Assembly (NCBI RefSeq): GCF_037042905.1
Contig: NC_087250.1
Coordinates: 21,888,001 to 21,952,000 of the forward strand
DNA from: Lytechinus pictus
Taxonomy: Eukaryota
Direction: 5' to 3'
Length of the DNA: 64,000 bases
Under the pieces are notes generated by a model, which had not been told where the DNA came from, searched no databases, and saw nothing but the letters and a program-made list of their open reading frames with translations. Each line of letters begins with the position of its first letter. The stretch's first letter is position 1. Positions 1-64,000 of this stretch are shown in pieces. The position numbers were made by a program, and so were the translations under genes.

Positions 1-1179
1 ACCAGTGGGATTCGAACCTGCCATCTATTTCTTGCCGGACTATTCTGGTTCGCGGCTAAGTCACGATGAACTAGAATACAAAATGATGCCCTCGATCCTC
101 TTCTTTCTGACTCATTAAATCGACCCTCTTCTTTCTGACTCATTAATATGCTATTGCCCTCCGCCGTGGACAATAGATAGTAAATAAAGAGGCTTTAATA
201 GGAGGAAATTATTTGTAAATAAATTTTCGGCACTTCTCCTCCTATGTAGGAGTAATGCCGAAAATTTGTAGATTTTGAATTGCATTCATTGTTATCAAGA
301 CAAAACACGTTAACCCATTTAATGTTTGTGTTAGAAATCAATTCATCCTGAAAAAATAGTTAATGTCAAGTTTGAAGGGGTCATAATTAACTAAATGTGT
401 GATTTAGATATATCATCTCATGTGTCTGAACTGGCGAAATTTACTCATATATCCATACTGATTAGTAAAACTTTTATCTAGGTATGAGATCGACCTCATA
501 ATAGGTCGTTGCCCAGTTTTTCAAGCAGACGACGTGCGAGAAAAAGACAACGATTTTGACAGACCTTCGGAATAATAAAAAGAAAATACAACGCTGCAGC
601 AACTTATGAGATATAGAACGTGATAACATCATTAAAAAAAAGTCTCTTCAGCAATATCATATCTACAATTACGTGGAAGACGACTATTAAATGATTGATC
701 GTGATTATCAGGCGATATTATTATTATCACCCGCTCGTCGATTTCATTAGAAACATAAACATAAATTACATCTCTTACTGATTAAACACAGTCTCGTGAC
801 AGATTTGAAACGCCCCCGATGAACAAATAATTTTCTGTTTCCATGATGATCTGAAATAGATTAAATATCTTATTTGCTTTTGTAATTTTACAAGTGCCTT
901 CTAAACAATTTTAATATTAACGATAAACTTTTTCTCGAACTTTTTGATTTTTTTTTACTAACGACACTGTCAAACTTGCCATAACACGCCTTTATTAAAT
1001 CAACTTTCATGCTATTCTGTTTGTAAATATAGTCCTTATGAAACAAAACCAACTTCATTAAATTCTTCGCCTTCAGCTGCGGTAAGTCTAATCTTTTCTT
1101 CAATGTTGAGTATGATATTGATATATCTTAGGAATCTATGTGGGTCTACATGTATGTTGATTATATTACTTTTGTTGAA

Positions 1180-1901
1180 AGTACACTTATATTTTTATTT
1201 TTATTATTATATAGAATGCAGTCATGACTCCTTATTATTAACATTAACAACTATTTCAATATAGTTACAGTGGGAATTATTGTCTTGTTACTTGTATTAT
1301 CATCATTCATGAATTAGTATTATCATAAGTAGTAGTGGGAGCAGTGTATTTAGTATCATCTTAACTATTACTTTGGTTTATGATAATAATAATACTAATG
1401 ATAATATTGATAATAATAATAATAATTGATATCATTATTGTTATTACTACTTTAATTACCATCATTATTACTACCATCATCATTATTATTATTATCATAA
1501 TTATTGATATTAATATTATTATTGTTGATATTATTTTTATCATTATCATTACTGCACTCTAAAAGTAAAATGTTAAATCAACATTTGAAAGATTTGTGGA
1601 GACACAACAATTTCTGATTGTTGCATTTACCACTGTAAATGGTGTGAACGAACATTTAAATTGTTGACTTTGGCTTTATGGAAGAATGGATATAACATTT
1701 CAAAATGTTTGTCACTCCTCCACCCTTTCAAATGTTGATTGAACATTTCATTTTTAGAGTGTATTGTTATTTCAATTATTGTTATTATCATTTCTCACCA
1801 CACCACCACCATCATAATCATCATCATTGTCATCATCATCATCATCATCATCATCATTGTCATCATCATCATCATCATCATCATTGTCATCATCATCATT
1901 G

Positions 1902-1933
<32 letters not shown>

Positions 1934-2010
1934 TTCGCCATTGTTATTTATTATTATTTAAGTATTATTATAAGAAAATTAATATCATCATCATCATCTA
2001 TTTGATTAGA
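1180..2010. repeat. Low-complexity (ATT/AAT)n and (CAT)n microsatellite region
   Basis: Degenerate trinucleotide repeats, with a near-pure (CAT)n tract at about 1810-1935; source of the poly-His and poly-Ile ORFs. Confidence 0.9.
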
Positions 2011-2272
2011 TTAATAATTACCATCGACCTCAAACATTAAATCAGAAGTAAATGGTTCATAACAGACCATCCCCCATAACTTAATGGAATTCAATCGATT
2101 GATTTAGTGTATTTATTATGACAAATAATACATGTAATATTTTTGCAAGAAAGTAATAAGGATTACTTTTACAATTTGTCTTTGTCTGAAAACTAATCAG
2201 TATATCGTTCAAAAATGTTATCCACTAAAAAACCCCATAAAACGGTTTTAGAGCAATATCGTAAAAACGAAA

Positions 2273-2294
2273 CCACGCCCATCTTTCTATAAAA
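2273..2294 (+). promoter_or_regulatory. Candidate TDO core promoter: Sp/KLF-type CCACGCCC box followed by TATAAAA
   Basis: CCACGCCC at 2273-2280 and TATAAAA at 2288-2294, about 150 bp upstream of the TDO ATG. Motif match only; no TSS data. Confidence 0.35.
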
Positions 2295-2444
2295 AATAAT
2301 ACTAACACTATTAATAAACAATGATATCAATAATATAACAAAAAGTGGATTTAGCAGATGATACAACAATTATTTATATTTTCTAGACGGAACTACTTTA
2401 TCAGCCATAAACTCCACGACATCTGATCGAACCATCTGTTCAAA

Positions 2445-15842
<13,398 letters not shown>

Positions 15843-17660
15843 TCAATCATGTCAATGAAATCGTCAGGGAGCGTTTCATAACACGTGATATAATAGCACA
15901 TTTCTAATAAAAGTTAAAAGCTACTGAAATCATGGTATTTGATTGGCTGATGGTAAATTTGTTTTAGAAATCAGAAATGTATTGCTATATCAGGTCTTTA
16001 TGAAACGGGACCCAAACCTTCAGTTCATTTCAGGTCCCGGTTGCAGAAAGAGTTGTGTTTGAACGCAACTAAACAAAAATCAGTCGCAATACACGATTTT
16101 GATAATAATGGTTGATCATCAAAATTGAATATATTTTTATGTACGTTCGCTAAATTGCAACTCGGTTCTTATAGCAAAAAAGTGTAATAATGGTAACTGG
16201 TAATCTCGCTAGAAATAGATTATTCGCACCAATTTCTATTCAAAATACAGACGAAATTCAATATCATTTGAACATTTGAAAAAGAATAGCAGCTGAGTTA
16301 GAACTTAGAAACACCGTAAATTAAGTGCTGACTCGAACCTGTCATATCGCTTTAAAAAAATATTTTGAACTTAAAACGTACATCAGGGGGCGCGGAAATG
16401 GTGGGGGGGGGGCCTGAATGGGATTCAGCCCTACCCATTTCCAAATCCGTGTACACAAACGTAAAAATGGCCATCTGATTGTGATTTTTTTTTGCCTAGT
16501 CAGAGCCCCCCCCCCCCCCCCAATATAAAACCGTTCCGCGGCCTCTGTACCATCTGTGTTCCGGGGCTAGAAAAGGCCCCAACCCTCCACGAAGAATATC
16601 AATGTTTTTGTTCTGAATCAAATCACCGCACAGTATTTGTCATCTATGAAACTTTTTTATGAACATCGTTGGAATTTTTCGCTTTCACATTTCACGAATT
16701 TGCATACCAAATTCATTAGAAGATTAGGAATTGTTTAAAAATTTCGATTTGTGCTCGATCGCTTTCATACGCGATCGCTTTTTTAATACAAAAATATCAC
16801 ATCCAAGAACTAAGCCCCCTTTAATTATATCAATGTAAACTAGATAAGAAGATAAGTTGATATAATAGTCTGAGGTGTCTCCTCGCCCGATTGTAAAATT
16901 GTCGTAAAAATGTTTTTTTACGACTATAAAGAATATGGGTTTGCAATAGACACACCTTGATAACTATGTTAACATCTAAAGTAAAAAATCCGATTGCTGT
17001 CCTATATGATGATTGAATACGAGCACTGGAAAATGCTATTTGTGAAAATAATTAATTTCCAACACATTTAATATCGGCCAAATAAAAAATAAATGAAATA
17101 TTATATTTGTAGCAGATAATCACGGGTGGCTATGGCATGTTAAAGAACCTTATGGATATTAAAAGTAAAGTACAAATAACATAAAATTGGAATAAAGTTC
17201 ATTTCACGTAAGACTATCGATCTATTCTAAATAGATTTTTTATTTTCGCAATACTGTAAAGAAGAATGATGTAGAGACTGGATTATAAATGCCGTTTTTA
17301 ATAACTTGAAGAATCCTATGTTCAATATTTATTAGTAAAAAATAAACATAAATATGATAGTGATGATTGTAATTAATTTTTTCCATGCCTATGATTTCGG
17401 ACTCTGGATATGTGTCTTTATTTCTTTATCTTTCATTCCTTCTTTTTTAAATTTATGTTTCCAGTTTCCCACCCTTTTCCTTGCGAAATTATCTGGAATA
17501 AAAATTATAAAAAGAATAGAGGATGACAAGAAAAAGCATTAGCAAGGAAGGGTGTACGGAAATTGGAAGTATAAATGAAGTTAAAGGAAAGAAATTGAAG
17601 CGAAACAATCCCTGCTAAGAAACAACACATTGTCACACAGTGTGGTCATGGTGTGGACTA

Positions 17661-17814
17661 TGAATGAATATTATTCACAGTGTGAATGAATATTATTCAC
17701 AGTGTGAATAAATATTATTCACAGTGTGAATAAATATTATTCACAGTGTGAATAAATATTATCCACAGTGTGAATAAATATTATCCACAGTGTGAGTAAA
17801 TATTATTCACACTG
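17661..17814. repeat. Tandem array of a self-palindromic 22-bp unit (about 7 copies)
   Basis: Unit TGTGAATAA-ATA-TTATTCACA-G, lying inside a CCC-starting element beginning near 17611. Confidence 0.85.
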
Positions 17815-18874
17815 TTAAAATGCTCAAATTCAACAGTCTACATATATTTTCACACTAAGGACACCTCGACAGTGTGACAGTTCAAGGAGTGTTAAGACGA
17901 CTATCTGAATATGTGATTCACACGGTAATTTTTAAATATGTACACACTTAAAATGTTGGGCGACATACTGTCCATTGTGTTGGGTAATGTATATTGGTGA
18001 AAAGAAATATATAAATTCTGGGCAATTGTTATCCTATTGAGCAAATTTATTACCCAATTATTAGGTTGTAATACCCAATTTGGGCAGACTTCAACCAATA
18101 GTTGCGTGGACAGTATGTTGCTAAGGATTGGTTTAAAGTTGGGCATTTTTTGCCCAACTATTTTAAGAGTGTATTGTCATATTTACCAGTGTGTAGGTAA
18201 TTTCACATTGAAAATGAATCGCTAAATAATAAAATCATTATTGATATCGAGATAAACTTGTCTGAAGGAGACATAGTTGACATGAGAAGAGAACTAATTT
18301 AAGTTGAATCATATCAGAAAGGAATAAGTAGCATATAACTATGATTGGAGAGAGATGGGTAAAAAAACACAATATCACAAATGCTTCTTTGAAAAACGAT
18401 TGAAACAAAAGGAAAATAACTTAAAGACAGGGCGAGTGGTTTAAGAAGAAATATCATTAATATTGGTGAAAGTGAACGGAACTATCATATCTTAATTGAT
18501 TGCCTAAAGATGAAAATGAATCCAATATACAGCATGGAATATCTTCCCCTCCTGAAACTTGCAGAAAAAATAATTTTTGTATAAAAAATTGCAACATTTC
18601 TGCCATGGACCTGGCCAAGGAGGATTATCTATCGTTACTGGGGGTGCTGTGACAATGCTTAGCACCCCCAGTAACAAACCTCCGTGGACAGGTCCCTGAT
18701 TTCTGTTCGTTCGCTTCGTTCCTGCAGCTTTTTATAACTTTCGTCCCTATACGCCAACCCCTAAATGTTGGCCCATTACCCCATTAATTTGTAGGCAAAA
18801 CTTACAGCCCTCATGCTTGCTCATTAACATGATTAGCACAGGGGCTTGCGGACTGACTGAATTACGTATAGTGT

Positions 18875-19034
18875 TAGCCTCTTGTCGATGCCCTGTCGGC
18901 TGCTTTCCGAGCGAACATGGCGAAGCAAGGGAGAGAGCGAAGCAGAGCGCCGCGCGCCAGGCCTAATTCGCTTCGCGAAAGGAAATCCCTCGCTTCGCTC
19001 GAGAAGCAGCCGCCAGGGCCTCGACAAGAGGCTA
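18875..19034. mobile_element. 160-bp TAG..CTA MITE with 9-bp TSD (AcademH-like)
   Basis: TIR tagcctcttgtcga / tcgacaagaggcta; TSD gtatagtgt at 18866-18874 and 19035-19043. Confidence 0.8.
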
Positions 19035-19047
19035 GTATAGTGTTGAC

Positions 19048-19301
19048 TCTTGGGGCAAAAAGTACATCCTTTATAAAATATTTTAGTCTTGATTTGTTAT
19101 ACCCTCGCAAAGTTGACCCTAAACACGTAGCTTTCCTTGCGAAATAGATACCTTTTTTTTTCATCATTTTAGTGTTTTTGACACCCTTATTACGTTGCGT
19201 ACGTAACGTGCCCTATCTTGAAAAAGACATAATTTTTACGTGTTTTTTTGGTCGCACATGGTATCCACTCTTCAATGTAAGTGCCCCCCCCCCCCCCCGG
19301 G
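19048..19301. mobile_element. Half copy of the CCCGGG-terminated MITE family
   Basis: Matches the right half of 58759-59324 (ggtatccactc..aatgtaagtg..cccggg). Confidence 0.8.
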
Positions 19302-19799
19302 TCCCAAGTGCATAAACATGACTTAAAAACGCGAACGCCCTGATCAACAAACGCTCAAGCTGCTCTATCGGAGCTTTAAAAAAAAACCAAGCAAGCACAT
19401 GTAGAATGATCGCTTTATGCACACTCTTGTTAGCAATAGCTTAATCGTCAAGGAAGTGCAAACAGTCAGAGATTGTTGAACTTACTAGCAAAAGCATTTT
19501 GCTTCCTCAGTTTAATGCATACGGAATTAAGCGAAAGCCCAGCAAAAGCAATTGCTACTTTTTATGCATCTGACCTATAATGTATATTTGTAAAGCGCTT
19601 TGAGAAGTCTTTCGGATGTAATAATCAAAAGCAAATAGTTATCATTATATTCTTGGCCTGTCAACTACCCCCCCCCCTTAATTTTTGGGTTCAAGGTTTA
19701 AAAATGTGATTTTGTGAGTTTGATTCGAGCCCATAATGATAAAAATAATAATGATGATAAAATAATAGTAATATTAATGATAATAATAATATTGATGAT

Positions 19800-20150
19800 A
19801 ATGATAATAATAATGATAATGATAGATGCTTATAAAGAGCATAATATTTAACAGAATGTCCATGCGCTTTACATACAAGTAATTTAGTCTTTTACCAGTA
19901 ACTAAGAATAAGAAACATATATATAATTATATATATTTATATATTGAAAATTGACAAAGTAACATTATAATACACCGGGTTTAACCAAAATAATTTATCA
20001 TGAGAACAAGAAGGCCGATATCTTTAACGTTTTGAGAAAGGCGTAATGACCCTCAGTTGATTAGGTGATTTATTACAAAGTGCAGGAGCTGCTGACTGAA
20101 AGGCACGATGCCCCAACAAACTTGTACGAAACACCATTCTCATTGAATAG
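19800..20150 (-). mobile_element. 3' remnant of an L2-type LINE
   Basis: Minus strand reads GHRAFQSAAPALCNKSP, similar to the L2 C-terminal GxRAFxxAAPxLWNxLP, followed by an aagcgc tail and (att)n. Confidence 0.55.
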
Positions 20151-21745
20151 TGACCATTGTGTTTCTTCTATTCGTCATTATACAAAAACGTGCATGCTTC
20201 AAAAGAAGGCAGTGGCAGTAGTGTAGAATCGAAGCAACCGGGGCGTAGACTTGGGGTCTGCTGGGGGGCATGTGCATCCTCCCGCTGAGGGAGAGCTGTT
20301 CGACACCTTATACTTTCAACAACTGATTTTCCAAACGTTACAGGGGCCGCGGGAACGGTTTTCAAAGTAGGGGGGGGGGGGCTGAGCCAAAAGTGGGGGG
20401 CTGACGATGCAAAAAATCACAGTCCTATGGTCATTTTTACGCTTTTGTACACGGTTTTGGAAAAAAGTGGGCTGAACCCCCCTGCTTCCGCGGCCCTGCT
20501 TTAGTTCAACCTCCCAAAGGTGTGCACCTCTCATACCACTTTAGTTCCACCTCCCCCGGAAGTGCGCCTCCACACCACTTTAATTCCACCTCCTCAAGAT
20601 CACGGAGCACCTACCAATGCTCAAAACAGCCTACGCCCTAGAGCAGGGTTGGAGTATGATATTTACCATCGTTGCAGAACTAACACGTGATGGACGTTTC
20701 AATAGACACTACGAGTGTATGAAAACATCAAAGAATTAAATATGGGCCTACATCTCTTGGCAGCCATCCATCATCACAATTAACTCACTGGCGACTGAAA
20801 CTTCCAGTCTCGAAGCGTTTAGGTCCCAGCGCAAAGCCCCTACATGAATTACGAAATGCCCTTTCGTGGGTTACGTCTTAAGCAGATCGCCCGGTACTTC
20901 GAACCATTGCCTTCTCCATTGAGCATTTGAAGACGGAAAACACCTTGTGGACGGATATTGCTGAAAATTCCACACTTGTTGCCATCGGTCGGTGAATAAA
21001 CTGTGACAGATATCATCGAAATTCCGGTACGTCCCAGAACCGAAATCCAGTTGAAACCAATTACAGCAACACCAAATGAAACCAGTTGGCCAACTGATTT
21101 CAATAGGGAAATTTGAACAACTGGTTCCAATATTATTGAAACCAGTTGCCAATTGGTTCCAGTTAAAACAAATTGGCCTGCTGGAACCAGTTGGCAATTA
21201 GTTCCAGTTGAAACCAATTAGGCAACTGCATTTCAATTGATTCCACTAGTTCCAATTTCCCTATTAAAACCAGTTGAATCCAATTAGAGGCAACTGGTTT
21301 CAATTGGTTCCAGTTTAAACCAATCGGAGGCAACTCTTTGCAGTTTAAACCAATTGCTTTCAACTGCACTCTTAAAACAAATCACTCAAATTGACTAGAC
21401 CAGTAGTCAGCTGGGTGCAACTGATATGGCAATCACGGATAGTCACATTTTTGACATATATTCTAATCAGAAATAACTCTGTTCTGGTAAAATATGGCTA
21501 GAAAATAGTCAAATGTGACTAGAATAACAGTTGCACCCAGCTGACCGTATATAGTAATTTTTGACTGATTTGTTTTTAGAGTGGATCTAGTTGGAACTTC
21601 CAGTTGGAATGAAGTTAATAGTTATGAATTAATTAGCGTTTGCACTTACTATTGGTCATGCCAACACAGAAGCATTGTTATATGTCAATTAATAGCAATG
21701 TAAAGGGCATTGATACAAATATAGACTTTCATATATAGTGCGTCC

Positions 21746-23758
21746 CATGGGCATCCCATGGGATACATCCCCCCACTTTTCGGAGAGGCGAGATGGCATG
21801 TACAATCATCCCCTACTTTTCAAAATAGAAAAAAACATGTTTAATTATCAAATGGTTAATACTATTGTTAATCTGTGGAATTATCTTTAAATGCAGTAAA
21901 AGTGCTTAAATTGGTCTACGCAAAATTTCTCGCGCGGTCGCTCCGCCCCCGCGCTCAACCTACTACAAGAATTCGGCCGTGACAAATCCCTACACGTTTA
22001 GACTATTGCAAAGGTTAAATCCACTGCATCATTTATGTTAGTTTAGTCCATTTATGAATATGTGATTCAAATGACTTTCAAATATAATAATAACTTTTAT
22101 CATAAACGAATTAAAACATCCTTTAAAAACACTTTCGTGAATATACGAGGGGGTCATCTGGTATTTTTGTGGAAGCGGGGATTTTGTACGAAAAATATTT
22201 GGCCTACCGTATTCATCGGAAGTATACGATTAGTCACTGAAGACATTGATAAAATCAATGCCGTTAATGAACCATTCATCCTGACCATTTTATCCATTTA
22301 TAGGAGACTTAATCACATTAATTAACACAACAATGTAATAAATATTTCATAAATAAATTTTGCTCAAAAATGGGAATGATACATCATCTTCCAATGTAAT
22401 CTTAAGGATTATTCGAAATATTTCATTTTCGTATTCACCATTAGGATATTTCCACGTTTTTGGAAGTTTATTTTGTGACTTGTGATGGCCTTTGATAAGT
22501 TCATATGGCACCCTTATTCCTGATAATCATGATCTTAATTTTGTTTTCATTCTCATCTCACCTTTGACCAGTTAGCAAATGAGTTTTCATTGAACAAAAA
22601 AGACTACTTGAATCCCTATTTGCTCTTTTTATATATTTAATAATGATAATAATATTCCGCATCTATATAGCGCTTAACACATCGGAACGACGTCTCTAAG
22701 CGCTTTACAGATATATTATTACCCCGGTCATCGGATCCTTGCATGCCCGCATACAATGTATGCACCTTCTCCACTCCCTGGGGAGCATTCCAACAAGAGT
22801 TCCAAGACTCAATTGCTAGGCATACTACATAGGCTTTCGCATCCTACCGGGTACCCATTTAACACCTGGGTGGAGAGTGGCAAATTGTGGATTGACGCCT
22901 TGCCAAAGGACGCTAGGCCATGGTGGGATTCGAACACACGACCCTCTGATTACAAGGCGAGAGTCAGAACCGCTACACCACAGCGCTTCTTGTTCGTATC
23001 CTTCTAAATTTTACGTTATTGATAATATACCTTTATTATCCTCTGCATTTAATGCATATTATTTATAACGACGGAATCAATTATATAAGGCTCGCTAACT
23101 ACGCTACCCGCCGCAATTTCTCCCATAATTACACTCCCTTGAAAGACGATTTGATAATCATTCTGTTTCTGTTTCTTTCAACTATGGAAAATTTGCTCGT
23201 TTCGTTCGCTCGCATTTGGATACTAACAGTAACCAAATAGTTTACGTCACAAGAAATCCATTACAATATCACCATCGTTGTGATAACCTGTTCAAGTAAA
23301 AGATGATAGTGTTATGCACGCAGTTATATAGGCCTATATACCCCTGTGATGTGATAATTTCACTCCACATGAAAGAGGGGCAACATTCTTTCTTCCACCT
23401 ACTGACAATTTGCCGCTTGCTATGCTCATTCGCCAAATTATCAAATAATCACACCTCATGAAAGACGATTTTGGTCATCATGACATTGTCTTCCAACTAC
23501 CGACAATTTTTTCGCTCGCTTCGCTCGCATTTGGATATTAACTGTATTTCAGTAGTTTATAGCACAACAAATTCATTCTTATAGCCATTGAAAAAAAATA
23601 TCCTTAGAGGCCTTTAACTGAAAGATAAAAAGATTATGTACGCGGTTACATACCCCCGTATACATAGCCTTAGGTGTGGGGGTGTCCCCAAATTTTTTAA
23701 TTGTCAGGTCAATATATTGGTTGTATCCCCCACTGCTCGGCCCATATCAACGTCAGTT
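21746..23758. mobile_element. Old hAT-type non-autonomous element
   Basis: 8-bp TSD gtgcgtcc at 21738-21745 and 23759-23766; degenerate catggg... termini. Confidence 0.6.
22640..22990 (-). mobile_element. Full-length tRNA-derived SINE with L2-type tail
   Basis: Minus strand has a tggtgtagcgg A-box, gttcgaatccc B-box, central cactctccacccaggtgttaaatgggtacc block, and an aagcgct...aagcgctatata tail with (att)n. Confidence 0.85.
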
Positions 23759-25529
23759 GTGCGTCCCGGAAAAAAAGGAAACAGTGATTCAGTGTAAACA
23801 TTTCCTATCATGATCATAAATTTGCTTCATAAAATGTAGGACCTACATGAATGGAAAGATATACTTCTCTACTCTCATTTGAAACCCATCTCAACGTTCC
23901 TAATGCACGCATGACTGAGTTAGAACAATGAAAAGTCGTGGTACCAAATTTCCATTTGCACGATCAAATTATGATTTTGAGTTAGTTTTGCTGGCTTTTA
24001 CTGCTATCTATTCGGAGAAAGGATTTTATATCTTAAATATCCATAATTTCCTCTTTCATATGAGACCTTATTCGTAAAATATGATTGACGCATGTTTGAG
24101 ACAAAGTTGCATGAAAACATGCCCGATTTCGACCTATTTGACGGATCGTTGGAAAATCAACCATCGTTTTCTCCAACAAAGCATCAGACAATAAGTTAAC
24201 AGCTTGAACAGCGAACGCTGTTTCGGGCCAGCGAAGAAAAACCCTTTATTGTTGTCATTGACTGGAGTATATGGCTATGGGAATTCAATATTACAATGTT
24301 AATAATTTTGATTAAGTTTTATATCAAACTTCTCTCAGTCATTAATTTCGTCGCTTCATTTCACTGGGCATGCTGGGGTGGAAGAATTATGTTTGAAGGG
24401 GCGAGGGGGGGGGGGTACATCACTTTCTACAATTGAAAGGGAGAAAACCATTTTCTTGTATTTCTTGAAGTCGGTCACCCCCCATTCAATATTCCAATGA
24501 CCCTGCCTCGTCTTATCATTTCAGCCAATCTTTCTTTTTCTTTAAACAAGTTTTACAAAAAGAATTCAAACATAACATTCAAGCCAATGACAATCACCGC
24601 GCATTTACCAGTAACCCATTATCTACCGCTTTGTTGGAAATGCTCGTTTTTCAATGATCCGTCCAATAGGTGGAAATCACGCATGATTTCATACAATTTT
24701 TTCGACAATGCGTCAATCATAATTATTTCATGCACGAGTTGTTATATGAAAGATGGATAAATGAATATCAAAGTTGTATTATGTGTACCTGCCATGTTCC
24801 TCTTTTCATTTTCAGTTTTATTTGCACCACTCTTTTCTCCCTCTCTCCTTTCTTTGCCTCCCTTTTCCACGCTTATAATTTCTAGTAAAAAAAATCATCA
24901 TTATTATCGTTATCATTACAATTATTATCTAAATTACTTTCCATTTTTTGTTGTCGCTTATTCGCTCTATTTTTGTATTTTGTAGATTATGTATTTCAAT
25001 TTCGTTTTCCGTCCGTCTCTTGTATATAGGTTATGTTAATTAGTATTGGAACGAAGTTTAGGGACTTGCCTTTTTTACAAGCTCTGCTTTCCTCCGTTCA
25101 GATCATTTATCTTCAATATTTGTTATGAAATGTTATAGAACTGTATGTATTATTTTGAGTATGTATTATTTTGAACATGCATTTACACTGTAACTCGGAT
25201 TAAATCATTTGTTTGAACGGAAATAAATAAATCTAATCTTATGAACTTCGTTTTCCGAATACATTGGAGTAAAATTCAGAAAAACTCACTCAAATTCGTA
25301 ATTTGATCGTGCAAATGGAATTTTGCTACCACCACTTTTAATTGTGCTCAGTCATGCGTGCATTAAGAACTTTAAAAGGTGGGCTTCAAATATAAAAAGA
25401 AAATGAGTGTATCTTTTTAATGATATATATCTCATGAAGCGAATTTATAATTATATGGTAAAAAATTACACGGAATTTTGGTTCCCTTTCCTCTGGGACG
25501 CACTGTATATTTATATGGAGGAACTTCAT

Positions 25530-25826
25530 GGGCGTGTCGTGGTCTAGTGGTTCCGACTCTGGCCTCTCAAACAAAGGGTCGTGGTTTCGAATCCTGACCG
25601 TGGCGTGTTTTCCTTCAGCAAGAAATTTATCCACAATGTGCTGCACTCAACCCAGGTAAGGTAAATGGGCACCGGCAGGAAATAATTCCCCAAAAAGCTG
25701 TGTGCACCGGAATCGGTAGCCTAGCTCAGCCGGGGTAATAATAACAGGACCCGCTGGGAGAACAGTTATCGGAACTGTAGTGGCTACCCTGGGTAAATAT
25801 ACCGTTATTATCATTATTATCATTAT
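25530..25826 (+). mobile_element. Full-length tRNA-derived SINE
   Basis: tggtctagtgg A-box, gtttcgaatcc B-box, cactcaacccaggt..aaatggg body, tail ggacccgctgggagaacag...ccctgggtaaata plus (att)n. Confidence 0.85.
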
Positions 25827-26621
25827 ATCTTCGAATATATGTATTTGATGTACCTTGATAACAGTGGTGTACTAATTATCTTTTAATCTGTTGCAATTAC
25901 AAGCTATAACATCTATGAAAATGGTTTTCACTGCTAAGTATTCTAAACATTTATCTTAGTGTGGCACTTGCAAATGAAAAGAAATGAATAGATACATTGT
26001 AAATGATGATGAATCACATAAAACACACACATTGGCAGATAATATGCAAATCAACTCGTTTCAATTGGATCGAGTTGGGTAACCGGAAAAAATTCCAATC
26101 GAAAACCAATTGATTTTTTTTTCCAGTTAATCAACTAGATCCAGTTAGGATTTCCAGCTATCCAACTGGTTCCAATTAGAAGTCATTTCCAGTTACCCAA
26201 ATTTCCAGTTCCCAACTGGATCCAATTAGAAGCCATTAATTTTAAGTTACCGAACTTTCCAGTTAGAAGTCATTTTCAGTTACCCAACTCGTTCCAGTTA
26301 GAAGTCATTTCTAGTTGGAAGGCATTTCCAGTTACTCAAATGGTTCCAGTTAGGGTTTCCAGCTTTCCGACAGGTTCCAATTGGTTTCTATTGGAAATTT
26401 TCATATTCCATTTAAAACAAATTGAAACCAGTTAAAAATCCAACTGGTTTTAATTGGATTTTGGTCCTGGGGTTTTCACACACACACAAAAATCATATTA
26501 TAGTGATTTGTAGGAATATCTGAAATACCCCTAATTTTTTGTTGGACGCATCCACCAGCAGCACATTAGTTATTTTTCATTGACCTAAAAAGGCCCGTGA
26601 TTATTTTGAGCAGCCCTCTGT

Positions 26622-27675
26622 AGGGGCGTTCCACAGTAATTATTGTGCTCTTCATGATCTGCGAATACTTTGTGTTATGTGCTTTGACGTCACAATGGAT
26701 GAACAGATTATTGATAAGCTAAAGGTATCAGTTCATTTTTCCCGTGATCTGCATTCTAATGTTTATTTTATGAAGTTGATTTAATAGCTGAAAATAATTA
26801 ATGAATCCATTTTTAAGTACCTCTTCAATTTTAGAAAACTGTACTCTGCGTTGCTGCAAAGTATGAATAATGTGATACAGATTAAAAGCATTTGGTGATT
26901 CTAAAACAACATTCGCTCAAACAAAAGTACAATTTTTTAGCACGTGAATTCCTTCTATATTTTTAATGTTTAAACTTCTTTTAAGTATATCTTTTTCTAC
27001 AACTTTGCAAATTCAGATGAACTTAATGACTTTGGTTCTGAAAAAAGTGCAGCATTTATTGTACTTCTCAAATTTGTTATATATATTGTCAAACTTTTGA
27101 TATACTGTGATCCTTTGACACCATTTTTAATAATTGAATGTGCAGCTAGTCTGGTATACTGTAAACAAAAAATTGGGTAAAATTTTTACCACCACGAGGG
27201 TAATTATTTGTCCAAGGAATTTTGGGCAGTATTTTATCCAATGCAGGAAGCATATTGTCCAGTAAGGTTAAAAAGATAAGCAACAATTTAGAATGTGCAA
27301 AGTTTTCATCACACTGGATGAACAAAAATGCCCAATGTTGGTTGGACACATAATTACCCTCATGGAGCACTTTTACCCAATATCTTTTAGAGTGTAAACG
27401 AATAGCAATATGAATGAATTATCAATGTTAAGTATACAATTCTGAACTATGCTGTGAAATTTAAAAGAAATTTACAATGGTTTTAATTGAGCAATGCAGG
27501 TTTACACTGAACGTATTAATCTTATGAGGTCCGCAAATGCCCAATTCTTTGGAATTCGTAACCCTCGAGAACTTCAAAGCCCGAACTAGCAAAGAAATCT
27601 AGCACATGAATATCTAGGTGCTAAAGTAATTCTGTGCAAAATTTCTCGCTGGATTTCGGTTTGACTGTCGAACGT
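26622..27675. mobile_element. Diverged copy of the TTAA-flanked element at 47973, with a nested CAC..GTG MITE (about 27157-27394)
   Basis: gttccacagt..tgacgtcacaatggatgaacag and further collinear blocks are shared with 47973-48906. Confidence 0.7.
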
Positions 27676-27916
27676 GGGAAATGGGTAGGTGCATGTAATA
27701 TAGCCATTCAGTTACCATGGATACCAGTGGCGTAGACAGGTTCGTACACCTGGGGGGGATGACTGGGCTGCCAACGCTAGTGAGGGCGCGAAGCGCCCGA
27801 GTGAGGGAGCGAAGCGACCGAGCAGGGGGAGGGTGTGGGAGGGGGGTGTCCCCCCTCCCACGGTAGGGAGCTTTTGCAATTTTGAACTTGAAATCGTGCA
27901 ATCTGATGCATACTTA

Positions 27917-28367
27917 TACCGTGTTTACACTTAATCGGCAATTGGTTCTGAACCAAAGGCCGATGCAGAATCGGCATTTAGATTGCGTTTACACGTTGTT
28001 ACAGCTCGCGGTTCAGAACCGCGAGCCGATGCAAAAACTTGAAATGATACGCATACCTACAATATACGTCAAAATAAAGACAACGCTGGATCAGTGCGCT
28101 TACAATTACGTCACAATGGTAAAGTAATTGAAATGCGCACAAATTGCCGGTGCAGAATCGGCTTTCTGTTTACACGTAGTAAAAAAGCCGATTCTGCATC
28201 GGCTCGCGGTTCAGAACCTACTACTTTGGTGGTGCAAATTGCCGGTTCTGAACCGCGAGCCGATTCAAGTTGCTCGCGTTTACACGCTATGAAAAAGCCG
28301 ATGCTGAATCGGCTCGCGGTTCAGAACCGCGAGCCGATTCAAATGCCGATTAAGTGTAAACACGGTA
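27917..28367. mobile_element. Harbinger-like MITE nested in the hAT element
   Basis: TIR taccgtgtttacacttaatcggca / tgccgattaagtgtaaacacggta; internal palindromic ggttcagaacc repeats. Confidence 0.75.
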
Positions 28368-28582
28368 AAAATGAGGTAAACTAACACACACAAGCGCGCA
28401 CGCACACACACACATACTCACCCTCACACACACACAAACACACTCACACACACGGGTGCGCGCACCACACACATATTACGCCTTGAATGGACAGACATAC
28501 ATCGACAAGATCTACACACCGTGGCATACGAATACAGAATGGACTGACACATAGTATTGCATATTGAACCACACTATGTATT

Positions 28583-29456
28583 TTGTCCTGTGTCCCATCA
28601 ACCATTACTACGAACGGTCCATCTTTCGCAATCTGTGCCGCAAGTGTTCTAACTATGTCTGCACCGAACATCTGGATCATCTCTTCTTGGGCCTGTGGAG
28701 ATGTGAAGCTGATTGACCGCTTGAGATATCTGTCAAGTTCTTCATCATCATCGCGGAAGACGTTTAGCAACTGTTGGAAGTTTCCTTCCTCAGCTGTGTG
28801 GCCTCTAAATGACAGACCCTGTCGCAGAAGGAATCGCAAGCTCTTGAAGACCTTCATCAGTGCTCGTTGGGCTGTTTCCTGCTGTTGACGGCGGTTGGCG
28901 TCCATTTTGACATCGATTTTAGCCTCAGGTTTCAAGGAAATCGCTGCCTTTGCGACTCTGTGACAATTTGAAGCCTGGTGGCTCTCAAATCTGGGTGATA
29001 TGCCTTTTTCCAGTTACAAAAGCCGACTGAAACAAATGCTGGTTCTTTGTTCTTGGCCAATTTCAAGAGTCCGCGTTTTTCTGCCTGTGCACAGTAGAAA
29101 CACAGTACCCGTTTCAGGGAGGGTTCGTAATGGATCCAGGGGTAGCTTTGGTACCATTTGGCTTGAAACATAATTTTCTGCGTTTTAGTTTCTACTACGG
29201 GAATGGAAGAAGTAGGGGGGTGATTGGGGCTAACCCAGTCGTCAAAACCGGCATCAGCTTCATCATCATCTTTCGCCTCAGATGCTCCATCACCCTCAAC
29301 GGCACTTTCTTCTGGTTGAACTTCAGGAAGAACAGGCCTATCTCCGACATCATCCGATTTTGATGTAGACGGCTGTTCGTCATCATGTTCTTCTTTCTCA
29401 TTGTGCTTGAAAAAAGAAGTGATCTTTGATGTTTTCAACTTCTTATTATGAGCCAT
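28583..29456 (-). pseudogene. Frameshifted, truncated hAT transposase (TTF-type Zn finger plus DUF4371-like region)
   Basis: FQAKWYQSYPWIHY..LCFYC..GFCNWKK, then after a frameshift FLLRQGLSFRGH..EGNF..TSPQAQEEMI..VMVDGTQD; similarity stops at the first catalytic Asp. Confidence 0.88.
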
Positions 29457-29684
29457 CCTAGAATCCTAAAATCAATTCACGCTGTGAATTATGTAAGTGA
29501 CACACTCACATATATTTCCCCCTTAAAAAGTTAAGGAAGACAAGGCCTCCTGCTGAGCGGACTCACCACGTGTTTTTGTTTTCTAGCTAACTGCCTTAGC
29601 GCGTCCCTTCTTTCCCCGCACGTAATGCGCACATAACACGGCGTACGCTCGTAATCCGCATCCCTGATTTTCAATAGCTTCTTT

Positions 29685-30523
29685 CACACGTTAAAAGCCA
29701 ATCTTGTGGTTATCTTGTGGTTTGCAATCTTAAGGCCACCGCACACCTTACGACCCGACTGGTCGGCGACTGGCTTGCGACTGAGAGAGGGGAGATGAAT
29801 CGCAAGGCAGTCATAAGTCTCGACACCGCACACCTTGCGATCAGGGGAGTATTTCATCAACATTTTCATCCGACAAGTTGTCAGATCTGACATCTTTCTC
29901 TGATGTTGATTGGCTGAGAGGTACTGTTACTATGGTAACTGTCGAATAAAATGGGACTTGTCGGATAAAACGTCCGACAAGTCCTTTCATGAAACGCTCC
30001 CCCGATCTGCGACTCACGCATGCGCTTTTTGGCATTGCAACTGAGAAAGTGCGCTTACTACTGCGTATGCGCGTTGTTTATCATAATACGCATCGTGCAA
30101 CTCTGCTGTGTGATTGACTGGAAGCTGGATTGAGCTTGCGATCAAGATCAAGTCATAAGGATTCGACATGTCAAATCCTTCCGATTTTCCTTGCGACTTG
30201 TCTCTGACCGGTCTGCGACTCGAAGCTGACAAGAGCTGTGAAGTCACATCTCCCCTCACCCAGTCGCAAGCCAGTCGGCGACTGGTCGGGTCGTAAGATG
30301 TGCGGTGGCCTTTAGAGGTATCTTGTGGTTATCTTGTGGTTTGCCCCATTTGAACACGCAAAACTCGTGGTTATCTTGTGGTTTCCACACCACGAGATTG
30401 CGCGCACTGCAAAATATGCGCGATTAATCTTGTGGTTATCTTGTGGTTTCCAAACCACAAGATAACCACAAAATACTTGTAAGATTTTCTTTTTTTACCG
30501 TCTGAATTGGCTTTCACCGTGTG
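29685..30523. mobile_element. CAC..GTG element with (ATCTTGTGGTT) subterminal repeats, nested in the hAT element
   Basis: TIR cacacgttaaaagccaat / attggctttcaccgtgtg. Confidence 0.65.
29733..30311. mobile_element. Harbinger-type MITE with TTA TSD, containing a further MITE at about 29844-30002
   Basis: TIR aggccaccgcacaccttacgacccgac / gtcgggtcgtaagatgtgcggtggcct; tta on both sides. Confidence 0.82.
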
Positions 30524-31177
30524 AATGCGGCTAATAACAATAAACACAATTACAATAATGATGAGGATTATTATTATCATCATCATAACTATTATTATTA
30601 TTAATATTATAATTGTTATCATTATTATTATTACTATTATTATCATCATTATGACTTATTAAGTAACCAAATATCATTCCCCAAAACCTGGGGGGGATGA
30701 TTGTACATGCCATCCCCTCCACCTTGTGAGGTGGGGGGGATGCATCCCCCTCATCCCCCCCCCCCCCCCCGTTGTCTACGCCCCTGATGGATACTGACAT
30801 TGTACTGGAACACGGTACCATTACATAAACAATGAACACGATTTCAGACTTAAATCAAGTTTGATCTCGAATCCCAACTCTTAATTTCTTGATTTCAGAT
30901 GAATTTCCATTGGAGTTTGATCCAACCCTTTTGGGATATGGGTTCAATCTACGTATATTAGACAGTTAGAAATTAATTTGAGTTTGAGACTAATCTGAAT
31001 CTTATGGATATATCAGAGTTTGAATTTAATCTGAAAATTTGAGATGAATCTGAGTTTAATTATAATCTACACATTGGAGATGAATTTGACTTTTATCTAA
31101 TTCTTCGAGATGAATTTCACTTTAATTTTGCTCTGAATCTATTAGAACTCTTTGTAAGACAGAGCCAAGGTCTCAAG

Positions 31178-31382
31178 ATGGACATGACAAACCAGGGCTT
31201 GAGGACGTCCATCCTCCGGACTGTCCCCGTGGTGCTCCTCATCTTCCTGATGGCATGCGCTCAAGTTGGTACTGTTAAATCTATCGGGATCTACCTCAAA
31301 GACATCTCATACAGTCTGGGGACCACCTCCACGGACATCGGATTTGCGCTTGGTCTTTTTGCCGCCTTTAGCTACTTCCCAG
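31178..31382 (+). CDS. SLC16-like exon 1 (MDMTNQG...FSYFP)
   Basis: ATG at 31178, two hydrophobic segments, ccag|gtggg donor. Confidence 0.82.
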
Positions 31383-34300
31383 GTGGGTATAGGGGTCTGT
31401 GTTCATTTGATCCCATGCCAATTTGTCAAATTGCCAACTCGTCTAATATCATTTTGTTTACCATCAGTTCGTCCACTATTCACATGGTCTAATAGCCAAT
31501 TCACCCACTCACCATTTCGTCTAATAAGCAGTTGGTCCAATAGCAATTTAGTCCATATACCGTTTGGTCTAATTGGATTATGTGTTAATTGGACAAAATG
31601 AATGAAAATGAAATTGATATTAAACGAACTGGATATGAGAAGAAATGGCCATAGACGATCTAGTCATTAGACGAAGTGATGATTGGACCAAATGGTTGAT
31701 TAGTAATGATAATAATGCGACTTATAAATTCACTCTGTAGAGTGCTCAAGGCGCATAAAGAGCTAAGAGTTCTGATATAAAAGTTTTGAGAAAATGTTTA
31801 AGTCTCGACAGTGGTACATTTTTTATGTCTTGACTATTCTTCCTAATTCTTAGTAAAGTACATTGTAAATCTTGTTTTCTCATCACTCACTTGTCTGACT
31901 GGCTTCCAATGGGGGCTGGTGCCCTAACATGCTAGAACTCCCGAATGTTCTGTGAGTACTGAGCTGACCAGACTTGCCCTCTAACTTGTCGGTGAACGGA
32001 GCAGCAAGTTGGAGGTCACCAGCCCCAACAGGACGTAGCTGGGAATTCCGGTGGGTGATGCAAAACTGTTCTTTTTTTTATTATGTAACCGGTTGTATTT
32101 GTTGAGATTTTTTTTTCTTCACTTTGTTTACATTTATATTTGTTTTTGTTTGTATATACATGTATATAAAAAAAAACTGTTGCTGGGCTAGCGCCATGAG
32201 CGTGTCTGGGCGATGTGTGCGCTCAAAAAATATCACAATTACTATTTATGGTGTATTGGCTCAGTCGGTAGAGTCATGAACCTATGAAGGGATGGACTTT
32301 CATCGGTTAGATAATGAATTCACCAGCAGGCGACTCTCATTGTCATCTGAATAGCATTCTCTTCATATTAGGGCCTTTTCACGCGTGAGTCTTGAATCAT
32401 CATTGTAATGATAATTGCAATTCGTCTTTAGAATCATCGGAATTTTACACAAAAAATTCGTACTGTAATTTGAGTGAAACTTAATTGGAATTCATCTCCA
32501 GAGTAGAATTTGAATTCGTGATTGTGATTAGCGTTCGTGGCTCTAGTTTGGTTTCACACGCGCTAAAATTTCGTAATTAGCCTTATTTTTCACTGAAAAC
32601 ATTCCAATTACGATTTTCTTTTTCGAAAGGGCGTAAATGATAGCCCATACCACCTACATGACATACATAAATTTGAATGCCCATTGAACATGTTGAAGAT
32701 TACCATTGAATTTCATAGTGATGTAATGCAATGACTACTCTTCCATTGTATTTTGGCTCAGTTGGTAGAGCCATGGACCTATCAAGAAATTAACATTCAT
32801 CGATTAGATAACGAATTCACTAGCAGGTGATTCTCCAGGGGCAGATCTAGCTTTCGCCAATAGGGGGGGGGGGCGAAAAAACTTTACCCACATTTCCCTG
32901 ATCGGACGCTCAAAAATGATTTTGTTTGTTTCTTTGAAGGGGTAGTCCTATTAAAACAGTCACTTCTTAGCTTCATTTATATAAAACAACAAATATTTAA
33001 CAATACTCATAAGCCATATTTTATTAGTGCGAGCGCGAAGCGCGAGCTATTTCTTTTTGAAATTTCATGTACTTTGTCCTGAAAATCGAACATTCTGTGC
33101 AATGTTTGTGATCCTAAACAAGAAGTATAATAAGATAATTATCGCGAGCATGAAGCACGAGCAGAACTTTTTTATCATTCATTCTGGCCTGATCAAAAAT
33201 GAGCATGCAAGGACTGTTTGCAATTAGCCTTAAAGACAATACACATCAACAATTAAATAATGTGAGCAGGAAGTGCGAGCTGATAATTTGTTACATTTCG
33301 ACCTTTAAAACATGGACATTCTAAGAATTTGTGTAATTTTCAAAGGGATAGGTTATATCCTAGCCATGGCGTGTTTTCCCTCAGCAAGAAATTTATCCAC
33401 ACTGTACTGCACTCGACCCAGGTGAGGTAAATGGGTACTGGCCGGAAGAAATTCCTCCAAAAGCTGTGCGCACCAAAATCGGTAGACTAGCTTAGCCGGG
33501 GTGATACAGGAGCGCCTTGAGCACCTAGCAAGGTGGATACGTGCGCTATACAAATCCTATATTACTATTAGTATTATTTATTATATAACTAAACAATTGA
33601 TGCGAAGCGCAAGCGCAAACAATTGAGATTCAGACCTAAAATGGGACACTCTATTCATGTTTTGTAAATCATGAAAAGAATGGGTAATCGGGTACTTCCT
33701 ACATTAATAATGCGAGCGCGAAGCGCGAAAAATTTTTGTTTTGATATTCTGATATAAAACTGGATAACTTAAGCACGTTTTAAGTAATGAACCAGCTGCA
33801 TGTCTCAACAAACATGCGTGCGCGTGTTTTAGATTTAGACCTAGAATCCGAACATTCTGAAAACATTTTTTATCATGAAAATCAATAATGCGGATGCAAA
33901 GCCCGAGCTGAAAATGAAATGTTTGATATTCCGATCTAAACAAGGATCAAATTAAGCACTATTCCAAGCACTGTGTACAAAAAATTGAAGTGGATGTGGA
34001 TCCCACCTAAAAAATTTGAGCGCGTAGCGCGAGGTGATATAAAAAAAAAATCATTTTTACCTAGGACCAGGACATTTTCTCATTATGAAAATGATGACAA
34101 TCATCCTATTTTTATTCCTTAGGGAGAGATTAAACTTTTCGATATTCCATTCTAATAACGGGGACAATACCTATTTAGTCATTAGTAATTCATGAAAATG
34201 CTATTGTCCTATTATTAATCGAATAAGCCTTATGGATATTAGTATGAATTAGTATAGAGGTATTATATACCTCACCCGGTACAACTCACCAATTGAAATG

Positions 34301-37300
34301 CGAGCGCACAGCTCATAGGCAAATCGAAAGCCGATTTTTTTTTATATAGTTTTTTATTAACAGCAATAAAGGCTTTATAAACTTCAAAATTTAGTGGCTT
34401 ATTTTGAAATTTGCATATATAAATATAATATTTAAGTAAGAGAAACAAAAAAGATAGGAATTTGTCAAACTCAAAACCAAACATTTTTTCAAATATAGAG
34501 ACAGTTTGTAGTTTATCAATTTTCTTAGCAATAGCCTTAATAGCTTCAATCCAAATGGGTTTAACAACAGGGCACTCTATAAACAGATGGACATACGTTT
34601 CAGGGGCAGCTTTACAAAGAGAACAGTTAGGGGAGTCTTTTCTTTTAATTTTATACAAAAAATCATTTAAACCTATTGCTCTGTGAAATAACTTAAAATA
34701 AAAAGAACGAATGCGCATACTAATAGTACATTTGAAATTATTTAGATGAATTTTTTCCCAACCGACCTGACCAGTATCATCAAGGTCTTTCCAAAAAGTC
34801 ATTTGTTTTTCTGAAAGACATGGTTCTAATATAACTCTAAATGCAAATTTAGGGACCTTGTGAGTTTTCAATAGTTGGTTTCTTATTATGTAAAATATCA
34901 TATCTGTGGTCAGGTCGGATGTGACCAACCAATCAGATGGTATATTTTTCAATAGAAAAATTGTATTTCCTCCTATCCTGTTTGCTGATATCATAATCTA
35001 ATACAAGTTCTTCAAAGAGTTTATGGCCAGGATGGGGAGGGTTGAGCAAATCACTAATATAAACTATTCATTTGTCAAGCCAGTCTTGGTACAAAAAATA
35101 ATGCTTTGATTTTGAACAGATATTCTTATTGAACCAAATGCACTGGCAAAAACCTATTGAAGAAAACTTACATTGAATTCAGTTTTAACAAAATATTCTC
35201 TGAATAAATATTATGTATGAAGTGATTCGGCCAATTGACAGGATGTTAATTTATTCAAAATACTGAGAGGAGCATAGGATTTCCATAAAATATCACTTTT
35301 ATCATTAAAATTACTTAAAGTAGACATTTCAATTGATTCCCACAAGCTTTCATAATTATCATCCAGGAGCTTTTTGACCCATGGCATTTTCTGTGCCACA
35401 GAGAAAGCATATGGATCAATCATTTTTAAGCCACCTCCCCTAAAATCATTGCATATAAATTGTCTTCTGACCCTATCACTGCCACCACCCCATATAAATT
35501 TAAACAAAATTGTATTCAATTGTCTAAAAAAAATATTGGGTATTTTGATATACAATACTGAAGAAGTTGTGGCAGCAATATGGTCTTTATGACACAGATC
35601 TTCCCAACTAGAGATAAATTTCTAGCGCGCCAACAGTTTAAAGTACTTTCAATGGATTTAAGTTTCACCTTATGATTAAAATCATATCATTGTTTTGTGT
35701 TCAATGAAAAATGTATACCCAACGTTTTAAAAGAAAATGTATTCCATTTCAAACCATTCTCAGAAAATGGAGCTAAATGTGAACCCTTTTTAGATCCGAT
35801 TCATATTGCTTCTGATTTGGAAATATTGAGTTTACAACCAGAACTTTCAGAAAAATTATCAATTGTTTCAAATAATTATTTAAAGGATTTTTCAGAGCCA
35901 TCAATAAAACATCATCAGCTAGCAAAGAAATTTTCAGTTCAGTAAATATACTTTCAATTGGAATTCCACTGATATTTTTATTTTTTCTTATAGCAAGAGC
36001 CATTGTTTCGATCACTAATAAAAACAAGCAAGGGGAAATGGGACACCCTTGAACAATTCCGCTTTCCATGTTTATCGGGTTAGTCAAAATCTCAAATGTC
36101 CATAATTAGTAACATAGCTTATCCTGGAAGAGTAGAACTTTCATCCATTTAATGAATTTGTCGCTAAAATTAAACTTTTTTAATACATGAAAAAGAAAAT
36201 CATGGGAAACACTATCAAAAGCTTTTTGAATATCCAAAAGGAGATTGCACCTGCAGTTTTGTTAAATTCTGTATTTTCTATTATATCATTAATTAACCTG
36301 ATATTATCCCCAATATTCCTGCCCTTTAGGAATCCGGATTGGTCAGGGTGAATCAAATATGTGAGACATTTGCAAGAGTTTTGGCTAAGATTTTATAATC
36401 TACTGTGAGCAAAGATATAGGTCTAAAATCTTTAAATAGGAAGTGTCCTTATCCTTCTTGGGGATCAAAGTAATAACACCATTTCTTTGAGAGGTCGACA
36501 TTAACCCATTTTGTAAGGAAAAATTGAATGAGTCTAATAGCATATCAGACAGGTCCTTCCAAAATACAATATAAAATTCTGCCGGTAGCCGTCAAGACCT
36601 GGTGATTTATTGTGCTTCATTGATGTCAGTGTATCATATAGTTCCTTTTTAGAAATAGGCTTTTCAAGAAAAATCTTATCGACATCACTTATCTGTGGAA
36701 TTTCAATATATTGCAAAAAATGATTTATTACATTTCTTGATTCATCTAAATTATCAGCATTGCATGGCTTCCTATACAAAGTGTCGTAAAATGAATGAAT
36801 TTCTTTCAATATAGTGGGTTGATTGACAATTATATCATTGTTACTTTTCGTTTTTTAATTTAAAAATACTTTTCTTCTCTCCCATTAGTTTTTCAAGATT
36901 AGAAACATATTTGGAACTCTTTTCTCCTTCTTCAGCCCATCGGGTTCGAGAACGAATAATTAAACCTTGAGTTTCTTCATCTACGATGTCATTTAATGCT
37001 TGCAGTAAAAACTCTTTTTCTTTAAAAAGCTCATCATTGTCTAAATCAATACTTAATTTATTATCTACAGTGCGTCCCACAAAAAACGAAACCGAGATTT
37101 ATCAATGATTTATCATAACATAATCACAAATACAATAGACAAATGACCTACCATTGTAAAGCTTAGAATCTCTTCTTTCATCTGTAATTACTTAGATTAT
37201 TTTTCATTCACGCATGAGTGAGCAAAAGCAATTTGAAGAGGAGATACCAAAAAGTCATTTGGCGGGCTGTATCTGGGTTTAAAAAAGAAAACTACATTTT

Positions 37301-40300
37301 AAAAAAGTTCAATATCTGCTCTTTAATTTGATACCTCTATTACAGAAAATGGTCAAGAAATAACAAAGTTCTGGTAATTTGAAATAAGGCTTGAATTTTA
37401 ATAATTTCATAAAATTAAGAGGTTCTACAGGCTAGCGTTCAAACTCACTTGACACTCCGTTTTGTTGACGATCAGCCATGCATTAAGTCTTTTGTTAACC
37501 ATGTGATAGCTTCTGTGGGGAACCGGTGAAAACACGTTTATTTAATGAAATTATGGAAATACAAGCATTGCTTCGAGGGAACAGAACTTTTTTACTTCTT
37601 GACCATTTTTTGTAATTAAGGTATCAAATAAAAGAGCAGATATTGAACTTTTTAGGCATGTGATTTTCATTTTGAAATTCAGATACGCCCCGCCAAATGA
37701 GTTTTTGGTATCCTTTCTTCAAATTGTTTGTGCTCACTCATGCGTGAATGGGGAATAATCTAAGCAATATCGGATGAAAGAGGAGATTCTAAGCTTTACA
37801 TTTGTAGGCCATTTGTCTATTGTATTTGTGATTAAGTTATGATAAATCATCGCCTAATCTCGGTTTCGTTTTTTTCTGGGACGCACTGTATATCCTCTAT
37901 TTCTTTCAAAAGATTTCTTTTCGCTTAATTATTTTCTTTCTTTTTGCGTGCACAGTATTCTATACGTGTACCCGTAATTGTACATTTAAGAGAGTCCCAT
38001 AACATATTGGGGTTACAATCACATGCAGAATGAATTGATTTAAACTCTTCAATTTTCTCTTTAACACTTTCGATAAAATTTACATCATTGTGCAAGTACT
38101 TGCAATTCAGTTTCCAGAAGCTTGGACCCCTTACTGGTTGAGCGTCTTTACATTTTAGAATAAGAGAATGATCAGATTGAATTCCTGGAACTATTTTAGA
38201 TTGCACACAATTAGTGAAAAAATTATCTGAAACAAGAATGATATCAAGTCTTGATAAAACTTCAGGGGATTTTTGATGCCTCGTATACTGCTTAAGGTTT
38301 TGGTGAAAATTACGCCAGATATCACAAAGATTAAACTCTTCTATCAATAATAATAACATTTCACTTGCTTTGTTGTTTGAATGGGTGACCTTACCCCCTT
38401 GATAGTCCAGAGGCCCTAAAGCCGCATTAAAATCGTCAGCACAAATCATTGAAGTGTAATTAAATTGTTCTACCTTATTAAAAACTTGAAAAAAAAAAGT
38501 CAGGGTCATCATTATTCAGACCCCGAGGGGCACCCCATTTTTGCAGATATTATCAGGTATCACCCATTAGGTTCAGAGTAAAGTGATTCTATTTCAAAGG
38601 ATACATGGTTCCGGATCAAAATGGCTACCCCTCGACAATTTGATGCATAGTTAGAGAACCATGCTTTTTCACCCCATTGCTGTTTCCAAAATATATCATC
38701 TGCTTTTAACGAGTGGGTTTCTTGAAGAAAAATAATGTCACTTTGGATGGATCTTAAATAATGAAACACTTTGCGTCTTTTCACATAATCTTGAATCCCT
38801 CGACAATTAAAAGTACATAATTTTAGATCCATAATTCTAGGGTGGGGCATAATAGTGAAATATTATAACCATTAAACAAGATCTTACAGAATATAGGGAT
38901 AACAGAATTGCATGAAACAAGATGACTGTCAACATACAAATAAACGTTTCATTGGGGGTATAATATCATTTTGAAGCTGCATGAGATCGTAAACTGTGGT
39001 AGAAAGAAAAATTGACATGATTAGAAGAAAAAAAAAAGCAAAAAGATAAAAACAAAAAATTGCAAAGCTAACAAACAAGAGCACGCTGGTGCACAAGATA
39101 TCACAGCTCAGGGCTTCAAATAAAAAAAAAAACAGCCCAAGCCAAAAGTGCAAAAAACAAACGCAAACCATGAATCAAGCCAAAATTCACACCAAAATGT
39201 TCATGAACAGTGAACCATTTGTTTTTCTACAGTTTTGAAACATGAATTAAAAGAAATAGATATTAAATCGGTGCAAAAGTGATGAATTGATGGACCTTAC
39301 CCACAAAACAGAATAAAAAAGTTAAATGATAAATGTTAATAAATTTTTGGAACCTTCTCCTTGTTCCTTCCCTCCCTTAAAAAAAAAATAACAGTACCAA
39401 AATCCACAATGTAGGGATATGGCATACCATAAAAAGGGGTAGACGATCCTCTCATATACATGTATACACTGCCAGGTAACAAATAAATCAACATTTAAAC
39501 AACACTGTAACATATCCAATGCATACCATTCATGTTGCAGTTACAATATACCTTGTCTTAGATACATGTAACACATTTCCATTGATCAGTTTGTTTTTAT
39601 GACCCCCTAATAAAAACTAAACAAGAACAATATAATCTAATCCACAATGTAGGGATATGGCGTACCATAAAAAAGGGGTAGAATAGCAAAATCCCCAAAG
39701 TAGGGATATTTCATAAATAAAAAGGGTTGAAAAATCCTCTCATACACTGCCAGGTACACTGTAACAAATAAATAACCGTTTAAGCAACACTGCAACAAAT
39801 GCATACACGAAAACTGAGGTGAACGATACGTTATATGATTTGATATCTCCCCTGGGAGGTCTGCGATCTACCTCTCTCTCGTAATATCTTTAACTGACTT
39901 TTTACACCTTAATTTAATTGAAAACATTCCATACCCCCATTCTTTTACGCCTGTTTTTCACTTTTTTTAGTGATTTGTTAATAGTTGATTACCATATTTG
40001 TCTGAAACCCTATGTTAGTTTACTAATGTAATTTACTAATATATATTCTTTAAAAAGTAGCTGCAATTTCCCTATTTATTGCATCTTCTGTTATACCTTT
40101 CGTTTCAGTATACTTTTGTATACTTTGAATTTTGTCTTTCCCTGAACATATCCAGTTTATCATATTAATGTTATGACTATACAATACCCTTGTGTTTCTT
40201 GTGATAAACCAGTTAAAAATAATCAAAGAGGACTACAATGTACACATTGTCTTGTTTGGATGCACTCGTCGTGCGCGGGAGTTAAAAATGAGCTATATGA

Positions 40301-43300
40301 TGATATAAACCATGAATTTCCAAATTGGGAATGCACGAAATGCATATTTCAATACTTACCTTTTGCAGATTTTCAATCAAATATATATACAAGTTACAAG
40401 CATAAAAAAAGTTGTGAATCTTCAAAAAAGTCAAATAAATGTGGGCCTTTCTAATTCGGTTCAGACTATGAAGTTTTCTGATTTTGATAATCATGGTATT
40501 AAATGTGCACATCTTAATATTCGCAGTCTATACAGAAATATTGATGAAATTCGAGTTTTATTGCATGATAACGACATAAACATCCTAGCACTTAATGAAA
40601 CTCTTCTAGATGAGTCTATTCATGATAATGAACTTCGTATACAGGACTATGAACTAATACGTAAAGACCGTAATCGTAATGGGGGCGGTGTTGCTATTTA
40701 CATTAAATGTTCAATATCGCATGAATTAGTAAATTCACAAGTTCTTGACCCGCTTGAACTCTTATTAATTAAAGTGCGACCTAAGTTCTCCACTCCATTC
40801 CTATTCATTTCATGGTATCGCCCACCAGACAGTAAAGCTGATAGTTTAGATAAGTATGAACATGTCCTTTCGTTCGCTGATGCTTTTCACTTAAATATCA
40901 TTGTGATGGGTGATGTAAACTTTGATATAAGTAAGAGTTTCAAGTCAAATGTTATGAAGCGTTACGAAGAAATAAATAATTTGTATTCAATGCAACAGAT
41001 AAATTGTGATCTGTATACTCGGGTCACTCACAATACTAGGAGCTTAATAGATCACATGCTCACAAACGCAGTTGAGAATATTAAATCTCATGGTGTAATC
41101 AGTCTCGGGTTAAGTGACCATGACTTGTGCTTTTTGATTTTGAACTTTAGATCTATTCATATTCCTAATACAATCAACTATAGAAATCTTAAGTACGTGA
41201 ATCTAGAATCTTTTCATAGTCATTTGTCCAAACATTCTTGGAATGAAATAAGTGCTTCTAGAACCATTGACGATGCTGTTAATTTATGGGAATCTTTTTT
41301 GATGGATTCTATAAATGAGTTTGCCCCAATTAATGCAGATATTAAGAAAACGATGACGAAACGGAATGAATTAAAAAAGAAAGCATCAAAGAACAGTGAC
41401 GAAAGTGTTATGAACATGTATCGTAAAACAAGAAATTTGGTTACCAAAATGTGTAGGAAAGCAAAAAAGGCTCATTTCTCAAAGCAATTACAAAATATTT
41501 CCACTACTTCAAGCAGGAATGTCTGGACTGTACTCAAACCTTTATTGCCTTCTAAAAAATCATGTAAAAACGGTGCTACTGAAGATAATAATGATTATTT
41601 GTTAGCTACAAACTTCAACAATTTCTTTGCTAATGTTGGTTCTGAACTGGCTTCTGCCATTCCAACTGCAACGAATAATCGTGCAGATTCTGACTCTGTT
41701 AACAATAGCCCTCTACAATCGTGTTTTGAATTTAATCCAGTTACCGAGGATGATGTTCAGAAGATAATTTTGGGGTTGAATAATAAAAAATCAACTGGTG
41801 TTGATGATATCTCTTTAATGATGTTAAAAATGGCAACGCCTACTATTATACCATCTCTCACACTAATTTTTAATAGATCATTATCTGAACACGTGTTTCC
41901 TACAAGATGGAAGAAATAAAAAATTGTACCAATTCATAAATCGGGTGACAAAAAGTCACCTAACAACTACAGGCCGATATCCATATTACCTTCTGTTTCC
42001 AAAATCCTCGAGAAACTCGTTCAAATACAATTAACAGAATATTTGAAATGTCACAATGTATTGTCTAAAGCCCAGTCATGATTTAGGAAAAATCACTCGA
42101 CTATTACAACACTTGTGGAAGTTACCGATGATTGGCTAAATGCAATGGACCACGGTCTGTACACTGGTGCGGTCTTTATCGACTTACGCAAAGCGTTTGA
42201 TACTGTGGATCCTGATATTCTTTTAAAGAAATTATCTAACATTGGTGTATCTTCTGTTTGCTTATCTTGGTTTTCAAGGTATCTAAAGGGTCGTCGTATA
42301 TATACCCAATTTAACTCATCTACTTCTGCGGACTCCGATATAAACTACGGTGTCCCTCAAGGATCTATACTGGGTCCGCTTTTGTTCCTAATTTATATTG
42401 ATGATATCGTAAAGCATATTAAAAATTGTTCTATTCACCTATATGCTGATGACACGGTAGTCTATTTCTCCCATAAAAACGTAACAACTATTGAAACCCA
42501 ACTGAATTCTGAGCTGAAAAGAATAAACACCTGGTTGTGTGCTTCCAAACTAAGTCTTAACTGTGATAAAACAGTATGTATGCTATTTGGCTCTGGAAAA
42601 ATGATTGGTAAATGTAATCGGTTGAACTTGAATGTAAATGGAATACATATAAAACAAGTGGAATCAACCAAATATCTTGGCATGTTGTTAGATCCCAGTT
42701 TAAAGTGGAATTTGCATATTGAATATATATGTTTTAGAATAAGCAAACTCGTATGTTTATTAGCCCGACTGCGTCACTATATTGATCAGAAAAATTTGAA
42801 AATTGTGTACAATGCCATTATCCTCCCCATATTTGATTATGGTGATATAGTATATGGTTCAGCATGTGCAAAATACATCGAGCCATTGCAGAAACTTCAA
42901 AACAGAGCATGCAGAAGTATATTACGAATAAGTCCATAAAGTCGCGTGTAATACGTGAGTTACATGTTTGTTTGGGTTGGAAAACCTTATCAACCAGACG
43001 TTGTTGTCATCTAAATACAATGGTCTTTGAGGCCTTAAATGAACTTGCTCCTCAATATTTAAAAGTATTTTTCCAACATACCAGTAGCCAGTATAATTAT
43101 TCTCTCAGGTCCCATGGAAATTTAATATTAGCAAAACCTAAAACAAATTATTGTAAACGTTCATTCTCGTACAGAGGTGCTTCTCAATTCAATAATCTCC
43201 CTGCAAATCTAAAGGTCCCTTGTAGTCTCAAAGTATTCTTACATAGGCTCAATGCCTTCCTCCCTGATCTATGAAGTATTTTGAATTTGATACTGGAACC

Positions 43301-46300
43301 CCCCCCCCATGTCCCCTATTTCCTCCTTATGCTCTAAGAGATTTTTGTAACAATTTTCTTAATAACTTGTGTTTTAATCATTGGACCCCATGGAAGAACA
43401 GTACTGTCTATGGGCAGAGCTGAACTGGGTGTCCTTCCGATTTCACTATTTCTCATGTCTATCTCATATTTTTTTGTATATATCTGTTCTAATTTGTTAT
43501 TCTTTTATACTTTGCTTTTATATGTTCATTTGTACATTCATGTTTTTTTTTTATTGTGAATTTCGGAAAATAAATAAATACAAATAAATAAATACTTATA
43601 CGTGTATTACTAGCAATATAAAAAAGACTTATTTACACTAATGATACTTTGTCTTGTACATGTAACACATTTCTATTGATCTATTTGTTTTTTATGATCC
43701 ATGACAGGATTGGCTACCATACATACCATAATGTGGTATATATCTGAGATTAAATCATGCCATTAATAAGCAAAAGGGCATCTGCCCAAGTGGGTGCACC
43801 TGATTAATCCAGTTGTTTTGATACAATAATAATAATGAATTGGTGAATCCTCTCTTCTTGGATAATAAAACACATAATTAACATAAACTCTCCTCTTAAT
43901 GCCAAATGGCAGCATACCTGAAATTATACAAGTAATGTACTGCATATGAAACACTTAAGAAAAAAAAGGAAAAACAAAAGAAAAAACATAATCAGTTCTA
44001 AGTTTTTCAGCTTCCTTGTTTACTTAGTCTTTATGTCAGAATTGTGAAGTTTTTAGAGTTCTCCATGGCTATGTCCTCATTTGAACTTAATGTAATCTCT
44101 TCAGAATGTTTCTCATTGTCATGTAGGTTTTCGGTTACTTCTTGTTACTTCTTGCAAATCAATGTACTTTTTATTTCACTACAATGACCTTTCCTGAAGT
44201 GTCTCTATAACAAAGCTTGTCCGGATATGAGAAAAACGTTTTTTTTCTTCTCTTCTTTCAGCTTTAGAAACTTGGGTTGTTTCTTTTTCCGTAGTTGCTG
44301 AACGCGCCAAGATAAGTCTTCTGCGACAAAGACACGAACTTCCTGGTTGTTTTGCTGATACTTGGACTGCTTCAGCTTCTGAATACATTTTTTCCTGATC
44401 CTTTCCTTTGCAGCAAACGTAGCAAAAGCCACATGTATCCTCCTCGGTTGTCTTGGTTGTCCTGGGTGGGAAACTATGGTGGCCCTGAAGGGACATCGCA
44501 AATAGACCAAATCGCGAATATTCACGACGAAATTGGCGACGAAATTCACGACGTCGCCAATTTCGTCGTGAATTTCGTCGTCAATTTGAATATATTCACG
44601 ACGAAATTGGCGACGAAAGCCTAACAACCATATGGTCCAATAAACATTTGGTCCAGTCATCACTTCGTCTAATCACCAGTTCGTCTATGACCATTTCGTC
44701 TCACAACTAGTTGGTCTAATATCAATTTTATTTTCCTTAATTTCGCCCAATTAACACTTAGTTCAATTGGACCAAATGGCATATGGAATAAATGGCAATT
44801 GGACCAACTTGGTTATTAGATAAAATGGCAGTTAGACCATGTGGATAGTGGACGAACTGATGGTGGACCAAATGAAAGCAGACGAGTTGGCATTAGACCA
44901 ATTGAACAAAAAAACATTGAAACGACAGAACGATGTCCACTGCTATCCATATGCATATCCAGGGGGGAGGGGGGCCGAGGGGCCCGCCCCCCCCCCCCCC
45001 CTATTGGCGGAGCCAAAAAAAAGGGAAAAAGGAAAGAAAGAAAAAAAAAAGGAGGGAAAAGAGAGAAGAAAAAAAGAAGAGGAGGAGACGAGTGAATAAA
45101 GTAAGATGAGGGGAAGACATGGAAATAAAAATAATATTTCATGTCACTATATAAAATTTTCGCTCGCGCTTCGCGCTCACATTGCCTGTTAGGTGATGTT
45201 CATATCTTGTTCAATATGGAGTTTAAATATCAAGTTTGGAAGTCAATATACAAAACATATTTCATCTCGAAAATCAAACTTTCATTATTTTGCGTGATTT
45301 ACAAATTGATTTTTAAAAAGTGCTCTGTAAATATGACAGTTTTATGGTCTGAATATTAACATTTTCCGCTCGCGCTGCGCGCCCGCAAATTTCGATTTAT
45401 CAGGTACCTATTATTTTCGTGTATTCCATAAAGTTTTCAAAATATCCCTTTTCAGGTCTGATTGTCACAACGTATCAGCTAGCGCTACACGCTCGCATTT
45501 TGATCGTATGTCTCAATATTGATTATACAATCCCCTTTCATGACAATGCAAAGATTTAGGCTCGCATTAATTGTTAAAATATATTAACTGATGCATCCTA
45601 TTTATAATATTTATAATAATTGAATTGTCCCTTTTGTTTCATATCTCGCGCTTAGCAAGGGGAATAGGAAGACATTCATCATTTTCATATGATGACATGT
45701 CCTAAGGATGTACCGGTCCTATGTCAAAACTCAAAGTAATTTTAATGAAAAAAAATCAGCTCTGTGCGATCCATATCCACTTAACAATTTTCTTACAAAG
45801 TGCTTGAAATATAGAGCTGAAATTGACTCTTTTTTTTCAGATCGGAATATCAAATAGTTTAAGCTCGCGCTTCGCGCTCGCTTTGATTTTCATGATAAAA
45901 GATGTATTTAGAATGCCTAGATTCTAGGTCTAAATATGAAACACGCTCGCGTATGTTTATTCAGATATTCAACTTGTTCTCTACTTAAATCATTATCCAG
46001 TTTCAGATCACAATATAAACAATTTTCTGCTCGCACTTTGTGCTTACATCATTAATGTAGGAATTACTTATTCTTTTCCAAATTTACAAAACATGAATAG
46101 AGTGTCCGTATTTAGGTCTAAATCTCGATTTTTTTTTTCCGCTCGCGCTTCGCACTCGCATCAATTGTTTATTATATACCTATTCTGTTTCAGTTACAAA
46201 AAGTCCTTAGAATTTCAATTTTTAAGTAAAAATGTCAAAAAAATTCAGCTCGCGCATCGCGCTCGCATTATTTGATTTTTAAAATATATAACGTCTTCAT

Positions 46301-49300
46301 GACTAACTGCATGCAGTCTTTAACAGGTACTTATTCCACCAGTTCATTTCTGCTCGCGCTTCGCGTTCGTAGTAATTATTTATTTGCATACACATCTTTT
46401 TTAGGAAAACAAACATTGCCCAGAATGTTCAAATTATAGGAAAAATTACATAAGATTTCCAAAAAAAATTAGCTCGCTCTTCGCGCTCACATTATATAAA
46501 TAAGGATTATGATATTATATATTTATGTTGATTTATAAGAATAAAGCTAAGAAGACCACCCCTTCACAGAAACCAAAAATCCTCTTTGAGCGGCCGATCG
46601 GGGAAAATATGGCTGAAAAATAATTCTGCCCCCCCCCCCTATTGGCGAAGGCTGGATCCGCCCCTGGAACACCTAACAGGCAATGCGAGTGTGAAGCGCG
46701 AGCGAAAATTTTATATAGTGACATGAAAGATTCTTTTTATTTCCATGTCTTCCCCTCATCTTATTTTTTTAACTCGTCTTCCTCCTCTTCTTTTTTTTCT
46801 CCTCTCTTTTCCCTAATTTTTTGTTAAAAATTGGGCGAATTTAAGGAAAATAAAATTGATATTACACCAACTAGTTATGAGACGAAATGGTCATAGACGA
46901 ACTGGTGATTAGATGAAGTGATGACTGGACCGAATGTTTATTGGACCATAATATGGTTGTTAGGCGAAAAGTTAATGGACAGAATTGCATTAGACTAAAT
47001 GAATGTAGATCGACCCTGCAGTGGAGGAATTAGCAGCAGACGAATTGGTTTCAACCCGCATACCGCCCAGGCAAGCAAAACAAATTCACGACGAAATTGG
47101 CGACGAAATTCACAACGTCGTGAATTTCGTCGTGAATATTCGCGATTTGGTCTATATTTGCGATGTCCCTTCAGGGCCACCATAGGAAACGGGGCGAGTT
47201 GATGTCCTGTGGACCCTTTCTATTTGTGCTATGTCATCATTAGCAGCATCAGCATAGCGGAGAAAATCGACCACGATCTTATGGCAACCTTCCTTCTCTA
47301 CTTCTGGCAACCCAAAGATCACCAAATTGCACCTTCTACTTCTATTCTGTAAGTCATCAAGTTTATCAACAAGGCTCTCGTTTTCTTCTCTGAGCCATTT
47401 CACTTCATCTTTCACATTACACTGGTCAAAGTCCATACTTTTTATCTTTTCCTCTTGGCAGCTGATTTTCATCGTTAGATCACCGATTTGTTTACTGAGA
47501 ATATTTCCCAGCCGTTCTTCGAAACGTGTTTCAAAGCGTGAGAAAAAAATCCAAGAACCACTCAGGGGGTGACTCTTTTCTCTCGTCGTAGCTAAGTTTT
47601 TTTCTACTGCGTTTAGCCTCCATATTTGCACCGTCTTGATCACGAAGCGCCAAACGATCTAACGAGCTACTGCGAACTTCTCTACCGGGTCTGGGCCGGG
47701 GGCTGTACTCTAAAGTACCGCTCAGCTTGGGCTTTTTAGTTGCTGGTGAATTCGATTTACTACTGGGGGTACTTACAAGATTGCGAAAGTCTTTCGTCTG
47801 TTCCATCCCTTCCCAATTTAGACTATAGAATGTCATAAATCACTGTCCAATATGTCCTGATTTGATCCCCTTAGTTATTTCGGCTCAGAACGAAAATATG
47901 TCTGTCCTCATGGTTGTACGAAGAGCGCCCTCCCAGTCCAACCAAATATTGATAATTCCAACTATGTTTTAAGGACGTTCCACAGTTATATTTGTGCGCA
48001 TTATGATCTGCGCATAGTTTACACTCTGCGCGCTGACGTCACAATGGATGAACAGGTATTAATTAGCTGCGGGTATGAGCTGATTTTTCTCATCTTCTGC
48101 ACTTTAACTGCAGATCCGATGCGTTATTTCATGAAGCTAAAAAATGAATTATTCCATGGACCATTCCAACAAATATTTTCTACAATTTCAAAATACTTTA
48201 CTCTGCAGTGCTGCCAAGAATCACGAATATTAGCCCGAGTTTGAATAAATGGTAGAGTGGTTTTGATTTTTTCTTCACATAGATACTAAGCATTCGGCCC
48301 ATTTTTGGTGTTTTAAAAAGCACATTTGCTCTAATAAAAATGCTGATAGTTTAAAAACAAGCACATGAACCCCTATTTTTTAATGTTTGTACCTCTTAGG
48401 TATACCTTCCTCTACAACTCTGCAAATTTTGGTGAAAATGACATGGATTTTGAATAAAGTGCAGCATTTATTGTACGTTTGTAGTTTGTTACTGAAATTT
48501 TACATTTTTCAGATTGGGATTTTGTTATCTTTTACGCCATTTTTAAGAACTGACAGTGCTGTTAAACTTAAAATTGCAAACAAATAGCACTATTAATAGA
48601 TTCTCCATTCTAACGATACAATTATTAACTCTCTTGCGAAATTTGATGACTTTTTCATGTATTTTGAATGAGTAATGGAGGTTTAAACTCATTGTAGTAA
48701 TCTTGGGCGGTCTAAAAATGCCAAATTCTTTTGAATGCGCAATTCTTAAGAACATCAATTTGGGTGAACTTTGAAGCTCTATAGCAAAAAATCAAGCACA
48801 TGGACCTATGTTAATTTTTGCATATTTCGAATATTAAGGTTCTAAAGTATCTATGTGCAAAGTTTGGTAAAAATGACATGGATTTCACTTTAACTGTGGA
48901 ACGTCCTTAAAAGGAAACGCCTGATATGTTTGTTTTATATCCCTCTTTAACTTGTGGACCTAGTCCTTGCTGATATGTAACCAAATTCTCACGTTGCCGG
49001 ACGTAGTCCTACAATGTAGGCCTGTCGAGCTAATGCTTACCAGTTCCTGGGTAGACTACGAGCGGCGTCTACTTGTCTACCGGCTGCAGGTAATGAGAGG
49101 TCCGCTGCACTGCGCCGCTGCAGTTGCACTCATAATCAAATTGTAAACGCGCAGGCTAAGTAACGGATCTTGACTCACCTTGGTGCTTGTTAGGTATAAT
49201 TTGAATAATCCCGTATGAAAGGCCGTCATGGATAAAATTTTCTGCCTGATAATCTAGACCTGATTCCACACTGTTTTTTTTTTCAGATTGTCGGTAAGTA

Positions 49301-50393
49301 ATTTAAGCGAGAGCTTGAATTTTTTTTTTTTTTTTTTTTTTTTTTGCGGATATCGGGTCAGGGAGCATGCGCAGTTTAACGTTAAAAGAGAATGAAACAT
49401 TTGGAACAAGATAGTTTGTGTGAAAACAAAAAAATCTAAGTAACAGACCAACGAAAGTTTGAGAAAAATCGGACAAATAATGAGAAAGTTACGAGCATTT
49501 GAATATTGCGATCACTAATGCTATGGAGATCGTCAAATTGGCAATGCGACAAAGATGTGTGATGTCACCTGTGAACAACTCTCCCCATATAATTCACTTA
49601 AATTGCCTCTTTTATCACATCTATCAGTAGATCATTTGTTCTTTCTATAGGAGGGCATGTAATACAAATTTTAAAAATAATATATCATGGATAAAGAGTT
49701 TGTGTTACCACAAGAAAAAGCAGGAACAGACATTTCGAGGGTATTTTATAGTCCATCAAAGGGAAAGTTGTTCACATGTGACATCACACATCCTTGTCGC
49801 ACTGCCAAAGGGAGGATCTCCATAGCAATAGTGATTGCAATATTCAAATGCTCATAACTTTCTCATTATTTGTCCGATTTTTCTCAAACTTTCTTTGTTC
49901 TTATTCTTTGATTTTTGTGTTTCGACACAAGCCTACTTATTCCAAAGGTTTAATTTCCCTTTAAGGGAACATATCGAGCATGAGCATGCGCAGTTCTCCC
50001 CATGATGGTATATCGATAACTATACGGAGCTAGAAGAAAACTATACGGAGCTATTTGCAGCGATAAGCTTTCCTATTGAAATTATACTTTGTCACATGAT
50101 CGCTCATTGACCAATCGTTTATCTAGAATACTCATGAATATTCATGAGGATATAAATAAATACATACATTATATAATGAGTCTTTAACAGTGCGCATTGA
50201 TTTTTTTTATGAAAGGTGAGTTTCAAAATCCGTATGCCCATGAACAGACGTGTTTTTTAATTCTCTTTTTTTTGTTTTATCACACCATGGGCACTGACAA
50301 AGAATGCGACTTTACCTTTCATTTCTGAGAGCTACGCTCCTTTTAAAATCTACGATTTTATTTCTACGGCATTTACTAAACCATTGTGATATA

Positions 50394-50441
<48 letters not shown>

Positions 50442-53400
50442 CATATAATATGCTTTAAATCGATTTTTTTTTCTATTTTCTCAAAAATCTAGCTCCGCTG
50501 ATTGTCGCCCTCTATCGTTTACATTGGACTCGACGTCCCCTCTTGATTGGAGGATCATTTTTCATATCTCTAGGGGTCATGCTAACAGCTTTGGCTACTA
50601 ACAATGCTTTGATCGCCGTTTGTTTATCAATTTCTGGTAAGATAATGACTTGTGGTGGAATCCTTCATAATATCAAAAATAATTATATTAATAATAATAC
50701 TGATAATTATATTATTGAAATTATTAATATCATTATCAATGGGCATGAACAGGACCATAAATCCAGAAAAAACCTACAATAAAGCCCATTATTATTTTTA
50801 CTATTACCCCATCTTTAGTTAGAGCTGCCTTCTAGTGCAGAGAATTTAAGAATCATTTCTGCTGGTTACCCATATCTACTCATCTGGGTTGAGTGTAGCA
50901 CATTGCTGTAGAAAACATGCAATGGCTTCAGCGGCGTAACAGGGGTCGGTGGCCAGGGGGGGCAAGAGCCCAAAATTTCCCGGTCATATCATGGTATGAA
51001 CAGGTGTAATGGTGTAATGAGGCGACTATTTTGAGAAGGCCAGATATTGCGTATCATGCAGAATTTATCTTTAAAAAAAGTTGCGAGCGAGCAAAAATTT
51101 TGACTTTTTAATACAAAAATCAAATTTTGTGATAGATTTTGACATGATATCCAGAGAATAATATATTTCACTCTTCTTTGTGGCAGTAGCGTGAAGAGTA
51201 AAAAAAAAACGAGGGGCGCAGTATAGCACATGAGCTAAAAAGCTGCTTTATATAAGTCCCGAGCGAGAAAAAAAAATCACCTTTTCATGATAATAATAAT
51301 ACTAATAATAATACTGCTCTTATATAGCGCATAATAAACTGAAAGTTTCTCTACGCGCTTTGCAATAAAGGAAACAAAATACACATACTGCAAACAAAGA
51401 AGAATCTAACTTTGAGCTATTTTTTGATATTATATTCAGTAAATAAAATCATATTCTACACTTTTCCTTTGCTTTTCTTTCCTCCTTTTTTTTGTTCTTG
51501 TTTGTAGAACTTTTTGGGGCCATGGCCCAACCCTTCCATACGAAGTGCTGTGCGGTTGGGGTCCGGGGCGGAGCCCCCGGAATTTCTTGATATCAAAGCC
51601 ATTTAAACCTCGCAGATTGCCGCTATTTTAATCAAATCGCGGGCATGTACAGGATATAGCTTTTACACAACACATTTATTCAACCCAGTTGCGTAATGAA
51701 CCAAATATTTCGAGGGGCAAAACATAGTAATGTGGGAAAAATCTGTAAAACGTCGCCAGCGTGCAAAGCGAGCTGGAAAAAATTGCCTATTGAAATTACA
51801 TTCTAATTATGTGATAGATTTTTCATTATATTCAGCAAATAACACATTTCAATGTTTCCATTCATTTCATTATACGTTGTCTCCTATAATTTCTTTTATT
51901 TCCTCTTGGGTGTGAAACCAAGACCCCCCGCGCCTGTGCAGTGATTGAACGTGATTGTGAACGGGGGGCGTTATAGAGCCATTTGAAGGTTATAAATGAA
52001 GAGCCCCTACTGCGTGGGGTCTGGGGCAAAGCCCCGGTAGCTTATTTGCATAAAATTTAGCAAGCTTATAGCACAATGTTGTATGCAGTCCATCTTTCTC
52101 CCCGCTCTTTAATTTCAATCATCGGCAGCCCGGTCATGTTATTTTTTTTTCTTATCCCTTTTCTTTGTTTTCCAAAAATTAGCTTTTGACTAATTACATT
52201 CTACCTTTGTTTCCCGCTATTGTTTGCCATTTTGTCATCTTTTAATGTATTTCCCACCGTACTATTGCATTACATAGGCCTATTTCGGAATGATTTGTTC
52301 TTTCTCAAATGTTCTTATTTCGTATATTTTCCCGCTTTCGTTCCTTTTCTATTAAAAAAGTTTTTTCTTCGTTTTCTTTTCATTTTTTCCTTTCCCTTTC
52401 CTTTCCTCCTTTCCTTTTCCCCTTTCCTTCCCCTTTCCCTTTCTTTCTCCCTCCTTTTTTTTTTCTTTTTCCCGCTTTTCTTTTATTTTCCCGGTGAAAT
52501 CCGCCAGGGGGGGCAACTTGCCCCCCCTGCCCCCCCGCCTGTTACGCCACTGAATGGCTTGGATTCGAACCCACGCCCCAGTAATTGAAAGACGAGAGTC
52601 GTAACCAAATTTACTTAGATTGATAGATCAGGAACATCGAACCAGATTTACTTTTAGTGGCTCGAACCATCGAACCAGTGGTGGGGAGGGGGATTTAGTC
52701 CCCACTTTTTGACATATGTGCAACGTGAAAATGATAACTAGATTTTAATTCTACATGTTCACTCTCACCTTTGGGTAAGCCCCCTCGCACTTTCATAACG
52801 GTCTGGATGCACATGGCTTTATGTGGGACCGCTATCATGGCTATGGTATCGAGCTTTCAATCTGAGGCCGATTGCACGAAAGATTCTTTGCAAGGACCAT
52901 CTTTCGTTTCGCCCACATTATGATACGCCATGTGAAACGCATTTTAAATCTGTTACGGTAAACCAATCTTTGTTCATAAAATGATGTGATATCTCGGGAA
53001 ACTATATACAAATTAATTTAAAAGCTAGCCAAAGATTGGTACATGTTTATCATAAATTTCATAAATATCCAGCATACAGTGTATCATAAAAGATGGGCGA
53101 CACGTAATACGGTCCTTGGAAATACCATTTCGTGCAATTTGCCTCAGAAGACTGCGGCTTGGATTAAAGCCATATGGTTATCGTTTTGGACAGAATAAAA
53201 AAAAAAAAAAAACGTGAAAAATGTTGCCTCCTCCCATAATACAGATCGAAAAGCCATGTTTCTATTTTTTTTTTTTACTAAATTCTGTTTTTTATATTAA
53301 CAATTAATCCGGTATAACTTCTCGAGCTATTATCAGTAGGGTTAGCTGACCGATTTATTAACGAAATCTGCTGTGATTTTTTTTCTCCTATTTGACAGGA

Positions 53401-55300
53401 TTGGGACATTGCGTGGTCGGTATATCGGCAACAATCGCCTTAAGTCAACTGACAAGCGAGCAGACCTTCAACCTATTGTTCGGATTTGGCATGAGCGGGT
53501 TCGGCTTGGGTATGGTTCTTTTACCACTCCTAGCTGAGCTCTTGGGTGAAGTCTACGGCTGGAGAGTTGGCCTACTCATTCTTGGTTGCCTAATGGGTCA
53601 CCTAATTCCTTGCGCAGTTGCAATAAGACTACCCGTAACCGGAAGTCGACCGGTGGACCAAAGCGCGATTTACCAAGAACTTGAGCATCGTGGAGATTCT
53701 GAGGAAAGTATAGCAAACAGCTGTTCAAACGAGGAAGAAGAAATCGCTCCATTATGCCCTAGAGGTGCAGACTACAATCAGGCAGCTGTTGGTGAATCTT
53801 CAATATACTCTTCATTAGTCAACGGAGTTGAGATGGAATCACGTGAAAATGAAACGAGTGCAAGGCAAACCCTTGGGAAATTACGTGATAGTTTTTACCG
53901 GTCTGATTTTTACAGGGACCCTGTTTTTAATTTTATATTACTTACTTCCATCATGTTGGGAGTCGTCTACTGCGGCTGGCATTCATTTCTGGTACCCCAT
54001 GCATTCCAGAGAGGTTATTCAGTCCGTGCTACGATACTGATGACATTCTGTGCATCAGTAGGAAATTTTCTAGGAAGACTCTTGGCAGGCGCCCTCTCCG
54101 GTCGCCTCGCAAATCCAGTCACCCTGTGCCTCGGTGCTACGCTTTTGAATGCCCTTTCAATTTTGTGTGATGCATTTCTTCAAAATTACCATGTGATGAT
54201 CGTTACGGCGTGTACATCTGCTATATGTATTGCTGGAATATCTGTCCTTTCGCCTCTATCAGTGAAGAAGAGAGCATCACCTGAAAGCTTTGATGTTGCA
54301 TTCGCAGTCAACGATCTATTTTTTGGCCTTGGTACCTTTTTCGGGGGCTACCTATCAGGTAATGCTTAGAAAAGATTATTTTTGTAGGAACATACCGTCT
54401 TTACCGGACCACCTCTTCAATTATTAAAACCGCATTCTCATCCCCCCTCTCTTTGACACACACACCAACACCTGCACATCCCACACACGCATGTACCCTC
54501 CCTCATACAACAAACAAACCTCACCATCAATGCATACGAAAGTTTACTGCAACATGTTAGTACTCGTTGGATTAAAATTGGTAGGAAAATTTTAATGATT
54601 TCTTAGATATTCATCAATAAAAATGTAAAGCCCATTTTATGCTGATTTAACAAGAAATCATGTAGGTCTTTATCACAAACTTACAAGCAACTTTATGAAA
54701 CACCCAACGGCATCAGGACGATCAAATTAACGGATCCCAATTATATTTTTGAACTTGACTTGCATTTCCAAGACTTGATAGATCGGGCTTAATTTGGTCT
54801 TGAGTGGGCTTGATCAGGCTTGATCACGCATGAACGTGATTGGTCGGGTTTCAAATGGCTTGAATATTTAAAGCTGGCAGTTTGAAACTATCAAGACATC
54901 TGCGTGCAGGATAATAAGGTAATAAGGCCGTGATAAACCAGGGTAATTCTCATCTTCTGAAGAGCGCTTAAAGACTTCCGGTTCCGTAACAGGATGAACT
55001 GAGTTTACACAAAACAATTCAAGCGCAAGTCCAGAATGTTCGTTTTGATTGTATTGGTCAAACATACAGAAGTTTCATTGCAACTCTTTTTGCACCCCCC
55101 CCCCCCCCCCCATTAAGCAAGTATTAAAGCGATGCATAATTATTATCATTTTGGCTACATTTTTTCTCCATACCGCAGGTGTCGTTGGCGGAGTCTTCTT
55201 GTCATACGATGCAATATTCAAGTTTCTTGGTGGTGTACAAATCTTGGCCTTTGTTCTAATGCTACCATATGCTGTGTTTAAGAAACCAACCGAACTTTGA
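31178..55300 (+). CDS. SLC16/monocarboxylate transporter family MFS protein, 4 coding exons, 476 aa
   Basis: Exons 31178-31382, 50493-50636, 53399-54358, 55179-55300. All introns are GT-AG phase 1 and the 1431 nt total is an open frame. Hydrophobic helices flank a large polar central loop; MCT-like motifs GTVKSIGIYL, YGWRVGLLILG and GNFLGRLLAG. The orthologue cannot be assigned by eye. Confidence 0.88.
32836..34330. mobile_element. Truncated hAT-like non-autonomous element (caggggc.gatc family) with a nested SINE
   Basis: Terminus caggggcagatctagctttcgccaat matches the reverse complement of 46640-46666; repeated gcgagcgcgaagcgcg motifs. Confidence 0.65.
33356..33580 (+). mobile_element. 5'-truncated SINE with the same body as 25530 but an L2-type tail
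   Basis: Collinear with 25590-25740, then gagcgccttgagcacc..gtgcgctatacaaatcctatatt. Confidence 0.8.
34335..38850 (-). pseudogene. L1/Tx1 ORF2 (APE endonuclease, RT, C-terminal Cys/His domain) with many frameshifts and stops
   Basis: TFNCRGI, FLQETH, DFNA, SRLD, SDH, WKLN, RWAEEGEKSSKY, KSPGLDG, GIVQGCPISP, LLADD, FIWGG, GGLKM and CSLC..ETYVHLFIEC occur in the expected order. Confidence 0.92.
37068..37888. mobile_element. Tc1/mariner-like foldback MITE with about 340-bp TIRs inserted in L1 ORF2
   Basis: ta|cagtgcgtccc ... gggacgcactg|ta; long inverted arms. Confidence 0.9.
39810..43594 (+). mobile_element. CR1/L2-group (Crack/Daphne-like) LINE with PHD finger, endonuclease and RT, inactivated
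   Basis: PHD C4HC3 at 40173-40340. EN motifs HLNIRSL, LNET, RNRNGGGVAIY, YRPP, GDVN, LIDH, SDH. RT motifs NYRPISIL, DLRKAFDTV, GVPQGSILGP, YADDT. Stops near 41917, 42079 and 42937; (AAAT)n tail at about 43568-43594. The 5' end is inferred from interruption of a host repeat. Confidence 0.9.
44171..47836 (-). pseudogene. L1/Tx1 ORF1 (coiled coil, RRM, CTD) split by a 2.7-kb insertion
   Basis: LQNRSRRCNLVIFGLPE, IERVHR, PRRIHVAF, VFVAEDLS and YPDKL motifs. Removing 44475-47190 restores ERVHRTSTRPVSHPGQPRQPRR in frame. Confidence 0.9.
44475..47184. mobile_element. TAT..ATA TIR element with 6-bp TSD (IS3EU-like), composite interior
   Basis: TIR tatggtggccctgaagggacatcgcaaata / tatttgcgatgtcccttcagggccaccata; ggaaac at 44469-44474 and 47185-47190. 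Confidence 0.85.
47973..48906. mobile_element. TTAA-flanked non-autonomous DNA transposon (Kolobok-like)
   Basis: ttaa|ggacgttccacagtta ... taactgtggaacgtcc|ttaa. Confidence 0.85.
49386..49960. mobile_element. Palindromic TTAA-flanked MITE (Kolobok-like)
   Basis: Long imperfect inverted arms with ttaa on both sides; same family as 61541-62124. Confidence 0.8.
50493..50636 (+). CDS. SLC16-like exon 2 (APLIVALYR...VCLSIS)
   Basis: Pyrimidine tract + tctag acceptor, tg|gtaag donor; in frame with exons 1 and 3. Confidence 0.87.
50929..52552. mobile_element. hAT-type non-autonomous element inserted into a minus-strand SINE, SLC16 intron 2
   Basis: TIR cagcggcgtaacagg / cctgttacgccactg; perfect 8-bp TSD aatggctt; SINE halves at about 50800-50928 and 52553-52608. 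Confidence 0.88.
53399..54358 (+). CDS. SLC16-like exon 3 (960 nt)
   Basis: ttgacag acceptor, cag|gtaatg donor; corresponds to ORF 53392-54369. Confidence 0.92.
55179..55300 (+). CDS. SLC16-like exon 4, terminal (GVVGGVFLSYDAIFKF...KPTEL*)
   Basis: ccgcag acceptor; last TM helix with an SY motif; TGA ending at 55300. Confidence 0.85.
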
Positions 55301-55753
55301 GTTAAGTCCATCATGCATAAATCGCCACGCCAATTATGAATCGCAAATGAATCCCTATTATTTTGCTATGTTTTTACAACTAGTTCTCGGGGTGTTTAAC
55401 TACAGTATATATACCTAAGCCTGACTTAACTTTGACTTGTATTTCAAATAATTGTGTATTGTAAGTATTTGAGTGAACCATGTATACCCGAGTTGGAATT
55501 ATTTCCTCATGTTGACATTTTTTCATTGTTTTGTTCTGTGTACATACATTGTATCTACATGTGTGTAAACCAGTGAAAAAAATAATATCCTTTATAGACA
55601 ATGAAGTTATTCAATTCAATATTCAGTTCAATGTTTCACAAAGATTTAAGTATGACTTAAGTCGTGCTTAAATGTTGCCGCGTACACGACATGCAACGCG
55701 CAATCTTATTGATCAATACGGTGTAGTGTGCGTCCTCTTGGCATGATCATAAC

Positions 55754-56303
55754 CCCGGGGGGGCCACTTACATTGACGAGTGGATACCATGCGCGACCAA
55801 AAAAACACGTAAAAAGGATGTCCTTTTCACGATAGGGCACGTTACGTACGTAACGTGAAAAGGGTATCAAAAACACAAAAATAATGAAAAAAGGGTGTCT
55901 ATTTCGCTAGGAAAATTACGTGTTTAGGGTCGAATTTGCGGGAATGATAAAACAAAATTAAAATGTTTTATAAAGGATGTCCATTTTGCCCCAACACTTC
56001 GTGTTTAGAGTCCGATTTGCGCGAGGTGTAGAAGGTGGGGTCGTACTAAACCAAATAAGGTAAAGCCGATGACCGAAGGACCCGTACAATAAAACATTCC
56101 TGTACTTGTTTAGGGGTTCATTTCAGGGAATATTTGCCAAGAGTATCGTTTTGTTTCCAATACTTGTTAAGGGTATGGTTTCACACGCCAATACTTGTTA
56201 AGGGGTGCATTTTCAGAATATGGAAATTACGTGTTTAGGATGCTTTTCGAGACCCCATGGTCGCGCATGGTATCCACTCGTGAATGGAAGTGGCCCCCCC
56301 GGG
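55754..56303. mobile_element. 550-bp CCCGGG-terminated MITE with 8-bp TSD
   Basis: TIR cccggggggggccactt..gagtggataccatgcgcgacca; TSD atcataac on both sides. Confidence 0.88.
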
Positions 56304-58758
56304 ATCATAACCAATGCGGTGATGTCTTCTATACCGCGCACAACATTTAAGTGCAACTCTAAATCTTACTTAAATTTTTGTGAAACACCACCTTGATTGA
56401 TCAAGACCAAACATGATGTATTAAGCTTGGTATGTCTTTCCTAACTAGACGAATCGAAGTTAATTTATCATCATTATTACAAATTAATTAAAAAAATGTG
56501 TTCACGTTGGCGTGGATGGTTCACGTCAAAGGAATGCTCAATTACTAAATCACATAATAATCCTTAGGTATATGATTTTATACAAATTTGGAAAGAAAAT
56601 CTACCGACCCTTAACCAGAGTAAGGCAAAAATACAAGAAGATAGACTAAAAGAAAGAATATTAACTGAACAGAATGGTTTACTTAAAAAAAAATTGTTTT
56701 ACAAAATGAGACAAGTTGATTTTCCAGGGATGTAGAGGCAAAATAAGTATGCAGTAATTAAACACTCTAAATATGGAGCTGGGGCCTGTAACACAAAGTT
56801 TAGCGACTAATCGCTAAATGAAATCGCCTATGAAGATCATAGTTGTATGCGCATTTTGCTCAGTAGACTTACTAGGAACCAATCAAAATCGCTCTTTCAT
56901 ATTAGCGATTAATCGCTAACCTTTGTGTTAAGGGGCCCTAGTTTGGTCCCTGGTCACACTCTTCTCAGAGTAGGACGGGGGCCGTCGTTTTGGGGTAGGG
57001 TTTGCATATTTTTGGGGTGCATTGTGGCTCCTTCTGGAGTGAAAATGTTTAAAGATATACACTGCTCACTCCAGAGGGCAGGGCGGCGGAACGTCTTTTC
57101 GTTTGGAGGGGGGGGGGGGGGGGCAAAACCAAAAAAGGGCACGCAGATATCAAAGTTGTCATTTTGGTGCAAACATATATTCTCACCATGAGATTATCAT
57201 CTGCGTGAAGTAGATGTGTGTTTTGCAGTAAGCAAGTTAAGCAAAGCCTTTTTCAAGTGATTTCTGTTTAATGACATATACATTTAGGCTTTATTTTCCG
57301 CGAGCGGTGTGATACTTGCCGATTTCGTCAAATATAGCGTTAATTATTGATAGCTATCCTCGCGAAATGTTGCGAGCTCGAATCGCTAGCTCAAACTTTT
57401 GGACATTTCATTTAATAAGACATGAAAACTAAACTTCCAAGCAGTTTTTGTTGTCATTAAAAAGTTGTGTATATGACTAAAGAATTGAGGCGACCAGAAA
57501 AGGGATCTGACAAGGACTGCATTTAGTGACTGATTGATAAGATGCATAACTATCTCACCACAATGCGAGCGCGAGATGATAATTTGTGATAATCCAACCT
57601 GAAAATTGGTCATTTTAAGCATTTTTGAAATCATGAAAAAAATAGTCTCCTATTATACAAAATGGATGCGAGCGTAAAACGCGAGTCAAAATTTGTGATA
57701 TTCTAACATGAAAACTGGACATTCTAAGCACTTGTTGTAAGCAAAAACAAAATGAGTACCTTTTTAAAAAACAATTCCAGCGCAAAACGTGGGCCAAAAA
57801 ATGGTGATATTCCATCCTGAAAACTAGACATTCTAAGCATTTTTGCAACCAAGGGCAGAATGAATATCTTACTAAACAATAATTGATGCAAGCGCGAAAT
57901 TTTTGTGACTTTCTAAACTTAAAATGTGTTGTTTATCTTCCAAATGCAATGTTAAAAAAACCGTGATTTTACAGAAAAAGGAAGATTTTGCAGATAGCAA
58001 TAACAGAATCATTTTGTAAATTCATAAAACAGGAATTTTTCTGCTATTTAACAGAACATGTCTGTTTAAAAAGGGGAAAAGGGTGTTTTATTTAAGGAAA
58101 TTTGTAAGATTCCATACACCAAATTTCCTGTAAGATTACGCAATCTGGTATTAAAGATTACAGGTGTTCTCGATACTCTGCTGCAGGAACTTTTTTATTT
58201 CAAGGATAAATTTTCTAACAGTGTGGGTATTTAATTATTTTTCCTACGATAATTATAATTATAATTATTATTATTATTTTTTTTTTTTTTGGGGGGAGGG
58301 GGCAAGTGCCCTCGTCTGACCCCGGTTCCGCCACCCCTGCCAGTGGGAGCCATAGTGCTCTCTAGGGGGATATGGGTCCCGCTTTCTGAATGACTGTCCC
58401 CTCGTCTCGTTCTAGGAGGGGTGTGATTGGGGACCGGATAGGCTCTTTGCAATCCGAAGATTCAGAAGCAAGTTTGATCTGAACGTGTGCAGTTATTTGT
58501 TCTGTAAACGCTGCTCTCACTCACCGCTACACACACAGTCACACACCCACCCACCCTCATCGTCTTTTCATTTGACGCTATATGTGTGTGTAGCTGTGCA
58601 CGGTAAGTGTACTGTGTTTTCCGAACGAATAACTACAAACTTCCAGATCTAGACTAGGTAGAATGCAGATTGGGAGGGAGGGTAGGCTAGGGTTTAGGGG
58701 AGGGTAGCAGGCCGCGCTTCCTGAGCTGGGAATGGATGCTAGGGCAGTTTGGATGGGA

Positions 58759-59324
58759 CCCGGGGGGCCACTTCCACTGACGAGTGGATACCATGCGCGA
58801 CCAAGGGGTCTCGAAAAGCACCCTAAACACGTATTTTCCATATTCTGAAAATGCACCCCTTAACAAGTATTGGCGTCTGAAACCCTACCCTTAACAAATA
58901 TTGGAAACAAAAGATACTCCTGACAAGTATTCCCTGAAATGAACCCCTAAACAAGTACAGCGATATTTTATTGTTAAAACGGTCCGTCGGTCGTCGGTTT
59001 AACCTTTACAATTTACACACCATTTGGTTTAGTACGGCCCCAGCTTCCACACCTAGGGCAAATCGGATTCTAAACACGTAGTGTTGGGGCAAAAAGGACA
59101 TCCTTTATAAAACATTTTAATTTTGTTTTATCATCCCCGCAAAGTTGACCCTAAACACGTAGCTTTCCTAGCGAAATAGATACCCTTTTTTCATTATTTT
59201 TGTGTTTTTGACACCCTTATCACGTTACGTACGTAACGTGCCCTATCTTGAAAAAGACATCCTTTTTACGTGTTTTTTTGGTCGCGCATGGTATCCACTC
59301 GTCAATGTAAGTGGCCCCCCCGGG
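58759..59324. mobile_element. Second CCCGGG-terminated MITE, inverted relative to 55754-56303
   Basis: Reverse complement of the first copy along its length; own TSD ggatggga at 58751-58758 and 59325-59332. Confidence 0.88.
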
Positions 59325-60059
59325 GGATGGGAGGATGTATGATTCTTTGTGATACTCATTCAATTTTATTTGATTCGATTGCTTCGCTGTAAATTCATTT
59401 GATGTTATGTTCTGTATTCTTTAGTCCAGGTATCAATAGTTCTAGATTATGTAAATGTTACATTCTGTAACTTTTGTAACTCATGCATTTATGCTTATGC
59501 TCAAAATAATTTCTGGTACGTTATCTTTTTTATATATTTTCTATCAGATTGTGTGTTATGTATAATGTTTCAGATTACGTATGTGTTTTGAACTGAATGA
59601 TCGATAAAGGCTACTAAAAAAAACCATCATAGTTGGTTGATGGATTCCGGTGGCGGGTCTAGCCGGATCGGATATACCGTGCGAGTCAATTTTGCTAATT
59701 GGACATGGTCGATGGGCGTAAAATAGAAATAAATTGAAAGGGGTAATGGATGTAAAGAATGAGAGGGTCCGAGAGGGGGGCAGAGATAGTTAGATAGATA
59801 GATAGATAGATAGATGGATGGATAGATAAATAGATAAATATATACATTGATGGATGGATAGATAGATAGAGAGATATAGAGAGGCAGAGAAAGTGAGAGA
59901 AAAGGAGAAAGAGAAGGACAGAAATAAAGGAAGAAGGAAAGTAAGAAAGACAAAGAGAAAGGAAGAAAAGAAAGGAAGGGAAGAAGGAAGAAGAAGAAGA
60001 GAGAGAAGAGATGGAAAATAAAGGCATTTGAATTTTTCTTCTCGCATTATTAATTACAG

Positions 60060-60197
60060 AGGAAGTGAGACTTTCACACAAAGCCTTACAGGGGGCGCTA
60101 ATGATCTCTTTCTATCGTAATGAGACGAGGTTCCAGCAATCATTCTAATTCCTAACTAAACTCATTCATGTGGACGCCTATGTGAAGAAGTGGCGAT
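60060..60197 (+). pseudogene. TDO2: Orphan duplicate of TDO exon 8 with a premature stop
   Basis: 126/138 nt identical to 10918-11055, with intact ag/gt sites; CAA>TAA at 60146-60148. Flanking intron (about 59690-60430) is also homologous to 10441-11270. Confidence 0.92.
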
Positions 60198-60693
60198 GTA
60201 AGATAACTAAATTACATTATCACCAGCCTTACTGGAAAGAACACAGTGTCATCTAGTGTGTATCACAGTGTGATCACAATGTGAAATCACTCTCAGCATT
60301 TCAGCCGTGTGAATCACATAGTCGACCGTGTAAACACACTGAACAGTCACACTGTTGAGGTGTCCACAATATGAAAATATCTCAACACTGTTGAGGTGTC
60401 CACATTTTAACAGTGTGATTGATGTTTTCACATAGTCCCTCCCTTTTCTTTTTCCCCCTTTTTTTTTTCCCCCGATGAAATCCGCCAGGCCCCCCCCCCC
60501 CCCGCGCCTGTTACGCCACTGAATCATGCATATGTAAATGATGTGTCTCTATTGTGAAGAAATAAGTTGCAGCAATAAACATCTGTAATCTATTTATGGG
60601 CATGATTGATAAATGAAACTATTGAATATATCTAATTCAAGAAATCTAATTCCATCATGATTATATACGTTTATCTGTTCATAAACTCCTTCT

Positions 60694-60950
60694 CACTAGC
60701 GTACCTACGGGGGGGGGGGACAGAGGGGGAAGACTGCCCCCCTGACGAGTCACAACCCATGCAAGGGACATATCCCTGCCCCCCCCCCCCCCCCCGACGA
60801 ATCTTGAAGACTTTTTTTTTGTTTTGCTTGTCAAATTTTTTGACGGACGAGATCCGTTATTTGTGGTTGAAGATCTTCTTTTTTTTTTGCTTGTCAAATT
60901 TTTTGGCGGACGAATTTGCCCCCCTGTGGAAAATCCTAGGTACGCCACTG
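60694..60950. mobile_element. hAT-type MITE
   Basis: Termini cactagcgtaccta / taggtacgccactg; 8-bp TSD ctccttct. Confidence 0.82.
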
Positions 60951-61107
60951 CTCCTTCTCTTTGCTGTATAGATTCATGATTCAGGATCAGCAACGTATGT
61001 GGGTGTGGGTGTACTAGACAATACCCATATGGCAGTACGGTTCCCAACTTGTACTCCCAAATGCCTTTAGAAGTTAATTTTCACCATACTGCCATATGGG
61101 TCTTGTC

Positions 61108-61273
61108 TAGTCTGCAGGCACAGACCGTGATTGAAACGTTGATCAACAAGTGTGTCTCCACGCAAAGACTAGCACATACAAAACTTGCTGGGGAGAGGGC
61201 CTTCAGTACACAAGGCATGAGTAGGCTGCAATTCAGACCCTTTACTCGAGTGAAGGGTTTGCACAGCAGACTA
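61108..61273. mobile_element. 166-bp TAG..CTA MITE with 9-bp TSD (AcademH-like)
   Basis: tagtctgc ... gcagacta; TSD ggtcttgtc at 61099-61107 and 61274-61282. Confidence 0.75.
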
Positions 61274-61540
61274 GGTCTTGTCTATGTTGTAAACATGTTG
61301 GTGGCCTTCACTTGCGCGCGCGCGTGTGTGTGTGTGTGTGTGTAGTCAGCCATATCACCTCACAGACTTTAATCCCGTTAAAGCGCTGTGTGTTTTTCTC
61401 ATCGCGTTTTTTCCCCCATCAATTGACAAGTATCTTGCCTTTCAAGGTGTTCTATAGATGTCTAGCTCCCGTGCCCTCTGTGGCTGGAATCACCTGGTGG
61501 GTGTTTCATAAAGCTGTTCGTAAATCAAGAGCGGCCTTAA

Positions 61541-62124
61541 AGGAGAATGAAACTCTTGGAGCAAGTTAGCTTTTGTGAAAGCAGAAAAATCAAAGAATAA
61601 GATCAACAAAAGTTTGAGTAAAATAGGACTAGCAATAGAAGAGTTATGAGCATTTGAATGTCGAGATCACTAATGCTATGGAGATCCTCCTATTGGCAAC
61701 GCAACCAAGATCTATGATATCACAGATGAACAACTCTCCCCTTTTGGACACTGAAAATATACCCCAAAACATCTCTTTTTGCTCATTCTAATCATATGAC
61801 GAACGATTCATCAATGATATAATGTTGTGAAACCTCAGTACTTGTCCTCTCATAAAGAGAACACATCACCTTGTGATAGATTCTATAAAAGTGAGAATAT
61901 AAGTGAAATAAGTACTAAAGCAATGAGGGAGTTGTACGTGTGTGACATCACAGATCTTGGTCGCATTGCCAATGGGAGGATCTACATGGCATTAGTGATC
62001 TCAATATTCAAATGCTCGTAACTTTCTTATTATTCATTCAATCTTCCTCAAACTTTCAACAATATGTTTCTTTGATTTTTCTCTTTGATATTGATTCAGC
62101 TGGTTTCAAGAGTTTCATTCTCCT
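61541..62124. mobile_element. Palindromic TTAA-flanked MITE (Kolobok-like), nested in another MITE (about 61497-62265)
   Basis: ttaa|aggagaatgaaactcttg ... caagagtttcattctcct|ttaa. Confidence 0.85.
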
Positions 62125-62393
62125 TTAAGGACGACTGGTGATCCCTTATTGTGGTAAATGGTATTCACCAAAATGTTTATTGGCGATGGTTAAGCAAGTG
62201 TAAGAAAGGATCACCAGTAGTTCTTAAACTCGCCTTAACTTACGAACACTTTTATGACCCCCCCCCCCCCGACACTTTACGCGGACTGTATAGCTGATTA
62301 TAGTGCTCTAGACAACAATTAATTATATCTTCGATACGGAACTACTTTATCAGACGTAAACTCCACGACATCTGATCGCATCGTATATTCAAA

Positions 62394-62410
62394 ATGGCAG
62401 CCAATAACCG
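62394..62410 (+). CDS. TDO2: First coding exon of a second TDO paralogue (MAANNR.., partial; remainder not in window)
   Basis: About 62310-62440 aligns with 2360-2490 across 5'UTR, ATG, 17-nt coding part and gtaagactgtta donor. Whether the gene is functional cannot be seen here. Confidence 0.65.
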
Positions 62411-62907
62411 GTAAGACTGTTATTTGTGTATTTTATCAACCAAAGTATTTTCAAAAGATTAGACTGTGGGTATGACTCTCGTCTTTCAATCTAAGGGATG
62501 TTAGTTCGATTCCAAGTCATAGCGTGTATTCATTCAGTCAGAAATATATCCATATTGTGCTGCACTAAATCCGGGTGAGGTGAATAGCAGAGTCAATTTC
62601 ACATCAATTCTTATGTTTATCCATCGAAAATTACAAAGAAAAAAATCCAATTGCTCTTGCTCCCCTTCCTTGTATACCTATTAAAAGACGCACCTGCCTC
62701 TTGCTTGCCACCAGTGATAGTGTCTCATGAAGCTATAAACAGCATGACTTCACAAAATGATGATATTCCGAATACGTTTGGGGTTTCTTTTTAATGTCTT
62801 CAGAAAAATGATTTAACCGGTTTAAACTGTCTCGTTGTATGTTTGCATGTGAATAAAACGAATGTCCATTATGTTAGACAATAACTAAACAATATATATA
62901 ACCAAGA

Positions 62908-63200
62908 TCGGAACCGAGATTTATCGATGATTTGTCAAAATTTAATCACAAATACAATAGGCAAATGACCTATCATTGTAAAAACTGAGAGTCTCTTCTT
63001 TTCATTTGAAATAACTTAGATTATTTATCATTCATACATGAGTGACCAAAATTAATTTGAAGAAAGGAAACCAAAAAGTCACTTGGCGGGCGGTATCTGA
63101 GTTTCAAAATATAAATCACATTTTTAAAAAGTTCAATATCTGCTCTTTAATATGATACCTTAATTACAGAAAGCGGTCAAGAAGTAACAAAGTTCTGTTT
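62908..63200. mobile_element. Single arm of the Tc1-like foldback MITE family
   Basis: Collinear with about 37085-37375. Confidence 0.8.
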
Positions 63201-63487
63201 ATATGAAAATTCAAATTCAATTATACTCATTCAATAATACTCATCAAAAAATCCGAAGACTAACAATGTGAGTTTACATTTAAAAAAAACGTAAGAGAGA
63301 AATGAATAAATAAACATGCAGTGACCATTAAAGAAGAGAACAAATATATATTATGTTTAAAATGCAATAGTAGCATAACAAGAAATTGGATAAGCAGATG
63401 CAAGTAATGAGACAGATTTAATTTATATATTAAAAGAAAGCAGGTGAGGAGCAGGAAAGGGGAGCAAGCAGGGCAATAGTAAGCATG

Positions 63488-63656
63488 CACTGTAAAAAAA
63501 AAATAAGGCGCCAACCCAGCACCCACAGCGCCCGTACAGCGACTGCACCACGAGTGCCGATCTTCAGTGTAAATTCAAAATAGAAAATCAGCACCCGTAG
63601 CGCAGCCACCACACAAGCACTGTAAGTGCCAAATTAGCACCTCATCTCATACAGTG
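63488..63656. mobile_element. Copy of the 5711-5863 palindromic MITE family carrying clustered T>C substitutions
   Basis: cactgtaaaa ... tacagtg termini with tg/tg flanks; aligns along its length to 5711-5863. Confidence 0.85.
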
Positions 63657-64000
63657 TGTGTAAAGGTGAGAAAGGAGAGGGGGATGTAGCAAAAATAAAG
63701 GAAAGAGGGGGAAAAGGAATGAAGGAGCACAACAAAAAAGACCCACAAGTAAACAATAAATTACAGATATTACAAATATTATAAGAATTATTTGTACCAA
63801 AAAAAAACAGAAAAGAAAGTGACATGTTGGTGATCATAAAAGACGAGAGAGTGGGAAAGAGCAAAAGGAAGATAGAGAGAGAGAGGGAGAAAGAGAGAAA
63901 GAGAGAATTAGAAAGATCAGACAGAATCTGAAAAATGACATATCTAATCATAAGTAAACAAGATATTACAAACAAAAAAGGGTAAGCATCAATTATGATT

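What the first reader, a model, noticed from the sequence alone, without database searches (positions are those of the whole stretch)
63488..63656. Genomic MITE with an ADAR-like hyper-editing signature (strand-specific T>C in both arms of a hairpin)
Seen: against the palindromic consensus taken from the sister copy at 5711-5863, the left arm gtgctaatttagcacttacagtgcttgtatagtgactgcactacgagtgctgatttt reads gcgccaacccagcacccacagcgcccgtacagcgactgcaccacgagtgccgatctt. That is 15 changes in 57 nt, all T>C. The right arm has another 6-8 T>C on the same strand (cactcgtagtgcagtcactatac becomes cacccgtagcgcagccaccacac). The changes are not compensatory, so they break the hairpin, and they run opposite to CpG decay. 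Established: ADAR converts many A to I on both sides of long dsRNA stems, and reverse transcriptase copies I as G. Inference: a minus-strand transcript containing this DNA-transposon hairpin was hyper-edited, reverse transcribed and integrated, fixing RNA edits in germline DNA. The flanks (63260-64000) are U-rich on the minus strand, like a 3'UTR or the L1 inter-ORF spacer at 38880-39400, so a retroelement or retrocopy carrier is plausible.
Basis: partly seen in the sequence, partly recalled or inferred. Interest (0 to 1): 0.88.

Follow-up and report, generated by a model that had tools for sequence, protein, structure and literature searches.

The report
RNA-edited transposon hairpin fixed in DNA
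A small hairpin-shaped DNA transposon sitting inside a retroelement carries about 25 one-directional base changes that look like RNA editing written back into the genome when the retroelement copied itself through RNA.

Summary
Window 63488-63656 is a copy of a 166-bp, near-perfectly palindromic MITE. Against the family consensus it carries 25 T>C among 31 substitutions: 25 of 53 T sites changed, against 1 of 54 A sites. Contigs from public sequencing runs hold the same C alleles, so it is not an assembly error.

The copy lies in a ~0.97-kb dispersed, retroposon-like repeat whose inferred sense strand is the window's minus strand, where the changes read A>G. At least eight other copies of that repeat have the empty site.

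At least 12 hypermutated copies exist, in four unrelated carriers. Two carriers are LINEs with reverse-transcriptase or endonuclease ORFs. Three carriers have several copies with different 5' ends that share the mutated MITE. In all four, A>G lies on the carrier's sense strand.

Best reading (0.7): the MITE inserted into retroelements, their RNA formed an ~80-bp hairpin, an ADAR-type enzyme hyper-edited it, and reverse transcription fixed the edits.

Weak points:
- No 5'-G depletion is visible.
- No RNA data were available.
- The window's carrier has no RT ORF and no sibling copy with the MITE.
- The four groups share many C sites, which I attribute to preferred editing sites.

The parts
63488..63656 (-). 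Hypermutated copy of a 166-bp palindromic MITE. It has 25 T>C on the plus strand, which read as A>G on the minus strand, the inferred RNA strand.
63486..63487 (.). Left copy of the 2-bp target-site duplication (TG) of the MITE insertion.
   Evidence: Empty-site paralogues L077 and L078 have a single TG. In eight other copies the left-flank and right-flank matches overlap by 2 bp.
63657..63658 (.). Right copy of the TG target-site duplication.
63209..63487 (-). 3' part (in minus-strand sense) of the carrier, a ~0.97-kb dispersed, purine-rich (plus strand), retroposon-like repeat. On the minus strand it ends in ...ATTGAATTTGAATTT.
   Evidence: 130 first-look candidates, and the 36 non-local copies scored are 78-86% identical. 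All 36 non-local copies scored stop at 63487. The tail is shown.
63657..64000 (-). 5' part (in minus-strand sense) of the same carrier. It runs on to about window-equivalent position 64273, beyond the window. It is about 65 nt shorter at that end than paralogues L077 and L078.
63203..63208 (.). Target of the carrier's own insertion into another repeat (TE-X). ATGAA is repeated at the far junction, at about L054:4270, outside the window.
   Evidence: by comparison with three uninterrupted TE-X copies. The duplication is short, so this is suggestive only.
62909..63208 (.). Left part of TE-X, the ~730-bp dispersed repeat into which the carrier inserted. It shows no T>C excess (0 of 17 substitutions).
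63020..64000 (+). Start of a tandem array of ~2.4-kb units, C6:21951020-21961610. The array holds four copies of carrier plus mutated MITE, 96-99% alike. Three of them lie beyond the window's end.
5711..5863 (.). Ordinary, unedited copy of the same MITE, with a 13-bp central deletion, inserted in a (CTTT)n microsatellite.

Best explanation
A cut-and-paste MITE (166 bp, an almost perfect palindrome, usually with a TA duplication) inserted into a retroelement. When that retroelement was transcribed, the MITE folded into an ~80-bp perfect RNA hairpin. An ADAR-type deaminase converted close to half of the adenosines on that one RNA strand to inosine. The retroelement's reverse transcription read inosine as G, so the new DNA copy carries A>G on the retroelement's sense strand. 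For the window copy that is T>C on the plus strand. The retro-copy landed in another repeat and was later tandemly duplicated four times. The same thing happened at least three more times with other retroelements in this genome.

Shown: the mutation spectrum, its confinement to the MITE, the MITE insertion with empty sites, the retroelement nature of two carriers, the transmission of mutated MITEs to copies with different 5' ends, and the polarity.

Inferred: the enzyme, the RNA passage of this particular locus, and that the shared sites are editing hot spots.
For: 1. Spectrum. 25 T>C of 31 substitutions; 25 of 53 T sites against 1 of 54 A sites. Other hypermutated copies show 20-25 changes of the one type.

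2. Confinement to the hairpin. Within the element, the termini (0 of 20 site-by-group cells) and the AT-rich centre (7 of 48) are spared, while the stems carry 54 of 72 and 37 of 72. I summed these by hand from the table.

3. The minus-strand RNA keeps the stem through G-U pairs, as A-to-I on that strand predicts.

4. The MITE is a true insertion in each carrier.
- Window carrier: single TG in L077 and L078, and eight copies with adjoining flanks.
- C17 carrier: 5 empty sites.
- C8b carrier: 1 empty site.

5. The carriers are retroelements.
- L031:123-1508 (+) is RVT_1, E = 6e-35.
- L030:3-1022 (-) is Exo_endo_phos, E = 1e-11, and 'endonuclease-reverse transcriptase', E = 2e-9.
- Window carrier: a common left end; 130 first-look candidates for the left 279 bp against 30 for the right 311 bp; 5 copies cut short on the right; a (TTGAAT)2 tail resembling the (CTTGAAT)2 tail of the C17 LINE; and a 5-bp duplication around it.

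6. The mutated MITE was passed on with the carrier.
- C17 clade: three LINE copies with different 5' ends (long; cut ~75 nt upstream of the MITE; cut inside the MITE).
- C8a clade: L028/L029 plus L087, with 16 A>G, and two short remnants, all sharing the 3' flank.
- C8b clade: L030 plus a copy on C5 cut inside the MITE.

7. Polarity. A>G is on the carrier's sense strand in 4 of 4 carriers. Chance would give 1 in 16.

8. Further editing. Over consensus positions 1-126, 10-11 of the 13-14 differences between the two C8b copies are T/C at consensus-T sites, in both directions. I counted these by hand from the rows printed.

9. The genome encodes the ADAR/ADAT deaminase domain PF02137 at four loci.

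10. The C alleles are present in contigs of public runs.
Against: - No depletion of G 5' of the edited A. Edited cells are 10 of 24 at 5'-G sites, against 32 of 68 (5' U), 30 of 68 (5' A) and 26 of 52 (5' C). Two of the six 5'-G sites are changed in all four groups. Porath et al. 2017 (PMC5625713, passages read) report strong upstream-G depletion across Metazoa. Power is low with 6 sites (Fisher p = 1.0).
- The four groups share more sites than chance: 14-19, against about 11 expected. 12 sites are changed in all four groups. This also fits descent from one mutated copy.
- The window's carrier shows no RT or EN ORF. A longer paralogue has none within 3 kb. Its strand is inferred from copy-end statistics and a short tail motif.
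- No other copy of the window's carrier holds the MITE. All 36 non-local copies scored, of 50 first-look candidates, stop at the junction. So no source or sibling is known for this locus.
- In the C17 clade only 3 of 11 differences between L031 and L043 are T/C at consensus-T sites, so not every passage adds many edits.
- No RNA evidence for editing exists.
Confidence: 0.7

Rival explanations
1. One hypermutation event, of whatever cause, produced a mutated MITE. That copy then spread as DNA through the family's transposase. The window copy is such a DNA-level insertion into an old repeat and never passed through RNA at this locus.
For: - Each group has precise MITE ends and its own 2-bp duplication.
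- The terminal 12 nt and last 8 nt stay close to consensus in most copies, so a transposase could probably still act.
- 12 sites are shared by all four groups, and the window and C8a copies share 19.
- The 2-of-4 site patterns mostly fit a tree ((W,C8a),(C8b,C17)): 5 fit and 3 conflict.
- Changes private to the C8a group include 3 A>G and 0 T>C.
- No sibling carrier with the MITE exists for the window locus.
Against: - It needs chance to put A>G on the carrier's sense strand four times (1 in 16), or three times (1 in 8) if the first case is granted.
- It needs every known copy to land in a retroelement that was copied afterwards.
- Most of the nine sites changed in 3 of 4 groups would need C>T reversions outside CpG.
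- No substitution other than T>C is shared between groups, apart from one CpG-type G>A.
- The central asymmetry marker (positions 80 and 87) points one way in C8b and C17, and probably the other way in C8a.
- It leaves the founding event unexplained.
Confidence: 0.17
2. The changes were made in place on DNA. One candidate is ADAR acting on the DNA strand of an RNA:DNA hybrid (R-loop) at the transcribed MITE. Another is an error-prone polymerase patch across the palindrome.
For: - ADARs can deaminate deoxyadenosine in DNA/RNA hybrids in vitro (Zheng et al. 2017, PMC5389660, abstract read).
- A change made in place would explain why the window locus has no source copy.
Against: - In an R-loop the hybrid contains the template strand, so edits would read T>C on the carrier's sense strand. 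The observed polarity is the opposite in 4 of 4 carriers.
- Mutated MITEs are shared by retro-copies with different 5' ends, so the changes travelled with the RNA-derived copies.
- A polymerase patch would not spare the centre and termini of the element.
Confidence: 0.05
3. This is ordinary sequence drift, CpG decay, GC-biased gene conversion, or an assembly or base-calling artefact at a hairpin.
For: Hairpins are error-prone in some sequencing chemistries. Many of the changes are TG>CG, so CpG is involved.
Against: - Direction is fixed by the palindrome. The T state restores 164 of 166 self-complementary positions.
- CpG decay runs the other way, and most changed sites are not in CpG context.
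- Gene conversion would raise A>G as much as T>C, yet the counts are 1 against 25.
- The same alleles occur in four tandem copies, in other loci on both strands, and in contigs of public runs from three organism labels.
- 0 of 555 control alignments are similarly skewed.
Confidence: 0.02

Closest known systems
Hyper-edited inverted-repeat RNAs in animals (ADAR clusters of A-to-G in long dsRNA; Porath et al. 2017, PMC5625713, passages read; Porath et al. 2014, PMC4365171, search listing only)
   Same: One mismatch type on one strand, dense clusters, a substrate that is a long intramolecular duplex formed by repeats, and ADAR-domain genes present in the genome.
   Different: Those are RNA-versus-DNA differences. 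Here the changes are in genomic DNA. The upstream-G depletion reported for all Metazoa is not visible here.
Deaminase footprints fixed in endogenous retroelements: APOBEC3 G-to-A clusters (Zaranek et al. 2010, PMC2873906, passages read), and ADAR editing of retrotransposons (Knisbacher and Levanon 2015, seen only as a title in a reference list; not readable)
   Same: An editing enzyme acts during the retroelement's copying cycle, and the edit is inherited by the new DNA copy as a strand-specific cluster.
   Different: The edited substrate here is a nested DNA transposon (MITE) that supplies the duplex, not the retroelement's own sequence. The change is A-to-G on the sense strand, not G-to-A. 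[quoted passage not shown]
Biased A-to-G (U-to-C) hypermutation of RNA-virus and retrovirus genomes attributed to ADAR (recalled from memory; no call)
   Same: About half of the adenosines of a duplex region changed on one strand, and the change inherited by progeny.
   Different: That concerns viral genomes. This is a cellular LINE or retroposon carrying a transposon hairpin, in the germline.
Stowaway-like / Tc1-mariner-type MITEs (family label recalled; its features tested here)
   Same: Short, non-coding, with terminal inverted repeats that here extend over the whole element. The duplication is TA/TA in 13 of 16 ordinary copies (my reading of the alignment). Copy number is in the hundreds to thousands (1095 first-look candidates). 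Empty sites were found.
   Different: The hypermutated copies no longer fold as DNA or plus-strand RNA. No autonomous partner was sought.

Membership tests
ADAR-type A-to-I hyper-editing footprint | A single mismatch type (A>G) on one strand, in a dense cluster | tested here: met
   25 T>C of 31 substitutions; 25 of 53 T sites against 1 of 54 A sites, p = 1e-8. Other copies carry 16-25 changes of the one type.
ADAR-type A-to-I hyper-editing footprint | Confined to a long double-stranded RNA region | tested here: met
   The consensus folds as an ~80-bp perfect stem, -139.7 kcal/mol. Flanks and neighbouring repeats show no skew. 0 of 555 control alignments are skewed.
ADAR-type A-to-I hyper-editing footprint | Up to about half of the adenosines of a perfect duplex edited (this figure is recalled from the in-vitro literature, not from a call) | tested here: met
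   20-25 of 53 sites per full-length copy, or 38-47%.
ADAR-type A-to-I hyper-editing footprint | Depletion of G immediately 5' of the edited A (Porath 2017) | tested here: inconclusive
   Edited cells are 10 of 24 at 5'-G sites against 88 of 188 at other sites. For sites changed in at least 3 groups it is 2 of 6 against 19 of 47, Fisher p = 1.0. No depletion is seen, but only six such sites exist.
ADAR-type A-to-I hyper-editing footprint | The organism has ADAR genes | tested here: met
   PF02137 (A_deamin) scores above its cut-off at four loci; the 14 prokaryote control genomes give none. I did not check for dsRNA-binding domains, so ADAR and ADAT1 are not told apart.
ADAR-type A-to-I hyper-editing footprint | RNA from the locus or family shows A-to-G against DNA | not testable with these tools
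   No RNA run was available to lay on the locus.
LINE-driven retro-copy (the carrier) | Reverse transcriptase or endonuclease ORF in the carrier family | tested here: inconclusive
   Met for the C17 carrier (RVT_1) and the C8b carrier (Exo_endo_phos). Not met for the window's carrier: no such ORF within 3 kb of a longer paralogue. It would have to be a non-autonomous element. Not examined for C8a.
LINE-driven retro-copy (the carrier) | Common 3' end with variable 5' truncation among copies | tested here: met
   Window carrier. C17: 36 of 40 hits end at query position 670 while starts range from 1 to 337 (some starts are due to a masked (CT)n tract), and three MITE-bearing copies have different 5' ends. 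C8a. C8b.
LINE-driven retro-copy (the carrier) | Edits on the sense (RNA) strand of the carrier | tested here: met
   4 of 4 carriers. For the window and C8a carriers the sense strand is itself inferred from truncation patterns.
LINE-driven retro-copy (the carrier) | Target-site duplication around the carrier and a 3' tail | tested here: inconclusive
   Window carrier: a 5-bp ATGAA repeat at both junctions with TE-X and a (TTGAAT)2 tail. Both are short. Not examined for the other carriers.
TA-duplicating MITE (Tc1/mariner-type, Stowaway-like) | Terminal inverted repeats, a 2-bp duplication, no coding capacity, many copies, empty sites | tested here: met
TA-duplicating MITE (Tc1/mariner-type, Stowaway-like) | An autonomous partner with matching ends and a DDE transposase | not tested
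   Not searched.

The most novel reading that the evidence does not exclude
Nested DNA-transposon hairpins act as built-in reporters of RNA passage. In this animal, every MITE that is copied along with a LINE or LINE-dependent element is hyper-edited to near saturation at reproducible sites, and edited again in later cycles. ADAR would then be a recurrent germline mutator that dismantles perfect hairpins in active retroelement transcripts. The 12 always-edited and 17 never-edited sites would be a natural in-vivo map of ADAR selectivity on one defined 80-bp duplex.
Probability: 0.35. Interest if true: 0.75.

Novelty: new variant of a known kind. Interest (0 to 1): 0.62.

Why it matters
RNA editing is usually seen as leaving the genome untouched. 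Here at least four independent cases in one genome suggest that edits made on RNA became heritable DNA changes, because the edited RNA was a retroelement's copying intermediate. The substrate is unusual: a DNA transposon that only meets RNA biology because it is nested in a retroelement.

If this holds, it gives three things:
- A simple genomic signature for telling which nested repeats have passed through RNA.
- A natural record of editing-site choice on a defined hairpin, replicated four times.
- A concrete example of ADAR shaping repeat evolution. A 2016 review (PMC4982230) still called this undetermined for Alu.

My searches of the held literature found no report of hyper-edited MITEs fixed in DNA. 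One likely relevant paper (Knisbacher and Levanon 2015) could not be read.

Tried and rejected
All genome-wide statements rest on the genome search, which scores only 40 candidates per DNA query, and on two pattern scans.
- The pattern scans found 9 and 10 hypermutated copies, with none in their reversed-pattern controls. They missed two copies found later through flanks (C5:46.82M; C9:15.63M). The total of 12 is therefore a lower bound.
- My first reading was a DNA-level mutated subfamily with the retrocopy idea refuted. It rested, where high-copy repeats crowded out the carrier's paralogues. Dedicated flank searches overturned it.
- Search for an unedited source copy of the window's carrier holding the MITE: none among the 36 non-local copies scored, of 50 first-look candidates.
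- Similarity between the 3' regions of the window's carrier and the C17 LINE: alignment score 52, against a shuffle mean of 51.7. Nothing beyond the short TTGAAT tail.
- Central orientation marker (positions 80 and 87) as a test of one origin against several: ambiguous for the window copy, weak for C8a.
- Sequencing runs: no RNA holder listed. All holders have small word shares (0.15 or less). Parts of the stretch without contig cover say nothing. A single X2 contig joins 63467 to 63704 with only 30 letters on its shorter side; I give it no weight.
- Earlier findings of this scan: three look-ups returned nothing.
- Rejected on the evidence given under rival explanations: CpG decay, GC-biased gene conversion, wobble-tolerant selection on an RNA stem (it would also give G>A on the plus strand; 0-1 are seen), and derivation of the palindromic family from a C-rich ancestor (arm copying cannot produce the consensus).

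Full report
**1. What is at 63488-63656**

The stretch is one complete copy of a short repeat. A search of the window's own genome (812 Mb, 368 contigs) with the sister copy at 5711-5863 gave 1095 first-look candidates.

Sixteen 166-bp copies align almost without differences. Their majority consensus is self-complementary at 164 of 166 positions. It begins CACTG and ends CAGTG. By my reading of the alignment, it is flanked by TA on both sides in 13 of 16 copies. It is therefore a miniature inverted-repeat transposable element (MITE) of the TA-duplicating kind. As RNA it would fold into an ~80-bp perfect stem (-139.7 kcal/mol). The copy at 5711 is an ordinary member with a 13-bp central deletion.

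**2.

- Against the consensus, the window copy has 25 T>C, six other substitutions and five indel columns.
- 25 of 53 T sites changed, against 1 of 54 A sites (p = 1e-8).
- Thirty-six ordinary copies average 2.7 substitutions and none has more than 2 T>C. They were the best-scoring hits and so are biased towards young copies.
- The direction of change is certain, because only the T state restores the palindrome.
- The skew stops at the element's ends. Two other repeat pieces in the same tandem unit show 0 of 17 and 2 of 10 T>C. The carrier flanks show 3 of 80.
- The changes ruin the plus-strand hairpin (-43.6 kcal/mol). The minus-strand RNA still pairs through G-U (-112.5 kcal/mol), as expected if A became I (read as G) on the minus strand.

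**3. Not an artefact**

- Three more copies with the same alleles lie just beyond the window's end, in a tandem array of ~2.4-kb units.
- A contig of public run X1 covers 63439-63624 with two differences, neither at a C allele.
- Contigs of X2 and X7, filed under another organism label and in two studies, cover 63535-63750 and 63535-63686 at about 93-94% identity. No difference is listed at any of the 15 T>C sites there, and they carry the same right flank.
- X1 may be the assembly's own sample.

**4. Other hypermutated copies**

Searching with the window copy found further copies with 20-25 changes of the one type, on either genomic strand, with unrelated flanks:
- C8:25.60 Mb and 25.68 Mb, a segmental pair (called C8a here).
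- C8:3.54 Mb (C8b).
- C17:23.68 Mb together with C8:30.10 Mb (C17 clade).

Two pattern scans found only these plus one more, on C15. Two older or truncated copies turned up later through flanks. There are thus at least 12 copies, and the scans are not exhaustive.

Oriented so that the changes read T>C, the four groups share 14-19 of their 20-25 sites. About 11 would be expected by chance. Of the 53 T sites, 12 are changed in all four groups, 9 in three, 8 in two, 7 in one and 17 in none.

For a while I read the set as a DNA-level subfamily.

**5. The flanks change the picture**

Dedicated searches with the sequence next to the MITE show that the window's flanks are themselves a dispersed repeat.
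- The 279 bp to the left has 130 first-look candidates. The 36 non-local copies scored are 78-86% identical.
- The first 617 bp to the right behaves likewise.
- In eight loci the left and right matches abut with a 2-bp overlap.
- Aligned paralogues L077 and L078 show a single TG where the window has TG-MITE-TG.

So the MITE is a clean insertion into one copy of a ~0.97-kb carrier.

Features of that carrier:
- All copies share the left end. On the minus strand it reads ...ATTGAATTTGAATTT.
- The right-hand 311 bp has only 30 candidates, and five copies break off part-way.
- The window's copy is ~65 nt shorter on the right than L077 and L078.
- It sits in another repeat (TE-X) between two ATGAA.

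These are the marks of a LINE-dependent retroposon whose sense strand is the window's minus strand, the strand on which the MITE changes read A>G.

Limits:
- No RT ORF lies within 3 kb of a longer copy.
- The tail motif is short.
- None of the 36 other carrier copies scored has the MITE.

**6. The other three contexts**

*C17 clade*
- L031 has a 461-codon open frame on its plus strand that is a reverse transcriptase (RVT_1, E = 6e-35).
- The MITE lies at the end of that frame. About 670 bp further on, the element ends in CTTGAATCTTGAAT.
- Five other copies of this LINE have the empty site, with a single TG.
- Three copies carry the same hypermutated MITE with different 5' ends: one long, one cut ~75 nt upstream of the MITE, one cut inside it.
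- On L031's plus strand the changes are A>G (21).

*C8b clade*
- L030 has an endonuclease ORF of LINE type on its minus strand.
- The MITE lies ~10 nt from the LINE's 5' end.
- A copy on C20 has the empty site, and a copy on C5 is cut inside the mutated MITE.
- The changes are T>C on L030's plus strand (25), so A>G on the LINE's sense strand.

*C8a clade*
- L028 and L029 carry 23 A>G on the plus strand.
- A copy on C9 (16 A>G) and two short remnants share the 3' flank and break off at different points within the MITE. This is again a 5'-truncation series, with sense on the plus strand.

In all four carriers A>G lies on the sense strand, which chance would give 1 time in 16. In three of them the mutated MITE was handed on to copies made through RNA.

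**7. Mechanism**

The simplest account has five steps:
1. A MITE inserts into a retroelement.
2. The retroelement's transcript contains a perfect hairpin.
3. An adenosine deaminase acting on double-stranded RNA converts 38-47% of the adenosines of that strand to inosine.
4. Reverse transcription reads inosine as G.
5. The new copy carries the changes.

Supporting points:
- The genome encodes the ADAR/ADAT deaminase domain at four loci.
- The pattern within the element suits a duplex-dependent enzyme. From the table, summed by hand, the termini have 0 of 20 cells changed, the AT-rich centre 7 of 48, and the stems 54 of 72 and 37 of 72.
- Over consensus positions 1-126, 10-11 of the 13-14 differences between the two C8b copies are T/C at consensus-T sites, in both directions (hand count). 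This suggests more editing in later cycles. In the C17 clade the figure is only 3 of 11.

Alternatives made in place:
- An R-loop model, with ADAR acting on the DNA strand of a hybrid (possible in vitro; PMC5389660, abstract read), predicts the opposite polarity.
- A polymerase patch would not spare the centre.

On this reading, the sites shared between groups are preferred sites of one and the same hairpin.

**8. What speaks against it**

- The hallmark depletion of G 5' of edited sites (PMC5625713, passages read) is not seen: 10 of 24 cells at 5'-G sites against 88 of 188 elsewhere. Two of the six such sites are changed in all four groups. Six sites give little power, but the expected trend is absent.
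- The 3' neighbour order (G 0.59, C 0.52, A 0.40, U 0.31) is only loosely ADAR-like.
- The sharing of sites also fits descent from one mutated copy that moved as DNA. The window and C8a copies are the most alike, with 19 shared sites. For the window locus alone, which has no sibling, that history cannot be excluded. I give it about one chance in six overall, and more for this locus taken by itself.
- No RNA data could be brought to bear.

**9. Comparison with what is known**

- Editing footprints fixed in retroelement DNA are established for APOBEC3, as G-to-A clusters (PMC2873906, passages read).
[quoted passage not shown] I saw it only in a reference list and could not read it.
- A 2016 review says that the role of ADAR in Alu subfamily evolution was undetermined (PMC4982230, passage read).
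- Hypermutation of viral genomes by ADAR is recalled from memory.
- My four literature searches found no report of a DNA transposon hairpin, nested in LINEs, fixed in hyper-edited form.

I therefore class this as a new variant of a known kind.

**10. Verdict**

Confidence in the mechanism is 0.7. Interest is 0.62: a clean, replicated natural example that makes ADAR-driven germline mutation of repeats directly testable, though not a new principle.

Noticed in passing
window 5500-6035: The ordinary MITE copy at 5711-5863 sits in the middle of a ~500-bp (CTTT)n microsatellite that continues on both sides. Its flanks there are not TA.
   Followed up: no
window 6050-6100: A tRNA-like stretch (gtggtagagcgc...) directly follows the microsatellite. 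It may be the head of a tRNA-derived SINE.
   Followed up: no
L054:4766-5464 (just beyond the window's end): A ~700-bp repeat inside the tandem unit is 94-98% identical to the other genomic copies scored. The query that contained it drew 2405 first-look candidates. This looks like a young, very abundant element of unknown class.
   Followed up: partly
window 62909-63208 and L054:4274-4749: TE-X, the repeat interrupted by the carrier, contains ~280-bp inverted segments about 78% alike (a foldback type). It would also form double-stranded RNA if transcribed, yet the part tested shows no T>C or A>G excess.
   Followed up: partly
L076 + L084 (C15:13845750-13846400): The C15 copy of the mutated MITE has a ~170-bp insertion inside the MITE whose two ends are inverted copies of each other.
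   Followed up: no
L028:1962-2186: A ~225-bp repeat at 95-97% identity to the 38 other genomic copies scored (1043 first-look candidates for the query). It lies 300 bp downstream of the C8a MITE and is probably a young SINE.
   Followed up: no
G000 C3:52.51 Mb, C6:3.39 Mb, C2:27.52 Mb, C2:34.50 Mb: Four loci encode the ADAR/ADAT deaminase domain. The C2:34.50 Mb locus has several in-frame stops and may be a pseudogene.
   Followed up: no
window 63488-63656: The T>C changes raise the CpG count from 2 in the consensus to 8 in this copy. Several other copies show CG>CA at such new CpGs (for example consensus positions 53-54 in L028 and L031). This could be used to date the events if methylation is known.
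   Followed up: partly
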